A stretch of 63,989 bases of DNA, filler included, from an uncultured bacterium (GTDB lineage Bacteria > DAOPZR01), in the NCBI GenBank assembly GCA_964637655.1. It is 7 parts of 7 records of this genome, joined end to end, with 100 filler letters (N's around TTAATTAATTAA, not from the genome) between each part and the next. Parts side by side here need not be neighbours in the genome. Positions count along the whole stretch, not along the records: positions 39,625 to 49,149 come from CAZWUZ010000147.1; 6 more parts are not named here. One strand, 5' to 3'. Made by a program: the position numbers and the translations under genes. The notes under the pieces are model-generated. The model saw only the letters and a list, made by a program, of their open reading frames with translations, was not told the DNA's origin and ran no database searches. The first letter of the stretch is position 1. Each line of letters opens with the position of its first letter. Positions 1-63,989 of the stretch are shown one piece after another.

Positions 1-642
1 CAGGCGCTCTACCTGCTCGAGTTCGACCTCGACGGGCGTCGCCCGCCCGAAGATGTCAACCACCAGTTTCAGTTTGCTGCGCGACTCGTCAATTTCCTGC
101 ACCTTGCCGGTGAAATCGGTAAACGGCCCGACGACGATGCGCACGTTTTCACCCAGTTCGTACGTCACCTTGAGCCGCGGGCGTCGCTGCCGCCCGAAGA
201 TCTGGTCGAAGATCAGGCGCACGTCATGCGGCGGCATCGCCTGCGGCACGCCGCCGCCGCCGCCGATAAACCCCGACACGCCCGGAATGCGCTGGATGGC
301 GTTCCAGATCTCGATTTCGGGCGCCATCTGGATGAGGACATAGCCCGGATACATCCGGCGCTCGACCATCACCTTCTTGCCGCGCTTGACTTCCTCGACC
401 TTCTCCATCGGCACCAGCACATGCCAGACCCGGTCCTGCCAGCCCGTCACCGCCACCTTCGCCGCGATGGTGTTCCTGACCTTCTGCTCATAGCCCGAGT
501 AGGTATGCACAATGTACCAGTTGTTCAGGTCGAGGTTGTCCGGGTCGATCCCCAGCAAGCTCTTCTCCCAGGCCGAAAGGTCGGCGGCCGGCACTTCCGG
601 CACCGCGCTCTCCGCCATCCGGTACAATCCGTTTTCACTCAT
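1..642 (-). CDS. nusG: Transcription termination/antitermination factor NusG (stop codon lies beyond window start)
   Basis: Manual translation (not in ORF track): WYIVHTYSGYEQKV, YPGYVLIQM, PGVSGFIG, KOW motif GENVRIVVGPFTDFTGKVQEID, IFGRATPVEVELEQVE. ATG overlaps the secE stop (ATGA). Confidence 0.97.
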   Translation of the reverse strand, partial: MSENGLYRMAESAVPEVPAADLSAWEKSLLGIDPDNLDLNNWYIVHTYSGYEQKVRNTIAAKVAVTGWQDRVWHVLVPMEKVEEVKRGKKVMVERRMYPGYVLIQMAPEIEIWNAIQRIPGVSGFIGGGGGVPQAMPPHDVRLIFDQIFGRQRRPRLKVTYELGENVRIVVGPFTDFTGKVQEIDESRSKLKLVVDIFGRATPVEVELEQVERL

Positions 643-875
643 CTGACATTCACCAGCAGCGTCCGCAGATTGCCGAACACGTAATCCAGGCCCCACAGGT
701 AAGCCGAGGCGATGACCACAATGACCACCACGACAATCGTCGAGGAGACCACCTGCGGGCGCGACGGCCAGTGCACCTTGCCGGTCTTCGGGTTGACCTC
801 CGCATACACCTCGCGCAGGAACCTGCCCGCTCCCAGCCACCAGCCCTTGAGTTTATCCGCCCACGTACCGCTCAT
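639..875 (-). CDS. secE: Preprotein translocase subunit SecE
   Basis: FLREVYAE...KVHWPSR followed by one TM helix; lies between tRNA-Trp and nusG. Confidence 0.95.
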   Translation of the reverse strand: MSGTWADKLKGWWLGAGRFLREVYAEVNPKTGKVHWPSRPQVVSSTIVVVVIVVIASAYLWGLDYVFGNLRTLLVNVR

Positions 876-924
876 GTCCTCGTGCCTTCCCCTGATCCCT
901 GGTACCGCACCGCCCGCCGGTCAC

Positions 925-1001
925 TGGCAGGGCAGGAGGGACTCGAACCCTCAGCCCCCGGTTTTGGAGACCGGTGCTCTGCCAAATTGAGCTACTGCCC
1001 T
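925..1001 (-). tRNA. trpT: tRNA-Trp (CCA)
   Basis: Reverse complement AGGGCAGTAGCTCAATTTGGCAGAGCACCGGTCTCCAAAACCGGGGGCTGAGGGTTCGAGTCCCTCCTGCCCTGCCA folds as a cloverleaf with anticodon CCA, a TTCGA T-loop and an encoded 3' CCA. Confidence 0.98.
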
Positions 1002-1019
1002 GTGTCCGGTCCGCAGTGA

Positions 1020-1169
1020 CTACTTGGTTTCCTTGTGTGCCGTATGCTTGCGGCAGAAACGACAGTACTTGCTCAGTTCCAGGCGCTCGCGCACCTTTTT
1101 CTTGTTCTTCACCGTCGAGTAATTCCGCTGCTTGCACGCGGTGCATTCCAGCGTGATAATGTCCGCCAT
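1020..1169 (-). CDS. rpmG: 50S ribosomal protein L33 (zinc-binding C+ type)
   Basis: [24 protein letters not shown]...[20 protein letters not shown], with two CxxC motifs. Confidence 0.97.
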
Positions 1170-1229
1170 GTCCCTTCCCTTTCCGCCAGCCGTGACACAC
1201 AACTGTCCCGTTGAAAAAACAGCGAGGCA

Positions 1230-1258
1230 ATAGTACCATAAAGCGCGGCGCTTGTCAA
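1230..1258 (-). promoter_or_regulatory. Sigma70-type promoter for rpmG-trpT-secE-nusG
   Basis: Minus strand TTGACA-N17-TACTAT with extended TG. Confidence 0.7.
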
Positions 1259-1267
1259 GCGCCTGTT

Positions 1268-1507
1268 TCAGCGAGGGGACGGGGTCACGGCCGGGGCCAT
1301 GCCGGGCGGATGGTAGTAGGGCAATTCCTCCGCGTGCCGCAGCGGTTCGATGAGGATGAAGGCGACCAGCAGCAGCAGGGCGATGGCCACGATCCAGCCG
1401 ACCGTCTCCGGGTCCAGCGACGTCAGCATACGCTCGCGCCCCTTGCGCCGCTTCTCGCGGATCACCTCAACCATCACGGTGTCGTCCGGCCCGCTTTCCG
1501 CCTGCAT
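1268..1507 (-). CDS. Small hypothetical membrane protein
   Basis: 79-aa ORF with one TM stretch, 12 bp downstream of leuS, SD-like GGAGG upstream. Confidence 0.55.
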
Positions 1508-1519
1508 CCGTCCTGCCTC

Positions 1520-4072
1520 CTACCTGACGATGAAATTGACGATCTTCCCCGGCACGCAGACCGTCTTGACCACCGTCTTCCCCGCCAGGTAGCGCGCCAC
1601 GTTCGGCTCCGCCGCCGCCGCCGCCTGCAGCGCGGCCGCGTCCGCGTCCCGCGGCACCGTCACCGTCCCGCGCACCTTACCCAGCACCTGCACCGCCACC
1701 GTGACCGTGTCCTCGGCCAGCAGCACCGGGTCATGCACCGGCCACGCCGCGCGAAACACCGTCTCCGCGTGCCCCAGGCGCGCCCACAGTTCTTCCGCCC
1801 AGTGCGGCGCGAACGGCGCCATGACCACCACCAGCTTTTCCAGGTCCGCGCGCGCGCAGCACGGCTCGCCGCCGTCGCCGCGCACCACCGCGTTGCTGAA
1901 CTCCATGATGTTCGCCACCAGCGTGTTCAGCCGGAACGTCGTCATCTTCTCCGTCGCCTGTGCGATCAGCGTATGCAGCGCCTTGGCCGCCACCGGATCA
2001 GTCGCACTATCGCCCGCATGCCGCAGCACGTAGGTGAAGAGCCGGCGCAGCACCTTGTGCACCCCGACAATCCCCGCATCGTTCCACTCCGAGTCCTCCT
2101 CGGGCGGCCCGATGAACAGTTCATACAGGCGCAGCGCGTCGGTGCCGAATTTCGCCACCAGTTCGTCGGGGGAGACCACGTTGCCCTCCGACTTGGACAT
2201 CTTGCGCACCTCGTCGAACTTCTCGCTGTAGCGCGTCACCATCCCCTGGTTGAACAGCCGCACGAAGGGCTCGGCAAACTGCACCGCGCCAATGTCGTGC
2301 AGGAAGCGGTTGAAGAAGCGCGCGTAGAGCAGGTGCAATATGGCATGCTCGATCCCCCCGATATAGAGATCCACCGGCAGCCAGCGCCGCGCCGCCGCCG
2401 GGTCGACCAGGTGCGTCGTGCACTGCGGCGAAGCGTAGCGCAGGAAGTACCACGAGGAGCCCGCCCACTGCGGCATGGTGTCCGTCTCGCGCCGCGCCGG
2501 GCCGCCGCACTGCGGGCAGGTCGTCTCCACCCACTCGCGGATGGCCGCCAGCGGCGATTCCCCCGTCCCCGTCGGCTGGTACTTCTCCACCTCGGGGAGA
2601 CGCACCGGCAGCTGGTCCTCGGGCACCGGCACCGCCCCGCACGTGCCGCAGTGGATGATGGGGATGGGCTCGCCCCAGTAGCGCTGGCGCGCGAAGATCC
2701 AGTCGCGCATCTTGTACTGCACCTGCGCTTTGCCCTTCCCCTGCGCCGCCAGCCAGTCCGCGGTCTTGCGCTTCGCCTCGTCCACCGCCAGTCCGGCGAT
2801 GGTCACGTCGCCGTTGGTGCAGCCGTCGGACAGCGTCCCGCCACCCGCCCAGCAGCGCCTGCCCGCAAGGATGGCATCGCGCAGCTGCGCCTGCACCGCC
2901 GCCTGCGCGTACTGCGCCGGCGTTACCGCGTCGCCGCCGCTGAGGTCCGCCGCCTCACCCTGCGCGAAATCGGGAGCCATGATGCAGCGCACCGGCAGCC
3001 CGAACGTCACCGCGAAGGCGAAGTCGCGATGGTCATGCGCGGGGACTGCCATGATCGCCCCCGTACCGTAGCCCGCCAGCACATAATCGGCGACCCAGAC
3101 CGGCACCTGCTCCCCGTTGACCGGGTTGACCGCACAGCTCCCGGAGAACACCCCCGTCTTCTCGCGCCCTTCCGCCGTGCGCTCGATGTCCTTCTGCCGT
3201 TTCGCCTGCGCGACGTACGCCTCGACCGCCGCGCGCTGCGCCGGCACGGTCAGCGCCCCCACCAGTTCGTGCTCGGGCGCCAGCACCAGATACGTGGCGC
3301 CGAACAGCGTGTCCGGGCGCGTGGTGAACACCGTGATGTCGCGGGCGCTGCCGTCGGCCGCCACGGCGGTGAAGGTCACCTCCGCCCCCTCGCTGCGCCC
3401 GATCCAGTTGCGCTGCATCGTCTTGACTTTTTCCGGCCAGTCGAGCGTGTCGAGCCCCGCCAGCAGCTGCTCCGCGTAGGCGGTGATTTTCAGCATCCAC
3501 TGCTGCATGCTCTTCGGTTCGACCGCGCTGCCGCAGCGGTCGCAGACCCCCCCCACCGCCTCCTCGTTGGCCAGCCCCGTCTTGCACGACGGGCACCAGT
3601 TGATCGGCATCTCCTTCTGATACGCCAGCCCGCGCTTGAAAAACCGGACAAAAATCCACTGCGTCCAGCGGTAGTAGTCCGGGTCGATGGTCGAGATCTC
3701 GCGCGACCAGTCGTAGACCGTGCCGATCTCCCTGAGCTGCCGCCGGATGTTGTCGATATTCCCCTGCGTGTTGGTGCGCGGGTGCAACCCCTTCTTGATG
3801 GCGTCGTTCTCCGCCGGCAGCCCGAAGGCGTCCCACCCCATCGGGTGCAGCACCTCGTGCCCGGTGAGCATCTTGTAGCGCGCGATCACGTCGCTGATGA
3901 CATACCCGCGCCAGTGCCCGACATGCAGCCCGCTCCCCGACGGGTAGGGAAACATGTCGAGACAGTAGAACTTCGGTTTGCCGCTGTCGTCACGCGTGCG
4001 GTAGAGGTCCTGCGCCGCCCACCGCTGCCGCCATTTCGGTTCCAGTTCGCGAAAATCGTACTCCGTTTCCAT
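1520..4072 (-). CDS. leuS: Leucine--tRNA ligase
   Basis: [18 protein letters not shown] (HIGH), [10 protein letters not shown]1 editing motifs TTRPDTLFG and [17 protein letters not shown]. Start set at METEY behind a GGAGG SD. Confidence 0.98.
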
Positions 4073-4141
4073 ACCCCGCCTCCGTTGGCATACACCGCGG
4101 CGGAGTATAGCACCGCCCGCCGGCGGCGTCAACCAATTTAG

Positions 4142-4170
4142 TTGACTTTCCCGCCGCTGCGTGCTACAAC
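4142..4170 (+). promoter_or_regulatory. Sigma70-type promoter for hpt
   Basis: TTGACT-N17-TACAAC with extended TG. Confidence 0.6.
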
Positions 4171-4196
4171 CACCGCTATCCCGGCGGAGGTGGCCC

Positions 4197-4754
4197 ATGC
4201 ATCCCGAGATCGATCGCGTCCTTATCACCGCGGAGCAGCTCGCCGCGCGCACGGCGGAACTGGGCCGGCAGGTCACCGCCGACTACGCGGGCAAGCCGCT
4301 CACCGTGGTCAGCATCCTGCGCGGCTCGATCATCTTTGCCGCCGACCTCATCCGCCACATCGACCTCGACCTCGAACTCGACTTCATCGGGGCCGCGTCG
4401 TACGGCGACGACACCGAGTCGTCGGGCCACGTCGATATCCGCAAGCATCTCGACGGCAAGGTGCATGACCGCCACGTGCTGCTGGTGGACGACATCCTCG
4501 ATACGGGCTACACCCTGCAGGCGGTGTGCGAACTGGTGCGCATTTCACGTCCCGCCTCGCTCAAGACCGCGGTCGCCTTCGACAAGCCGGCACGGCGCAA
4601 GGTGGACCTCACGGCCGACTACGTCGGTTTCACCATCGACCCGGTCTTCATCGTCGGCTACGGCATGGACCTGGCGCAGAAGTACCGCAACCTGCCCTAC
4701 ATCGGCGTGCCGACCAAAGAGGTCCTCGACCGCGTCTTCGGCAACCGTCCCTGA
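4197..4754 (+). CDS. hpt: Hypoxanthine phosphoribosyltransferase
   Basis: [26 protein letters not shown] (PRPP loop), [19 protein letters not shown]. Confidence 0.96.
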
Positions 4755-4755
4755 C

Positions 4756-5715
4756 ATGACCGGCTGTCCCGTACCCAAAAGCGCGCCAATCTCCGGCCTG
4801 CGCCGCTTCGCCTCGGGTACCGCGCATTTCGTGCGCGGCACCGTCGCCACCGTCAGCTACCTGACCAGCAACGAGGTCTATATCTACACCTCCGCCATCG
4901 CCTTCAACGTGCTGCTTGCCATCTTTCCCTACCTCATTGTCAGCATCACGCTCACCCGCACCCTCTTCCCCGGCTGGGACCTCGACACGCAGCTGCTCAA
5001 GGTCATCGCCGGCTACTTTCCGACTGCCGAGGGCTTCGTCACCACCAACCTCAACGCGGTCAGCCGCAGCTGGGGGAGCCTGACCTGGCTCTCCGCCGTG
5101 CTCACCCTGATGGCGGGCTCCGCCCTCTTCGTTCCCATCGAGATGGCGCTCAACCGCGCGCTCGGGCGCAGCGGCGAACGCCACGTCATCGTCAGCAACC
5201 TGATGAGTTTCACGCTGTTTCTCGTCTGCGGCGCCGTCTTCTTCGGGGGCGCGCTGCTCGCCACGCTCCCGCTCAAGGGGCTCGATCTGTTCTTCGCCGC
5301 GCTCGCTCCCCACCTCGCGCTGCCGACGCTGCATCACGTGCTCGCCGTGATCGCCACCAAACTCTTCACCGTCCCCGCCACCTGCCTCTGCTTCTTCATC
5401 ATCTACTGGTCGCTGCCGCTCCCCCCGCGCCCGCCGGTGCGCCCGCTTTTCATCGCCGCCACCGCCATGGGGCTGCTCTGGGAACTCGGACGCATCGTCT
5501 ACGTGCTCGTGCTGCCGCTGTTCGAGTTCCAGAAATACTACGGTGCCTTCTACGTGACCGTGTCGCTCGTCACCCTTGCCTTCTTCTCGGGCTTCATCCT
5601 GCTGCTCGGGCCGTACCTCGTCGCGCGGCGGCTGACGCCGCCACCCGCGCCCGCGCCGCCGGCCGATGACGTGCCGGTCTTCGTCGCCGCGGGGCGCACG
5701 CTCAACGACAACTGA
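4756..5715 (+). CDS. YihY/BrkB family inner-membrane protein
   Basis: About six TM helices; SAIAFNVLLAIFP, EMALNRA and YG-A-F motifs typical of YihY. Confidence 0.8.
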   Translation: MTGCPVPKSAPISGLRRFASGTAHFVRGTVATVSYLTSNEVYIYTSAIAFNVLLAIFPYLIVSITLTRTLFPGWDLDTQLLKVIAGYFPTAEGFVTTNLNAVSRSWGSLTWLSAVLTLMAGSALFVPIEMALNRALGRSGERHVIVSNLMSFTLFLVCGAVFFGGALLATLPLKGLDLFFAALAPHLALPTLHHVLAVIATKLFTVPATCLCFFIIYWSLPLPPRPPVRPLFIAATAMGLLWELGRIVYVLVLPLFEFQKYYGAFYVTVSLVTLAFFSGFILLLGPYLVARRLTPPPAPAPPADDVPVFVAAGRTLNDN

Positions 5716-5716
5716 T

Positions 5717-7531
5717 TCAGTTCAGCCGGTAGACGCGGGCATGGTCTGAGGCGAAGACGCGGTCGGCATACCCCGCCGCCACGAGGTACTCGCAGGCATT
5801 GGCCACCGCATGGTCCTGATGCTGACGCACATGCTGGCTGCTGACTGTCACAAAACGCACGTCGCGGTCGTAGAGTGCCGCCGCCAGCTGCGCCGCCTGC
5901 TCCGGCAGGGTCCCCTGCAGCACGAACGGCGGGCGCGGCATGCCCGCCTGCAACCCGCTCACCGCGTCAAACCCGAGCGGAAAGACGCGCTTGTCGACCA
6001 CGCAGACGCGCGGGCGCGGCAACTGCAGATGCGCTGCCAGCAGCTGCCGGTCGGTATGCAGCAGCGCATGCACCCGGTCAACCCCGTCGAGAAACGGCAG
6101 TTTCGCCGCGTAGAATCCGTCATACCCGGTGCGCCACAGCAGGTGCAGGTTGGGCCCGTGCTGCGCCAGCGCCAGCGGCAGGTTGAGCACGCCCCAGCCA
6201 AGTACCAGCGTCAGCAGCACCGGTGTCCACCAGCGCCGCCGCGCGGCCAGCTGCGCCATGCCCAGCGCTGCCGCCGCCGCGAGGCACGGCAGCGCGGGGA
6301 GCAGGTAGCGCGCATTGGGCACCAGCAGCACCACCACCGTGACATGCGCGAGCGCCACCAGCACCGGGGCCGCCGCCTGCCGCCGCAACGCCCAGAGCCC
6401 GACGGGCACCAGCGCGAGGTAGAGCGGGCCGGCGGCATAGCGCCATTCGTCGAACTGCACGAAGCAGAAGGTGATATCGAACGGGAACCGCAGGCGTTCC
6501 CAGCGGCTGGCGTAGACATGCCCCTTGTCGGCGTACTGACCGGCCACCGCGGCCATGGCTGCCGCCGGTTCACCGGCCCCGGGCGCCGCCGCGGGCTGCT
6601 CGAAATACGCGCGCGCAAACGGGTAGACGGGATTGCCGGTATGCGCGGCATTGCGCAGCAGCCATGGTCCCGCTGTCAGCAGCAGCGCCAGCGGCGCAAA
6701 GAGCAGCAGCCGCAACCGCCCGCGCCGGTCCGCCTGCCAGAGCACCGCCGCCAGCACGCCAGCGAAGATAATCAACCCGGTATACTTGCAGGCCGCGGCC
6801 ATGCCGGCGACCAGCAGCGCCGCCGCCTGCTGCCGCCGTGCAAGCATAAGCAGCGCCAGCGTGCTGAACAATGCCAGCGGGATATCGGTGTTGTGATACC
6901 CGGCGAGACGGTTGGTCATCGGCATGAGCAGCACCGCGAGGCCCGCCAGCAGCCGCCACGGGCGCGGCACCCCGAGCGCACGCGCCAGTTTCACCGTCAG
7001 CACGATGAGCAGCGGCAGGCAGACGAGATTGATTGCCAGCGCCGCCTGACCCGACGGCGCCCACGCCAGCACCCACAGGTAGAGCATCTCGACCGCCTGC
7101 GGGAAGGTGCTGTTGAGAATGTCGCGGCTGTCTGCGAGCATACCGCAGCGCAGGTAGTGCGCGGGCAGTGGCAGATGGTAGGTAAGCGCATCCCAGCCGA
7201 TGGGCGGCACCGCCAGCGCCAGCGCATGTATCACCAGATGCAGCCCGACAAGCGCCAGCACCAGCGTCTCGCCCCGTGTCCACGCGGCAGTGTCGGCAAC
7301 CTTGGGGTCGGCCGGCACGGGTCGCGCCAGCGCCCCCCCCACCGCGACCACGGTCAGCGCGGTGAGCAGCCACGGGAGCGTCAGCAGGCCGAACATCCCC
7401 GACCAGGCGATCGCCGCCGCCAGCAGTCCCAGTCCGCAGGTGAGCGCCACGCTCCCCTCCGCGCGCCACGCCGCACCCGCCGCGTACGCCGCCAGCAGCA
7501 GGATGAGTACCGCGAGGGCGCCGGCCAGCAT
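5717..7531 (-). CDS. Polytopic GT-C fold (ArnT/PMT-like) glycosyltransferase
   Basis: Many TM segments; WDALTYHLPLP loop, ACKYTG, GPWLLRN...GNPVYPF, ARYLLP. Confidence 0.7.
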   Translation of the reverse strand: MLAGALAVLILLLAAYAAGAAWRAEGSVALTCGLGLLAAAIAWSGMFGLLTLPWLLTALTVVAVGGALARPVPADPKVADTAAWTRGETLVLALVGLHLVIHALALAVPPIGWDALTYHLPLPAHYLRCGMLADSRDILNSTFPQAVEMLYLWVLAWAPSGQAALAINLVCLPLLIVLTVKLARALGVPRPWRLLAGLAVLLMPMTNRLAGYHNTDIPLALFSTLALLMLARRQQAAALLVAGMAAACKYTGLIIFAGVLAAVLWQADRRGRLRLLLFAPLALLLTAGPWLLRNAAHTGNPVYPFARAYFEQPAAAPGAGEPAAAMAAVAGQYADKGHVYASRWERLRFPFDITFCFVQFDEWRYAAGPLYLALVPVGLWALRRQAAAPVLVALAHVTVVVLLVPNARYLLPALPCLAAAAALGMAQLAARRRWWTPVLLTLVLGWGVLNLPLALAQHGPNLHLLWRTGYDGFYAAKLPFLDGVDRVHALLHTDRQLLAAHLQLPRPRVCVVDKRVFPLGFDAVSGLQAGMPRPPFVLQGTLPEQAAQLAAALYDRDVRFVTVSSQHVRQHQDHAVANACEYLVAAGYADRVFASDHARVYRLN

Positions 7532-7670
7532 CAGAAGAACGCCGCCACGCGCCCGAGATTGGCCGCCAGCCAGTCATGCGCGAAACGATACGCATACAAC
7601 CCGAACACGACCAGCACCCACAGCAGCAGCAGCGCGTCGAGCAGCGCGGCGCGTTTCCCTGCCGGGGCTG

Positions 7671-8663
7671 CTAGCGGTTGTTCCACGCCCTTACCTCGTC
7701 GGGGACGCGGCCCCACGTCCGCGTGCCGGCAAAAAAATCGATGACGTTCTGCGCCGCACCGGTCTCCATGGCGATACGACTCCGGTCGCTGCATGAGCCC
7801 ATGTGCGCCGTGAGCACCGTGCCGGGGAGTTTCGCCAGCGGGCCGGCATACGGCTCATGCACGAACACGTCGATGCCCGCCGCCGCCAGCCGTCCGGCTT
7901 TGAGCGACGCCGCCAGCGCCCGTTCGTCCACCAGTCCGCCCCGCGCGGTGTTGATGAGGATGCCGCCGCGCGGCATGGCGCGCAACTGCGCCGCCCCGCA
8001 GAAGCCGCGCGTCAGCGGGGTCAGCGGCGTGTGCAGCGTGACGATGTCGCTGCGCCCGTAGAGCACCGCCTTGCTGACCAGCGCAACCCCATGCCGCCGC
8101 GCGAAACCGCAATCAGGCGCGATATCGTTGGCCAACACGCGGCAGCCGAAGGGCTGCAGCAGCTGCGCCACGCGCTTGCCGATGCGCCCGAGCCCGATAA
8201 TGCCGACGGTGAGCGACGCCAGTTCACGCCCGATGAACCGCTGCCACGCGCCGCGCCGCACGTCGCCATCAGCGCGGGTGATACCGCGCAGGCAGTCGAG
8301 CAGCAGTCCGAGCGCGAGTTCCGCCACCGCCTCCGTCGACGCGCCCGGGGTGTACGCCACCTCGAGGCCGCGCCGCGCGCAGGCGGTGAAATCGACGTTG
8401 TCCGTGCCGATGCCGACCCGCGACAACAGCCGCAGGCGCGGCCCCGCGGCCGCCAGCAGCCGCGCATCGTACAATTCTGTGCCGGCAATGACCGCGTCGA
8501 CACGACCGAGGTACGGGACCACGTCGGCCGGTGTCAGTTTGAGACGCGTCCGGCGCGCCGGCTCGATGAGCCGGAACCCCGCGCGGCGCAGCAACCGGCG
8601 CGGCGTTACATCGTCAGCCGCAAACGGCCACGTGGTGATGAGTACTGTTTTCGCTGTGGGCAT
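7671..8663 (-). CDS. D-2-hydroxyacid dehydrogenase (phosphoglycerate dehydrogenase-like)
   Basis: RVGIGTDNVD, GIIGLGRIG, LHTPLT, LINTARGGLVDE, DVFVHEP, TAHMG. Separate from the HAD gene; the ORF track fuses them across an N gap. Confidence 0.9.
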   Translation of the reverse strand: MPTAKTVLITTWPFAADDVTPRRLLRRAGFRLIEPARRTRLKLTPADVVPYLGRVDAVIAGTELYDARLLAAAGPRLRLLSRVGIGTDNVDFTACARRGLEVAYTPGASTEAVAELALGLLLDCLRGITRADGDVRRGAWQRFIGRELASLTVGIIGLGRIGKRVAQLLQPFGCRVLANDIAPDCGFARRHGVALVSKAVLYGRSDIVTLHTPLTPLTRGFCGAAQLRAMPRGGILINTARGGLVDERALAASLKAGRLAAAGIDVFVHEPYAGPLAKLPGTVLTAHMGSCSDRSRIAMETGAAQNVIDFFAGTRTWGRVPDEVRAWNNR

Positions 8664-8727
8664 CTGTTCACTCCGGTCGGCAGCGGCCACAGCAGCACGG
8701 AAAACCTGTGCCGCAGTCCGGCGCGTG

Positions 8728-8750
8728 GCAGCCGCGGGCTTCAGCCCGCG
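8728..8750. repeat. REP-like palindrome
   Basis: GCAG-CCGCGGGCTTCAGCCCGCG hairpin resembling GTAG-type REP sequences; intergenic and next to a scaffold gap. Confidence 0.45.
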
Positions 8751-8817
8751 TGGTGCCAGTGCCGGTTGCCGGCAGCGGGCGCGCCCTGAAGTGGCGTGCG
8801 GCTGCCGNNNNNNNNNN

Positions 8818-9476
8818 AGGTTGAGGCGGGCCAGGGTTTCCTGGTGGTCGATGGCGCGGATGGCGGTGTCGTTCACGCTGATGACGGTCGTGCCGGCGGG
8901 AAACGGGTTCGCATCGCCCGGGGCCACCCGCCCGATAAACTGCAGCCCCGCACCCGTCGCCGCGCGGTGATCGCCGATGGCATCACCCACCATCACACTG
9001 CGCGCCGGGTCCAGCCCGAGTTCCGGGATGAGCCGCGCGAACCATACCTCCTTGTCGGGCGGCGCCCCGTGCACCGACGCGAAGCAGGGGGCCAGGCCGC
9101 GCCTGCGGATGGTCTCCTCCAATTCCCCCTGCGGGGTGCCCGACAACACGCGCAGCGGCGCCCCGCGCCACGTATGCAGGAAGGTTTCCGCCCCGGCAAC
9201 AAACGGCGCCTGCCGCACCGCCTGCGTTGTCAGCGCCGCATAGCGCGCCACCAGCTCCGCCTCGCGCGCCGCCGTCATTTCTTCGCCCAGCAGTTCGTAC
9301 AGTTTGCGGAACTTGACGAACCGTGACTGCTCGACGTTGGCACGCATCCACGCGAGCATTGCCTGCTCCACCACGGGATAGTCCGCGAAGATGCGCGCGT
9401 ACGCCTCATCCTTGATACGCGTGGTCTCCAGGATAACCCCGTCGAAATCGAGAAAGACCGCCTGCCGGTTTCGCAT
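8818..9476 (-). CDS. HAD family hydrolase (3' end runs into the gap at 8808-8817)
   Basis: FLDFDGVI (motif I), VLSG, K, MVGDAIGD (motif IV). Confidence 0.88.
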
Positions 9477-9522
9477 ACGCCGGCAGTATAGCATACTGTC
9501 GCATATATGTTATACTCACCCC

Positions 9523-9783
9523 ATGTACGCGCGCGCCCTGCTCCTCCTCCTGCCGGCTCTCCATGCCCTGCGTCTTGCCCGGCACCACCTGCAGGTGGCG
9601 TCACCCGCACTGATGCAGTCCGCGCTCGGTACACCCGGGGAGTCCCCCGCCGCCGCACCGCCGGAAGCCGAGTCCTTCGCCCGGGCCGCCGACCGCGCCG
9701 TGGCTGCCGCCGCCCTCCTCTGCGGCAGCAGTACCTGCCTCCTCGGAAGAAGCATTCAGAAACGAATACCTTTTGAAATTTAA
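9523..9783 (+). CDS. Hypothetical protein, probably chimeric at its 3' end
   Basis: TATACT lies 6 nt upstream of the ATG; the ORF runs from GC-rich into AT-rich sequence. Confidence 0.35.
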   Translation: MYARALLLLLPALHALRLARHHLQVASPALMQSALGTPGESPAAAPPEAESFARAADRAVAAAALLCGSSTCLLGRSIQKRIPFEI

Positions 9784-9818
9784 TTTTATATTTGACAAAA
9801 TTTAAAAATACAACATAA

Positions 9819-9967
<149 letters not shown>

Positions 9968-10067
9968 NNNNNNNNNNNNNNNNNNNNNNNNNNNNNNNNN
10001 NNNNNNNNNNNTTAATTAATTAANNNNNNNNNNNNNNNNNNNNNNNNNNNNNNNNNNNNNNNNNNNN
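9968..10067. other. Artificial contig linker
   Basis: 100 bp of N with a central TTAATTAATTAA (stops in all six frames). Confidence 0.99.
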
Positions 10068-10166
10068 CGCCCCCGCCCTCCGGCTCTCTCCCTGTGCGAG
10101 AGGGAACATGGTGCGCTACTGGAAAGCGGCTGACTTTCCAGTACTTTCCAGTTGGCGGGCTGACCG

Positions 10167-11540
10167 ATGGAATTGAAACTGACCGATCTCCTGCGACGTG
10201 AGGAAGGAAAGACACTTGAATTCAAGCGTGATCTCTCCTCGACGGATAAGGTGCTGCAGACGCTGACGGCGTTTGCCAATACCGCCGGCGGTATCCTGCT
10301 GGTCGGAATCGACGATGGCAGCAAAGCGGTGCGCGGGTTGAAACGCCCGGCGGTGGAGGCGGAACGGCTGGCTAACATCATCAGTCATGGCATCGTCCCG
10401 CTCATCACCCCGGCCATTGAGGTTCTGACCTGGCGAAAGACCAACGTGCTGGCAGTCGAGGTGACGGCCTCGTTGTCGCGTCCCTGCCATCTGGTCCGCG
10501 AGGGGCCGGAGCGAGGGATCTATGTCCGGGTTGGCTCGACCAACCGCCGGGCGGATGCGGTGCTGATCGCGGAATTGCGGCGGACGGCAATGCAGCGGAC
10601 CTTTGATGAAGAACCGGCGGCCGGCGCGAACTCGGAAGCGATTGACTTCCGGGCTGCTTCCGGGTTTTTCGCGCCGTATCGCAAACTACGACCGGCAGAT
10701 GGCGAAACACTGGGATTAGCAACGCGTGCCGGGCGGCGGGTTGTTCCGACCAACGGCGGCATCATCCTCTTTGGCCGGCAGCGGGAAAAATACTTCCCGG
10801 ATGCCTGGCTGCAATGCGGGCGGTTCAGCGGGACAAGCAAGGCGCATATCGCCGATACCGCGGAATACCGCGACCATCTGCCAGTGCTGGCCGAACGGGC
10901 GCTGGCGTTCGTGAAAAAACATGCAACGCGCGCGTGGGCAATCCGCGGGGTGCGCCGGACGGAGCAGTGGAGTGTGCCGCTGGTTGCGCTGCGCGAGGCG
11001 GTGATCAACGCGCTGGTTCACGCCGATTATTCCCAACGCGGCGGCCCGATCCGTGTATCGTGTTTCGATGACCGGATTGAGATCGAGAATCCCGGCTTGC
11101 TCCCGTTCGGGCTGCGGACCGAGGACCTGTTTCATGGGGTGTCGGTCATCCGCAACCGGGTCATTGCGCGGGTTTTCAAGGAACTGGAACTGATCGAGCA
11201 ATGGGGGAGCGGGGTCCAGCGGATGCTGGAGTCGTGCACTGCAGCCGGGCTGCCGGCGCCGAATTTCGCCGAGATCGGCTTCCGGTTCCGGGTCACTTTC
11301 CCGCTACATGCCGCGACGCACCCGATCCTCGACGAAAAAGACCGGACAATACTTGCGCTGTTGGCACAAGATGCAGCGGGCATGTCGACGGCAGCATTGT
11401 CACGTCGGGTTGGGCTGACCTTGCCCGCCCTGCGCGCGCGCCTGAAGCGGCTGATAGTCGGTGGCACGGTGGTAGTGGTAGGCAAGGGGCTGAACGATCC
11501 GCGGCGGCGGTATCTGCGCAGGGAAGGGGGCAACCGCTGA
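10167..11540 (+). CDS. Schlafen/AlbA_2 + HATPase_c_4 + wHTH protein
   Basis: EEGKTLEFKR, AFANTAGGILLVGIDD (AlbA_2); ALREAVINALVHADY, DRIEIENPG, RNRVIARVF, IEQWGSG; C-terminal HTH. Confidence 0.88.
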   Translation: MELKLTDLLRREEGKTLEFKRDLSSTDKVLQTLTAFANTAGGILLVGIDDGSKAVRGLKRPAVEAERLANIISHGIVPLITPAIEVLTWRKTNVLAVEVTASLSRPCHLVREGPERGIYVRVGSTNRRADAVLIAELRRTAMQRTFDEEPAAGANSEAIDFRAASGFFAPYRKLRPADGETLGLATRAGRRVVPTNGGIILFGRQREKYFPDAWLQCGRFSGTSKAHIADTAEYRDHLPVLAERALAFVKKHATRAWAIRGVRRTEQWSVPLVALREAVINALVHADYSQRGGPIRVSCFDDRIEIENPGLLPFGLRTEDLFHGVSVIRNRVIARVFKELELIEQWGSGVQRMLESCTAAGLPAPNFAEIGFRFRVTFPLHAATHPILDEKDRTILALLAQDAAGMSTAALSRRVGLTLPALRARLKRLIVGGTVVVVGKGLNDPRRRYLRREGGNR

Positions 11541-11644
11541 TGACGACGGATGGAAAGCCGCATTTCGTTGGCAGTTGCGCCGCTCCGTCAAATCGGGATT
11601 CGTGCGGTGACGAAAACAGCCGGACCTCGGGCCGAGGGGCAACG

Positions 11645-12328
11645 ATGATTGTGCGGTTTCTGGCCGGTGCGTTGACCGCCTGTATGCTGCTGGTCGTATG
11701 CTGCCTGCCCGCGAGCGCCCAACCGGCGGCAGCGCACATAAAAGTGAGCCCCGACGCTGACCGTATTGGCGCATCGTGGGGCGATATGGTCGAAGGGCTG
11801 CAAATGCACGCTGAGTTCGACACGACGTCGCTAACGGTGATCTGCAGGATCCGCAACGGTTGTACCGAAACGGTTGGCTATAACGATTACTTGTTTGGAC
11901 AGTATCGCATGGCATGGGTGGAAATAAAATGTGATACCGGATGGCGGCCGGTAGGAAACGTATGCCAGCCGGCAATCAGTATCGGCCCGCACCGGAAATA
12001 TAACCGCAGTGCGCAACCGGGTGAAGTATTGCCGGTATCGCGAAGGGTATGGCAAAGGGACAATGCTTTGCAGGATACATATACGGAATATACGACGGAC
12101 ACCGTTGTTGTGTGCTTGAAAAATGTTGCCTGGCCCGGAGAAATGGCACGAATGTCATCATTGGAATTCAGGGTGGGTCAAGCGATTTTTTCGACGGTTG
12201 AACTTTCGCGCGACTGGCATTTGCTTATGCTTCGTTCGTCGCCGATCCGGATCAATGATGCAGCGCTGATTGGCAGACTGGCGGCGACGGCAGGAGAGGA
12301 ACCACGGTGGGACTCTTCACACCAGTAA
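11645..12328 (+). CDS. Hypothetical secreted protein
   Basis: Signal-peptide-like N-terminus (MIVRFLAGALTACMLLVVCCLPASA); codon usage less GC-biased than neighbours. Confidence 0.55.
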   Translation: MIVRFLAGALTACMLLVVCCLPASAQPAAAHIKVSPDADRIGASWGDMVEGLQMHAEFDTTSLTVICRIRNGCTETVGYNDYLFGQYRMAWVEIKCDTGWRPVGNVCQPAISIGPHRKYNRSAQPGEVLPVSRRVWQRDNALQDTYTEYTTDTVVVCLKNVAWPGEMARMSSLEFRVGQAIFSTVELSRDWHLLMLRSSPIRINDAALIGRLAATAGEEPRWDSSHQ

Positions 12329-13419
12329 TAACCGGCGACCAGCCGTGGCGGACGGGCGTGCTGCGCCTGCCGCGCGGCGAGGTGCGGACCCCGGTGTTCA
12401 TGCCCGTGGGCACGGCGGCGGCGGTCAAGACATTGACCACTGACGAGGTGCGCGCGCTCGGCTTCGACCTCATATTGGCCAACACCTATCACCTGCACCT
12501 GCGCCCGGGCGAGGAGATGATCGCGCGGCGCGGCGGCCTGCATAAATTCATGGCGTGGGAAGGAAGCATCCTCACCGACTCGGGCGGCTTTCAGGTCTTC
12601 TCGCTCAGCGACCTGCGGAAAATCTCCGAGGAGGGGGTGGAGTTCCGCTCGCATCTTGACGGGAGCAAACTCTTCCTTACCCCGGAGAAGGTGCTCGACA
12701 TCCAGCTCAAGCTCGGGTCGGACATCATCATGCCGCTCGATGTCTGCACGGGACTTCCCGCGACGCGCGACGAGGTGGCGGGGGCAATGCACCGCTCGCT
12801 CAGGTGGCTGGCGCGTGCGCGGCGGCTGGAACGCCCGGCCGGGCGCTTTCTCTTCGGTATCGTGCAGGGCGGACTCGAAACCGACTTGCGGCGCGAGAGC
12901 GCGGCAGGGACGGTGGCGCTCGACTGTGACGGGTATTCCGTCGGCGGACTGTCGGTGGGGGAGAGCAAGGAGGATATGCTGCGCATGCTCGACGTGACGG
13001 TTCCCTGCCTCCCCGCGGACAAGCCCAGATACCTGATGGGGGTGGGAACGCCACCCGACCTGTGGCACGGGGTGGCGCGCGGCATCGATATGTTCGATTG
13101 CGTCCTGCCCACGCGCAACGCGCGCAACGGGCAGGTGTTCACGCCGGCCGGCCCCATGAACATCGGGCGGCAGGAATACGGCGAGGATGACAACCCCGTC
13201 GACGCGGCCTGCGACTGCCCCTGCTGCCGGCGCTACAGCCGCGCCTACCTGCGTCATCTGATGCGCACGGGGGAGATGCTCGGCAAGCGCCTGGCCAGCG
13301 CGCACAACCTGAGGTTCATGGCGCGCACCATCGAGCAGATACGTACCAGCATCACGGCCGGCACGTTTGCCGCCGACTACGCGAACTTTCTGCAGACCTA
13401 CGGAGGAACAAAACAATGA
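12307..13419 (+). CDS. tgt: tRNA-guanine transglycosylase
   Basis: TPVFMPVGT, ILANTYHL, LTDSGGFQVFSL, FGIVQGG, KPRYLMGVG, DMFDCVLPTRNARNG, zinc site CDCPCC...H. Confidence 0.98.
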   Translation: MGLFTPVITGDQPWRTGVLRLPRGEVRTPVFMPVGTAAAVKTLTTDEVRALGFDLILANTYHLHLRPGEEMIARRGGLHKFMAWEGSILTDSGGFQVFSLSDLRKISEEGVEFRSHLDGSKLFLTPEKVLDIQLKLGSDIIMPLDVCTGLPATRDEVAGAMHRSLRWLARARRLERPAGRFLFGIVQGGLETDLRRESAAGTVALDCDGYSVGGLSVGESKEDMLRMLDVTVPCLPADKPRYLMGVGTPPDLWHGVARGIDMFDCVLPTRNARNGQVFTPAGPMNIGRQEYGEDDNPVDAACDCPCCRRYSRAYLRHLMRTGEMLGKRLASAHNLRFMARTIEQIRTSITAGTFAADYANFLQTYGGTKQ

Positions 13420-13775
13420 CGGACTGGTTGATTGGCACAGCATGGGCGGCGGAGGCACCGGTGGGGCAGGCGGCGCCGGAACTCTTTTCGCCGCAGAATA
13501 TCCTGCTCTTCGCGGTGCTCTTCGGCATCTGGTACGTGATGCTGATCCGCCCGCACCGCAAGCGGCAGCAGCAGCAGCAGGAGATGGTCAAGCAGCTGAA
13601 GAAGGGGGACAAGGTGGTCACCATCGGCGGTGTCCACGGCACGGTGCACGCGGTAAAAGAGGAGACAATATCCGTGCGGGTCGACGACAAGTGCATCATC
13701 GAGTTCACCCGCAGCGCAGTGGCACAGGTGGTCAACAATACGGACGCACCTGCCGATAAGGATAGCGGGAAGTAG
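13416..13775 (+). CDS. yajC: Preprotein translocase subunit YajC
   Basis: TM + IRP...LKKGDKVVTIGGVHGTV; directly follows tgt. Confidence 0.95.
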   Translation: MTDWLIGTAWAAEAPVGQAAPELFSPQNILLFAVLFGIWYVMLIRPHRKRQQQQQEMVKQLKKGDKVVTIGGVHGTVHAVKEETISVRVDDKCIIEFTRSAVAQVVNNTDAPADKDSGK

Positions 13776-13851
13776 CGTCACGACGGGTGTCGTGTAACGC
13801 AACGGGCGCCCTGCCGGGTAAAACCGCGGGGCGGGAAATGAGGAACGGGCA

Positions 13852-14985
13852 ATGCGCAATGGCCTGATACTGGCAGGAATGCTCCTGCTGCTGGCGCTGC
13901 CGCTGGCGGCGGCACCGGCACCGGACGCGGCGGCGACCTTCCGCGAGGGGCTCAATGCCTACTTCATGGGCTCCTACGAGGAGGCGGCGGGGTACTTCAC
14001 CCGCGCGGTGGGGCTCAGCGGCACCAACGAGACCTACCGCTACTACCTCGGGCGTACGCATGAGAAGCTCAACCGCCCGGAACGCGCCATCGAGGAGTAC
14101 AAGGCGGTGCTGCGCCTCAAGCCCGACCATATCCCCGCGCGGGTGGCGCTGGGCAACCTCTACTTCGAGCGCAATGCCACGGATCTCGCCATCGAGCAGT
14201 ACCGGGCGCTGGCGGAGCGCAGCCCCGATTACTACCAGGCCTATCACCGGCTCGGGGTTTTGTATCTGAATACGAACAACTTTCCGGAAGCGGAGCGCAA
14301 CCTGCTCAAGGCGGTGGCGATGGAGCCGGCCGACCCGCAGCCGCATTTCCATCTCGGGCGCACCCTCGTGCGGCAGCAGCGCTGGCTCGATGCCATCAAC
14401 CGGCTGACCGAGGCGATTCGCCTCTCCCCCGGCGAGGGGGAGTACTACTACTGGCGCGCCAACGCGCATTACGCGCGCGAGGACTACAACAGCGACAAAG
14501 AAGGGTACTGGCTGTCGGTGGACGACTACAGCACGGCCATCGAACTCGGCTATGCCACCCCGCAATGCTACTTCATGTTCGGCAACACGCAGCTCAACCG
14601 CGCCATCTATCTCGCCAACAACCACCGCGACAAGGAGGGCATCGAGACGCTGAAGACCGCCATCGTGCAGTTCAAGAAGGTCATCGCGCTCGATCCGAAC
14701 GCCTCCAACGCCTTCAACAACCTCGGGCTCGCCTACTTCGCGCTCAAGCGCTACGAGGAGGCGATCAGTTCCTACCAGCGCGCCATCACGCTCGAGCCGA
14801 CGGTGGCGTTCTTCCACGACAATCTCGGGGACGCCTACTTCCAGCAGGGTCAGTTCGCGCGTGCCGTCGAGCAGTGGCGGCTGGTGCAGGAACTGGAACC
14901 GGCCTACGAGCGCTACGGACTGGTGCTCTTCATGCCCGGCGCCTCCGTCGTCGAGAAAATCCGCGAGGCGGAACTCCGCCGGTAG
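13852..14985 (+). CDS. Secreted tetratricopeptide-repeat protein
   Basis: Signal peptide plus many TPRs (e.g. AFNNLGLAYFALKRYEEAISSYQRAITLEP). Confidence 0.9.
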   Translation: MRNGLILAGMLLLLALPLAAAPAPDAAATFREGLNAYFMGSYEEAAGYFTRAVGLSGTNETYRYYLGRTHEKLNRPERAIEEYKAVLRLKPDHIPARVALGNLYFERNATDLAIEQYRALAERSPDYYQAYHRLGVLYLNTNNFPEAERNLLKAVAMEPADPQPHFHLGRTLVRQQRWLDAINRLTEAIRLSPGEGEYYYWRANAHYAREDYNSDKEGYWLSVDDYSTAIELGYATPQCYFMFGNTQLNRAIYLANNHRDKEGIETLKTAIVQFKKVIALDPNASNAFNNLGLAYFALKRYEEAISSYQRAITLEPTVAFFHDNLGDAYFQQGQFARAVEQWRLVQELEPAYERYGLVLFMPGASVVEKIREAELRR

Positions 14986-14986
14986 C

Positions 14987-16054
14987 ATGCTGCGCCGCCT
15001 GCTGCTGACTGTCGCGCTCGCCGCGCTCGCGGCGGGGGCGGTGCGGGCGGTGGAGCCGGGCGTCGAGGTTGCCGGCAGCAGCGGCAGCAGTGACGGCTAC
15101 TCATACGCGGAACTGGATAATCTCGGCAGACCGGGCACGGCACTGCCGACGCGGCCGCAACCCGTCATTGTCACCCCGCCGCCGCCGGTTACTTCGCCCA
15201 CGTCGGAAGGGCGTGTGGTGACGCCCGCGCCGGCACCGCCGCGGCCGCAACCGGCGCCCGTGCCGCCGCGCCCGCAGCCGGTACCGCCGGTGGTCGTGCA
15301 GCCCGTGACGCCGGCACCGCAGCCGGCACCTGCGCCAGCGACTGAACTGCCGCCGCTGCCTGACCTGCCTGCACCGGGTTCCGAACTGCCGGCCGTCAAC
15401 CTTGACAACCTGCCGCCGCTCACTGGCAGCACCATCGACCCGGGCGAACTCGGCTCGCTGCCGCCGCTCGACCTCGTGCCGCCCGCTGACGCCCCCGCGG
15501 CGGTGGTCACGCCTCCGGCCGCTGTCCCAACCGTCGACCGCATGGCGGAAGCGCGGCTGCTGGTCGAGCGCTACGGACGGTATGCCGGCCTCGTCATCGG
15601 TCTGGTGGTGATGGTTGCCGGACTGGTACTGATTGTGCTCTTTACGCGCAACTGGCTGCGGCAGCGCGCCGCGCAGCGCCCTGCAGCGATGCCGCCCGCT
15701 GATGACGGGAGCCACGAAGTGGATGCATTGCTTGCGGCGCTGCCGCCGCTTGAGACAGAACTTGTTGCCGCGCCTCCACCCGCGCCGCGGCGCGCGGCCG
15801 GGCTCGATATCCGCGTCGGGGAAACACCGGCACCATCGGTGGCGCCACCGGTCATGCCTGCTGCTGCTGACCCGCTGCCGACCGCGCCCCCCCCGGAACC
15901 GCCGGCCGGGCGACTGCTGGTCGAGGAGATGAAGTACCGCAAGGTGTATGAACTTGCCGCGCAGGGACTTGGACTGGCCGAAATCGCGCACGCGACCGGC
16001 TTTGGCGAAGGCGAAATCGGGCTGGCGCTCGACTTGCAATCGCTGAAGTCATGA
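14987..16054 (+). CDS. Proline-rich single-pass membrane protein with C-terminal HTH-like domain
   Basis: Signal peptide, Pro-rich linker, TM, then VYELAAQGLGLAEIAHATGFGEGEIGLAL. Confidence 0.7.
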   Translation: MLRRLLLTVALAALAAGAVRAVEPGVEVAGSSGSSDGYSYAELDNLGRPGTALPTRPQPVIVTPPPPVTSPTSEGRVVTPAPAPPRPQPAPVPPRPQPVPPVVVQPVTPAPQPAPAPATELPPLPDLPAPGSELPAVNLDNLPPLTGSTIDPGELGSLPPLDLVPPADAPAAVVTPPAAVPTVDRMAEARLLVERYGRYAGLVIGLVVMVAGLVLIVLFTRNWLRQRAAQRPAAMPPADDGSHEVDALLAALPPLETELVAAPPPAPRRAAGLDIRVGETPAPSVAPPVMPAAADPLPTAPPPEPPAGRLLVEEMKYRKVYELAAQGLGLAEIAHATGFGEGEIGLALDLQSLKS

Positions 16055-16344
16055 TGCATTTCCTGCGGGAATCGCCTGTCGCGCTGGCAGCGGCAGTCAT
16101 GCTTGCCGGCACGGTGCTGCTGTATCTGGGCGTGTTTTGCACCATCCAACTGTGGGGAACGCACGCGCGCGATGCCGCACATCCCTACCCGCTCGAATTC
16201 AGGGGAGCAGACGCCTATTTTGTGGCGCCGGTGCTCTACTACGCGTTCACGTGGGCGGAACCGGCAGGCATGATTTTCCTGGCTATGCTGTTTTGTGCCC
16301 GCCTGCGCTATCAGGCACAAAACCCGTACGAACGCCCCTGGTAG
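16051..16344 (+). CDS. Small hypothetical membrane protein
   Basis: 97 aa, hydrophobic; ATGA overlap with the upstream gene. Confidence 0.55.
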   Translation: MMHFLRESPVALAAAVMLAGTVLLYLGVFCTIQLWGTHARDAAHPYPLEFRGADAYFVAPVLYYAFTWAEPAGMIFLAMLFCARLRYQAQNPYERPW

Positions 16345-16346
16345 AG

Positions 16347-16375
16347 TTGACGTTTGCCGCAAAAGGGTGTATAAT
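16347..16375 (+). promoter_or_regulatory. Sigma70 promoter, probably for a leaderless transcript
   Basis: TTGACG-N17-TATAAT; ATG 6 nt after the -10 box, no SD. Confidence 0.75.
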
Positions 16376-16381
16376 GACGTT

Positions 16382-17179
16382 ATGAAGAAGTGGATGGTTG
16401 GTTTGGTGGTGTGTATCTGCCTCATGGCAGGTGCGGTGTCGGCAGCCGATATCAGTGTCTTTACTGCTACGCTCGCCCGCGCCGGTGGTGCGGTCTCCTT
16501 CATCGAAAAATTCAATAACGTGTCCGCCGCGGTGACGCTGCAGCCCGCGGAGGTGCTGGTCACCGCGGGTGAGGTCTCGTGCCGCTACCGCAATGGCGCC
16601 TGGGATGGCGGTGCGGCGCTGGCGCAGCAGCTGACTGAGCAGCAGGCGGTGCTGCGGCTGCTGGGGTATGACCCGGCCTGGGCGGCGCTGCCGGCGGAAG
16701 CAGTGCGGCGTGACGGCGGTACGGTCACGGTGGCGGCAGCGTATGGCAGCGTGACGGTCAAACTCGACGCGGCGGGACGTATCCTGTCGACACAAACCCC
16801 GCAGCGGAAATTCACCTTTACCTATGCGCCGAATCAGCCGGCAGCCAATCGTGTCACGGTACAGGCGGGGGGAAGCACCCTGCAGGCGCTGCGCACGCAG
16901 ATGCAGTCGGGAGAAGCAGCGGCGTCGTCGGGCTCGGTTTTTGGCGGGTTCGGGTCGCTGCTTGGCTTCGGGTCATCGTCTTCATCGTCGTCGGCCACTG
17001 CGACCGCAGGGGCGCGCGGGCTGGGGACGGAAGCGGACGACGCGTCGTCCGCTGTGGCAGCACCGGAGGCCACTGCGCCGGCGGAAGAAGTGGCCACGAC
17101 AGTCACGCCGGAGGATGTTGACGCGTTCATCACCGAGGGCGGGCTGCACCCGCCTGAGGAACCGGTGACGGCGGAATGA
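16382..17179 (+). CDS. Secreted hypothetical protein (ATAGARGL motif), partner of the M48 protease
   Basis: Signal peptide MKKWMVGLVVCICLMAGAVSA; Ser-rich linker; C-terminal ATAGARGL...VDAFITEGGL. Confidence 0.7.
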   Translation: MKKWMVGLVVCICLMAGAVSAADISVFTATLARAGGAVSFIEKFNNVSAAVTLQPAEVLVTAGEVSCRYRNGAWDGGAALAQQLTEQQAVLRLLGYDPAWAALPAEAVRRDGGTVTVAAAYGSVTVKLDAAGRILSTQTPQRKFTFTYAPNQPAANRVTVQAGGSTLQALRTQMQSGEAAASSGSVFGGFGSLLGFGSSSSSSSATATAGARGLGTEADDASSAVAAPEATAPAEEVATTVTPEDVDAFITEGGLHPPEEPVTAE

Positions 17180-18003
17180 AGGCGCTGCTCACCCTCCTGC
17201 TGCTGGCCGGGCCGCTCTGTGCCGGGGCGCAGGCGTGGAGTTTCGATATCGGCAGTGCCATCGGCACGGTGGTCAATGTTGCACAGAATGTTTCGGTGAG
17301 TGATGAGCAGGAAATCGCCATCGGGCAGGCGGTGGCGCAGCAGCTGCTCGCGGAACGCGGCTTGTACGCCGACGCCCGGGCGCAGCGCTACGTCAACCTT
17401 GTCGGCTTCTCTGTGCTGCGTTCACTCCCCGCCCGCGAATTGCCGTACTCGTTCGCCATCCTCGACTGTCCCGAGGTCAACGCCTATGCCTGCCCGGGCG
17501 GCCCCGTCTTCATCACGCGCGGGCTGTGGGAGCAGGTGGCGTCGGAAGCGGAACTGGCGGGGGTTATCGGGCATGAACTGGCGCATATCGCGCAGCGGCA
17601 TGCCATCAGCGAAGTGCAGAAGGCGAATATGCTCGGGGCGGTCTCGCAGGAGGCGCTCAGCCAGACCGGCTACGGCGCCTACGCCCCGGTCGCCGACTTC
17701 ATCGTCAACGATCTCTTCACCAAGGGCTTCAGTCGCAGCGCGGAACTCGAGGCGGACAAACTCGGGACGGCGTACGCTGCCGCGCTGGGCTACTACCCGG
17801 CGGCGTTGCAGGAGTTTCTCGACCGCTGCCTGGGTGGCGGTACGGCGCCGGCGGGGGTCGGGCAGCTCTTCAGCACGCATCCCGCGGTGCCCGACCGCGT
17901 GGCCGCACTGCAGGAGCAGCTGGCGCTGCTGCCTGAGGATGCAGCGCAGCGGCCGCAACTCGTCGAGCGGTTGCTTGCCTGGCGGAGTGTTCCCGCCGAG
18001 TGA
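17176..18003 (+). CDS. M48 family zinc metalloprotease
   Basis: VNAYACPGG, ELAGVIGHELAH (HExxH), FSRSAELEAD, STHP. Confidence 0.92.
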   Translation: MKALLTLLLLAGPLCAGAQAWSFDIGSAIGTVVNVAQNVSVSDEQEIAIGQAVAQQLLAERGLYADARAQRYVNLVGFSVLRSLPARELPYSFAILDCPEVNAYACPGGPVFITRGLWEQVASEAELAGVIGHELAHIAQRHAISEVQKANMLGAVSQEALSQTGYGAYAPVADFIVNDLFTKGFSRSAELEADKLGTAYAAALGYYPAALQEFLDRCLGGGTAPAGVGQLFSTHPAVPDRVAALQEQLALLPEDAAQRPQLVERLLAWRSVPAE

Positions 18004-18557
18004 AGTGGGAAGCGCCGCGTGAGAATGACGCGGCGATTGTTGCCGCGCAGTTGCAGCGGCAGCTGCTGGCGGTACCCGGGGGCATTGTGCAGCGCTGCTC
18101 CCGCGACTGCCCGCAGGTGGTCGCTACCGCCCCGCTCCTCGCGGACGGGCAGGACGGTATCTTCCCGACGTTATTCTGGCTGACCTGTCCGCGACTGGCA
18201 GGAACTGTGGCGTGCCTTGAAGCGGATGGCTGGCTGGCGCGGCTGCAGGGACTGCTTGATAACGATATGGAGTTCCGCGATGCGCTCCTGCAGGCGCATC
18301 AGGAATATGCCTATCTGCGGCGTCGCACCCTCGGGCGCGACGCCTATGCGCAGCTGCGCGCACGCGCGGCCGGACGCGCTGCCGTCATTGACGGCACGGG
18401 CGTGGGCGGCTCGCGCGATATGCGGCACCTCAAGTGCCTGCACGCGCATTATGCGCATTACCTGGCGACGAAGGCCAATCCCGTCGGCCGGATGCTCGAC
18501 GCGGTGCTGCGGACCCAACCGTCCGCGCGCTGCCGCGAGTGCCGCCCGGCGGAATGA
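18000..18557 (+). CDS. DUF501 family protein
   Basis: FPTLFWLTCPRL, LEADG, GVGG...LKCLHAHYAHYLA, NPVG. Confidence 0.85.
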   Translation: MKWEAPRENDAAIVAAQLQRQLLAVPGGIVQRCSRDCPQVVATAPLLADGQDGIFPTLFWLTCPRLAGTVACLEADGWLARLQGLLDNDMEFRDALLQAHQEYAYLRRRTLGRDAYAQLRARAAGRAAVIDGTGVGGSRDMRHLKCLHAHYAHYLATKANPVGRMLDAVLRTQPSARCRECRPAE

Positions 18558-18609
18558 CCCGCCGCCCCAACCAGCCCCTCCGCAAAAAAAAAACGAAGGA
18601 CACAGGTGT

Positions 18610-19896
18610 ATGGAAACGACTGAGATGGGCGGCGCTGCTGACAGCGCGCCGAAGAAGAAACGCCGCGGCAAGCGCGGCGGGCGGCGGCATCGCCGCAGCG
18701 GCAGCAATGCCATCGGGGCGGCAACCGCCCCGGCGGCGCCGGCAGCACCGGCGGCATCGGCTGCAAAACCAGCGACGGAAAATGCTGACGGCACGAAACG
18801 CAAACGCCGCGGCAAGCGCGGCGGACGGCGGCATCGCCGCGACGGCAGCGCCATCACGGAGGCAGTGACTGCCCCGGTGGCGGCACCGGTAGCGGCGCCA
18901 CCGGCGGAAAAGAAACCGACGCGGCGTGGCGGGCGGAAACCTCGCGGCAGCAGTGTCGCGTCGACGGTGGCAGCTGAACCGCGCCAGCCGCGGACACGTA
19001 CCGCGGGAGGACGGCCGGTACGCACCCGGACTGCCGGCGCCGGTCCCGCGCGGACCCGTGGCGGGCGCAAGCCGAAGGCGGAGGTCTTTATCGACGCTGC
19101 CGCGATGCAGGATGTGATGATCGAGGCGGGTGTCACCAGCCTGTCGTCCGACATCAATATCGCACCACTGGAAATTGTCATCCCCGACATGCAGGTGCGC
19201 AAGCAGAGCCCCGCGGTCCGGGCTGCGCTTGAACGCCGCGACCGCGGGCCGCGCGACCTGCGTCCGCAGGGGGGCGACCGTCTGCGGACGCTGAGCCGTA
19301 CAGACGAACTGGCGCTCTACGCGCTCGACAGTGATTCGCCCGTGACGCAGCTGGTGGCGAGCACGCCCGAAACCCGCGCGCTTTGCAACCGCCCGGAAAT
19401 CATCGGGCTGCCCGTTACCGCGGCGCTGCGCACCGCGCTCACCCGGGTGCTGGCGCGGCATGCCGACCTCGGGCTGGCGGCCCCGGCTGCCGGCGAGGCG
19501 GGACTGCTCACCATCATGCGCGGCGGCATGACCTTCGGCCTGCGCGAGGCGCTCGCTGACAGCTGCGGGCTCGATCGCGCGACGCTGTCATTTGTCACCG
19601 CCGAGCGTTTCCGCGACGGCGGGCAGTGGCGCATCCGCCAGGACCAGTACCGTTCCTATGCGCTCCCCGCACGCGGGGTGCTCTATCTTGCCGATGTCGT
19701 GGCCACGGGCACCACCCTCGGGCATGTGCTTGACCAGCTGCTTCCCGTGCTGCGCAGCAGCGGCACGCAGCTGCGCGCGCTGGTGGTCTTCACCATCGGC
19801 AGCGCCGCGGCGGAAAAGGCGCTCGCACGCTTCCATAAGCGGGCGCAGCAGGAACTTGGGCAGTGCTATGAGCGTACCGTGCTGGTCTACCTGGAA
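18610..19896 (+). CDS. Phosphoribosyltransferase-fold protein with long Arg-rich N-terminus (3' truncated)
   Basis: LTIMRGG and LADVVATGTTL (PRPP-binding loop); two KRRGKRGGRRHRR repeats at the N-terminus. Confidence 0.7.
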
Positions 19897-19996
19897 NNNN
19901 NNNNNNNNNNNNNNNNNNNNNNNNNNNNNNNNNNNNNNNNTTAATTAATTAANNNNNNNNNNNNNNNNNNNNNNNNNNNNNNNNNNNNNNNNNNNN
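19897..19996. other. Artificial contig linker
   Basis: N run with TTAATTAATTAA. Confidence 0.99.
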
Positions 19997-19997
19997 A

Positions 19998-20798
19998 CCG
20001 CAGCTTGCTGTGGTGTCGCCGGGGGTCGCGTTGACTGACGGTGTTGGCATCGTCGTGTACGAAAGTCCGTCAGGGCGCGAGGTGCAGCGCATCACCAGTT
20101 GTCGTCCGCTCGCCATGTGGTTCGGGGAAGGCGATACGCTGCTGGTGTGCCGCGATGAAGATGCTCCGCTTCGCCTGGTGCGCTATCCCGCTGGCACCGT
20201 GGTCAAAACCGGGAACATGAAAACGGATTATCTGGTGTATAGCGACGGCTGCGAATTCGACGAATACAGCGAGTCGCAGTATCTGGCATACAGCAGCGAC
20301 GGAACAAAACTGCTGGCCGGTTTTCCCAATCGCACATGGCAGATATGGGACACGGCGCGGGGCGGCATACTGCGGGAACAGAATGCGGAATGGATCGAGC
20401 ATGCGGCCTTCAGCGGCGATGGTCAGCGCGTTGCCATAGTCAATGATCACGGCAAGGCATCTGTCTATTGCACGACCGGCAGACATGAACCGCAGGCGCT
20501 GGCTGTCGCACACGTGCCGCCGCAGTATGTCGCGCGTGATCAGACCGGTCAGATGGCCGCCGGGTTCACCCGGTACTACAATGTTCAGGAAGGTTCCTGG
20601 CTGCATACCATGGGGCGGTTGCTCAGCAGTCAGTTGTCGTTGTGGGATGTGCAGAGCGGGCAGCGCGTGGCGATGTTCAGTCCGCGGCGTGGCGTGGCGA
20701 TAACCTGCATGGCCGCCTGCGGCGGGCGCCTGGCCATCAGTTTTGCCGATGGCACCGTGGCCCTCTATGCCTTCGGCAGCGACCGGCATCGGGCGTGA
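19998..20798 (+). CDS. WD40-like beta-propeller protein (5' truncated)
   Basis: LAYSSDGTKLLAG...WQIWD, AAFSGDGQRVA, LSLWDVQSG, DGTVALY. Confidence 0.75.
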   Translation, partial: PQLAVVSPGVALTDGVGIVVYESPSGREVQRITSCRPLAMWFGEGDTLLVCRDEDAPLRLVRYPAGTVVKTGNMKTDYLVYSDGCEFDEYSESQYLAYSSDGTKLLAGFPNRTWQIWDTARGGILREQNAEWIEHAAFSGDGQRVAIVNDHGKASVYCTTGRHEPQALAVAHVPPQYVARDQTGQMAAGFTRYYNVQEGSWLHTMGRLLSSQLSLWDVQSGQRVAMFSPRRGVAITCMAACGGRLAISFADGTVALYAFGSDRHRA

Positions 20799-20851
20799 GG
20801 AATTGACCGTCAGGAACGGTGATGCTACGCTCGACATTGGAGGCAAGGCTG

Positions 20852-22456
20852 ATGCGTGGAATGCTCGTGCTCCTGATGCTGTTGTGGCTCGTCCTGCCGG
20901 CAGCGGCGGTCGAAATCGAAATCGTTGCGCCCGGCACGCAGGCCCGGGTGCGGCCCGACGAATTCAGCCCGTCCGTGCGCCTGCTGGGCACCGGCAAACG
21001 CTACGAGGTGCGCGAAGAGCGCAACGGATGGGTGCGTATCGAACTGTTCAGCGGCGATGCCGGGTGGGTGCCGCAGACCGCCATCCGCTACCGGCGTGGG
21101 ACACTCGCCTGCGTATTCGACCACGACCGCCCGGGCGCCGAATATATCCTTCCGACGCTGCAGCGTCTGACCGGCATCTTCTGCGAAGGGGCCGGACTCG
21201 ACTGTGTCGCCGACGGCGCACCAGCCGACGATACGCTCACCATCTCCGCGGCCGCGCGCGGACTTACTCGCGCCTACCGAGATGATGACCCGTGGTATAC
21301 CGGCGCGGCGCTCGACGGTGCAATCGCCCTGCCCGGCCTGCCGCGACAGACATGGCAGGGGATCCTGCCGGCCCCAACACGGTATGCACGCAGAGTACCA
21401 GTGGAGGAACTGCGCCGGCCGCAGCAGGCGCCCTACCGTGACGCGCTGGCCCGCTCGGACTATGTTGATGCCCTCCATACCTTGGTTGCCGCTCGGCACG
21501 GGCGCGCGGCAGCCGATGCCGGGCTGACCGCCGCGGTGCAGGCGCGTGAAGCCGAAGTGCGTATCGCCGCCCTGCTTGCGGCCAGTCGCCGGCAGGGAGA
21601 ACAGGCGACGGCCATCGTCGCTGCCGCTGTAGCGCAGGAAACGGAAACCCGGTCGCACGCAGCAGTGCTCTCTTTGCTCGGGGTATACGGCGGTGTGGCC
21701 GGACTGCCGGTGCTGATGGCCACGCTCGACGATACCCTGCCGCTGCGGCGCAGCGCGGCGCTCTCCGGACTGGGGGCCTGGACCAATCGACATGCTGACA
21801 GCGATCCGGCTGTCTGGCTCGCGTGGTGGACTGAGCGGCGACCGCTTTATGCGCCCGAACTGCTCGACCATGCGCCGGAACACGACACGCTGATGCGTGC
21901 CGGCGAGGCGGCGTACTGGCAGCAGGTGCAGGCGACGCCCGACATGCTCACCTGCCGCGATTTCCTCGCGGCGTTCCCGGAAAGCGCGCATGCCGCGGCG
22001 GCGCGCGAACTGCTTTGTGCGGCGGAATGGACGCGCGCGCTCCGTCTCGATGCCGCGCGCCATTACCGTGAGTATCTTGACCGCTGGCCCGGGACCACTC
22101 CTGCGGCGGAAGCGGAGCAGCATGCCATCAGCCGCGAGGTGGACGACATCTTCGCCGGCTACCACCGGCGCTGGGCGCCCCCCAAACGCATCGCGCCGGC
22201 CCCGTCTCCCGGCCGCTCGCGCTTCATTGTGGTCAACGAATCGGACTATGTGCTGACGGTGCGCTGCACCGGCGCAGGCACGGCGACCTTCGCCCGCCTC
22301 GCCCCGCATGACCGCGTTACCTGGGAATTTCCTGATGGCGAATACCGTGTCACCGGCAGCGTCAGCGAACCGTTTGCCGCAAACTATGCCGGACTGGTGC
22401 CGCTCTACGACGGAACCTTTCGCGACCGCATCGGTTTCCGCCCGGTGGAGCGCTGA
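20852..22456 (+). CDS. Secreted SH3 + HEAT-like repeat multidomain protein
   Basis: Signal peptide; SH3-like ARVRPD...YEVREERNGWVRIE...GWVP; HEAT-like helices; FLAAFPES and YLDRWPG repeats. Confidence 0.65.
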   Translation: MRGMLVLLMLLWLVLPAAAVEIEIVAPGTQARVRPDEFSPSVRLLGTGKRYEVREERNGWVRIELFSGDAGWVPQTAIRYRRGTLACVFDHDRPGAEYILPTLQRLTGIFCEGAGLDCVADGAPADDTLTISAAARGLTRAYRDDDPWYTGAALDGAIALPGLPRQTWQGILPAPTRYARRVPVEELRRPQQAPYRDALARSDYVDALHTLVAARHGRAAADAGLTAAVQAREAEVRIAALLAASRRQGEQATAIVAAAVAQETETRSHAAVLSLLGVYGGVAGLPVLMATLDDTLPLRRSAALSGLGAWTNRHADSDPAVWLAWWTERRPLYAPELLDHAPEHDTLMRAGEAAYWQQVQATPDMLTCRDFLAAFPESAHAAAARELLCAAEWTRALRLDAARHYREYLDRWPGTTPAAEAEQHAISREVDDIFAGYHRRWAPPKRIAPAPSPGRSRFIVVNESDYVLTVRCTGAGTATFARLAPHDRVTWEFPDGEYRVTGSVSEPFAANYAGLVPLYDGTFRDRIGFRPVER

Positions 22457-22603
22457 CACGCGCCACGTGGTTTAGTGCCGGGCGCGTTGGCCTTCCATAT
22501 TCAACCACAGTTCGAATGCTCGCCCATCTTTGTTGAGGAAGTTCGCTGATGCAGCTGTGCTGGAGTGTTTGACAAAAATCCGGTTGAAAACGACAATGGC
22601 CGC

Positions 22604-23197
22604 ATGACGCTGACAGGCGGTGTCGCCAACTGCATCCGGGCCCGCTATGACGATACCACCGTACGTGTCTATCAGGCCTACCCGCCGGCAATCGCTGACC
22701 CGGCACTGCGCGCGCAGCGTTTCGTGCCGCCGTTCCTGCTTACCCGGATGACCTGGATCAAGACCTCGTTTTTCTGGATGATGTACCGCTCCGGCTGGGC
22801 CGGGAAACCCGGGCAGGAGCGCATCCTCGCCATCGACATCATGCGGTCGGGTTTTGACTGGTGCCTTGCCCGGGCGCAGCATTCACAATATCGACCGGAA
22901 TCCGGATTGTCGCGGGAGCAATGGCGGAACCGGTTCCGCCAGAGCCCGGTGCGCGTGCAATGGGATCCGGAACGCGACCGGCATCTGCACCGTCTGCCGG
23001 TTCGTGCCATCCAACTCGGCCTGCGCGGTGAGGCCATCCACCGCTACGCGGCAGAATGGACGGTTAGCATCAGCGATATCACAGTGCTGGCACAGCAGGT
23101 GCGCGATGATGCTTCAGGAACACTGGCGGCGGAGATAACCGCTCGGGAAACTGTATATCCCGTCTCTGTCGACGCGCAGGAGGTCTTGCAATCATGA
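22604..23197 (+). CDS. DUF4291 family protein
   Basis: IRARYDDTTVRVYQAY, RMTWIKTSFFWMMYRSGW, VRVQWDPERD, AIQLGL. Promoter TTGACA-N17-GACAAT ends 6 nt before the ATG. Confidence 0.88.
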   Translation: MTLTGGVANCIRARYDDTTVRVYQAYPPAIADPALRAQRFVPPFLLTRMTWIKTSFFWMMYRSGWAGKPGQERILAIDIMRSGFDWCLARAQHSQYRPESGLSREQWRNRFRQSPVRVQWDPERDRHLHRLPVRAIQLGLRGEAIHRYAAEWTVSISDITVLAQQVRDDASGTLAAEITARETVYPVSVDAQEVLQS

Positions 23198-23483
23198 ATC
23201 ACGTCGTCAGCGGGGAGAGGACTAGGCAACGCCCTGAGGTGGCAGCGCGTGCGGCAGGTACGCAAAGGGGCGGCAGTGTCTGTCTACGACTTTTGAACGG
23301 GGGTATCTCGTTGGTACGACTGCGGGGCTGGGTGGGAGTCAGGGAACGCTCAATATACGGCATGTCTGGGAACAGCGTCAGCAGGGGGGCATCAGCAACT
23401 ATTTCCGGCAAGTGGTGCTGCTTTGGTCTGCTATTATGCGGGCACACACTACTGAGTCGCGCAAGCGGAAGGGGAGGACTGCT

Positions 23484-24143
23484 GTGAAATGGACAGGGGT
23501 GTTGCTGGTGGCGGTGCTGGCGGCAGGATGCGGCACAGGGAACGAACAGACGCGGTCGCCGACCACGAGCGTGCCGGGAGAATCACCCGCGGTGTACGAA
23601 CCGGGCACGGTGGAAGCGCATGAAGTGTATGTGCTCAACGCTGACACGCGCGACGTTGCCCAACCGGGAATCATCGAGGGCATGGTGTCGGTCAGATTTG
23701 TCACTGATGCCCGCGGCAACGTCGTGCGCCTGCCGTCCGGGCGACCACTCATCATGCACGAGGATGTCATGCGCGATATAGCGCGAGCGAATTTGCAGCA
23801 GAACTACGCGCGCTACATGGAAGGAACGGTGGTCGAAGGGGTATCGATGGCAACGGCGGAATACCTGCGCAACTACCTGAACGAACCGGAGGTCGTCGCC
23901 TATCAGCAGAACATCTACCGGGTCGCGTTCAAGCAGCGGTTGCCGGCGCTGCGCGAACGGGAGTGGGTGCTGCAGGGAAATCTGCTGACCGTGCGTGCAG
24001 ATGTGCGGCCGCAGGCGAGGGAGGTGGCTGAGTCGGCGTCACTTGAAGCGTTGCAGGCGGCGGTCCGCACGGGGCGCGTTGACCGCGATGACGCGACGGC
24101 ATTCATTGAACGTACGCTTCGCGAAATGGGACTGCAACCGTGA
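23484..24143 (+). CDS. Hypothetical lipoprotein
   Basis: GTG start after GGGGAGG; lipobox LAAG-C. Confidence 0.7.
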   Translation: MKWTGVLLVAVLAAGCGTGNEQTRSPTTSVPGESPAVYEPGTVEAHEVYVLNADTRDVAQPGIIEGMVSVRFVTDARGNVVRLPSGRPLIMHEDVMRDIARANLQQNYARYMEGTVVEGVSMATAEYLRNYLNEPEVVAYQQNIYRVAFKQRLPALREREWVLQGNLLTVRADVRPQAREVAESASLEALQAAVRTGRVDRDDATAFIERTLREMGLQP

Positions 24144-24295
24144 TTGCGCGGACGTGGTGTGCGGGTTTACGGCGGGATCGTTAGCCGCGGAGGAATCGGG
24201 GGGAGTGGCGTTCAGTGCTGGTGGCTGAATTGGCGTGTTTTCATACAGAGGTTTCACATTGAACACCTCCGGCCAAAAGCACTCACTGTTTTGAG

Positions 24296-24643
24296 GTGAC
24301 GTATGGATGGCAGACAGCGCAGGAGATGATCAGGGAAATTCGCGACCTTACAGGCACGGATGATGAGCTGGGCGAATTATGGTGTGAGGTCAGCCGCGCG
24401 GCGGTGCGCTATGCTCATATCCGCGCGCAGTGGCGGTTTTGGCCACTGGAAGAACGGCAGGAGCGCGATGCAGAGCGGACACGTGCGCATGACGCGCTTA
24501 TCAGTTGCGTGAATGCTCTGGCACGAGCCATGACCGGGGCGGGGATGAGCGTGGGTTGGCGGGAACGCCTCGGCACTGACCGCAAGGAAATCGGCGATTT
24601 TGCCTGCCACCTGACCTGCATACTCGGCCTCGAGGCACGCTGA
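24296..24643 (+). CDS. DUF3232-like protein
   Basis: AVRYAHIR...D.ERTRAHDALIS.VNALAR...DRKEIGDFAC. Confidence 0.65.
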   Translation: MTYGWQTAQEMIREIRDLTGTDDELGELWCEVSRAAVRYAHIRAQWRFWPLEERQERDAERTRAHDALISCVNALARAMTGAGMSVGWRERLGTDRKEIGDFACHLTCILGLEAR

Positions 24644-24654
24644 TGCGTAGTGTT

Positions 24655-24683
24655 TTGACACTGTCGGGGCAGGGTGCTACCAT
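24655..24683 (+). promoter_or_regulatory. Sigma70 promoter for the PilZ-PilT gene
   Basis: TTGACA-N17-TACCAT with extended TG; SD AAGGAGG before the ATG at 24710. Confidence 0.7.
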
Positions 24684-24709
24684 GTTTGCCGGTGGACAAG
24701 GAGGACGGC

Positions 24710-26083
24710 ATGCCGGCACATGAACGACGGGTGGCACAGCGGCTGTATACGCCGCTGGCGGTGACGCTGCACTGGCAGAGTCCGCACGGCAAGGAAGTGC
24801 AGCACGACGCGCAGGCCATCGACCTGAGCGTGACAGGGATGTCGCTCAGTTGCCGCGAGACGCTGGCGTTGCGCAGCCGCGTGCAGGTGGAGTTCACCGT
24901 CCCGCGCCTGGAGAAGAGACTGGAACTGGCGGCGGAGGTGGTGCGCGCGGAGTGCCACGCGGCGAAGAAGGAATGCGAACTGGGGTTGCAGTTCGCCGCG
25001 CTCCCCGAGATGGCGAAGCAGGCGCTGCACGAGTACGTGACGCGGCTGGCCATCGGGCCGCTGCTGGAAGAGGCGATTGCCCGCAAGGCCTCTGACCTGC
25101 ACCTGCTGGCCGACCATCCCCCGATGCTGCGCATCAACGGCATCCTCGAACCGCTGAACACGAAGATCATTCCCGCGGACGATATTCCGCCCATGCTCTT
25201 TTCGCTCCTCTCGCACGAGCAGGTGCAGCAGTTCGAGCGGAGCAAGGAACTCGACACGGGCATCCAGTACGACGCGCGCCATCGTTTCCGGCTCAACGTC
25301 CACCAGCAGCGCGGCATGGTCGAAGCGGCGTTCCGCGTCATCAACCCGTCGCTGGCGTCGTTCGACGAACTGCGCCTGCCTGACGTCATCGGCAAACTAT
25401 GCGACCTGCGCGAGGGGCTGGTGCTGGTGACGGGTCCGACGGGCTCGGGCAAGACGACCACTATCGCGGCGATGGTCGAGCATATCAACCGGGCGCGGCA
25501 GGAGGTCATCATCACCCTCGAACGCCCCATCGAGTACCTGCACGCCAACGCGCAGTCGCTGATCAAGCAGCGCGAGGTGGGGATCGACACCCACTCGTTC
25601 GCGGCGGCGCTCAAGGCGTCGCTGCGGCAGGACCCGGACATAATCGTCATCGGCGAACTGGACGACGCGGAGACGGTGCGCACGGCCATCGTCGCGGCGG
25701 AGACGGGGTACCTGGTCATCGCCAGTTTCCACGCGCCCAACACGCTGCAGGCCATCGACCGGTTCGCGGCGATGTTCCCGCCCGAGACGCGCAAGCAGTC
25801 GCTGGCGCAACTGGCGCAGGCGCTGCGCGCGGTGGTGGCGCAACTGCTGCTGCCGCGCAGCGACGGCACGGGGCGGGTGCTGGCAAGCGAGGTGCTGACG
25901 GTGACACCCGCGGTGCGGCGCATCATCCGCAGCGACGAGCTCTACCGGCTGCCCAATGTCATCCAGACCGGGGCGCAGTACAGTATGCTGCCAATGGCCG
26001 ATTCGCTCAAGGCGCTGGTCGACGCGGAACTGATCGACGCGGAACTGGCCACCGCCTACCGCAACGAGTTTTCCCCCGCCTGA
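24710..26083 (+). CDS. PilZ-domain / PilT-type type IV pilus retraction ATPase fusion
   Basis: PilZ motifs ERRVAQR (RxxxR) and DLSVTG (DxSxxG); PilT motifs ASDLHL, GPTGSGKTT, QREVG, LRQDPDIIVIGE. Confidence 0.9.
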   Translation: MPAHERRVAQRLYTPLAVTLHWQSPHGKEVQHDAQAIDLSVTGMSLSCRETLALRSRVQVEFTVPRLEKRLELAAEVVRAECHAAKKECELGLQFAALPEMAKQALHEYVTRLAIGPLLEEAIARKASDLHLLADHPPMLRINGILEPLNTKIIPADDIPPMLFSLLSHEQVQQFERSKELDTGIQYDARHRFRLNVHQQRGMVEAAFRVINPSLASFDELRLPDVIGKLCDLREGLVLVTGPTGSGKTTTIAAMVEHINRARQEVIITLERPIEYLHANAQSLIKQREVGIDTHSFAAALKASLRQDPDIIVIGELDDAETVRTAIVAAETGYLVIASFHAPNTLQAIDRFAAMFPPETRKQSLAQLAQALRAVVAQLLLPRSDGTGRVLASEVLTVTPAVRRIIRSDELYRLPNVIQTGAQYSMLPMADSLKALVDAELIDAELATAYRNEFSPA

Positions 26084-26084
26084 C

Positions 26085-27140
26085 ATGACTACGATCGCGG
26101 TTGACGCGTCGTGGCTGCAGGAGCATGGCGCGGGCATCCAGCAGTACACGGAGCACCTGCTGAGCGCCTGTGCGGCGGCCTATCCCGACGACCGCATCCT
26201 GCAGTGCAACCCGTCGGCGGCGCGACTGGACCTGGCAACGCTGCGGGTGCCGTATGGCAGGTCGCTGCCGATGCGGTTGCTGCATCACCGCCTGCTGCTG
26301 CCGCGCGCGCTGAGGCGTGCAGGAGTTGACTGGTATTTCGCCCCGAACTTCGTCACCTACGCGTCGCTCCCGCCGGGTTGCCGGCTGGCGCTGCTCATCC
26401 CCGATACTGCCTACCTGCGCCACCCGGAGTGGTGCGATGCGGCGCATGCGGCAGCGCTGCGCGAGCAGGTACCGCGCTGCCTGGAAAAGGCAGCAGCGGT
26501 TATCACCATCTCGACCGGGGTGGCGGATGCATTACGTGATGCCTACCCGGCATATCGCGGCGCGCTGACGGTTATTGAACCGGCGGTGAGCGTGCCGCCG
26601 CCAGCAGCAGACGATGACACGGCAACACTCGGCCGTCTTGGCCTGCAGCGTGGCGATTTTGTCCTCGGCGTGGGGACGCGCGAACCGCGCAAGGACTGGC
26701 CTTTGGCGGTCGCGGGGTTCTGCGCGTACCGCAATAGTGGCGGCAGCGTCGGGCACCTGGTCATTGCCGGTGGCGAGGGGTGGGGCGACGACGCGCAGCG
26801 GCAGCCGCGCGGCGAAGGGGTTGTCCTTGCCGGAACAGTGAGCGAAGCGGAGAAGTGGGCGCTCTACCGCAATGCGGCGGCATACCTCTCGACCAGTCAC
26901 TACGAAGGGTACGGCATGCCGCTGGCGGAGGCGATTGCCTGCGGCCTGCCGGCAGCAGCGGTACCGGCTGGCGGTGCCACCGGCACGTTGACCGGGCACT
27001 TCACCCCCATCACCGCCCGCACGCCGGAAGCAGTCGCGACTGCACTGCACGAATGCCTGCGGCAGCAGCGCCGTGAACCGCCAACGTTGCGCACCTGGAT
27101 GCAGGCCGCAGCGGAATTGCGTCAAGTTCTTCACCGCTGA
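26085..27140 (+). CDS. Glycosyltransferase family 4 (GT-B)
   Basis: GIQQY, VGTREPRK, SHYEGYGMPLAEAIACGLP (ExxxxxxxE). Confidence 0.9.
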   Translation: MTTIAVDASWLQEHGAGIQQYTEHLLSACAAAYPDDRILQCNPSAARLDLATLRVPYGRSLPMRLLHHRLLLPRALRRAGVDWYFAPNFVTYASLPPGCRLALLIPDTAYLRHPEWCDAAHAAALREQVPRCLEKAAAVITISTGVADALRDAYPAYRGALTVIEPAVSVPPPAADDDTATLGRLGLQRGDFVLGVGTREPRKDWPLAVAGFCAYRNSGGSVGHLVIAGGEGWGDDAQRQPRGEGVVLAGTVSEAEKWALYRNAAAYLSTSHYEGYGMPLAEAIACGLPAAAVPAGGATGTLTGHFTPITARTPEAVATALHECLRQQRREPPTLRTWMQAAAELRQVLHR

Positions 27141-27151
27141 ACGGGTCCTGT

Positions 27152-27225
27152 TGTCACACCCGAAATGTGGGATCGGGTGTCCAGTCAGAAAAAATGGATT
27201 CCCGATACGGACCTCGGGAATGACA
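27152..27225. repeat. Intergenic palindromic repeat (TGTCA...TCCA / TGGATTCCCG...CGGGAATGACA)
   Basis: Two nested hairpins flanked by TGTCA/TGACA inverted ends, between convergent genes. Confidence 0.6.
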
Positions 27226-27239
27226 GCAACGGAGAGGGT

Positions 27240-27884
27240 CTACTGCTGTTCGACTCCGGTCAGCCAGATGATCTCGCAGGAACCGTCGCCGGTATCGGTG
27301 CGCGAGCGCGAGGTGCGCCAGATGAACCCGTTGGGCACGCCCGTCTCCTCGATGTCAATGAGAAATCCGGTCAGGCGGATGGTGCCCCCCTCGTCGAGGC
27401 GGCGCACGGCGTCAGCCACGCGCGTGTCGGCGGGGAGGATGTGGTTGTTGCTGGAGTTGGCGACGATGAAGTCGTTGCCGCCCGGGACATCGTCAACATC
27501 GTAGCTCCACCAGTACCAGCGGCCGCTTTGCGACCAGTTGATATTCCGCCACGCCTGACGGGTGACCATTTCGCCAAAGACCAGCGCGATATCGCACGGG
27601 GCGAGTGCCGCGCCGCGGTCGCTGCTATACGTTTCGATGCCGACTATGATGCCGGTAACAGTGTATTCCGCAACCTTCGTGATACGGTGCGCGATATCGT
27701 CGCGCACGAGTGAAAAGAATTCAGGTTGCGGCAGATCGCGCTGCAGCGGGCGCGCTGACGGGTCAAGGCGCGGCGGGGCGGCGACAGGTTGACTGGCAGT
27801 GTCAGAGGCGTGCGGCGGCGCGGTGGCGGTGCCGCGGCAGGCAAGCAGGAGGAGCAGCGTTGCGGCAGCGGCAATCAGGCGCAT
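27240..27884 (-). CDS. Hypothetical lipoprotein
   Basis: Lipobox LLLA-C; APCDIALVFG, WSQSGRWY, SSNNHILPA, WRTSRSRTDTGDGSCE. Confidence 0.7.
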   Translation of the reverse strand: MRLIAAAATLLLLLACRGTATAPPHASDTASQPVAAPPRLDPSARPLQRDLPQPEFFSLVRDDIAHRITKVAEYTVTGIIVGIETYSSDRGAALAPCDIALVFGEMVTRQAWRNINWSQSGRWYWWSYDVDDVPGGNDFIVANSSNNHILPADTRVADAVRRLDEGGTIRLTGFLIDIEETGVPNGFIWRTSRSRTDTGDGSCEIIWLTGVEQQ

Positions 27885-28402
27885 GGCGGGGGCAGGAAGG
27901 CCGGGGCGGACTCACCGCCCGGCACCGGGTAGGTGCAGATGTCGTTGTAGAGGTCGGTGAGGCGCTGACGATGGCTGTCGATTTCCTGTTCGTTGAGACG
28001 CAATTGTTCGAGAATGGGCGGCAGTTGTGCCATTTTGCGCAGACGCTCCTGCGATTCGAGCAGCGCATCGATGCGCTGCTTGAGGTATTCCATGCGGCTG
28101 ACGATGGCGACAAACGATTCGCGGCTGAGCCCGTCGCGGCAGCGCGCGACATGGTCATGGGCAAGACGCGCCAGCTGGCGGGTGAAACGGTCGGCGTGCG
28201 GATCGTCGATGACCTGCCGGACCTCCTGCAGCAGGGCCTGATTGAGATTGCAGGAGGAGACATACCCCTTCCGCCGGAGGATGGCGCCGAGCAGCGGGGC
28301 GGCTTCCCCCTGCTCGCGCTGCTCGCGCACGGCGTCCGCCAGCTGCTCCTCGCTGAGGCAGCCCAGTTCGATAAGAATTTCGCCAATGCGCTTGCGTACC
28401 AT
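27875..28402 (-). CDS. Stand-alone MshEN-type (c-di-GMP-binding) domain protein
   Basis: RIGEILIELGCLSEEQLADAV...LLGAILRRKGYVS..LNQAL (tandem MshEN motif) plus coiled coil. Start set 8 nt after TGcTATACC. Confidence 0.75.
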   Translation of the reverse strand: MVRKRIGEILIELGCLSEEQLADAVREQREQGEAAPLLGAILRRKGYVSSCNLNQALLQEVRQVIDDPHADRFTRQLARLAHDHVARCRDGLSRESFVAIVSRMEYLKQRIDALLESQERLRKMAQLPPILEQLRLNEQEIDSHRQRLTDLYNDICTYPVPGGESAPAFLPPPCA

Positions 28403-28440
28403 ACCCGCGTGGTATAGCATCCGCGACGACGATGGGCAAG

Positions 28441-28469
28441 TTGACAGCGGCAGGATGAAGGCATACAAT
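28441..28469 (+). promoter_or_regulatory. Sigma70 promoter for the NUDIX gene
   Basis: TTGACA-N17-TACAAT; SD GGAGG. Confidence 0.75.
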
Positions 28470-28485
28470 CGGTGTGGGAGGAGCT

Positions 28486-28875
28486 ATGAAAACAGTAACT
28501 GCGGCCATACTGCGCGATGACGCGGGACGCATCCTCATCGCCCGGCGTGCGCCTGACGAGAGCAATGCGGGGATGTGGGAGTTTCCCGGCGGCAAGCTGG
28601 AACCGGCGGAAACGCCCGAAGCGGGCCTGGCGCGCGAACTGCACGAGGAGTTCGGGATCGAGGCCGCCATCGGCGCCTTCTACGCCGAGAGCATCTACCA
28701 CTACGAACATGGCAGCATCCGGCTCATCGCCTATGACGCGCGTATCACGCGCGGCGAGCCGCGCCCGGTGGTGCATGATCAGCTTGCCTGGGTGAGCGCA
28801 GCGCAGATGCGCGACTACACCTTCTCGCCGGCGGACCTCCCGTGTGTCGATCAACTGCAGGGGAGAGACGGCTGA
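28486..28875 (+). CDS. MutT/NudG-like NUDIX hydrolase
   Basis: WEFPGGKLEPAETPEAGLARELHEEFG (Nudix box); PAD at the C-terminus. Confidence 0.92.
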   Translation: MKTVTAAILRDDAGRILIARRAPDESNAGMWEFPGGKLEPAETPEAGLARELHEEFGIEAAIGAFYAESIYHYEHGSIRLIAYDARITRGEPRPVVHDQLAWVSAAQMRDYTFSPADLPCVDQLQGRDG

Positions 28876-29783
28876 TGGTACGGGGCCGGCACGCGCTTGG
28901 CACGCTGCTGGTCCTGCTGCTCGCGGTTTCGCCGGCCGCGGCGCGCGACGTGCGGCAGGTGCGCCACCCCGTCACCGGCGCAACCGTCGCGGCGACAGAC
29001 GAGGTGGTCATCACCTGGCGCGACGGTGCGGACGCGACGCGACGCGGGCGGGCGCTGGGGCGCGAAAACCTGCAGGCGGGACGGCAGTTCGCCCGCGGGC
29101 GCCATCAGCGGGTGCGGGCAGCCAGCGGGCAGGATATCGACCGCCTGCTCGAACGTCTGCGGCGCGACCCGGATGTCCTCACGGCGGAACCCGATTACCT
29201 CGCGCGGCAGGCGTTGACCTTCAGCGATCCGCTGTCGGCAAAACAGTGGCAGTTTGCCGGCATTCATCTCCCCGGCGCATGGGACCTGACCACCGGCAGC
29301 CCGGACGTCATTATCGCCATCATCGACAGCGGGCTCGACCTGACGCATCCCGACGTTGCCGGACAGTTCATCACGGGCTTCGACTATGTCAATGACGACG
29401 CTGACCCGACAGACGACAACGGGCACGGCACGCTGGTGGCCGGGCTGGCGGCGGCGGGAGTGAACGGCACCGGGATTACCGGCGCGGCGCCGCGCAGCCG
29501 GCTGCTGATACAGAAGGTGATCGCGGCGGACGGCAGCGCGAGTTATGCTGACGTGGCGGAAGCCATCGTCGCGGCAGCGGATGCCGGGGCGCGGGTTATC
29601 AACCTGAGCATCTGCGGTTATGCGTCCGCGGACTACCTGCAGGCGGCAGTCGATTACGCGGTCGCCCGCGGCTGCGTCCTCGTCGCGGCGGCCGGCAACG
29701 ACCACCGCAGCGACCCGGTCTACCCCGCGGCGTGCAGCGGAGTCATCGGTGTGGCGGCACTCGAAGTCGAGGACCTCATCGCC
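28875..29783 (+). CDS. S8 subtilisin-like serine protease (3' truncated)
   Basis: Signal peptide, propeptide, IAIIDSG (Asp), NGHGT (His), AAAGN (oxyanion Asn), YPAA. Confidence 0.92.
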
Positions 29784-29883
29784 NNNNNNNNNNNNNNNNN
29801 NNNNNNNNNNNNNNNNNNNNNNNNNNNTTAATTAATTAANNNNNNNNNNNNNNNNNNNNNNNNNNNNNNNNNNNNNNNNNNNN
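29784..29883. other. Artificial contig linker
   Basis: N run with TTAATTAATTAA. Confidence 0.99.
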
Positions 29884-30126
29884 CAGCCGCTGCAGCTGGG
29901 CCATGCGCTTTTCCAGCCGCGGACGGTGGGCGCTCCCCGGGGGGAGGAGCGGCAGCAGACGCTGCCAGCAGAGCATTGCCTCGCGATAGTACTTTCCCTG
30001 CTCGGCAGCCAGCGCGCGCCGCATCAGTTCCTCGACCTGCGCGCGGTACAGATACGCCCCGCAGGCGGCGCAGGTGACCGCCGTGCCGCGCACCGCCTGC
30101 CCGCAGGCAGGGCACTGTGCCGCCAC
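29884..30126 (-). CDS. Zinc-ribbon protein (3' truncated)
   Basis: CPACG...CAACG followed by a TPR-like helix; 2 bp downstream of the SprA-like gene. Confidence 0.6.
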
Positions 30127-30128
30127 GG

Positions 30129-33100
30129 TCAGAACCTGATCTCCGCCGACAGCGAGCCGCCGTAGTTGTAGTAGTTCATGTTGAGCTGCAGGTTGTCGAC
30201 ATAGTAGCCGAAGTTGCCCGACAGCGCCGCCGAGATGTTGCTGCGCAACGAGTAGGAGAGCGAGGTCGAGGCGGTGACATTATACTTGTCGATTTCGCTG
30301 TTGAGGTCGCCCGTCTTACGCTGCCAGCCGAAGCCGCAGGTATTGTCCCAGCGCAGCTGGTTCTGGAACTCGATGCCGCCGCCGGTAACGGGGTTGGTGA
30401 TACGGAACGGGTCGGTGAAGAAATACGAGGTGCTGAACGACGGGGTGAAGGTGCGGTCGATGGTATGCAGTTCCCGGTCATCGACCTGGGTCTGGCCGAA
30501 TGACAGGTTGAGGTTGGTGTTGAAGTTGTCCGACCACTTGATGCTCCACGCGCCCGACGGAGTATGTGACTGCGTCAGCGCGGTCAGCTGCTCGATGCGC
30601 TTGTAGGTGTAGTTGGCGGTGAGCGAATTGGCGGGACGTTTCGCCATGAAGGCGGGAAACGCCTCCTTGAGGTTGAGCCGGCTGTTCAGCCCGGCGCTGA
30701 GGGAATTGGTCGGCGAGATCGAGTTCTGCGCCTGCGCCCGGGCCCGGTTATAGGAAAAATTGTAGCCAAGCCAGAGCGGCCCCCAGAAGGCGAGGTTGCC
30801 GTCAAGCGCATGCTGCGCGGTGTTGGACGACGAATTGCGCCGCAGCGACAACGCGTCGCCGCTGACCGTCGGCTCCTGCTGTGCCCAGAACCAGTAGACG
30901 CGACTGAAGTAGTCGCGGTACACCTCCCCCAGCGAGGTCGACACGGGCACCCCGCGGTAGGTGGCGCTGACGTCATTGCTGTAGCTGTAGCGGATGTTGA
31001 GCCAGGAGAGTTTCTGCCACCACGCGGAGGGCTGCATCCCCAGCCCGAAGGCGAAGTTGCCCCCCGTGCTCAGGTCCTTGGTCCAGCCCGTGCCGGCCGC
31101 GGCAAAGAAATTCTCGTTGAAGTTGCCGCGCATCGACAGGGTCGGGGAGAACCCCCACGCTCCGGTAAGGTTGAACCCGAGCGACGCATCGCGCGCGCGC
31201 GAGGTCATCCCCCGCTCCGCCTGTGTCCAGTGATAGACGCGGCTGTAGTTGAACGACGGGGTCAGCCCGAAGTTCGCCACCGGCTGTACGGTCAGCGCCA
31301 GGCCGCCACGGTCGGTGCGCGTGTTGCTGTAGGTCGGCACCTGGGCGGGAAGCAGGTATTCGCTGCGCGCCTTGTTCCAGCTGTACCCGTAGTTGGTCGA
31401 GAATGACAGCGTCTGCCCGGTCGGCACCACGCCAAACAGTTTCTCCGGAAAGGTGTAGTTCCAGCTGCTGGTCAGCGTATAGTCGTCCCGGTTGCTGGTC
31501 AGTGACTGGCTGGTGTTGACCGTGCGCGACAGCGAACGCGAGCGGCCAAGGTCGAGGGTCGGCCAGGCCCCGTAGCGCAGGCCAAGCGAGGTGGTCCGCC
31601 CGTTCCCCTCGCTGCTCCCCGCCTGGTTGCGGTTTTCGTTGTCACTCTGGGTATGGCTGAAGGAGACGCTGGGCAGGGCCGGCTGACTGACCGACAGCGA
31701 CAGCCCGTAATTTTCGTTGCGGTTGAACCCGACCTCGTTGCGCCGGACATTGTCGACGCTGACCGGGTCGATATCGGTGCGGTCGCTGTTCCAGGTTACC
31801 GCCAGCGGCGCGGTCACCTGCCATTTATCGGGGAGCAGGCGCCCGAGCGCCACCCCGGCATTGAGCGCGCGGCTGCGCGACTCGCGCGGCTCGATCTCGC
31901 CCGACTGGGTCGATTCCCCGATCAGCTGGAACTGGTTGTCCCGCGACGAAAACGAGCCGCCCAGCGTGAAGAGCGAATTGAGAAACGACGAGGAGAACGA
32001 GGTGGCCCAGACGCTGCCCACCTGCTTGACCGGCTCGCTGACCGTGATCTGGTTGAGGTAGACCTGGCCGCTGCTCCCGTTGCCGTAGATGCCGGCGCAC
32101 AGTTCCTTGACCGTTTCGAGTTCCGGGGTACCGACATACCGCATGCCGCCAACCGTCGCGGCAAACGGTGCCGCCGTGGTGCGGTAGAGGTCGATAAGCG
32201 CCGCCTCGACCGCGGTCAAATCCACCACCTGCTGCCGCCACCCGGTGTAATCGAGTGTCACCTGATGCTCGAAGTAGTTGGCGGCATCCGCCCCGAAACG
32301 GAGGAAAAAGACGGCGTTGCTGTTGTCGCCATACAGCCAGTAGGACAGCCGGCGGTACTGGTGGTAGCGCTGCTTCTCCGGCAGAATGTAGGAGGCGCTG
32401 CCGGTGTCGGTTAGTCCCCTATAGGTGAGCGACAGCGCCTGCTCGAAGTCACCCGGCGAGATGCCCATCTGGTCGAGGATTTCCTGCGGTGGCGAATAGT
32501 TCGGATCGTCCTTGGTGTTGACCGCCCCGATGACGAAGTCGGAGTCGTTCAGGTCATCGTCCGTCCAGCGGTTGCCGACAATTTCAAACTGGTCAAAATC
32601 GAACGCGCCACTGAGTGTCCCGGTAAGCGCGAGACGCAGGCGGACATGCTTGACCACCTCCCAGGAAGCGTCACCCACCGTGTCGGCCCGGGTCAGCGGC
32701 ACGCGGTAGCGCGTCCATTCGCCGACCGTGTAGGAATCGGCCGCCAGCTGCACATCGCCGAAACGGAAATAGGCCTCGAGCGTGTCGAGCTGGTTATCCC
32801 CGTCCATATCCTCGCTGTCGAGGTAGCCGTTCCCCTCGCCGTAATCGCCCGTGCCCGCGATCCCGTCCAGCCCGTTGTCCTCGCCATCGTTGAGTTTGCC
32901 GTCACCGTTGGCGTCCTCGGTCTGATAGGCACCGTCCCCGTTGATATCCTCGCTGACGATGCCCACATCCACCGTGACCCGCACCGTGCCCGCCCCGCGC
33001 GCCCACAGCTGCAGGTAGAGCATGCTGCTCAGGTCTTTCGCCACGGTCGAGAACGGATAGCGCACGGCCACCCACGAGTCACCGGCGCTGAAATCGTAGG

Positions 33101-35783
33101 TGACGCGCAGCGCATCCTCTTCGGCATCGTCCACGGACGGGTCATGCCCCGCCTCGATCTCGCTGAGGTTGACCGTGCCGCGATCGGCATCAAGATGCTC
33201 GCCGGGCACGGTCGCGGGCCGCCACGCCCGCTCGGAAAGCGGCATGCCGATGACCGTTTCCAGCGACTCGATGTCGTCGACCTTGGCGCTGCCGTAGGTA
33301 TTCGGATCATTGATCGACTGCGCATACTCCGCGGTTATGCTCATGCTCGCGACGGAAGCGTCGATGGCCGGCAGCTCGTTCGTCCGGAACAGGTTGACGG
33401 CGTCCACCGCCACATTGAGCGGGTCGATGACCGTATTGACATCCCAGACGAGGTTGGCGTGCGGGGTGGAGGTGACGTCAGGCAGCGATCCGGGTTCGGC
33501 ATCCCAGTTGCGGATTACCGTCGCCCCGAGCAGCAGGTGGTCGTTGATCTGCGCCTCGGTGCGCGCCGCCACCGCGGTCTGCTGGAACTGCCCGCCGAAC
33601 GGCAGGTACTGGTAGTCAATGACAATCTCGGCGTTGGGGGTGATCAGGTCGGGATTGTAAAAAGTGAGGAACCCGCTTTCATAGTCGATGTAGTACTGGT
33701 CGCGCCCGATTTCCCGCCCGCTGATGCTGACGCGGTCACTCCCCTTGATGATGTTGAACGTGCCGAGCATATAGCTCTGCGTCTTCTGCTTGTACTCGAG
33801 GTGCAGGGTGAACCGCGGCTGCGGGTTGTCGCCGTACACGCTGGCGTTCTGCCGCCGGAACGGTTCGCTGTCGGGGAAGGTGACAATGCCGAACTCGAAA
33901 TCGATCCACTCGTGGTCGATCTTCCCGTCGGGCAGGTCGTCAGCGGTGCCGAGCAGCCCGTCATTGCCCGGCAGGCCGGTGCGGTCGAGTCCGAAATAAT
34001 CCAGCCAGGTGCGGTCGCGAATCCCGTCGCCGGTGGTGTCCGTGTCCGCCTTGTCATCGCTCCCCCAGATTTCGAAGATGAAGTCGGGGTCGTCGGCGAT
34101 GATGTTGAGCGAGCCGAGATCGTAGCGGTTGCGCAGTTCGTAAACGTCGTAGCTGTCCGACCCGTTCTCGTCACGCAGCAGTTTGCGCACGCTGCTGTAC
34201 CCGGCGGTGGTGGTGTAGGAGACGGCGATGACGTGGTTGCCGGCGATGGTGCTGCGGAAACGGACGATGCCGGACAGGTTGTCGATGGTGTAGTCGGGGC
34301 CCTCCTGCAGCAGGTCGAAATCACCGGTATAGGAATCCGCCCCGTTGTCGACGCGCATCCCCAGCACGGTATTGGCGTCGTTGGTCGTGGCGTTGTGGTC
34401 GTCGCGCCAGACCTGCAGAGTGCCGAGCTGCAGCGGGGCGGCGTCCGCGCCGCTGTCATTGGTGACGCGGTAGTAGCGGCGGGCGAGGTAATTGACGTCG
34501 CGGATGCTGTTGAGTACCGAGGCCGCCGCCCCGTAGAAGACCTTGCGCCCCGGGAGCCCCTTGGCGCGCGTAATCACGGCATCAAATGACAGGCGGTCAG
34601 CGGACATGCCGAGCAGGTTGAACTCCTTGAGATCGATGCCGCCCATGACCCCGAACATCGACGAGTTATAACTGACAAACTGCGTGCTCGGGATGTTGAG
34701 CGCGATGTCCCCGAACGCGGCATTGGCGGAAAAGACCCCGACCGGGGTCTGATGGTCGAACGACTGGTAGGTGATCGACATCGTCTGGCGCTCAACCTCG
34801 GGCTTGGCATCGTCGTAGTCGACATTGACGGTGATGGTCTTGCCCACCGTCCCGGTGATATGCACCTGCAACTGCTGCTCGATATCAAACGACGTCGACG
34901 ACAGGGTTTCATCGGGATTGTCCGGGTAGGTGGTCGCGCTCATCGTCAGCTTGATGAACTTGCGCCCGTTGACCACCAGCGTCGACTCGAGCGGCCCCTC
35001 GAGGTCGATGATCCCCCGCGACTCGCGCTCCGCTGCCGCCGCCGGGACCGTCTCCGCCGCCGCGCTTTCCTCCGCCGCCGGCGTGTAGCGGATTTCGGGC
35101 AGGGGCAGCGGTGGCAGGGCGGGCGGGGCCGGGGCGGGACGCGGCGCGGGCGCGGCTGCCAGCAGGCGCTCGGCCGCGTCGAGTTCCTCCTGCAGGCGGG
35201 CGATACGCGCGCCGATGTCGGCCACCGTCGCCGCCACCCGCGCCTGCTGCCGGGTGTCACCGCCCGCCGCCCAGACCTCCGCCACCCCGGTCCAGACGCG
35301 GCGCGCGCGCAGCCATTCACCGAGCAGCGCGCGCCGCGTCGCCAGCGGGTCGGTGCTGAGGGCGGCAAGCAGGGCCGCGCGCGCCGCGTCCGGGCCGGCC
35401 GCGAGCAGTTCCTCCGCCGTCAGGTTGAGAAAGCCGCGCGCTGCCAGCGCCTCGAGTTCGCTGTCGACCAGCAGCAGGCGCTGGCGCGCGTCCGTCTGCT
35501 GCTGTGCGCTCAATCCGTCCGCCTGCTGCAGCGCGGCAAGCAGCCCCTGCTTGGCATAGAGCAGCGCGCGGTAGCGGTCACCGTCAGCATCCGCCCCCGC
35601 CTGCCGCAGGATCAGCGCGGTCTCCTGCCAGGCCCGCCCCCCATCGAGCCAGAGTTCCGCTGTCTCCGCGTCAGGGGTCGCCGCCGGCGCGGCGGTAGCG
35701 ACAGCCAGCAGGCAGCAGGCCAGCAGCAGCGCCGCCGCGGGACATTGACACCCGGGGCGGCGCGGGCGTATAATGAAGCGCAT
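30129..35783 (-). CDS. Very large SprA/Sov-like outer-membrane beta-barrel protein
   Basis: Signal peptide; FDIEQQLQVHITGTVGKTITVNVDYDD, YYIDYESGFLTF, TEDANGDGKLNDGEDNGLDG...YLDSEDMDGD; long amphipathic beta-strand region; ends in EIRF. Start codon uncertain. Confidence 0.75.
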   Translation of the reverse strand: MRFIIRPRRPGCQCPAAALLLACCLLAVATAAPAATPDAETAELWLDGGRAWQETALILRQAGADADGDRYRALLYAKQGLLAALQQADGLSAQQQTDARQRLLLVDSELEALAARGFLNLTAEELLAAGPDAARAALLAALSTDPLATRRALLGEWLRARRVWTGVAEVWAAGGDTRQQARVAATVADIGARIARLQEELDAAERLLAAAPAPRPAPAPPALPPLPLPEIRYTPAAEESAAAETVPAAAAERESRGIIDLEGPLESTLVVNGRKFIKLTMSATTYPDNPDETLSSTSFDIEQQLQVHITGTVGKTITVNVDYDDAKPEVERQTMSITYQSFDHQTPVGVFSANAAFGDIALNIPSTQFVSYNSSMFGVMGGIDLKEFNLLGMSADRLSFDAVITRAKGLPGRKVFYGAAASVLNSIRDVNYLARRYYRVTNDSGADAAPLQLGTLQVWRDDHNATTNDANTVLGMRVDNGADSYTGDFDLLQEGPDYTIDNLSGIVRFRSTIAGNHVIAVSYTTTAGYSSVRKLLRDENGSDSYDVYELRNRYDLGSLNIIADDPDFIFEIWGSDDKADTDTTGDGIRDRTWLDYFGLDRTGLPGNDGLLGTADDLPDGKIDHEWIDFEFGIVTFPDSEPFRRQNASVYGDNPQPRFTLHLEYKQKTQSYMLGTFNIIKGSDRVSISGREIGRDQYYIDYESGFLTFYNPDLITPNAEIVIDYQYLPFGGQFQQTAVAARTEAQINDHLLLGATVIRNWDAEPGSLPDVTSTPHANLVWDVNTVIDPLNVAVDAVNLFRTNELPAIDASVASMSITAEYAQSINDPNTYGSAKVDDIESLETVIGMPLSERAWRPATVPGEHLDADRGTVNLSEIEAGHDPSVDDAEEDALRVTYDFSAGDSWVAVRYPFSTVAKDLSSMLYLQLWARGAGTVRVTVDVGIVSEDINGDGAYQTEDANGDGKLNDGEDNGLDGIAGTGDYGEGNGYLDSEDMDGDNQLDTLEAYFRFGDVQLAADSYTVGEWTRYRVPLTRADTVGDASWEVVKHVRLRLALTGTLSGAFDFDQFEIVGNRWTDDDLNDSDFVIGAVNTKDDPNYSPPQEILDQMGISPGDFEQALSLTYRGLTDTGSASYILPEKQRYHQYRRLSYWLYGDNSNAVFFLRFGADAANYFEHQVTLDYTGWRQQVVDLTAVEAALIDLYRTTAAPFAATVGGMRYVGTPELETVKELCAGIYGNGSSGQVYLNQITVSEPVKQVGSVWATSFSSSFLNSLFTLGGSFSSRDNQFQLIGESTQSGEIEPRESRSRALNAGVALGRLLPDKWQVTAPLAVTWNSDRTDIDPVSVDNVRRNEVGFNRNENYGLSLSVSQPALPSVSFSHTQSDNENRNQAGSSEGNGRTTSLGLRYGAWPTLDLGRSRSLSRTVNTSQSLTSNRDDYTLTSSWNYTFPEKLFGVVPTGQTLSFSTNYGYSWNKARSEYLLPAQVPTYSNTRTDRGGLALTVQPVANFGLTPSFNYSRVYHWTQAERGMTSRARDASLGFNLTGAWGFSPTLSMRGNFNENFFAAAGTGWTKDLSTGGNFAFGLGMQPSAWWQKLSWLNIRYSYSNDVSATYRGVPVSTSLGEVYRDYFSRVYWFWAQQEPTVSGDALSLRRNSSSNTAQHALDGNLAFWGPLWLGYNFSYNRARAQAQNSISPTNSLSAGLNSRLNLKEAFPAFMAKRPANSLTANYTYKRIEQLTALTQSHTPSGAWSIKWSDNFNTNLNLSFGQTQVDDRELHTIDRTFTPSFSTSYFFTDPFRITNPVTGGGIEFQNQLRWDNTCGFGWQRKTGDLNSEIDKYNVTASTSLSYSLRSNISAALSGNFGYYVDNLQLNMNYYNYGGSLSAEIRF
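35745..35774 (+). promoter_or_regulatory. Consensus sigma70 promoter for the LptF/G gene
   Basis: TTGACA-N18-TATAAT. Confidence 0.7.
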
Positions 35784-35806
35784 CACCTTATGCGACACCA
35801 CACGTC

Positions 35807-36916
35807 ATGACCATCGTCAGCCGCTACCTCATCCGCCACTTTGTGGCACCCTTTACGTTCGCCCTGCTCCTCTGCACGCTGCTGTTCCTCATCGGTGACG
35901 CCTTCGAACTGATGAAATTCATCTGGAAACTCGACGCGCCGGGACGCGCCGTCGCGCGCTATCTCGCGCAGCAGGTGCCGCTCGTCGCCTACCGCATGTA
36001 CCCGGTCGCCGTGCTGCTCGGCGCCTATTTCTGCTTCGCCGCGCTCGCCCGCTCGGGCGAACTGACCGCCCTGCGCGCCGCGGGTATTTCCGAGCTGCGC
36101 CTGCAGCGCCCCGTACTGCTCGGCGTGCTGCTGCTCACCGCCCCCGTACTGCTGTTCGCCATCACCGTGCACGGCCCGCTGACACAACAGGCACAGGCGC
36201 AGCGCACGGTACTGCGCGGCGGGACGGCCGACGACACCGGCAGTGTGCGCGGCTTTTCCCTTGTGCTCGGCCGCCACCTGACCCTGAAAGCGGCGAAAAT
36301 CGCCGACGCCGGCACCATGCTGCAGCGTCCCGCGCTCGACGGCATGCTCCCCGACGGCACGCAGCTCAAGGTCGATGCCGCCAGCGCCGCCTTCGTGCCC
36401 GGCACCGGTTACCTGTTTCACGACGCGGTCATCCACCGCTTCGCTCCCGACGGCCTGACCCTGCTGCCGCCACCCTACGGCTATGACACCGCCGCCAGCT
36501 GGCGGGTGCCCTTCCCGCTGCAGCCCACCGACCTCTGGGCGCTGGCCCGCCGCGACGACGCAACCGCCGGTCACCTCTCGCTGCCTGACCTGCAGTCCTT
36601 CATCGCGCTGCTCGACCGGCACGGGGTCGATTCACTGGCCGAACGTATCGCGCTGCAGACCCGGCTGGCCTACCCGTTCATCGCCATCGGGTTTGCCCTG
36701 CTCGGGATGTCCTTCAATCCCGTCGGGCGGCGCGCCAGCGTCGCCTTCGGGTTCGGCATCGCCCTGCTCGTTTCCTTCCTCTTCTGGCTTGGCCTGCAGG
36801 TGGCACAAGCCCTCGCCCTGCAGGGCTTTCTTGACCCGTGGCAGGCGGGCTGGCTGCCGCTGCTGGCACTTTTCCTGCTGGCCGCCATCGTCCGCCACTA
36901 TTCGTACCGTTCCTGA
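35807..36916 (+). CDS. LptF/LptG family LPS export permease
   Basis: IVSRYLIRHF, LARSGELTALRAAGIS, RLAYPF, 3+3 TM architecture, AGWLP. Confidence 0.9.
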   Translation: MTIVSRYLIRHFVAPFTFALLLCTLLFLIGDAFELMKFIWKLDAPGRAVARYLAQQVPLVAYRMYPVAVLLGAYFCFAALARSGELTALRAAGISELRLQRPVLLGVLLLTAPVLLFAITVHGPLTQQAQAQRTVLRGGTADDTGSVRGFSLVLGRHLTLKAAKIADAGTMLQRPALDGMLPDGTQLKVDAASAAFVPGTGYLFHDAVIHRFAPDGLTLLPPPYGYDTAASWRVPFPLQPTDLWALARRDDATAGHLSLPDLQSFIALLDRHGVDSLAERIALQTRLAYPFIAIGFALLGMSFNPVGRRASVAFGFGIALLVSFLFWLGLQVAQALALQGFLDPWQAGWLPLLALFLLAAIVRHYSYRS

Positions 36917-36953
36917 CCGCGCACTATACCATAGCCCGACGCCGCGCGCATGG

Positions 36954-39524
36954 TCATGCACCGAGCCGGTCGAGCGCCCGCAGACAGTCACTGACCCGCC
37001 GGCGCAGGTCGGCCGCCGCCACCATCTGCAGTTCATCAGCAAGCCGGCGGGCAGCACGATGCTCACCCCGCGCAAAGAGCACTTCCATCAGTTCAACCCT
37101 GACGGCCGCCTCCGGCCGGGTGGCAACCGCGCGCTGCAGCAGGTGCAGCGCCTCTTCCGTGCGCCCGGCCCGGCGCAGGGCACGGGCGAAATTGAGCAGC
37201 ACCTCCGGCGCCGCCGGCGCGAGGCGGACAGCCGTTGCCAGCCGCCGCAGCGCGGTATCGAGATCCCCGCGACGCAGTGCCGCCACCCCGAGATTATTGT
37301 GCAGGTCAGCATCCTGCGGATGGCGGCGCACGTCCTCTTCCCAGCATGACTCTGCTGCCTGATAGTCACCCGCCTGGCAGAGCAGCCAGCCGCGGTTATA
37401 GGCAGCTTCCGCCGGCAGCAGGGCCAGCGCCTCGTGATAGAGGCCGGCACGGCCGAGCAGCACGGCAAACGTGCCGCGTAGTGCTGCCGGCACACCACCA
37501 TGCGCGCGGTAGGCCTGCAGCAGCGGGGCCAGCGCGGGATGCGGTGTTGCCGCGGACTCCGGCAGGAGTGTGCCCCACGGTGCCGCGAGAAACGCCTGCT
37601 CGCGGTCAGTCGACGCCGCTGTCCCGCTGAGCAGTGCACGTACCGCACGCACGGCAACAGGCCCCGCGGCTCCTGCTTCAAGCAGGGCCGCATCACGCTG
37701 CCCGAGATGCGCGAAAAGACGGGCGAGTGCCGCATGAAATTCGCCGCGCCCGGCAGCGTACGGCGCCAGTTCGCGCCCCAGGCGCACCGCCGCGGCATGC
37801 TGCCCGGCACGCTCGCCGGCACGCAACATGGCACTTACCGGGGCGCTGTCCGGCGGCAGGGTGCGACACTGTTCAGCAAGCAGCGCAAAAGCGCGGGCCG
37901 GGTCACCCTGCCGCAGTTCGCATTCCGCCACCGCCCGCAGCAGCGCCGGCGCAGCCCCCGTCGCCACCGGCAGCAGCGCCCGCATACCGTCGAGGTCGCC
38001 GGTCTGCACGCACGCCAGCAGCTGCAGACGCTGTGCCGCCTGCCGGATGGTTGCGACCGGCGATTGCACGGCCCGCTGCAGGCAGGGGGCTGCCGCGTCG
38101 AGCGCCCCGAGCCGCAGCCACGCCTCCCCGAGTTGCAGCTGCGCCCAGGCATTGTCCGGGTCTGCCTGTGCCAGCGGGGTCAGTTCCGCAATAGCGGCAG
38201 GGGCGTCACCCGTACCGACCGCGGCGCTGCCGCGCGCCAGCCGGAAGGCCGCGTCATCAGGCCAGCCGAGTGCCAGTGCCCGCTGCCACTGCGCGCGGGC
38301 CAGCGCCGGCTGTCCCAGTGCCGCCGCGAGGTCACCGAGCAGTTTGTGGGCAGCGCTGTCAGGCGCGTTGGTGACTGCCAGCTGCGCATGGCGCAGCGCC
38401 TCGGGCAGCCGGTTATCATGCTGCAGCACCGCCGCCAGCCGGAAGTGCAGGGAGAACCCGCTCGGCTGCAGGCGCAGCGCTTCACCGAGCAGCTGCGCTG
38501 CCGCCTGCCAGTCGCGGTCCTCACCGGCCAGCTGCGCCGCCAGCGCCAGTGCCGGTGCGCTGCGCCGCCGTGCCAGTGCCGCCTCGACCGCCGCCGCCGC
38601 GCGCGCGGTTTCGCCCGCTGCTGCGTAGTGTTCCGCCAGGCGCACCCGCAGCTGGTCGTCGTCGGGCCGCGCCGCCACCGCCTCCTCCAGCCGCGCGATG
38701 TCCGCCGTGACCGCAGGCACAGTGGCCGGTTCCCCGGCCGGTACCGTGACCGCCGTCGGCGTCACGCCGGCGGTTTCCGCCGGCAGCACGGCAACGGCGA
38801 CCGGTTCAGCACTGTCAGGAACACCCGCCACCGGCGCGGCAAAGCGCGCCGTCAGTTCCGCCGCTGCCGCCGTTGCCCCGCGCCGCCGCAGTACGTCAGC
38901 GAGCAGCAGCCCGGTAGCCGGGTCATCGCGCCGCGCGGCGTGCAGGCCGCGCAGCACCTGCTCCGCGGATGACAGGTCGGCACTATCCAGCACCGGACGC
39001 GCCGCTCCCTCGCCCCTGACCAGCAGCACCTGCAGAACGCCGGTATCGAGCACCGGTGGCGTGCCGCGCAGCCGCGCCTGCTGCAGCGCGGCAATACCGT
39101 CGGCAGATGCGCCCGCCTGCAGCGCGGCGTTGGCGTGCACCAGCCAGGCCGGCCCGGACGACGGGTCGAGCATGCGCGCCAGCCAGGCCTGCGCCCGTGC
39201 GCGTTCCCAGGCGCCCGCCGCGGCATGCACCTGCGCCCGGGCGAGACAGGCCGCGGCCGTCGGGGCGGGTGCGACCGGGCGCACCGCGACAGGCAATGGC
39301 GCTGCCGGCTGCGGTCGCGTTTCCGGGGGCGCGGTCGCCAGCAGCAGGTCCTGCGCGCGGCGGCTGCGCGGGAAACGCGCCACCGCATCCTGCGCCAGCC
39401 AGCGCGCGCGCGCGCTGTCGCCGGCGGCGCGCGCGGCATCGACCGCAGCGGCAAAGAGCGTTTCCGACGGGGCCAGCGTGATGAGCGTATCGTAGAGACG
39501 CGGCGCATGACCACCGCGCGCAGC
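36954..39524 (-). CDS. Long Ala-rich TPR protein (5' truncated)
   Basis: Frame open to the contig end; TPRs such as LHNNLGVAALRRGDLDTA. Confidence 0.8.
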   Translation of the reverse strand, partial: AARGGHAPRLYDTLITLAPSETLFAAAVDAARAAGDSARARWLAQDAVARFPRSRRAQDLLLATAPPETRPQPAAPLPVAVRPVAPAPTAAACLARAQVHAAAGAWERARAQAWLARMLDPSSGPAWLVHANAALQAGASADGIAALQQARLRGTPPVLDTGVLQVLLVRGEGAARPVLDSADLSSAEQVLRGLHAARRDDPATGLLLADVLRRRGATAAAAELTARFAAPVAGVPDSAEPVAVAVLPAETAGVTPTAVTVPAGEPATVPAVTADIARLEEAVAARPDDDQLRVRLAEHYAAAGETARAAAAVEAALARRRSAPALALAAQLAGEDRDWQAAAQLLGEALRLQPSGFSLHFRLAAVLQHDNRLPEALRHAQLAVTNAPDSAAHKLLGDLAAALGQPALARAQWQRALALGWPDDAAFRLARGSAAVGTGDAPAAIAELTPLAQADPDNAWAQLQLGEAWLRLGALDAAAPCLQRAVQSPVATIRQAAQRLQLLACVQTGDLDGMRALLPVATGAAPALLRAVAECELRQGDPARAFALLAEQCRTLPPDSAPVSAMLRAGERAGQHAAAVRLGRELAPYAAGRGEFHAALARLFAHLGQRDAALLEAGAAGPVAVRAVRALLSGTAASTDREQAFLAAPWGTLLPESAATPHPALAPLLQAYRAHGGVPAALRGTFAVLLGRAGLYHEALALLPAEAAYNRGWLLCQAGDYQAAESCWEEDVRRHPQDADLHNNLGVAALRRGDLDTALRRLATAVRLAPAAPEVLLNFARALRRAGRTEEALHLLQRAVATRPEAAVRVELMEVLFARGEHRAARRLADELQMVAAADLRRRVSDCLRALDRLGA

Positions 39525-39624
39525 NNNNNNNNNNNNNNNNNNNNNNNNNNNNNNNNNNNNNNNNNNNNTTAATTAATTAANNNNNNNNNNNNNNNNNNNN
39601 NNNNNNNNNNNNNNNNNNNNNNNN
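39525..39624. other. Artificial contig linker
   Basis: N run with TTAATTAATTAA. Confidence 0.99.
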
Positions 39625-39625
39625 A

Positions 39626-39793
39626 GTCCGGCTGGATGCCGCCGATATGGAAGCGCTGGTTTACCGCGGTGTCGCCCGTTTCAACCAGGGGCGGGTCAGC
39701 GAGGCATTGACTGATTGGCGCATGGTGCTGGAGGCCGACCCGGACCATGCGTACGCCCGCACACTGATGACGCAGCACGCACCGGAACGCTGA
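39626..39793 (+). CDS. TPR protein, C-terminal fragment
   Basis: Manual translation EALVYRGVARFNQGRVSEALTDWRMVLEADPDHAYA. Confidence 0.6.
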   Translation, partial: VRLDAADMEALVYRGVARFNQGRVSEALTDWRMVLEADPDHAYARTLMTQHAPER

Positions 39794-40498
39794 TCAGAAT
39801 TCGTAGTCGAAACCGATAGACGCGGTGCGCAGGGTCAGCCCCGCCCGGGTCTCGAAGTCGTACATCTTCTGCCGGCCGCGCACGTTGACTCTGAGATCCT
39901 CGGTGAGTTCACGCGCGGCGGAGAGCACGACGGTATGCACGCGCTGGTCCTCGTAGCGCTGCTGCACGTCGTCATCGTAATCGAGCGTCTTGTAGTAGTA
40001 ATTGAAGGAAAAATCCCAGACGCTGTTGCGCGGATGGTAGGTGAGCAGCGCGCCGCTTACCACGGAGAAGTTATCCTTCTGCGGCAGCAGCTGGTAGTCC
40101 TTCCACCAGGTGCGGTTTGACAGTTTCAGCAGCCATCCCTCAGCGACAGGAAAACTCAGCGACGTGTTGATGTGCTGCGCCATGTTGTCGTAGGTGTCGT
40201 AGGCGGTGAAGTCCTTGTTCTCGTGGACGTATTCGAGGGTGCTGGTGAGGTTGTCGGTGAAGGGGTGGGTGAACTTCAGCTTGAAGCGGTCGAAGAGAAA
40301 CTCGCTGTCGATATCCGCCTCCTGCGCTATGTCCTCCTGCTCCTCCGAGAGCATTTGCAGGCCGCGTTCCCAGTTGCCCGACAGGCGTGTGCGCGTGGCT
40401 GCATCAAGGGGTGGCGGAAGCAGGAACAGCAGGGTGAAGAAGAGGGCAATGCCGGTGCGCAGCAGCAGCGCGATATCAGGAGAGCAGCGGTGCATCAT
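39794..40498 (-). CDS. Putative outer-membrane beta-barrel protein
   Basis: Signal peptide, alternating aromatic beta-strands, C-terminal IGFDYEF (Bam signal-like); SD GGGAGG. Confidence 0.7.
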   Translation of the reverse strand: MMHRCSPDIALLLRTGIALFFTLLFLLPPPLDAATRTRLSGNWERGLQMLSEEQEDIAQEADIDSEFLFDRFKLKFTHPFTDNLTSTLEYVHENKDFTAYDTYDNMAQHINTSLSFPVAEGWLLKLSNRTWWKDYQLLPQKDNFSVVSGALLTYHPRNSVWDFSFNYYYKTLDYDDDVQQRYEDQRVHTVVLSAARELTEDLRVNVRGRQKMYDFETRAGLTLRTASIGFDYEF

Positions 40499-40510
40499 CA
40501 CACCTCCCGG

Positions 40511-40612
40511 TCAGGTGCGGGCGATAGTTTCGAGAAACTCCTGCCATGTGTTGACCTGGTAGATCTCGCGGATGAACTGCCAAACCAGTTCGTCGTGGTT
40601 CCTCAGTTCCAT
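40511..40612 (-). CDS. Small 33-aa protein
   Basis: MELRNHDELVWQFIREIYQVNTWQEFLETIART; SD GGGGAGGG; GC3-biased codons; below the ORF-track size cutoff. Confidence 0.5.
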   Translation of the reverse strand: MELRNHDELVWQFIREIYQVNTWQEFLETIART

Positions 40613-40790
40613 GACGCCCTCCCCGCAACCGAATTTGCGTCTACTGTTTTTATCGGCATACCGCGCGCCGAGTGTAAGCCACACTTCGCCGTACGGGATA
40701 CAAAATCAGCGCAACCAATGCAATGACAATACCATGCGTGGATTGCAACGGAATGGCGAAAACGCCGGTATACCCCTTCAGGAGGTGGCA

Positions 40791-41099
40791 ATGGGAACCA
40801 GTGCCGAGTATCGCTGCCGCAAGTGCGGGTATCGCGCCCATGTGTGCGGAGGCCATTCCTGTGGTTTTATCGCGGTGCTGCGCACGAAGTTCTGCCGCAC
40901 CTGCCGTGAACTGGTCGATGTGTCAGTCGGCAGTTTCGGCAAGGACGGCCCGACCGGCGACCCGCAGCTTGACGAGGATCTCAACCGCTGCCCGCGCTGC
41001 AAGGGCAAAAAGCTGCGCATCTGGAAAAGCGGCCAGCCCTGCCCCCGCTGCGGCGGCGCCATGCCTGCAGACCCGCACACCATCTGCCTGTGGGATTGA
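40791..41099 (+). CDS. Multi-CxxC zinc-ribbon protein
   Basis: CRKC, CRTC, CPRC, CPRC; SD AGGAGG. Confidence 0.75.
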   Translation: MGTSAEYRCRKCGYRAHVCGGHSCGFIAVLRTKFCRTCRELVDVSVGSFGKDGPTGDPQLDEDLNRCPRCKGKKLRIWKSGQPCPRCGGAMPADPHTICLWD

Positions 41100-41101
41100 T
41101 T

Positions 41102-41131
41102 TTGACAATCTGCCGATCTGACTGATACACT
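41102..41131 (+). promoter_or_regulatory. Promoter upstream of the nuclease/helicase locus
   Basis: TTGACA-N18-TACACT with extended TG. Confidence 0.55.
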
Positions 41132-41191
41132 GCCGGCGACGCTGTGCATGGGAGCTCACGTTGCCATGCGTCTGGAGGCAGGTCACGTCGC

Positions 41192-42814
41192 ATGATCTAT
41201 CCGGATCAGTTTCCTATCGACGAAAGAGAATTCGACGAAAATCCCGAACGATTGGTGTATGAAGCGCTGCATGGTATCGCTGATGATTACGATGTGTTCT
41301 ACAGCCAGCGTTTTACCGCTGCCCGTGCCGGGGAAAAAGAACATTACGAAGTCGATTTCATTATTATCCATCCGGCTAAAGGGTGCCTGCTCCTGGAAGT
41401 AAAAGGCGGACTGATTGAGTATGATCGCGCCGCAGGAACCTGGACGCAGAACGGCAGGAAAATGCAGCGTTCGCCGGTGGCGCAGGTGCTGGGGTACCGG
41501 AAAAGCCTCGCCACCCGCTACCCGTTGCTCAGCGCCAAACTGCCGATAGGTTGGGCGCTCTGCTTTCCGCAATGTGAACGCGATGAACATGCCGCGCTGC
41601 CGACTGAACTGACGCCCGAGACGGTGCTCGATGAACGCGACCTGCCGTGTCTGGAAAAACAGATTGTGAAGCTGTTTGCCGCTTTGCGCAGGAAACTGCC
41701 GAACTATCCCGGGCTGAGTCGTGATGAATACCGGCCTATCAGGGAAGAGTTGTTGCGCGGACTGGGGATGACGGTGCGGCTGGGAACGCGAATCGAGCGG
41801 GAACGCCCGCAGTGGTTTCGCCTGACTGCCCGTCAGTTCGAGGTGCTGCGTCTTTCACTCGACAGCGAACGCACCGTGGTGCGCGGGTGTGCGGGAAGCG
41901 GCAAGACGGTTATTGCGACGATGCTGGCGAAGGAATGCCTCAACCGCAACCGGCGGGTCCTTTTTCTCTGTTTCAACAAGCCGCTGGCGGAACAGATCGG
42001 CAGCGAATTTGCCGGCGCTGATACGCGGCGGCTGACCTGCGGCGCCTTTTTCACGTTTGCCCGCACAGCGATCAATGACGAAGCCTGGTGGGAGGCACAA
42101 AAACACGATACGGAGTTTTATGATCTGCAGGTTCCGGTCCGGCTCGAAGAGGTGAAAGTAAAAGCAGCGGATCGCTTCGATACGGTGATTATCGATGAAG
42201 GGCAGGATTTTCGCGCGGCCTGGTATGAAATGCTGGAAAGATGGCTGAAGCCGGAAGGACAGATGGTTGTTTTCCTTGATCCGCGTCAGGATCAGTTCCG
42301 TCACTTTACCAGGCTGCCGAAGGAACGGAGTTATCAGAAGCACACGCTGACCCATAATTGCCGCAACGGGCTGGCAATAGCTGAGTATCTCAGGCGCGAG
42401 ACAGGCGCCGAGTTCATGGTCTACGAGGACCCGCCGCAGGGTAAACTGCGCCTGCGCCAGTACCGGCGCCCCGCCGATCAGTTGAAGATGCTGGAAAACG
42501 ACATCGGGACGCTGCTCAAAGGGGATGCCCTCAAGCCGCACCAGATTGTTATTCTGATACAGTCGGACAAGCGTGAATCGGTGCTGGATGGAGTGAAAAA
42601 AATTGCCGGGTGCGAACTGACCAGCAGTTATCACCCGGCGGAATGCCGGCCGCAGCAGATCCGCTATGCGCAGATCAGCGTATTCAAGGGGCTTGAAGCA
42701 GATGTGGTCATTTTAACCGACACGCACTTGCTGTCGGCAACGGAGCGCGAACAGTGCCTGTATCTGGAGGCGAGCCGCGCCCAGCAGTTGCTGATCGTGT
42801 ATCGGCAGTCGTAA
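41192..42814 (+). CDS. NERD nuclease + SF1 (UvrD-like) helicase
   Basis: E...EVDFIIIHP..GCLLLEVKGG (PD-(D/E)xK), SPVAQ; Walker A GCAGSGKT; IIDEGQD; NCRN; FKGLEADVVIL; SRA. Confidence 0.9.
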   Translation: MIYPDQFPIDEREFDENPERLVYEALHGIADDYDVFYSQRFTAARAGEKEHYEVDFIIIHPAKGCLLLEVKGGLIEYDRAAGTWTQNGRKMQRSPVAQVLGYRKSLATRYPLLSAKLPIGWALCFPQCERDEHAALPTELTPETVLDERDLPCLEKQIVKLFAALRRKLPNYPGLSRDEYRPIREELLRGLGMTVRLGTRIERERPQWFRLTARQFEVLRLSLDSERTVVRGCAGSGKTVIATMLAKECLNRNRRVLFLCFNKPLAEQIGSEFAGADTRRLTCGAFFTFARTAINDEAWWEAQKHDTEFYDLQVPVRLEEVKVKAADRFDTVIIDEGQDFRAAWYEMLERWLKPEGQMVVFLDPRQDQFRHFTRLPKERSYQKHTLTHNCRNGLAIAEYLRRETGAEFMVYEDPPQGKLRLRQYRRPADQLKMLENDIGTLLKGDALKPHQIVILIQSDKRESVLDGVKKIAGCELTSSYHPAECRPQQIRYAQISVFKGLEADVVILTDTHLLSATEREQCLYLEASRAQQLLIVYRQS

Positions 42815-42917
42815 CACTAACCGCTTGCGCGGCAGCATGATATGCGGCGCTGCAACGCGACGCTGACAACCGGCGTATAGATCTGCAACAAACGCGGGCA
42901 GACACCATGAGGAGCGT

Positions 42918-43424
42918 ATGAACGAGAAACAGCAGGCACGGGAGATCATTGCGGAACTGGAAAAGGGAAATCTGTCGGTTGATTGCCCGTGCTGCGGCGA
43001 ACGGCTGCCGCTGCGCGATGCCGGGCTGTTTTATCTCAATGACTTCACCCCCGCAGGGGAGGAAATATATCGCCGCAAACTGGCGGAGATCAAAGAGCGG
43101 CGCAAGGAACTGCGGGCCATGCGCGGCAAGATCAGTATCAAGTCGGAAACGGGCGGCAAGGCGGTCAATCTCGGGTTTATTCTCGAACGTCTGGCGCCGG
43201 CGCTTAAAACCTTTTCTTTCGACCGCAACGATTGCCGCTCGCTCTTTGAACCGATCGACTATGTGATCTTCGAAGGACTGAGCAAGCTGGGCAAGGTGAC
43301 ACGCCTGATCTTCTCTGACATCAAGACGGGAAATGCGCGGCTCAATACCAACCAGAAGCAGATCAGGGAACTCGTCGGGCGCAAGAAACTCGACTGGGAC
43401 ACCTATCGCGCGGAGGTGCAGTAA
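42918..43424 (+). CDS. Holliday-junction-resolvase-like (Endonuc_Holl-type) nuclease A
   Basis: CPCC, coiled coil, G.I.ERLAP, DCRSLFEPIDYVIFEG...FSDIKTG.ARL..NQKQIR. Confidence 0.8.
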   Translation: MNEKQQAREIIAELEKGNLSVDCPCCGERLPLRDAGLFYLNDFTPAGEEIYRRKLAEIKERRKELRAMRGKISIKSETGGKAVNLGFILERLAPALKTFSFDRNDCRSLFEPIDYVIFEGLSKLGKVTRLIFSDIKTGNARLNTNQKQIRELVGRKKLDWDTYRAEVQ

Positions 43425-43939
43425 TGCTCTCGCGCATTGCGGCGTTCTTCAATCTGCAGCGGCGCATCTTCGGGGTTTGCCCGGAATGCGATGAAGTGTT
43501 CCGGTTGAGCGACTGCACGATCAATACGCGGGCAAAGTCGGGAAAGAACTGGCTCGACGCTATCGACGCGGAAGAAGCACGCCTCGGCCGGTTGGAAGAA
43601 AAAATCGAGGAACAGCGGGCGAAACTGAAAGAAGCGGCGGCGCGCAAAGGGCGTTTGGCGGCGCAAAAACAGATTCGGCGCATTGACCGTGTCTTCACCC
43701 CGCACCACCTCGAACCGGACGACGCCAAAGTGATTTTCCACCCCATCGATTTTGTCGTGTTTAACGGTCTCACGGACAAGGACAAACGTCCGATGAAGAA
43801 TATTGTGCTGCTGGACCGCCAGACCACCGACAAGGGACATCGTGCGCTGCAGAAGAGTATCGAACAGGCGGTGGAAAAGGGACGCTACGAGTGGCAGACC
43901 CTGCGGGTCGAACAGAACGGCACCATAGTTGCGGAATGA
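43424..43939 (+). CDS. Holliday-junction-resolvase-like protein B (degenerate active site)
   Basis: CPEC, coiled coil, DAKVIFHPIDFVVFNG...LLDRQT...LQKSIEQAVEKG; TAATG overlap with paralogue A. Confidence 0.75.
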   Translation: MLSRIAAFFNLQRRIFGVCPECDEVFRLSDCTINTRAKSGKNWLDAIDAEEARLGRLEEKIEEQRAKLKEAAARKGRLAAQKQIRRIDRVFTPHHLEPDDAKVIFHPIDFVVFNGLTDKDKRPMKNIVLLDRQTTDKGHRALQKSIEQAVEKGRYEWQTLRVEQNGTIVAE

Positions 43940-43948
43940 TTTGACATC

Positions 43949-45223
43949 ATGCCCATAGTGCTGCCGCTGCTCTCTGAATACGATACGTCAGGCAAGAACG
44001 AAGGCACGCTCGATCCGCTGGGGCTGTATGCCATCGCCGACGAACTGGCAACGCAATTGGTGCCGGCCGTGCGTGAGCGCATGGCGCGTGTCCGTTTTCT
44101 GACGGCCATGGCGGTCGGCGCCAAGGTGGTGGAGGGAGTTGCGGCCAATCCCCGCTTCCCGCAAACACCACCATTCATTGTCTGGGAATGGCTGGTTATC
44201 GAGGCGCTGGTGCGCACCTACGGGGACGATGTCTCGCTCAGCCGGATGCCGGGCAAAAACGTCACCCGTTCGGCACTGGAACGCTTCGGACATCTCGACA
44301 GTCGTACCTATCTCAAAACTCCGCGAGTGTTCGGCTTTTATGGTGTATACAAGCGGCTGGCTGAACACTGTGGCGTGCTGCTTTCCAATCTAGCCTGTCA
44401 CCCGCGGCATGGCGATGCGCTGGTGCATGTGTGGGCGAAGGATCGGGGCATAGGCGATTTGGCATCGCTGTTGAATACCTGGCGGCGTGGTGTAGAAAAG
44501 GCACTCGCAATGCAGCCACCCCGCACGGAAATCGGCTGGCGCATGGCGGATTGGCAGGAACTGGCCGAACATTTGCACCCCGGCAAAGCGCGTGCTGCGG
44601 AAAAACGGTATCTTGCAGGCCTGCTTTGCGGCGAGGAGGCGGCGCTCGGCGCCTTTGCCGATATGTGGAAACTGGCGGATGGATTGTCGCCATCGTCTTA
44701 TGATGAGCGCCGGTTTCACGAGAAAGTCATGAAACGGTATCCGCATTACGGGACATTGCTTGGGACGATACAGGCCTATGAGCACTTTTCGCGATGCCTG
44801 ACAGATGCTTTCGATATCATACGGGCTGAAGCAACGACGAATGAGGAGCGCGGATACCGTTTTACTCACGCCGGATCCGACAAGGAGATGCAGGCACTGG
44901 CAAAGGAAATTCCCGCGGCCTACCATGAAGCACTTGCCCGGTTTGGGGATGGGGCGCTTGTGGTGCGTTTTTCTGACAGATTTGCGCGGTTCGCCCAGAC
45001 ATATTCAGCCGCTGAATTGGCCCGGGTAGTGCATGCGCATCATGTAACAGTGCAGCGCAATAAAGATGAGGAAGGAAAGCTTCCGTGGTTTGATGTAAGC
45101 AGCGACGAACGGCTGATTATCAGGCGTCGTTATGAAGTGCCGCAGCGTCCGCAACGCTCGCACTGGTATGTGCACGGCTATCGTACCGGTCCGCTTGCCT
45201 CGTTTTACCGTGATTTACAATGA
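43949..45223 (+). CDS. Conserved hypothetical protein (DPLG motif, DUF6361-like)
   Basis: GTLDPLGLYAIADELATQLVPAV..R..RVRF, FGFYGVYKRL; operonic with the PLD and SNF2 genes. Confidence 0.65.
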   Translation: MPIVLPLLSEYDTSGKNEGTLDPLGLYAIADELATQLVPAVRERMARVRFLTAMAVGAKVVEGVAANPRFPQTPPFIVWEWLVIEALVRTYGDDVSLSRMPGKNVTRSALERFGHLDSRTYLKTPRVFGFYGVYKRLAEHCGVLLSNLACHPRHGDALVHVWAKDRGIGDLASLLNTWRRGVEKALAMQPPRTEIGWRMADWQELAEHLHPGKARAAEKRYLAGLLCGEEAALGAFADMWKLADGLSPSSYDERRFHEKVMKRYPHYGTLLGTIQAYEHFSRCLTDAFDIIRAEATTNEERGYRFTHAGSDKEMQALAKEIPAAYHEALARFGDGALVVRFSDRFARFAQTYSAAELARVVHAHHVTVQRNKDEEGKLPWFDVSSDERLIIRRRYEVPQRPQRSHWYVHGYRTGPLASFYRDLQ

Positions 45224-47310
45224 GCACACGGGGAACGCTGCTTGAACTCTGGCGGCCGCCGGCTACGGCAGGTGAACCGCTTGGCTGTCTGACGACCACC
45301 TATACCTTCGATCCGGCCTTTTTTGAAGAAGAGTGCCTTTCCCGTTTCCTCGAAGTGGACACCGTGCCCGGCAGAAGTAATCGACTGGCGTATGTTCTTG
45401 ACCGCGATACACGACTGGAAAAAACATATGCGGGGGTGCTGGCTGATATCGCGATGGCTGGCGTCGAGCATGCCTGGCGCTGGGACGTCCTGCCGGTACG
45501 CGTGCCGCGTGGCATCCAGCACGCCAAACTGACGCTGCTCGCCTGGCAGGGTGCGTTGCGGATTATTATCGCTTCGGCCAATTGCACACCGAGTGGCTAT
45601 CGCACGAATCAGGAAGTGTTTGGCTGTATCGACTGCACGCCGTTTGCCCATGAGGCAGCGGCATATACTGCCTGTCGCGAGTTTATCGACCGGCTTTGCA
45701 CCTGCGTACCTGACAGTGGTGAGGAACGCAGTCCGCTGGCGCGTGCACGGGCATTCCTCGCGCTGGTGGATGCTCGGGTGCGTGAGTGGACAGAGGTTGC
45801 CACACGCGGCAAGAACCTCGTGGTGCTGCCGGTATTTTCGGCGCCGGGAACCGGCACGAAGGAGGCGGCACAAACGCTTGCTGATTGCATTGCACATTGT
45901 CGGTCGGTTGGGCGTGCTCCACGGACAGCGTACATTGCCTCGCCATTTTTCAACGACCACGAGCATGACGAAACGGATGCGCCAACGGCAAAACTGATTG
46001 AATTGATGGATCAGAACCACGCTGAGGTAACGCTTTGCCTGCCCCGTGCCGGCGAAAACAGCGGAACCGTAACGAAAGTTGCGGCACCCAAAGCGGTTTA
46101 TACGACGCTGCTTGGCAAGGTGAACAAAAGCCCGATCTGCCTGTTGCCCGAACGTGATGAGGATGACAATACGCGTATTTGGCATGCCAAGATGCTGAGG
46201 TTTGCCGATCGTGACCGCTATGAGGCACATTATGTCGGGTCGGCTAATTGGACTTCCGCGGGGATGGGGATTGGCGCGCGGATCAATTTTGAAGCGGGGT
46301 TGCTCTATCTGTGCAAAAAACGAAAGTATGACCGGAATGCCGGCCAATTGGCACGCTTATGGTCGAGAATGTCGGAAGTCCCGGACCCTGCGACCATCAG
46401 GTGGATGGGAGCGCAGTCCATCACCGAGGAAATGCCGGGGGAACAGCAGGCAGTGCTGCCAGGCGGCTTTGTCAGCGCGGTGTATGCCGCAGGTGACAAC
46501 CCCGAACTCCGGCTGAGCTTTGCGCCCGAGGCGTTGCCGGCACAGTGGCAGATAAGCAGCGACCGGGCCGAAGCGGGAGTGTTGCTCGATAGCATACTGT
46601 ATGCACAGAGGGAAAATCAGGAAAATGTATGCCTGCCGTGGCGACTGTCCGATCCCCCGTGTTATCTGCTGGTTGCGTGGGAAAATCAGACTGCCTATTG
46701 GACGCTGAATATCGCTGATGATCGGGTATTGCCCGCGGCGCCGGAACTCGGGGAATTGAACGAAGACCAGTTGATCGCGTATCTGGCGGCAGTCGATCCG
46801 GGAGCGGTGCTGCGGGCTGCGCTGGCACGCGCGAGCAGCAGCGATGACGAAGAAATCGAAACGGTGGCGGCTATCGATCTCGATCCGCTGCGGCGGTACG
46901 ATTTGCAGGCGACCTTCCTGCATCGCGTGCGGCGCTGGGCGCGGCAATTCGCGCGTATTCGCGCACGGCTGGAAGAGCCGGTTGCGAGTGTGCGCATACT
47001 GGAAAGCAACCTGCGCGGCATAATCGGGATCAGGACGCTGGTGCGCAAACTGGCGGCCAATTGCACGGACCCGAACCACAACCGGGTAGAGAGCATACTG
47101 GTGCTGGCCGACTTTCTGCTCATGCTCACCATGGTGCACTATCGTGGCGGTGAAAGGGCGTTATCGCGGCGCTCGTTTACCACAGCCTACCGCACCTTTC
47201 TCGGCGAGGTGGCAGACGAAGCGGAGGCGGCAGTGCGCACCGTTAGCGCTGATCTCGATACGGAACTCGCACAATTCTGGCAGGGTGTGTTGCAGAGGTG
47301 CCGGGCATGA
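45220..47310 (+). CDS. Phospholipase D-family nuclease with two HxK motifs
   Basis: TTYTFD; HAKLTLL...IASANCT; IASPFF; HAKMLRF...VGSANWT...NFEAG; ATGA overlaps at both ends. Confidence 0.88.
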   Translation: MSTRGTLLELWRPPATAGEPLGCLTTTYTFDPAFFEEECLSRFLEVDTVPGRSNRLAYVLDRDTRLEKTYAGVLADIAMAGVEHAWRWDVLPVRVPRGIQHAKLTLLAWQGALRIIIASANCTPSGYRTNQEVFGCIDCTPFAHEAAAYTACREFIDRLCTCVPDSGEERSPLARARAFLALVDARVREWTEVATRGKNLVVLPVFSAPGTGTKEAAQTLADCIAHCRSVGRAPRTAYIASPFFNDHEHDETDAPTAKLIELMDQNHAEVTLCLPRAGENSGTVTKVAAPKAVYTTLLGKVNKSPICLLPERDEDDNTRIWHAKMLRFADRDRYEAHYVGSANWTSAGMGIGARINFEAGLLYLCKKRKYDRNAGQLARLWSRMSEVPDPATIRWMGAQSITEEMPGEQQAVLPGGFVSAVYAAGDNPELRLSFAPEALPAQWQISSDRAEAGVLLDSILYAQRENQENVCLPWRLSDPPCYLLVAWENQTAYWTLNIADDRVLPAAPELGELNEDQLIAYLAAVDPGAVLRAALARASSSDDEEIETVAAIDLDPLRRYDLQATFLHRVRRWARQFARIRARLEEPVASVRILESNLRGIIGIRTLVRKLAANCTDPNHNRVESILVLADFLLMLTMVHYRGGERALSRRSFTTAYRTFLGEVADEAEAAVRTVSADLDTELAQFWQGVLQRCRA

Positions 47311-49149
47311 ACTACACGATACCGCGGGAATTGACGCTGGGGCGGCATGACAATGTGCATATTCCCTACGCTGATCAGCAGCGGCAGCGGGTGGAAGTGG
47401 CAGAAGTGCTGCGTCGTTTCGCGGATAGGCCGGGCATTATCCTTGCAGATGAGGTCGGGATGGGAAAAACCTTTGTCGCGCTGGCTGTCGGCTATGCGCT
47501 GGCCAGCAGCCGGCCGAGCGGCCCGGTGGTGGTGATGGTGCCACCCAACCTGCTCGACAAATGGAAGAAGGACCTCGAGCGGTTCTGCAAACTCTATCTC
47601 GACAAAGTATTGCCGCTGGAACCACAGGAAGAGGCGCCGAATTCATGGGACGGCACGGTATTGCGTTTTGGCTGCGCAGAAACCGCATCACAGTTCTTTA
47701 AATATTTGGACGATCCCCCGCGCCGCCGCTGTCGCTTCATCTTTCTGAATGCGCGGGCGATGACCCGCGGTCTGGATGACAAATTTGTCAAATTGGCGCT
47801 GATCCGCAGGGCGTTGCTCAGCGCCGGCAAGCGACGGCGAATTGCGTCAGTACGCAGGACGATACATCGTTTTCTCGGAGACATTCTGGTGCTCAAAGGG
47901 CACCAAAATCGCAGCCATAAGGGTGAAGAACTCTGGCAGGAATTGCTTGGCGCGCCGCCGCAAAACTGGCAGGCGATCTACAACAGTTTCGTCAAGCGGG
48001 AAGCAGACCGGATGACGGATGACCCGGTACCCAGGGCTGTGCTGAAAGCGCTGGAACAGGTGCGGGTGAGTCGCCTTGCTGATGCACTGGAAAAGGTCCC
48101 GGTCAAGGCCCGTGGCGGTACGGATCGTTTGCAGGAACGGCTGACAGATGTGCGCCGAACGCTGAATGAAGAATTGCGTGAGTTGTGGCGGGAAATTACG
48201 GCTACGGCTCGCTGGCGCTCGCCCCTGCTGATATTTGATGAAGCGCACCATCTGAAGAATCCTGATACCTGCCTTGCCCGTCAGTTTCGTCAGCATGAGG
48301 AAGAAGAAAAGGTGAAGCCGGGCGATGGGACGATGGCGCACCGGTATGAGCGCATGCTCTTCCTGACCGCGACGCCGTTCCAGCTTGCGCATCACGAACT
48401 GGTTGAGGTGTTGCGCCGGTTTACGCATGTGCATACGGAGCGCGGAAGTACAGAACGAAGTGTGTGGCAGGATGAACTGACGCGCCTGGAACGGGCGCTG
48501 AATGAAGCGCAGCGCAATAAGATCCGCTTTTACCGGCTGTGGTCGACAATGCGAACGGAGGATCTGGGGACAGCACAGGATGTCGAGCAGTGGTGGGCGC
48601 AGCAGCAGGCGCTCCCGCGCGAACAGCGTGCGGCGCGAGCGGACGAAATTTGCAGCGTGATCAATCAGTGCGCGGAGCAGGGAAAAGAGGCGGAACGCCT
48701 GCTGCGTCTCTGGCTTATCCGGCACAACAAGCAGGAAACCTGGCCGGGGACAGATGTCGCCAGACGCCGGCGTTTTGCCGGGCAGGCAATGCTGCTGCCT
48801 GCGGCAAGCGGTGGGTTGCAGGTGCCTGCCAGCCAGATGCTGCCGTTCTTTCTGGCCGCGCGCAGCACGGCTGACCCATCGGCGGAACTGCTCAGTGAGG
48901 CACTTTGCTCGTCGTATGAGGCCTTCCGGAAAACCCGGGCGGACAATCGGGCGCATAAAGATGAATGTATGGACGTAGCATGCCCTGCGCGGCCGGATGC
49001 GCCCTGGGTGTTGGGAGAATTCGACCGGGTTATCGCCAGGCGGGAAGGTGCGCTGCATCCCAAAATGGCGGCAACGGTGCAGCGTGCTGCTGACCTGTGG
49101 GAACAGGGTGAAAAGGTGCTCATCTTTGCCTTTTACCGGCATACCTGCC
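47307..49149 (+). CDS. SNF2-family SF2 helicase/ATPase (3' truncated)
   Basis: GIILADEVGMGKT, VMVPPNL..KW, LIFDEAHHLKN, LFLTATPFQ, HPKM...GEKVLIF. Confidence 0.92.
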
Positions 49150-49249
49150 NNNNNNNNNNNNNNNNNNNNNNNNNNNNNNNNNNNNNNNNNNNNTTAATTA
49201 ATTAANNNNNNNNNNNNNNNNNNNNNNNNNNNNNNNNNNNNNNNNNNNN
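49150..49249. other. Artificial contig linker
   Basis: N run with TTAATTAATTAA. Confidence 0.99.
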
Positions 49250-49315
49250 AAGGCGGATACAAAAACTTGCACGCTGCCCGACGGGATGGTATGCTCGCCG
49301 TCGAGGGGAAACGCA

Positions 49316-49573
49316 ATGGACTGGCTTATTCTGGCGGGGGCGGTGCTGCTCGGTGTCGGCATCGTCGCCTATATCCTGATGCACCTGACCGGCGGGGAAA
49401 GCCGCGACGCGGCGCGCGAGCGGCGCTGCCCGCTCTGCAAGAGCGTGCTCGGGCAGGACGAGACGGTCGTGGCGCAGATCCTCACGCAGAAACCGCCGCA
49501 ACAGATCAAGATCAAGGGGTGCCGGCACTGCCTGCCGCACTACCGCGACCTCCCCCCGGAGCAGAAACCATGA
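49316..49573 (+). CDS. Small membrane-anchored zinc-finger protein
   Basis: N-terminal TM, CPLC...GCRHC; promoter TTGCAC-N17-TATGCT at 49267-49295. Confidence 0.7.
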   Translation: MDWLILAGAVLLGVGIVAYILMHLTGGESRDAARERRCPLCKSVLGQDETVVAQILTQKPPQQIKIKGCRHCLPHYRDLPPEQKP

Positions 49574-50313
49574 GCCGCCGCCCGCTGCTGGTGCTGACCA
49601 ACGACGACGGCATCCTCGCCGACGGTATCCAGGTGCTGGCGCGCGCGCTGGCCCGGGTCGGGCGCGTCGTGGTGGTGGCACCGGAAGGGGAGCGCAGCGC
49701 CATTTCGCGCGCGCTGTCGCTGACCCGCATCCTGCGCGCGAAGGAGGTGGCGCGCGACCGCCACGCGGTGCAGGGGACGCCCACCGACTGCATCAACTAC
49801 GCGCTCTTCGGGCTGCACCTCAAGCCCGCGCTGGTCATCTCCGGCATCAACCGCGGGCCCAACCTGGCGGATGACATCGCCTACTCGGGGACGGCGGCGG
49901 CGGCGGCGGAGGCGGCGGCGTTCGGGCTGACGGCATGCGCGCTGTCGCTCGACATCGGCAAACGGCGCAACTATGCGCTGGCGGCGCGCTGGGGGGTGCG
50001 CGTGGCGCGGCAGCTGCTCGCCCGCGGGCTCCCTCCCCGCACCTACCTCAACGTCAATGTGCCCGACCTCGCGCGGGTGCGCGGGGTGCGGGTCACGCAG
50101 GTGGGCGCGCGGCGCTACCGCAACGCGCTGACGCGGCGGGTCGACCCGTTCGGCGGCGACTATTTCTGGCTGGGCGGCGGCAAGCCGCAGTGGCAACCGC
50201 AGCGTGATGCCGACCAGGACGCGGTGGCGGCCGGCTACGTCTCCGTTTCCCCCCTGACCCTCGATGTCACCGCGCATGCGCTGCGCGGTGAACTGGCGCA
50301 GTGGCGGTGGTGA
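49570..50313 (+). CDS. surE: 5'/3'-nucleotidase SurE
   Basis: LTNDDGI, VVAP..ERSA.S, GTPTDC, SGINRGPN...YSGT, LNVNVP, VSVSPL. Confidence 0.96.
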   Translation: MSRRPLLVLTNDDGILADGIQVLARALARVGRVVVVAPEGERSAISRALSLTRILRAKEVARDRHAVQGTPTDCINYALFGLHLKPALVISGINRGPNLADDIAYSGTAAAAAEAAAFGLTACALSLDIGKRRNYALAARWGVRVARQLLARGLPPRTYLNVNVPDLARVRGVRVTQVGARRYRNALTRRVDPFGGDYFWLGGGKPQWQPQRDADQDAVAAGYVSVSPLTLDVTAHALRGELAQWRW

Positions 50314-51020
50314 AACCGCAGGCGGCGCGGGCGCTGTTGCAGCAGGGAATTGCCCTGCTGCGCGAACGCGAGTACCCCGAGGCGGCACAGGCGCTCACGG
50401 CGCATCTCGCCGCGCATCCCCGCGACAGCGAGGCGCTCTTCTACAGCGGGTTGTGCGCCGCCAACCTCGCCGAGGACGACCGCGCGGTGGAACATCTCGA
50501 GCGGGCGCTGGCGGGCGGGGTCGACGATGCGCAACGGCGGCAGGCGCTGGGGGTGCTCGGCTACCTCTTCGGGCGGCAGGAGGAACATGACCTCGCGCTG
50601 CACTATTTCGAGCAGCTGCTCGCGCTCGACCCGGAGAGCGTGACGGCGCGCTCGGGCATCGGCTATGCCGCCTTCGCCCGCGGCGATACCGGGCGCGCCC
50701 TGCGGATGTTCACCGAGGCGCTGGAGCGCCGCCCGCAGGATGCCTCGCTGCGCAACGCGCTCGGCTACGTCTACCTCGAGGGGAAGCACGATATCGCGCG
50801 GGCGCTGCAGGAGTGCACCGCGGCGCTTGCACTTGACCGCACCAACGGGGCAATCTACGATTCACTGGCATGGGCGTACCACCGGCAGGGTGACGCGGCG
50901 CAGGCGCGCACGCATATCGAGCGCGCGCGGCAGCTGCTGCCGCACCACCCGCTGGTCGAGGAGCATTACCGGGCGATTGCCGGCACTGCGGTGCCGGGGG
51001 AAACGGAGAAGGCGACATGA
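50301..51020 (+). CDS. TPR protein
   Basis: Multiple TPRs (NALGYVY, DSLAWAY). Confidence 0.85.
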   Translation: MAVVKPQAARALLQQGIALLREREYPEAAQALTAHLAAHPRDSEALFYSGLCAANLAEDDRAVEHLERALAGGVDDAQRRQALGVLGYLFGRQEEHDLALHYFEQLLALDPESVTARSGIGYAAFARGDTGRALRMFTEALERRPQDASLRNALGYVYLEGKHDIARALQECTAALALDRTNGAIYDSLAWAYHRQGDAAQARTHIERARQLLPHHPLVEEHYRAIAGTAVPGETEKAT

Positions 51021-51916
51021 AGACGCGCTGGGGTGTGGCGTTCGGCCTGCTGGTGGCCGGGTGCCTCGCGGTGGTGCTGGGTATTGAACTGGTGGTGCTG
51101 CTCGTCGGCGGCTTGGGCGGGAGCAGCGTGTCGCTGCCGGGGATGAAGAAGATCGCGCTGCTGACCGTGGACGGGGTCATCTTCGACACCTCGCGGCAGA
51201 TCGAATTCGTCAACGAGCAGCGCGAGGACGACGCGGTCAAGGCGCTGGTGCTGCGCATCGATTCGCCGGGGGGCGGCGCGGCCGCTTCACAGGAATTGTT
51301 CCGCGAGCTGATGAAGTTCAGGGAGACGGGCCGGCCGGTCATCGCCAGCGTCGGGGCGCTCGGCGCCTCGGGCGGCTACTACCTCGCCGCGGCCGCTGAT
51401 ACCATCTACGTCGCCGAGTGCTCGCAGGTCGGCAGCATCGGCGTGATCATGGATTTCTACAACATCAGCGAGGTGCTGCGCAAGATCGGCCTCGCCCCGC
51501 GCACGTTTACCGCCGGGACGATGAAGGACGTGCCGAGCGCGACGCGCGACATGAGCGACACCGAGCGGCAGTACGTGCAGGGGATCCTCGACGACGTGCA
51601 TGACCAGTTCATCAGCGATATCTGCCGCGGGCGCGACATGGAACGCGTCGTGCTCGAACCGCTCGCCGACGGGCGCGTCTATACCGGGCGGCAGGCGCTG
51701 GCGTTCGGGCTGGTGGATGCCTATGGCACGCTCGACGATGCCAAGGCGGCGGCCGCCGCGGCCGCGGGGATCAGCGGCGAGCCGCGCTACACGGAATATA
51801 AGCCGCCCGAGCAGAAAGGGCTGCTGCAGCTGCTGACCACGTTCGGGGAACGCCTGCATGCGCTGCTCCCGCCGCCGCAGGTCAACGGCGGCCTGCGCTT
51901 CCAGTACGCGCCATGA
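51017..51916 (+). CDS. sppA: Signal peptide peptidase SppA (S49)
   Basis: LRIDSPGG, GASGGYYLA, GSIGVI, DGRVYTGRQA..GLVD. Confidence 0.95.
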   Translation: MKTRWGVAFGLLVAGCLAVVLGIELVVLLVGGLGGSSVSLPGMKKIALLTVDGVIFDTSRQIEFVNEQREDDAVKALVLRIDSPGGGAAASQELFRELMKFRETGRPVIASVGALGASGGYYLAAAADTIYVAECSQVGSIGVIMDFYNISEVLRKIGLAPRTFTAGTMKDVPSATRDMSDTERQYVQGILDDVHDQFISDICRGRDMERVVLEPLADGRVYTGRQALAFGLVDAYGTLDDAKAAAAAAAGISGEPRYTEYKPPEQKGLLQLLTTFGERLHALLPPPQVNGGLRFQYAP

Positions 51917-52437
51917 ACACCTGCACGGTTTGCGGCCACGCGGTGCGCCGCGAGTCGCAGTTCTGCACCGCCTGCGGGACCATGGTGCCGCACGAGAGCG
52001 CACCGGCGGCAGTGGCGCCGGCATCGGCACCGGCGGCCGCGACCCCGCTCGCGCCGCGCGCGACCGGGCGGAGCTTCGGTCCCGCGCTGCTGCTGCACAT
52101 GGTCTATCCCGGGGCCGGGCTGCTCTATGCCGAGGCGGCCGCGCTCGGCACGGCGATGATCCTCGTCACCACGGTTGGACTCGGGTGGGGGACGGTGGCG
52201 TTGTGGCGCGGCCTGCGCGCGGCGCTGCAGCAGCAGAGCGCGCTGGCGGAACGGGGATTCGCACTGCTGGTTTTTCTCGGTGTGCTGCTGCTCTGGGGTG
52301 CGGGTATCGGTATGACGAAGCGCGCGGTGGCGGCGTACAACGCCGGACGCGTCGCGCATGGCGGGCGCGTCCTGCTGCTCATTATCTGGGAACTGCTGGC
52401 CCTGGTCGCGGTCACCGGGCTGCTGCTGGTGCGCTGA
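51913..52437 (+). CDS. Zinc-ribbon membrane protein
   Basis: CTVCG...FCTACG plus TM helices. Confidence 0.7.
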   Translation: MNTCTVCGHAVRRESQFCTACGTMVPHESAPAAVAPASAPAAATPLAPRATGRSFGPALLLHMVYPGAGLLYAEAAALGTAMILVTTVGLGWGTVALWRGLRAALQQQSALAERGFALLVFLGVLLLWGAGIGMTKRAVAAYNAGRVAHGGRVLLLIIWELLALVAVTGLLLVR

Positions 52438-52438
52438 G

Positions 52439-52930
52439 ATGGGCCCGGTCGCGCTCTACCCCGGCAGTTTCGACCCCGTCACCTTCGGGCACCTCGATAT
52501 CATCCGCCGTGCCGCGCCGCTGTACGCCACGCTCCATGTCGCGGTGCTGCGCCACCCCGACAAGCAGACGCTGTTCAATGAGGCGGAGCGCGTGGCGATG
52601 ATCACGCAGGCGACGCACGACCTGCCCAACGTGCGGGTCAGCGCGTTTGGCGGCCTGCTGGTCGACTACGCGCGGCAGTGCGGGGCCACGGTCATCGTCC
52701 GCGGCCTGCGCGCCATCACCGATTTCGAGTACGAGTTCCAGATGGCGCAGATGAACCGCACGCTGGCACCCGCCATCGACACGGTCTTCCTCATGACCGC
52801 CCAGCAGTATGCCTATGTCAGTTCGCGCGTGGTGAAGGAAATCGCCCGCTTTGGCGGCGATATCTCGGCACTGGTGACGCCCGCGGTGGCGGCGCAGGTG
52901 CGCGACCGCATCCGGAAGGAAAAACCATGA
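52439..52930 (+). CDS. coaD: Phosphopantetheine adenylyltransferase
   Basis: [38 protein letters not shown]. Confidence 0.97.
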
Positions 52931-53925
52931 ACCCGATCATGCAGGCCATCCACGACACGGCGCGACGCAAGCAGAAGCGACTCGTCCTCCCCGAGGGGGA
53001 GGATGTGCGCACGCTGCAGGCGGCGCAGCGCCTCCGCACGGAGAAACTCGCGGCGGAAGTGATCATCTTCGGCGAAGCGGCGGCGCTCACGGCGGCGGCA
53101 CAGGCGGCGGGGGCCGACCTGACGGGGTGCACCTTCGTGCAGCCGGCCAGTGACCCGCGCCTGACAGCGTACGCGGCGCTGCTGCATGAGCGGCGCCAGG
53201 CGAAGGGGATGACGGAGGAGAAGGCGCTGGCGGCGGCGGCGCAACCGCTCATGTTCGGGGCGCTGATGGTGCAGGCGGGTGACGCCGACGGCATGGTCTC
53301 GGGTGCGGTCAACACCACCGGGGACCTGATCCGCGCCGCGCTCTTCGGCATCGGCACGCGTCCGGGCATCCCGATCATTTCCAGCTACTTCATCATGCTC
53401 TCCCCGCGTGCGGAATTCGGGGAGCAGGGGGCGGTGCTCTTCGCCGACTGCGCCGTGGTGCAGGCACCGACGGCGGAGCAGCTGGCGGCCATCGCGCGCA
53501 GCACGGCCGACTCGGCCCGCCGCCTGCTCGGCTGGGAGCCGCGGGTCGCCATGCTTTCGTACTCGACCAAGGGGAGCGCGCAACACGAACTGGTCGACAA
53601 GGTCAGGGCGGCGACGGAACTGGTGCGGCAGCAGGAACCGGGGCTGCTCGTCGACGGGGAGCTGCAGGCGGACGCCGCGCTGGTCGCCGCCGTCGGGGCG
53701 CGCAAGTGCGCGGGGAGTCCCGTGGCGGGCAACGCCAACATTCTCATCTTCCCCGATCTCAATGCGGGCAACATCGGCTACAAACTGGTCGAGCGCCTCG
53801 GCGGGGCGGAGGCCATCGGGCCTATCCTGCAGGGGCTCAACAAGCCGGTCAATGACCTGTCGCGCGGCTGCAAGGTGGATGACATCGTCAATGTCGCCGC
53901 GGTCACGGCGGCGAGCAGCGACTGA
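52927..53925 (+). CDS. pta: Phosphate acetyltransferase
   Basis: [61 protein letters not shown]. Confidence 0.97.
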
Positions 53926-53926
53926 C

Positions 53927-54688
53927 ATGTTCCGGCGCTGGCGGCTGGCGGCCGGCGCGCTGCTGCTGCTGGGCGGCTGCCAGCTGACGGTTGAACCGCT
54001 CGATGAGTCGGTGCCGCGCTTCCTCACCGGCACCGGCCGCGAGCGGCAGTACCGTTCCTACCCGAACGCGGCGGCGGCGGTGCAGGCCGCGCTCGGCGCA
54101 CAGGCGGTGGTTGCGCAGCGCTGGCGCATCCAGAATGATGCCGAATTTACCGCCGCCACCGGCACGGGGCGACCGGCCGCGCTCGAACTCCTCTGCCGCA
54201 TCGGCATGGACGGCCGCTGGTTTATCGCGGCAGCCCGCCCGGTACCGGACGACACCAGCGCCGTGCGGATACCGGCACAGTTCCCGGAAATTGACCGGCT
54301 CGGCCTGCAGCCCGCTGCCTGGAACGGGGCGGGCACCCCGCAGCCGCTCCCCGACGACGAACGCTGGCGGCTGGCGGCTGACCTCGTGGCGCGCTGGTGC
54401 GCGGCGCTGCCGCGGGGTGACGCGGCACCGCTCGTTTCACCCGACGGCTATCGCACCACCTACTACCGCTTTTTTTCGCCGGCCGCACGACGTACGCTGG
54501 CCGGCGCCACGCCGGGCGGCGCGTGGGGGGTGAGTGCGGACGGTGAACTGCAGTTTGCGGCAACTGTGCGCCGTACCTGGGCGGGAACCGCGTCGGTGCA
54601 GCCGCTGCTGCTGCTGGTGGTGTTCGACGGGGAGCGGCCCGTCATCGGCGCGATTCACTGCGGCCCGGTGCAGGGGGTGCGCGCCTGA
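53927..54688 (+). CDS. Hypothetical lipoprotein
   Basis: Lipobox LLGG-C. Confidence 0.65.
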   Translation: MFRRWRLAAGALLLLGGCQLTVEPLDESVPRFLTGTGRERQYRSYPNAAAAVQAALGAQAVVAQRWRIQNDAEFTAATGTGRPAALELLCRIGMDGRWFIAAARPVPDDTSAVRIPAQFPEIDRLGLQPAAWNGAGTPQPLPDDERWRLAADLVARWCAALPRGDAAPLVSPDGYRTTYYRFFSPAARRTLAGATPGGAWGVSADGELQFAATVRRTWAGTASVQPLLLLVVFDGERPVIGAIHCGPVQGVRA

Positions 54689-54693
54689 GCACG

Positions 54694-55515
54694 ATGCTGC
54701 GTGCCGCCGCGGTGCAGCTCGCGTCCGGCAGTGACCCGCAGCAGAATCTTGAGCGGATTGGCGTGCAGGTGCGCGCGGCGGCAGCAGCGGGGGCGCGGCT
54801 GGTGGTGCTGCCGGAGAACTGCCTCTACCGCGGGCCGCAGGAACACCTGCCGGCGGTCGCGCGTGCGGCGGTCCCCGCGCTGCGCGAGGCGTGCGCCCAG
54901 CTGGCCCGCGCGCACGCGCTCTGGCTGGTTGCGGGCGGTGTGCCGCTGCCGCAGGACGACAAGGTGGCCAATACCGCGCTCGTCTATAACCCGGCGGGCG
55001 ACTGCACGGCGCAGTACCGCAAACTGCACCTGTTCGATGTCGACCTCGGGGAGACACTGTGCCGCCGCGAATCGGACCATTTCGTCGCGGGTGACGAGGT
55101 CGGCATGAGTGTTATCGACGGCATCGTCACCGGGCTGGCCATCTGCTACGACCTGCGCTTCAGCGAACTGTTCCGCCGGCAGAGCGGCGGCGGGGCGGAA
55201 CTCTGCCTGCTCCCTGCCGATTTCACCCTGCATACCGGACGCGCGCACTGGGATATCCTGGTACGCGCCCGCGCCATCGAAAACCAGTTCTTCCTGATTG
55301 CGCCCAACCAGGCGGGGAGCGTGCCGCAGGGCGGGGAAAGCTACGGCCATTCGCTCATCGTCGGGCCGTGGGGCGAGGTGCTCGCCGCCTGTGGTGACGA
55401 GACGGAAGGGCTCGCGGTGGCCGACCTTGATTTCGCCTACCTGCGCCGCGTGCGGGCGGAACTTCCGGTGCTCACCCACCGTCGTCCGCTGCGCGGGGGA
55501 CTGCTGCGCCCGTGA
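54694..55515 (+). CDS. Carbon-nitrogen hydrolase (Nit1/nitrilase family)
   Basis: E-K-C triad: LPEN, YRKLHLFDV, ICYDLRF; RARAIENQ; GHSLIVGPWG. Confidence 0.93.
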   Translation: MLRAAAVQLASGSDPQQNLERIGVQVRAAAAAGARLVVLPENCLYRGPQEHLPAVARAAVPALREACAQLARAHALWLVAGGVPLPQDDKVANTALVYNPAGDCTAQYRKLHLFDVDLGETLCRRESDHFVAGDEVGMSVIDGIVTGLAICYDLRFSELFRRQSGGGAELCLLPADFTLHTGRAHWDILVRARAIENQFFLIAPNQAGSVPQGGESYGHSLIVGPWGEVLAACGDETEGLAVADLDFAYLRRVRAELPVLTHRRPLRGGLLRP

Positions 55516-56519
55516 GCAGCGCCGCCCACTGGCGGCGTGAGGGGGACACCGTGGTCTGCGGGCTCTGCCCGCATGGCTGCCGCCTGCGCGAGGGACAGTG
55601 CGGGCGTTGCGGGGTGCGGCAGGCGCGCGGGGGTGAACTCCATTCGCTGAATGACGGCATACTCGCCGCGGCGTCAGCCGACCCGGTGGAAAAAAAGCCG
55701 CTCTACCATTTCCTTCCCGGAAGCATGATCTTTTCCGTCGCCGCCCCCGGGTGCAATTTCACCTGTGCGCAATGCCAGAACTGGCAGCTGTCGGACGATC
55801 CGCGCCGGACCGGGCGTATCGACGGGGAACGGGCGACCGCAGCTGAAGTGGTGGCGGCTGCCCGTCGCAGCGACTGCCCGTCACTGGCCTACACCTATTC
55901 CGAGCCGACCGTGTGGTTCGAGTACCTGCTGGCGATGGCACGTGGTGCCCGGGAGGCGGGACTGCGCAACGCGGTGGTCAGCAATGCCTACATCAGCGCG
56001 GCGCCTCGGGCGGAACTGCTGCCGCTGCTCGATGCCGCCAATTATGACCTCAAGAGTTTCCGCGATGACACCTACCGCCGCGTCTATGGCGGGACGCTGG
56101 CCCCGGTGCTCGAAACGATTGCGGCCGCCGTGGCTGCCGGGGTCTGGGTCGAGGTGACTACGCTGGTCATCCCGACGGTCAACGACAGCGATGATGAACT
56201 GCGCGCCATCGCGCAGTGGCTGGCAGCGCTGTCGGTGGATATCCCGTGGCATGTCAGCGCCTTTTATCCGACGCATCGTCTGACCGAGGTGCCCTTCACG
56301 CCGCCAGCAACGCTGCAGCGCGCGCGGGCCGTCGGACTGGCGGCGGGTCTGCGCTCTGTCTACACCGGCAATGTCGCGGATGCGGCGGGAAGCACCACGG
56401 TCTGCCCTGCCTGCGGGGCGGCAGTCGTCGTCCGTGACGGGTTTCGCGTGACGGATCTGCGGTTGCGTGACGGGAAATGTGCGGCCTGCGGCGCAACGAT
56501 TGCCGGGGTCTGGCGGTAG
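55512..56519 (+). CDS. amrS: AmmeMemoRadiSam system radical SAM enzyme
   Basis: CGLCPHGC, DPVEKKPLYHFLPG, GCNFTCAQCQNW (CxxxCxxC), YTYSEP, YTGNV. Confidence 0.92.
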   Translation: MSSAAHWRREGDTVVCGLCPHGCRLREGQCGRCGVRQARGGELHSLNDGILAAASADPVEKKPLYHFLPGSMIFSVAAPGCNFTCAQCQNWQLSDDPRRTGRIDGERATAAEVVAAARRSDCPSLAYTYSEPTVWFEYLLAMARGAREAGLRNAVVSNAYISAAPRAELLPLLDAANYDLKSFRDDTYRRVYGGTLAPVLETIAAAVAAGVWVEVTTLVIPTVNDSDDELRAIAQWLAALSVDIPWHVSAFYPTHRLTEVPFTPPATLQRARAVGLAAGLRSVYTGNVADAAGSTTVCPACGAAVVVRDGFRVTDLRLRDGKCAACGATIAGVWR

Positions 56520-56552
56520 CGGGTACGCTTCTGGCAGGGTGTCAGGCAGGGG

Positions 56553-56660
56553 CAAGAGAGCAGGAGGAGCGCGTAAACCGGCAGTGGGTGGTGTACCGCA
56601 GTGCGCGACTCCGGCAGCGCATCAGGCAACCGCAGCAGAGGAGGAGGAGCGCAGAAAAAA
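56553..56660. repeat. Intergenic element, copy A
   Basis: AGGAGCGC at 56565 and 56645 (80 bp apart), central GTGCGCGACT; similar to 57840-57947. Confidence 0.6.
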
Positions 56661-56689
56661 CCCGGCGGTGGATTCACCGCCGGGCTTTT
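56655..56689. terminator. Bidirectional intrinsic terminator
   Basis: AAAAAA-CCCGGCGGTG-gatt-CACCGCCGGG-CTTTT between convergent genes. Confidence 0.88.
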
Positions 56690-56707
56690 GCGTGTCGCTG
56701 AACGACG

Positions 56708-57028
56708 TTACTTTTTGCCCTTCTTGGCCTTCTTGACGGCTTTCTTCGCGACTTTCTTGGCGGCCTTTTTCGCCGGCTTCTTCGCCGCCTTTTTGGCCTT
56801 GCGCGTCCCGCCCCGCTTCATCGCCGAGCGCGCGACATTGCCGCCCTTGTCGATGAAATACAGGAAGCCGTCCTCGCGCTTCACGCCGGCGGCGGCGACC
56901 ACTTCAACCTTGCCGCCCTTCTGACCCGCGCGGGCCATCTTGGCGCGTGCCACATTGCCCTTCTTGTCGAGGAAATACAGATACCCCTTTTCCTTCTTGA
57001 CGCCGACCTTCGCGACTACCTGTGCCAT
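56708..57028 (-). CDS. Small basic duplicated-repeat protein with histone H1-like Lys/Ala tail
   Basis: Two repeats V.VVA..GVK.E.G(Y/F)LYF.DK.GNVAR..M.R.G plus AKKAAKKPAKK tail; SD GGAGGGG. Confidence 0.85.
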   Translation of the reverse strand: MAQVVAKVGVKKEKGYLYFLDKKGNVARAKMARAGQKGGKVEVVAAAGVKREDGFLYFIDKGGNVARSAMKRGGTRKAKKAAKKPAKKAAKKVAKKAVKKAKKGKK

Positions 57029-57075
57029 GTGTTCCCCTCCCGAAAAATTGGTTGCGTCGACGACGCATTGCACTG

Positions 57076-57103
57076 ATTATAGCATAAATTCCGGTTTTGT
57101 CAA
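57076..57103 (-). promoter_or_regulatory. Strong sigma70 promoter for the basic protein
   Basis: TTGACA-N16-TATAAT with extended TG and an A-rich UP-like tract. Confidence 0.8.
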
Positions 57104-57320
57104 GTGTTTTTTGCAATTTCAGCGACGGGGGAGCCGACCCGCCCCGACGGGGGAAACCGGGCGCGGTGCGATTGGCCGGCAGCGACGGGAAAACGGGGGG
57201 TTCCGTCGGGAAAATCCGCCCCGCCGGCAGCGACGGGGCGGGGTGGCGCGGACCGGAAAAATCGGCTATCATGCGGTTGTGGCGGGGCGGCACGACCGGC
57301 CCGCCCGCAGGAGGAGCAGC

Positions 57321-57806
57321 ATGGAGCTGCTGACGGTGGCGGTACAGAACCCGGAGGCGCACAACCTGATTTTCGGGCAGGCGCACTTCATCAAGACGGT
57401 GGAGGACCTGCACGAGGCGCTGATCACTGCCGTTCCCGGCATCCGGTTCGGGGTGGCATTCTGCGAGGCGTCGGGGCCCTGTCTGGTGCGGGTCAGCGGG
57501 ACCGACCAGGCGCTGCAGGACCTCGCCCGCGACAACGCGCTCGCTGTCGGGGCCGGGCACACCTTTTTCATCTTCCTGGGCAATGCCTTCCCCGTCAACG
57601 TACTCAATGCCGTCAAGCAGGTGCCCGAGGTGGCGTGCGTCTTCTGTGCCACGGCCAATCCCGTGACAGTGGTGGTGGCGCAGACGGGGCAGGGGCGCGG
57701 GGTGCTCGGGGTTATCGACGGGGAATCACCGAAAGGGGTGGAAGGAGACGGGGACAAGGCGGAGCGTCTCGCGCTGCTGCGGAAGTTCGGCTACAAGCTC
57801 GGCTGA
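57321..57806 (+). CDS. Adenosine-specific kinase family protein
   Basis: NLIFGQAHFIKTVEDL, FGVAFCEASG, GAGHTF, VPEV..VFCATANP, GRGVLGVIDG, GYK. Confidence 0.88.
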   Translation: MELLTVAVQNPEAHNLIFGQAHFIKTVEDLHEALITAVPGIRFGVAFCEASGPCLVRVSGTDQALQDLARDNALAVGAGHTFFIFLGNAFPVNVLNAVKQVPEVACVFCATANPVTVVVAQTGQGRGVLGVIDGESPKGVEGDGDKAERLALLRKFGYKLG

Positions 57807-57839
57807 GATCTGCTGAGGGGAACCGCGTATGCTGACGGG

Positions 57840-57947
57840 AAAACGACAGCAGGAGCGCGTTGTACGGTTGCTACCGCCGCGCGCGGTGCGCGACTGCAGC
57901 AGCAACGCATGCTGATGGCAAAACGACAGCAGGAGCGCGTAAAAAAA
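57840..57947. repeat. Intergenic element, copy B, with 21-bp direct repeats
   Basis: AAAACGACAGCAGGAGCGCGT exact at 57840-57860 and 57920-57940; central GTGCGCGACT. Confidence 0.7.
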
Positions 57948-57973
57948 GCGCCGGGGAGCACTCTCCCCGGCGC
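57941..57973 (-). terminator. Intrinsic terminator
   Basis: A7 followed by GCGCCGGGGAG-cact-CTCCCCGGCGC hairpin. Confidence 0.85.
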
Positions 57974-58011
57974 CCAGGCCCGCAGGGGGCCTGCTTTGAC
58001 ATGATTCGAAC

Positions 58012-58224
58012 TTAGGCCGCTTTGCGCACGCTGCCGATACCGTGCCGCGCCAGCAGCATTTTCACTTTGTCCTCAACCAGGTCCAGGCCGTTGGGCTGTT
58101 CGAGCAGCTGCGCGTCCTTCCCGAGCACATCAGCGAAATGCGTGCGGATGTAGGCAATCATCCGCGTGCGGAACTCGGCGTCAGTCGCCGGGGCGTACAG
58201 CGGATTATCAACCGGAATCATCAT
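58012..58224 (-). CDS. Small hypothetical protein
   Basis: MMIPVDNPLY...; SD GGGAGGG; followed by a terminator. Confidence 0.6.
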   Translation of the reverse strand: MMIPVDNPLYAPATDAEFRTRMIAYIRTHFADVLGKDAQLLEQPNGLDLVEDKVKMLLARHGIGSVRKAA

Positions 58225-58356
58225 GGGGTTTCCCTCCCTTCCTCGTGGCGTCACCGCCTCCCGCGGTGCGGGCGGAACTGCCTGTCCGCCATCTGTCTTA
58301 TCGGCAGGCGGAGCAGACACCTTGAGCGGAGGAGGAACAGCGACGGAAAGAAAGGA

Positions 58357-58701
58357 CTACAGGGTGCCGAAAATGCGGTCGCCGGCGTCACCGAGGCCGG
58401 GGATGATGTAGCCCCGCTCGTCGAGTTCCGGGTCGACCGCGGCGGTGAAGATGTGGACGTCGGGATGGTCGCGCGTGACCCGGTCGATCCCCTGCGGGGT
58501 GGCGAGCAGCGACATGTACCGGATCTCCCTGCCGCCGCGCGCCTTGACCAGCTTGATGGCGGCGCTGACCGAGTTGCCGGTGGCGAGCATCGGGTCGACG
58601 ATGATGACCTCGCGCGAGTCGATGTCGGTGGGCATTTTGCAGTAATCCTCGACCGGCTCGAGTGTGTCGGGGTCGCGGTAAAGTCCGCTGTGCCCGACCT
58701 T
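58357..58701 (-). CDS. upp: Uracil phosphoribosyltransferase (5' truncated)
   Basis: [43 protein letters not shown]. Confidence 0.96.
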
Positions 58702-58801
58702 NNNNNNNNNNNNNNNNNNNNNNNNNNNNNNNNNNNNNNNNNNNNTTAATTAATTAANNNNNNNNNNNNNNNNNNNNNNNNNNNNNNNNNNNNNNNNNNN
58801 N
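58702..58801. other. Artificial contig linker
   Basis: N run with TTAATTAATTAA. Confidence 0.99.
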
Positions 58802-58802
58802 A

Positions 58803-59063
58803 AAATTGATGATACCACCAACAGCAAGAGAAATTGAAAATAAATATGAAGAGATCATCTCGGGACATTGTTCCAGAGAAAACGCTGATGCCTGGGCCGG
58901 GCAATGGGTGTACTCATCTAAACCACCTGAAATGGCACCGGCAATTTGGGAGGCACTGAAACTGCTCGCGGGTTGCGACCTTCGACATGGCAAAAACGAA
59001 GAATATCTCCACTCTAACGAACAAATCGCTGAATGGCTACGAGACTTCCGCCGGAAAATATGA
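58803..59063 (+). CDS. Cassette ORF 0, hypothetical protein (start uncertain at contig edge)
   Basis: AT-richer ORF (SRENADAWA...WEALKLLAGCDL...YLHS...WL) ending 13 bp before attC1. Confidence 0.6.
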   Translation, partial: KLMIPPTAREIENKYEEIISGHCSRENADAWAGQWVYSSKPPEMAPAIWEALKLLAGCDLRHGKNEEYLHSNEQIAEWLRDFRRKI

Positions 59064-59076
59064 TAAAAATACTGGC

Positions 59077-59140
59077 ACCTAACTTCGCGCGGCAGCGGGC
59101 GCGAAAAACAACAGCGCCCGCTGAGCGCTAATCGTTAGCC
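59077..59140 (+). repeat. attC site 1
   Basis: ACCTAAC...cagcgggcgc-loop-gcgcccgctg...GTTAGCC, 64 bp, imperfect palindrome. Confidence 0.88.
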
Positions 59141-59159
59141 TAATTGTGATGATGATAGA

Positions 59160-59816
59160 TTGAATGCGGGGGACATTTTGAATATTAATATTAGGTCTGG
59201 AAGCACTGTAGCGAGTCGCTTGCGCCTGTTGAAGTACGCAATAGCTGCACTATTGCTGTTTGTGTTCTTAGGTGTGGTGTACATTCCCAAAGGGATTTCC
59301 TGGATATACAGGTCCGCATGGAATGGCAATATGGCGGCAGTACGTTTGGTGTGCTGGTGGAACGGTCCTAATGCTGTCTATGGCGATTACTATTACCTAT
59401 TTCCTGCTGTGGCCGGCAGTGGAAATCTCGAAGCAGTACGATATCTTGTTGAGCGTGGTGCGGATGTGAACAGACAGAGTTATTTTAGCGGTTCGGCCTT
59501 AAGCAATGCCGCTCTGAGTGGCAATCTTGAAGTGGTTAAATTTTTGGTGGAACAAGGGTCAACCGATACGGGAGCATTGGTGCATGCGGTTGTGGAAAAT
59601 CATTTGCCCGTTGCAAAATACTTACTGGGAGAAAGCAGTATAAATTATGATACCGCGTTGCTGACTGCAATTGTGAGTTTCGCACGTGAACGTAGCGATA
59701 CGGCAATGGTAAAATATCTTGAAACAAAAATCGTACCGCTTTTGAAATCAGGAGACACGGCGGCTAACTTCGCGCCGCAGCGGGCGCAGATAACAACAGC
59801 GCCCGCTGAACGCTAA
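59160..59816 (+). CDS. Cassette ORF 1, membrane-anchored ankyrin-repeat protein
   Basis: TM; GNLEAVRYLVERGADVN, SALSNAALSGNLEVVKFLVEQG; reads into attC2. Start uncertain. Confidence 0.8.
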   Translation: MNAGDILNINIRSGSTVASRLRLLKYAIAALLLFVFLGVVYIPKGISWIYRSAWNGNMAAVRLVCWWNGPNAVYGDYYYLFPAVAGSGNLEAVRYLVERGADVNRQSYFSGSALSNAALSGNLEVVKFLVEQGSTDTGALVHAVVENHLPVAKYLLGESSINYDTALLTAIVSFARERSDTAMVKYLETKIVPLLKSGDTAANFAPQRAQITTAPAER

Positions 59817-59825
59817 TCGTTAGCC
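59762..59825 (+). repeat. attC site 2
   Basis: GGCTAAC...cagcgggcgc...gcgcccgctg...GTTAGCC, 64 bp. Confidence 0.9.
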
Positions 59826-59893
59826 CTGCGGCGATGAATTGTTGACAGCAATTGACCCATACTGACCCATACTTCGCAGATCGAAATCACCTA

Positions 59894-59922
59894 TTGCTCG
59901 CGATGCAAGTATCTGATATAAT
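59894..59922 (+). promoter_or_regulatory. Cassette-internal promoter for the TA-like pair
   Basis: TTGCTC-N17-TATAAT with extended TG. Confidence 0.65.
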
Positions 59923-59943
59923 GGCAATGAACAAGGGGGGTGG

Positions 59944-60234
59944 ATGATCATGCATAAAATAGTGCGTGTGCAAGTGCTTGAGGCACAGAGGTTGCACCTC
60001 GCGTTTGATGACGGCAAGAGCGGAATTATAGATTTATCCCACCTTGTCGGAAAGGGTGTGTTTTCTCTATGGACGGATCCCGAGGCTTTCAAGCAAGTGC
60101 GTATCGGTGAGTCGGGCGAATTGTTGTGGAACGAACAGGTTGACCTGTGCCCCGATGCCCTTTACCTTGCTATAACCCGGCAAAAACCGGAAGATATATT
60201 TCCCGCTCTCAGGCGAGCAGCATCCTGTGCCTGA
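59944..60234 (+). CDS. DUF2442 family protein (putative antitoxin)
   Basis: LHLAFDDG.SG.IDL...GVF..W.D...FKQV......L.W...VDLCPDALY. Confidence 0.85.
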   Translation: MIMHKIVRVQVLEAQRLHLAFDDGKSGIIDLSHLVGKGVFSLWTDPEAFKQVRIGESGELLWNEQVDLCPDALYLAITRQKPEDIFPALRRAASCA

Positions 60235-60487
60235 AATATCCCGATTCTTCGGAATCGTGATCAAGATGTTTTTCGATGACCATAATCCGCCGCATTTTCA
60301 CGTCAGCTACGGTGATGATAATGCCCTGATAGAGATCAATACCCTTGCGGTGTTTGCCGGGCAAGTTCCCGCACGGGTTCTTGGCTTGGTAATTGAGTGG
60401 GCGGCACTTCACCAGCAAGAACTGCTGGAAGACTGGCGCCGTGCACAAAATCAGGAAACGCTAATCAAGATCGACCCATTAAAATAA
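60227..60487 (+). CDS. DUF4160 family protein (putative toxin)
   Basis: MPEISRFFGIVIKMFFDDHNPPHFHVSYG...VIEWA.LHQ.ELLEDW...KIDPL. Confidence 0.9.
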   Translation: MPEISRFFGIVIKMFFDDHNPPHFHVSYGDDNALIEINTLAVFAGQVPARVLGLVIEWAALHQQELLEDWRRAQNQETLIKIDPLK

Positions 60488-60490
60488 TTC

Positions 60491-60551
60491 GGCTAACTTC
60501 GCGTCGCAGCGGGCGCAGACAACAGCACCCGCAGGGCGCTCATCGTTGGCG
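60491..60551 (+). repeat. attC site 3
   Basis: GGCTAAC ttcgcgtcgcagcgggcgc...gcacccgcagggcgctcatc GTTGGCG, 61 bp. Confidence 0.82.
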
Positions 60552-60697
60552 TTCCTCCGGGGAACCGATTAGAAGCCCTTTCCGGCAATCGGAAAGGCCA
60601 ACACCGTATTCGTATCAATGATCAATGGCGGATATGCTTTGTCTGGCGTACCAGTGGCGTCCACGCCGTCGAGATTGTGGATGATCACAAGGGGTGA
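60551..60697 (+). pseudogene. higB: HigB (RelE/ParE family) toxin, C-terminal remnant
   Basis: VPPGNRLEALSGNRKGQHRIRINDQWRICFVW...VEIVDDH with no start codon or N-terminal half; begins at the attC3 right core site. Confidence 0.85.
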
Positions 60698-60700
60698 ACT

Positions 60701-60997
60701 ATGAAGAAGATGCCGGCAGTACATCCAGGCGAAATTCTGCATGAGGAATTTCTCAAGCCGCTGAACATCAGCCAGAATCAGCTCGGCAAAGGGCTCGGTG
60801 TATCTGCCCGAAGAATCAATGAAATCATCCACGACAAACACGCCATCACCGCGGATACCGCACTAAGGTTATCCAGATATTTTGGCAATTCCGCCAGTTT
60901 CTGGTTGGGCCTGCAAATGGACTACGAGCTCGGTATGGCCGATGCTGCCCTCTCCTCACGTGTCAACAGGGAAGTCCAGCGCCTGAAGGTCACCTGA
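60701..60997 (+). CDS. higA: HigA family antitoxin (Xre HTH)
   Basis: VHPGEILHEEFLKPLNISQ..L...LGVS.RRINEII...ITADTALRLSRYFG.SA.FWLGLQ..Y. Confidence 0.95.
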   Translation: MKKMPAVHPGEILHEEFLKPLNISQNQLGKGLGVSARRINEIIHDKHAITADTALRLSRYFGNSASFWLGLQMDYELGMADAALSSRVNREVQRLKVT

Positions 60998-61008
60998 CGT
61001 TGCGGCAG

Positions 61009-61068
61009 TGCCAATTTCGCGTTGTTGCGCTTCGCCGCTGGCGGCTGCACCGGAACTGATTGTTCCGG
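61009..61068 (+). repeat. Degenerate attC site 4
   Basis: TGCCAATttcgcg...ctgattGTTCCGG; left core roughly complements GTTGGCG of attC3; length similar to the others. Confidence 0.45.
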
Positions 61069-61108
61069 AAAGTTTTCGCGTCTGGCGCCGTTCGCACCGC
61101 GCCGCGGT

Positions 61109-63316
61109 TCAGGCGGTGAGCGAGCTGCCGGTCGCGGCCGGCGTGTCGATCTCCGTACGGAACCAGTGCGCGACGTCGCGCGTCTTGAGCGCGGTAAGGA
61201 AAGCGCGGATGATCGCGGCGTCGAACTGCGTGCCGGCGCAGCGTTCGAGTTCCGCCACCGCGTCCGGGAACGGCATCGCCGGGCGGTAGGAGCGCGTGCT
61301 GACCATGGCGTCGAACGCGTCGGCCACGGCGATGATGCGCGACGCGTAGGGGATGTTCTCCCCCGCCAGCCCGTCAGCGTAGCCGTTGCCGTCGTAGCGC
61401 TCGTGGTGGTGGCGGATAATCTTCGCCTCGCGCGCCATCTTGCGGATGGGGCTGATGATGCGCGCCCCGAGCGCGGCGTGATCCTTGATCGTCTCGTACT
61501 CCTCCGCCGTCAGCCGCCCCTTCTTGCCGAGGATCAGCGCCGGGATGCCGACCTTGCCGATGTCGTGCAGCTGCGCCGCGCGTTCGAGCGTCTGCTGGTC
61601 GTCGGCGGAGAGTTCCAGCGCGCGCCCGATGAAGGCGGAGATGCGCGTGACGCGCTCCGAGTGGCCGCGCGTGTAGGGATCCTTCGCCTCGATGGTCGCA
61701 GTGAGCGAGGCGATGCTGTTGGAAAAGAGGTCGGTGAGTTCGTCGAACATCCGCGCGTTCTCGATGGTCGAGGCGGCAAACTGCGCCAGCGCCTTGGTCA
61801 GGTCGATCTCCTCGATCTCGAACGTCCCCGTCTTGTCGATATTGAGCACGCCGATGACGCGGTTCTTGATCTTCAGCGGGAAGGCGCCGATGGCGACATA
61901 CTTCTCATCTTCGCGTGAGCGGTGGCGGTTGATGAAGCGCGCGTCGGTGGTGACATCATTGACGATGATCGGCTCGCCGGTGGAGAGCGCCAGCCCCGCC
62001 ACCCCCTCGCCCGGCTTGAGCTGCAGGTCGGCGAGGTCGGCGAAATCCATGCCGCGCGCGCCGCGGATGTCGAGCACCCCGGTGCGATCGTCGAAGAGCA
62101 TGATCGAGCCCTTGTCAGTCCCCAGCGCGCCGAGGATCTTGTCCATGATCAGGTCGAGCAGCGCCGCCCCGCTCAGGTGCGACGACATGGCGTAGGCGAT
62201 GTCGTAGATGGTCGACAGGTCGCGGATGCGCGACTGCAGCTTGGTGTTGAGGTCCTGCATCTCGCGCGTGTAGCGCTTGACGATCTCCCCCGACAGTTTC
62301 GCCTCGCGCAGCTGCCGCTCCATCTGCTGGAACATGCGCGCGTGCTTGATCGCCGTCGCCACCTGCAGCGCCACCGTGCGCACCAGGTGCAGCCGCCGCC
62401 CGGCGAAGAAATCGGGCTGCGTGCTGCACAGCAGCAGCGCCCCCGCCACGTAGTCGTCGTAGACCAGCGGGAAGATGATGACGTCGCGCAGTGACGACAG
62501 CCCCTCGTGCAGCACCGGCAGGTCGCCCGACGGGCGCAGGTACTCCTCCTGCTGCTGCAGCAGGCGGCGCAAGGCGGGCTGCAGCTGCTCGAGCAGCTGG
62601 GCGAACAGCTGCTTGCGCCGCGCGATGCCGTGGCTCTCGCGGTAGGAGAAGTTGCCGAACTCGTTGAGCAGCACCGCCGCGCTGTCGAGCTTGAAGATGC
62701 CGGCGATCTCCTGCACCACCGTGTGCGCCACGTCGGTGAAGCGCAGCGTGTTGTTCATCGCCGTGTTCAGGCGGTAGAGCGCGGTCAGTTCCCCGACCTG
62801 GTAGTCCGCCTCCTCGCCGGCGAAACACTGCTGCAGCGCCGACGCGGTGTAGGCCCCGAGCAGCTGCAGTTTCTGCCGCAGCGGCGAAGGGATGACATCA
62901 AGGGTGACGGCGGCAAGATACGCGATGCCGAGCAGCCGCCCCGCCGCCACCAGCGGCAGGGTCAGCAGCGTGCCGTGCGGCGGCAGGTAGGGAACCAGCG
63001 CCCCGGTCAGCTGTTCGAGCAGTTCCGTCAGTTCGAGCTGCAGCAGTTTCTCGCTGCGCAGCAGGTCGACCGGCACCTCGGTGAGCGCGGCGATGACGCC
63101 CTTCTGCCCCGCCGCGTCGAGCCCGTCCGCATGCTCGAGCGTGTAGCGCAGGTTGCGGTAATCGAAGCGGATGACCAGCAGCCCCTGCAGCGGCACCGCG
63201 GCCCGCACCTGCGTCGTGAACGCCGCGCACAGCGTCTGGATGTCCGCCTCGCCCGCCTGCAGCCGGCTGACCGCTACCGCCGTATCAAGTTGCTGATGGT
63301 CGAATACCTGCGCCAT
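61109..63316 (-). CDS. Multi-GAF + HD-GYP phosphodiesterase
   Basis: Up to three GAF-like segments; DPYTRGHSERV, LHDIGKVGIP, RHHHERYDGNGYADGL, RIIAVADAFDAM...RSYR, GTQFD. Confidence 0.93.
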   Translation of the reverse strand: MAQVFDHQQLDTAVAVSRLQAGEADIQTLCAAFTTQVRAAVPLQGLLVIRFDYRNLRYTLEHADGLDAAGQKGVIAALTEVPVDLLRSEKLLQLELTELLEQLTGALVPYLPPHGTLLTLPLVAAGRLLGIAYLAAVTLDVIPSPLRQKLQLLGAYTASALQQCFAGEEADYQVGELTALYRLNTAMNNTLRFTDVAHTVVQEIAGIFKLDSAAVLLNEFGNFSYRESHGIARRKQLFAQLLEQLQPALRRLLQQQEEYLRPSGDLPVLHEGLSSLRDVIIFPLVYDDYVAGALLLCSTQPDFFAGRRLHLVRTVALQVATAIKHARMFQQMERQLREAKLSGEIVKRYTREMQDLNTKLQSRIRDLSTIYDIAYAMSSHLSGAALLDLIMDKILGALGTDKGSIMLFDDRTGVLDIRGARGMDFADLADLQLKPGEGVAGLALSTGEPIIVNDVTTDARFINRHRSREDEKYVAIGAFPLKIKNRVIGVLNIDKTGTFEIEEIDLTKALAQFAASTIENARMFDELTDLFSNSIASLTATIEAKDPYTRGHSERVTRISAFIGRALELSADDQQTLERAAQLHDIGKVGIPALILGKKGRLTAEEYETIKDHAALGARIISPIRKMAREAKIIRHHHERYDGNGYADGLAGENIPYASRIIAVADAFDAMVSTRSYRPAMPFPDAVAELERCAGTQFDAAIIRAFLTALKTRDVAHWFRTEIDTPAATGSSLTA

Positions 63317-63415
63317 TGCTTCCTTCCCGCCACCCCGCGTCGTCTGCGCCGGGCCGCGCTGGACACCATGCTATTTAAAAATGTTACCACATAATTTTGT
63401 ATCCGTCAAGGAGTT

Positions 63416-63988
63416 TCATTGTGCTGTTTTCCATTGCCATAACGCATACGCCAGGTTGCGGTTATACCCGGCGCCCGCCAGACCTAGTTCCGCCGCCGCC
63501 AAATTGGCCTGCGCGTCCAGCAGGTCACTGATGGTCCCCGCTCCCGCCGCATAGCGTTCGCGCACGATGCCGAGCGATTCCGCCGCCTCGGCCGCCTCGG
63601 CGGCGGTGACGCACTGCGCGAAGGCGGTGCTGATCTCCTGCCGGACGGCGAGCGCGAGGCGCTCCTGTTCCGCCGCCGCCTGCGCGAGCTCCGCCTCCGC
63701 CTGCGCCAGTTCATGGTCGCGCCGGTACCCGTCGAACAGCGGGAAGCTGACGCTGACCCCTGCCGACCAGTCCTCATCCTCCGGCACGAAATCGTCGTCG
63801 CGCCAGCCCCCCCCGGCTTCGGCGCGCAGTTTCGGACGGAAGGCCGCCCGGGCCGCGGCCGCCGCCGCCTGCCCGGCCGCGACACGCTCTGCCGCGGCCC
63901 GCACCTCGGGCCGCACGGCCAGCGCCACGGCGAGCGCCGTGTCGCGTTCCGCCGCCGTCGGGAGCGCGGGGAGCGTCGCGTCCGCGCT
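63416..63988 (-). CDS. TolC family outer-membrane efflux protein (5' end outside window)
   Basis: RPEVRAA, SVSFPLFDG, ERYAAGAGTISDLLDAQ. Confidence 0.88.
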   Translation of the reverse strand, partial: SADATLPALPTAAERDTALAVALAVRPEVRAAAERVAAGQAAAAAARAAFRPKLRAEAGGGWRDDDFVPEDEDWSAGVSVSFPLFDGYRRDHELAQAEAELAQAAAEQERLALAVRQEISTAFAQCVTAAEAAEAAESLGIVRERYAAGAGTISDLLDAQANLAAAELGLAGAGYNRNLAYALWQWKTAQ

Positions 63989-63989
63989 G

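Follow-up and report, generated by a model that had tools for sequence, protein, structure and literature searches.

Six adjacent nuclease and helicase genes in an uncultured bacterium: probably three stacked defence modules, not one system

Do six closely spaced nuclease and helicase genes on one contig of an uncultured bacterium (GCA_964637655.1) act as a single anti-phage system, as the initial annotation of this DNA had proposed, or are they separate modules lying side by side? ORF calling on the window (the whole stretch of 63,989 nucleotides that was analysed) recovered six ORFs on one strand, 41192-49149 (+), with the boundaries and the tight junctions of the last five as described before, and the last gene indeed runs off the contig at 49149. 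Pfam bore out the domains that had been named, i.e. NERD plus an SF1-type helicase, PF10107 on both resolvase-like proteins (hereafter A and B), PLDc_2 and SNF2-rel_dom. The features are as follows:

40791..41099, + strand: Cys-rich, zinc-ribbon-like ORF, 102 aa, at the left edge of the low-GC island
41102..41131, + strand: sigma-70-like consensus match TTGACA-18-TG-TACACT, 10/12 (motif scan)
41192..42814, + strand: NERD-SF1 helicase, 540 aa from ATG (Pfam, PADLOC)
42918..43424, + strand: A, PF10107 PD-(D/E)xK nuclease, 168 aa (Pfam)
43424..43939, + strand: B, PF10107 paralogue with degenerate active site, 171 aa (Pfam)
43949..45223, + strand: DPLG-motif protein, mostly helical, 424 aa, probable remote homologue of PDC-M27A
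45220..47310, + strand: PLD nuclease with two HxK motifs, 696 aa (PLDc_2)
47307..49149, + strand: SNF2-type SF2 ATPase, 614 aa visible, cut by the contig end (SNF2-rel_dom)

The island stands out by composition: GC3 of its genes is 0.61-0.72 versus 0.78-0.92 in five flanking housekeeping ORFs, in line with the less GC-biased codon usage noted before, and GC is 0.586 for the contig versus 0.655 for the genome. NERD-SF1, whose reading frame also allows a GTG start at 41144, is followed by A after 103 nt; A and B are joined by TAATG, B and DPLG are 9 nt apart, and both the DPLG/PLD and PLD/SNF2 junctions read ATGA. The single promoter that had been assigned to the locus corresponds to the consensus match at 41102-41131, but promoter-like sites in the region (4) are no commoner than in shuffles (3.5 ± 2.2) and a single promoter is thus not established, the position of this site being all that speaks for it. 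The 102-aa Cys-rich ORF gave no tblastn match in the 80 trio loci or 80 pair loci described below, a weak DZR match below the Pfam cut-off, and no DNA match in the family relative G001; as far as tested, it lies outside all three modules. Neither an Rfam match nor a tRNA nor a convincing repeat was found on the contig. Contigs at least 99% identical from sequencing runs, which may themselves be source data of the assembly, span the NERD-A, A-B and PLD-SNF2 junctions, and among the matches listed none crosses B-DPLG or DPLG-PLD. The family relative has just the left 1 kb in common with this contig, and there the common genes adjoin cheY, which in the present genome precedes rpsB on another contig; no empty insertion site was definable from this comparison. 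The defence-island character proposed for the region is supported, and we regard the locus as very probably a defence island of horizontal origin, made up of three independent cassettes stacked head to tail.

The last three genes are a conserved unit. Among 80 loci of the DPLG trio, collected by an alignment-based search (a single-sequence PLD query gave none), PLD is the next gene in 73 and all three ORFs are present in 59, while the remaining 21 either end inside 3 kb (17 loci) or carry truncated or frameshifted ORFs (4 loci). The hosts include Planctomycetota, Acidobacteriota, Verrucomicrobiota, Pseudomonadota, Actinomycetota, Bacteroidota and others, the branch amounts to about 900 clusters when proteins are grouped at 50% identity, and relatives were absent from the viral contigs searched; the DPLG family was also absent from 60 other genomes searched, including the family relative. 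Eight PLD residues (H101, K103, S119, N121, H322, K324, G340 and S341) are invariant in 60/60 aligned relatives. The double-HxK assignment of PLD holds in that two motifs exist (HAKLTLLA and HAKMLRFA; H101-K103 and H322-K324) and a (G/A)SAN motif comes after each, with the qualification that both HxK motifs are without Asp. The SNF2 protein, whose relatives are about 960 aa long, carries LADEVGMGKT, DEAH and LTATPFQ. DPLG matches no Pfam family. Its structure model is confident (pLDDT 94.3, pTM 0.91) and returned no Foldseek match and a best Z of 6.0 in a wide fold search, where winged-helix proteins (PadR/MarR, PaqCI with Z 5.5, BrxA with Z 4.5) recurred at background level on residues ~46-200; a winged-helix, DNA-reading role for DPLG would be a lead only, as is its placement in unnamed ESM Atlas clusters whose nearest named neighbour is DUF6361 at 0.84.

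The conservation of the trio does not extend to its neighbours in the window. No match to A or B was found by tblastn or HMM in the 80 trio loci, 71 of which have at least 1.1 kb upstream, and no other neighbour family occurs in more than 11 of the 80. Upstream lie varied defence genes (DrmMI/type IIG, DruE, BrxHI, UvrD-like); downstream, no gene is conserved in the 80 relatives, and a fourth gene or a methylase may lie past the contig end here. In 24/72 trio loci a same-strand ORF, from about 19 different families, ends no more than 60 nt before the first gene. Tight gaps before the trio are therefore common with unrelated genes, and nothing sets the 9 nt upstream of DPLG apart.

The NERD-SF1 helicase likewise travels alone. 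The protein, with a NERD domain at 41 bits (Pfam) and the motifs EVD..LEVK (in NERD), GCAGSGKT and IIDEGQD, matches PADLOC RTasNERD-Hel over its full length (E 1.4e-59, model positions 14-512 of 519). A search of 251 genomes from one phylum gave 13 relatives, and 13/13 are solitary, with no A, B, DPLG or PLD in their 1.5-kb flanks. Relatives are mostly 910-1000 aa long versus 540 here, a shortfall of ~345 aa, and a tblastn search using the C-terminal parts of two relatives located the missing part nowhere else in the assembly. PMC9226505 describes RTasNERD-Hel as a NERD-helicase found beside some UG34 reverse transcriptases; the likeness extends to the N-terminal NERD, the C-terminal helicase and the full-length profile match, the difference being that no reverse transcriptase occurs among the ORFs of this contig up to its end at 49149. 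With Nhi-like single-gene nuclease-helicases, by comparison, the match is confined to the Walker A region. NERD-SF1 would thus act as a single-gene nuclease-helicase from a family that also occurs beside some UG34 reverse transcriptases, no such partner being present on the contig.

These distributions bear directly on the proposal that all six genes are one co-operating system in which the NERD helicase and the resolvase pair process branched phage DNA for a PLD-SNF2 core. The common strand, short gaps, common low GC and the well-placed promoter-like site are what would be expected of such a system, but the six do not co-occur as a set: A/B occur in 0/80 trio loci, where a single weak NERD match (28% identity, L049) was found, the trio subfamily in 0/80 pair loci, and other genes of the set in 0/13 NERD loci, while A/B pairs adjoin many different systems and close spacing upstream of the trio is also frequent with unrelated genes. 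Co-occurrence thus largely refutes the six-gene system, which we now consider highly improbable. In all likelihood, the trio is an unnamed branch of the Azaca/PDC-M27 superfamily, A+B a separate two-gene nuclease and NERD-SF1 a single-gene nuclease-helicase, a case which shows that close gene spacing within defence islands need not mean a single system.

What, then, is the A/B pair? Both proteins exceed the PF10107 (Endonuc_Holl) cut-off of 23.8 bits in Pfam, A at 75.1 and B at 42.5, and B falls into PF10107 clusters in the ESM Atlas, so that the view of them as paired resolvase-like nucleases stands as regards family; as regards catalysis it applies to A only. The active site of A is intact (E90-D114-D134/I/K136), with E90, D114 and K136 of the E-D-(D/E)xK signature invariant in 79/79 proteins, whereas the lysine motif [DE][IV]K[TS]G is found in 0/61 B proteins, which keep two invariant aspartates (D109, D131) and lack the helix-1 Glu. 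A CxxC (C23, C26) is present in 79/79 A proteins, and B has one CxxC/CxxS knuckle, formed here by C19 and C22. Both have a coiled coil and lack the membrane anchor of the PF10107 family: the maximum 19-residue hydropathy in the first 60 aa is at most 0.99 in A and 1.17 in B, versus 1.5-3.7 in 33 single-gene relatives. In a quick tree A and B lie on opposite sides of a branch (support 97 and 98), and their distances correlate at 0.87 over 60 pairs. No solved-structure relative of A was found by sequence, and the model of B alone is poor (pLDDT 58), making a fold search from it meaningless. In PMC1189080 the core of COG4741/PF10107 is given as E-(V/I)D-(E/D)(V/I)K, which A has and B does not. 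Members of the family as described are encoded singly and carry a transmembrane helix at the N-terminus. Indeed, 33/33 single-gene viral relatives have such a helix and no CxxC, in contrast to the soluble, Cys-knuckled and invariably paired A and B.

The pairing is strict. B follows A in 76/80 metagenome loci, the other four being cut, and A precedes B in 7/7 viral loci. The pair is rare and patchy, and was not found in 301 and 201 genomes of two phyla in searches backed by a positive control. As a raw count, with no random-locus baseline, 18/29 longer pair loci lie near a PADLOC match at E ≤ 1e-20, on the basis of 86 neighbour proteins hand-picked out of 127. In cellular contigs the pair is accompanied, in varying combinations, by restriction-modification, Sir2-HerA, Druantia-like, OLD, toxin-antitoxin and WYL genes, with Sir2-HerA, type III RM, Druantia-like, AbiU-like and HEC-06 recurring beside the pair. 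Around the pair in six viral loci (L174-L179) are genes of DNA metabolism (PolB, methylases, pyrimidine-dimer glycosylase, dUTPase). Only computational descriptions of PF10107 were found in the literature searched, in which no paper on the tandem pair turned up; subscription papers and bioRxiv supplements, which lay outside this search, may list either module, and the A/B pair appears unstudied.

The best reading of these sequences is an active-plus-pseudo nuclease heterodimer that moves through defence islands and some phages. Strict pairing, co-divergence, the asymmetric active site and the loss of the membrane anchor are observed; from these we infer that A and B bind each other, most likely through their two coiled coils, and may build one Zn site from one Cys pair of each subunit. 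A would be catalytic. B, as its dead partner, would serve to bind the nucleic acid, to position it, or to restrain A; the substrate and a role in defence are deduced in the same way. In its fullest form, which we put forward tentatively and at less than even chances, the proposal is that A/B is an undescribed two-gene nuclease system found in bacteria, archaea and phages alike, whose soluble active/dead heterodimer is held together by coiled coils and an inter-chain Zn site. It would act in defence against phages or in conflicts between them, with branched intermediates of replication as the probable substrate, and would in some cases have been added to an Azaca-like PLD-SNF2 core. The eukaryotic ERCC4-family repair enzymes XPF-ERCC1 and Mus81-Eme1, which have HhH domains, also combine an active PD-(D/E)xK-type nuclease subunit with a catalytically dead paralogue; the likeness is one of logic only, and no homology is claimed.

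The viral loci could instead be taken to mean that A/B is a mobile DNA-processing enzyme which phages use and which drifts into islands, its role being structure-specific cleavage in recombination, in repair or in the breakdown of host DNA. Since the pair lies among viral DNA-metabolism genes, including PolB in L174, L175 and L177, replication or repair fits as well as defence there, and the prevalence of single-gene PF10107 relatives in viral contigs (33/41 viral loci) and the family name, taken from Holliday-junction resolvases, point the same way. We hold this to be rather unlikely: the cellular neighbours are changing sets of defence genes, the pair's rarity and patchiness also count against it, and the viral regions carry restriction-endonuclease-family and Que genes as well, which makes them conflict hot-spots too. 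Less probable again is a toxin-antitoxin-like arrangement in which B, as a dead-paralogue inhibitor, holds a toxic A that phage infection frees (abortive infection). The small size and coupling of the two genes, of which by motif one is active and the other dead, would suit it, as would their frequent occurrence among toxin-antitoxin pairs, but the active gene comes first, and the strong conservation of the nuclease-fold half of B, with its two invariant aspartates, suggests more than masking. We judge it improbable, short of dismissing it, that A/B is an accessory which Azaca-like trios may or may not carry, a nuclease taken up on several occasions to broaden the phage range of the PLD-SNF2 core. 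Three adjacencies with three trio subfamilies were seen, namely in the window, in L107 (46 nt from the pair, order as in the window) and in L113 (218 nt, trio first), the latter two with trios very distant from the window's and two of the three in the same order and closely spaced. However, L107 and L113 are just 2 of the 47 pair loci whose sequence reaches 1.5 kb or more to one side, the pair is found as often next to other defence systems, and in the reverse direction the pair is found in none of the 80 trio loci. Under the heterodimer reading, A/B is a very small module of two genes that lends itself to clean tests and carries its own prediction, namely one dead subunit and one metal site shared by both.

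The trio, in turn, appears from profile comparisons to be a remote relative of both PDC-M27 and Azaca and a member of neither. PDC-M27 is a PADLOC-DB v2 candidate (PDC-M27A/B/C; examples NZ_CP019242.1 and NZ_AP027051.1, our L162 and L163) for which no experimental study was found, the term being missing from the literature searched and from the main text of Payne et al. It resembles the trio in having three genes in matching order, of similar sizes, and a two-HxK PLD. DPLG and PDC-M27A have in common the D-P-L-G start and the H..Q/M..G..PW and W/Y..Y C-terminal motifs; the DPLG profile aligned to PDC-M27A by hhalign over 401-423 columns at 90-99% probability and to two true PDC-M27A proteins over 407-423 columns at 97-99% (negative controls 0-0.2%), and 28/112 family members match PDC-M27A, so that DPLG is, by profile, a full-length remote homologue. 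The PLD profile matches both ZacB and PDC-M27B at 97-99% probability. Yet scores in bits are far from those of true members (PDC-M27A, 12 vs 570-605; PDC-M27B, 21 vs 729-805; PDC-M27C, 55 for the cut gene to 140 in relatives vs 1200-1290), and with only partial, low-scoring HMM matches to the three models PADLOC would not call the trio, even though PDC-M27C is the best PADLOC family of the relatives' SNF2 (120-140 bits), followed by DrmD/ZacC.

Azaca (ZacA DUF6361 - ZacB PLD - ZacC SF2 helicase) shares the layout and the lack of a methylase; the A-B-C order without a methyltransferase is seen in 59/80 trio loci, the window being cut in gene C. The likeness to Azaca that had been noted for this locus therefore holds for the three-part layout and, by remote homology, in sequence, but not for DPLG as a DUF6361 protein, given that 0/112 family members match PF19888. 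DUF6361 has no match in the window's own genome and occurs in 4/301 genomes of another phylum, always in the A-B-C layout; the ZacA family was found in 0/5 and 0/301 genomes in a search with no positive control. DPLG and ZacA both have an N-terminal D-[EP]-LG...AD.L.P...R.R and, by eye, similar C-terminal extremities, 13/112 DPLG members match ZacA weakly (best 5e-5 vs 1e-89 to 1e-132 for true ZacA), and profile-profile alignment covers 47 columns at 10-11% probability; DPLG is a positional and probably also a remote homologue of ZacA. ZacB is the best PADLOC match of PLD, though a weak one (E 2.7e-8), and five full-length SNF2 relatives score 74-87 bits against ZacC (1127 for true ZacC), which they resemble at the motor motifs only and which is longer (about 1020-1130 vs about 960 aa).

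According to bioRxiv 10.1101/2025.07.10.664194, Azaca guards against T-even phages, and its ABC complex cleaves T4 DNA in an ATPase-dependent manner that needs all three subunits, the PLD site and Walker A. Conservation of the trio, its catalytic motifs and its homology are observed here; by analogy with BmAzaca, its products may form a three-subunit complex with anti-phage activity, in which the ATPase would translocate on or remodel invading double-stranded DNA and so license the two-lobed PLD domain to cut, with DPLG as a scaffold and perhaps a sensor of DNA or of modified bases. As the trio has no methyltransferase, its target would be something foreign, e.g. a base modification, rather than a sequence protected in the host. 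The DPLG trio widens the Azaca superfamily by a branch that Pfam and PADLOC models miss, and since Azaca is among the few methylase-free nucleases reported to favour modified phage DNA, new branches such as this one may read other modifications.

The locus occupies C147, a contig of 9525 bases at window 39625-49149. The assembly to which it belongs comprises 3.99 Mb in 485 contigs and has a GC content of 0.655. Comparison with G001, the one genome of the same family in our set (the other 59 being related at domain level only), revealed 72-74% DNA identity over the left 1 kb of C147, which carries two minus-strand ORFs, one of 235 aa and a short one devoid of Cys; no DNA match to G001 was found on C147 to the right of ~40660. 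GC3 of the locus genes is 0.61-0.72 versus 0.78-0.92 for housekeeping ORFs. On the basis that the left 1 kb matches G001 and the rest does not, we conclude that C147 belongs to the lineage and that the remainder is an acquired stretch of lower GC. The short ORF of the matching part is unannotated:

Window 40514-40660, minus strand: short unannotated Cys-free ORF, ~45-50 aa (...HDELVWQFIREIYQV...), conserved in G001; it lies upstream of the 235-aa gene.

The six ORFs (a NERD-SF1 helicase, the PF10107 paralogues A and B, and a trio of DPLG-motif protein, PLD nuclease and SNF2 ATPase), their four junctions and their motifs all match the initial annotation. The promoter that it placed before them is present as a promoter-like site, preceded by a seventh small ORF, but the number of such sites is not above chance. 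Its proposal that the six genes form one system is not supported, since A and B are absent from 80 trio loci and 13 relatives of the NERD helicase lack A, B, DPLG and PLD within 1.5 kb: the locus is genuinely a defence island, but its six genes are not one system. A TTGACA hexamer directly follows the stop codons of the seventh, Cys-rich ORF (window 41094-41113) and of gene B (43934-43951) in similar short context; the resemblance may be coincidental, or may reflect a second promoter start or a cassette-insertion scar. Elsewhere in the genome (e.g. C13 at ~25700, outside the window), a dispersed, partly palindromic ~30-base repeat gave 61 matches of at least 26 bases on 42 contigs, the copies often being locally clustered; it is a REP-like or small mobile repeat.

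The NERD helicase matches PADLOC's RTasNERD-Hel along its length and is ~345 residues shorter than its relatives, the missing part not being found in the assembly. RTasNERD-Hel family members are reported to adjoin 7 of 17 UG34 reverse transcriptases (PMC9226505); C147 contains no reverse transcriptase. The absence of A, B, DPLG and PLD from the 13 relatives applies to 1.5 kb around each (251 genomes of one phylum, short flanks), and the helicase behaves as a single-gene unit.

The search with the DPLG protein found 681 relatives, and an alignment was built of 44 sequences. We then inspected the best 80 of 105 trio loci from one-genome-per-species data. The PLD gene follows DPLG in 73 of these 80, with an ATGA or GTGA overlap at 55 of the 73 junctions, and 59 carry a complete three-ORF trio; of the other 21, 17 end within 3 kb and four have truncated or frameshifted ORFs. 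Genes A and B were detected in none of the 80 by tblastn or HMM (E <= 1; 71 with at least 1.1 kb upstream), the NERD helicase gave one weak match, and each remaining neighbour family is confined to at most 11 of the 80. Recurring neighbours include DISARM/type IIG methylase-nucleases and Druantia-like, BREX-like and UvrD-like helicases. In 24 of 72 loci, no more than 60 nt separate the first trio gene from the end of a same-strand ORF of at least 150 aa; these ORFs represent ~19 families (they were called mechanically, and some may be spurious). The absence of A/B, the varied neighbours and the tight spacing with many families thus indicate that the trio is a cassette complete in itself, which settles downstream of whatever genes are already there. 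At L014:1876-6870, a trio locus, PLD and SNF2 form a single 1664-aa ORF, either a natural fusion or an assembly error.

Gene A yielded 736 relatives, and of 264 metagenome loci the 80 best were examined. B follows A in 76 of these 80, the remaining four ending 0-74 bases past A, and A lies upstream in all seven viral-contig loci with a B-type gene. All 79 A sequences share E90, D114 and K136 and have D or E at position 134. The 61 B sequences all keep D109 and D131, but none has the lysine motif, and they lack the helix-1 glutamate. Both have a non-hydrophobic N-terminus and a single Cys knuckle followed by a long charged helix (CxxC in 79/79 A and 42/61 B, the other B mostly CxxS). By contrast, 33 single-gene PF10107 relatives among 41 viral loci have a hydrophobic N-terminus and no Cys knuckle, as described for COG4741 (PMC1189080; PMC3424549). 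A quick maximum-likelihood tree, built from 69 rows (16 hand-picked cellular pairs, the window pair and all distinct viral rows), separates A from B at a branch (support 97, 98), and the sub-branches of the two sides mirror each other. Over 60 pairs, the pairwise distances of A and those of B show a correlation of 0.87, a value that kinship alone can yield. These sequence patterns point to a putative ancient co-inherited pair of one active and one dead subunit. As one Cys pair per chain is insufficient for a zinc site alone, the Cys pairs suggest a heterodimer with a predicted shared zinc site. No description of the pair was found in a literature search. Proteins P0271 and P0391 (86% and 85% identity) make up a close relative of the pair; for each of them the longest contig listed measures 17,943 bases.

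A PADLOC scan of 86 of 127 long ORFs neighbouring the pair in 29 loci returned matches with E <= 1e-20 in 18 of the 29, a count taken without a random-locus baseline, in shifting combinations: Druantia-like, type II/III RM, Sir2-HerA, AbiU-like, OLD, HEC-06, PDC singles and WYL. Five loci (L093, L100, L112, L127, L136) carry a WYL-domain regulator and a TPR protein upstream of the pair. Its neighbours on viral contigs are PolB, methylase, glycosylase, restriction-endonuclease-family and Que genes, so a phage DNA-metabolism function is a real rival to a defence role. In the related phage-like contigs L174-L179 the pair shares its region with a family-B DNA polymerase, several DNA methylases, a pyrimidine-dimer glycosylase and MvaI/BcnI- or HinP1I-family endonucleases, and L174 also has QueD/FolE-like and glycosyltransferase genes of a DNA-modification pathway. 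Searches of two phyla (301 and 201 genomes), backed by a positive control, turned up no copy of the pair. Distant Azaca-like trios directly adjoin it in two of 47 loci with enough flank, L107 and L113, no more frequently than other systems do; with the present window these make three independent adjacencies, which keep an optional A/B-trio link alive. The L107 trio (L107:9063-14597) is very divergent, with DALG for DPLG in a 478-aa first protein and a short 703-aa helicase; that of L113 (L113:782-7755), also very divergent, is closer to PDC-M27 and has a 1250-aa helicase. Within the island, it is this small, asymmetric pair of nuclease genes that merits testing.

For the trio itself, PADLOC returned weak matches to PDC-M27A, B and C in the right order, the PLD protein matching ZacB best. 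As references we used two true PDC-M27 loci and four loci that encode DUF6361 in the Azaca arrangement; the first proteins of three of these four were confirmed as ZacA. A DPLG profile of 112 sequences aligned with PDC-M27A over its full length (probability 97-99%), and with ZacA over 47 N-terminal columns only (10-11%); three unrelated controls gave probabilities of 0-0.2%. The PLD profile is about equally near ZacB and PDC-M27B (97-99%), whereas the helicase is closer to PDC-M27C. Trio scores are 10- to 50-fold under those of true members, and therefore the trio is a separate branch, a member of neither Azaca nor PDC-M27 by model tests. The predicted DPLG model is confident and mostly helical, and structure searches found no clear solved relative of it. 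DNA cutting by BmAzaca is reported to require ZacA, ZacB, ZacC, the nuclease site and the Walker A motif, with a preference for phage T4 DNA; glucosyl-hydroxymethylcytosine is put forward there as a possible cue (bioRxiv 10.1101/2025.07.10.664194). The catalytic residues required by this scheme are invariant across the trio branch. By analogy, the trio would work like Azaca; it makes up the largest part of the island and adds a new branch to a known kind of system.
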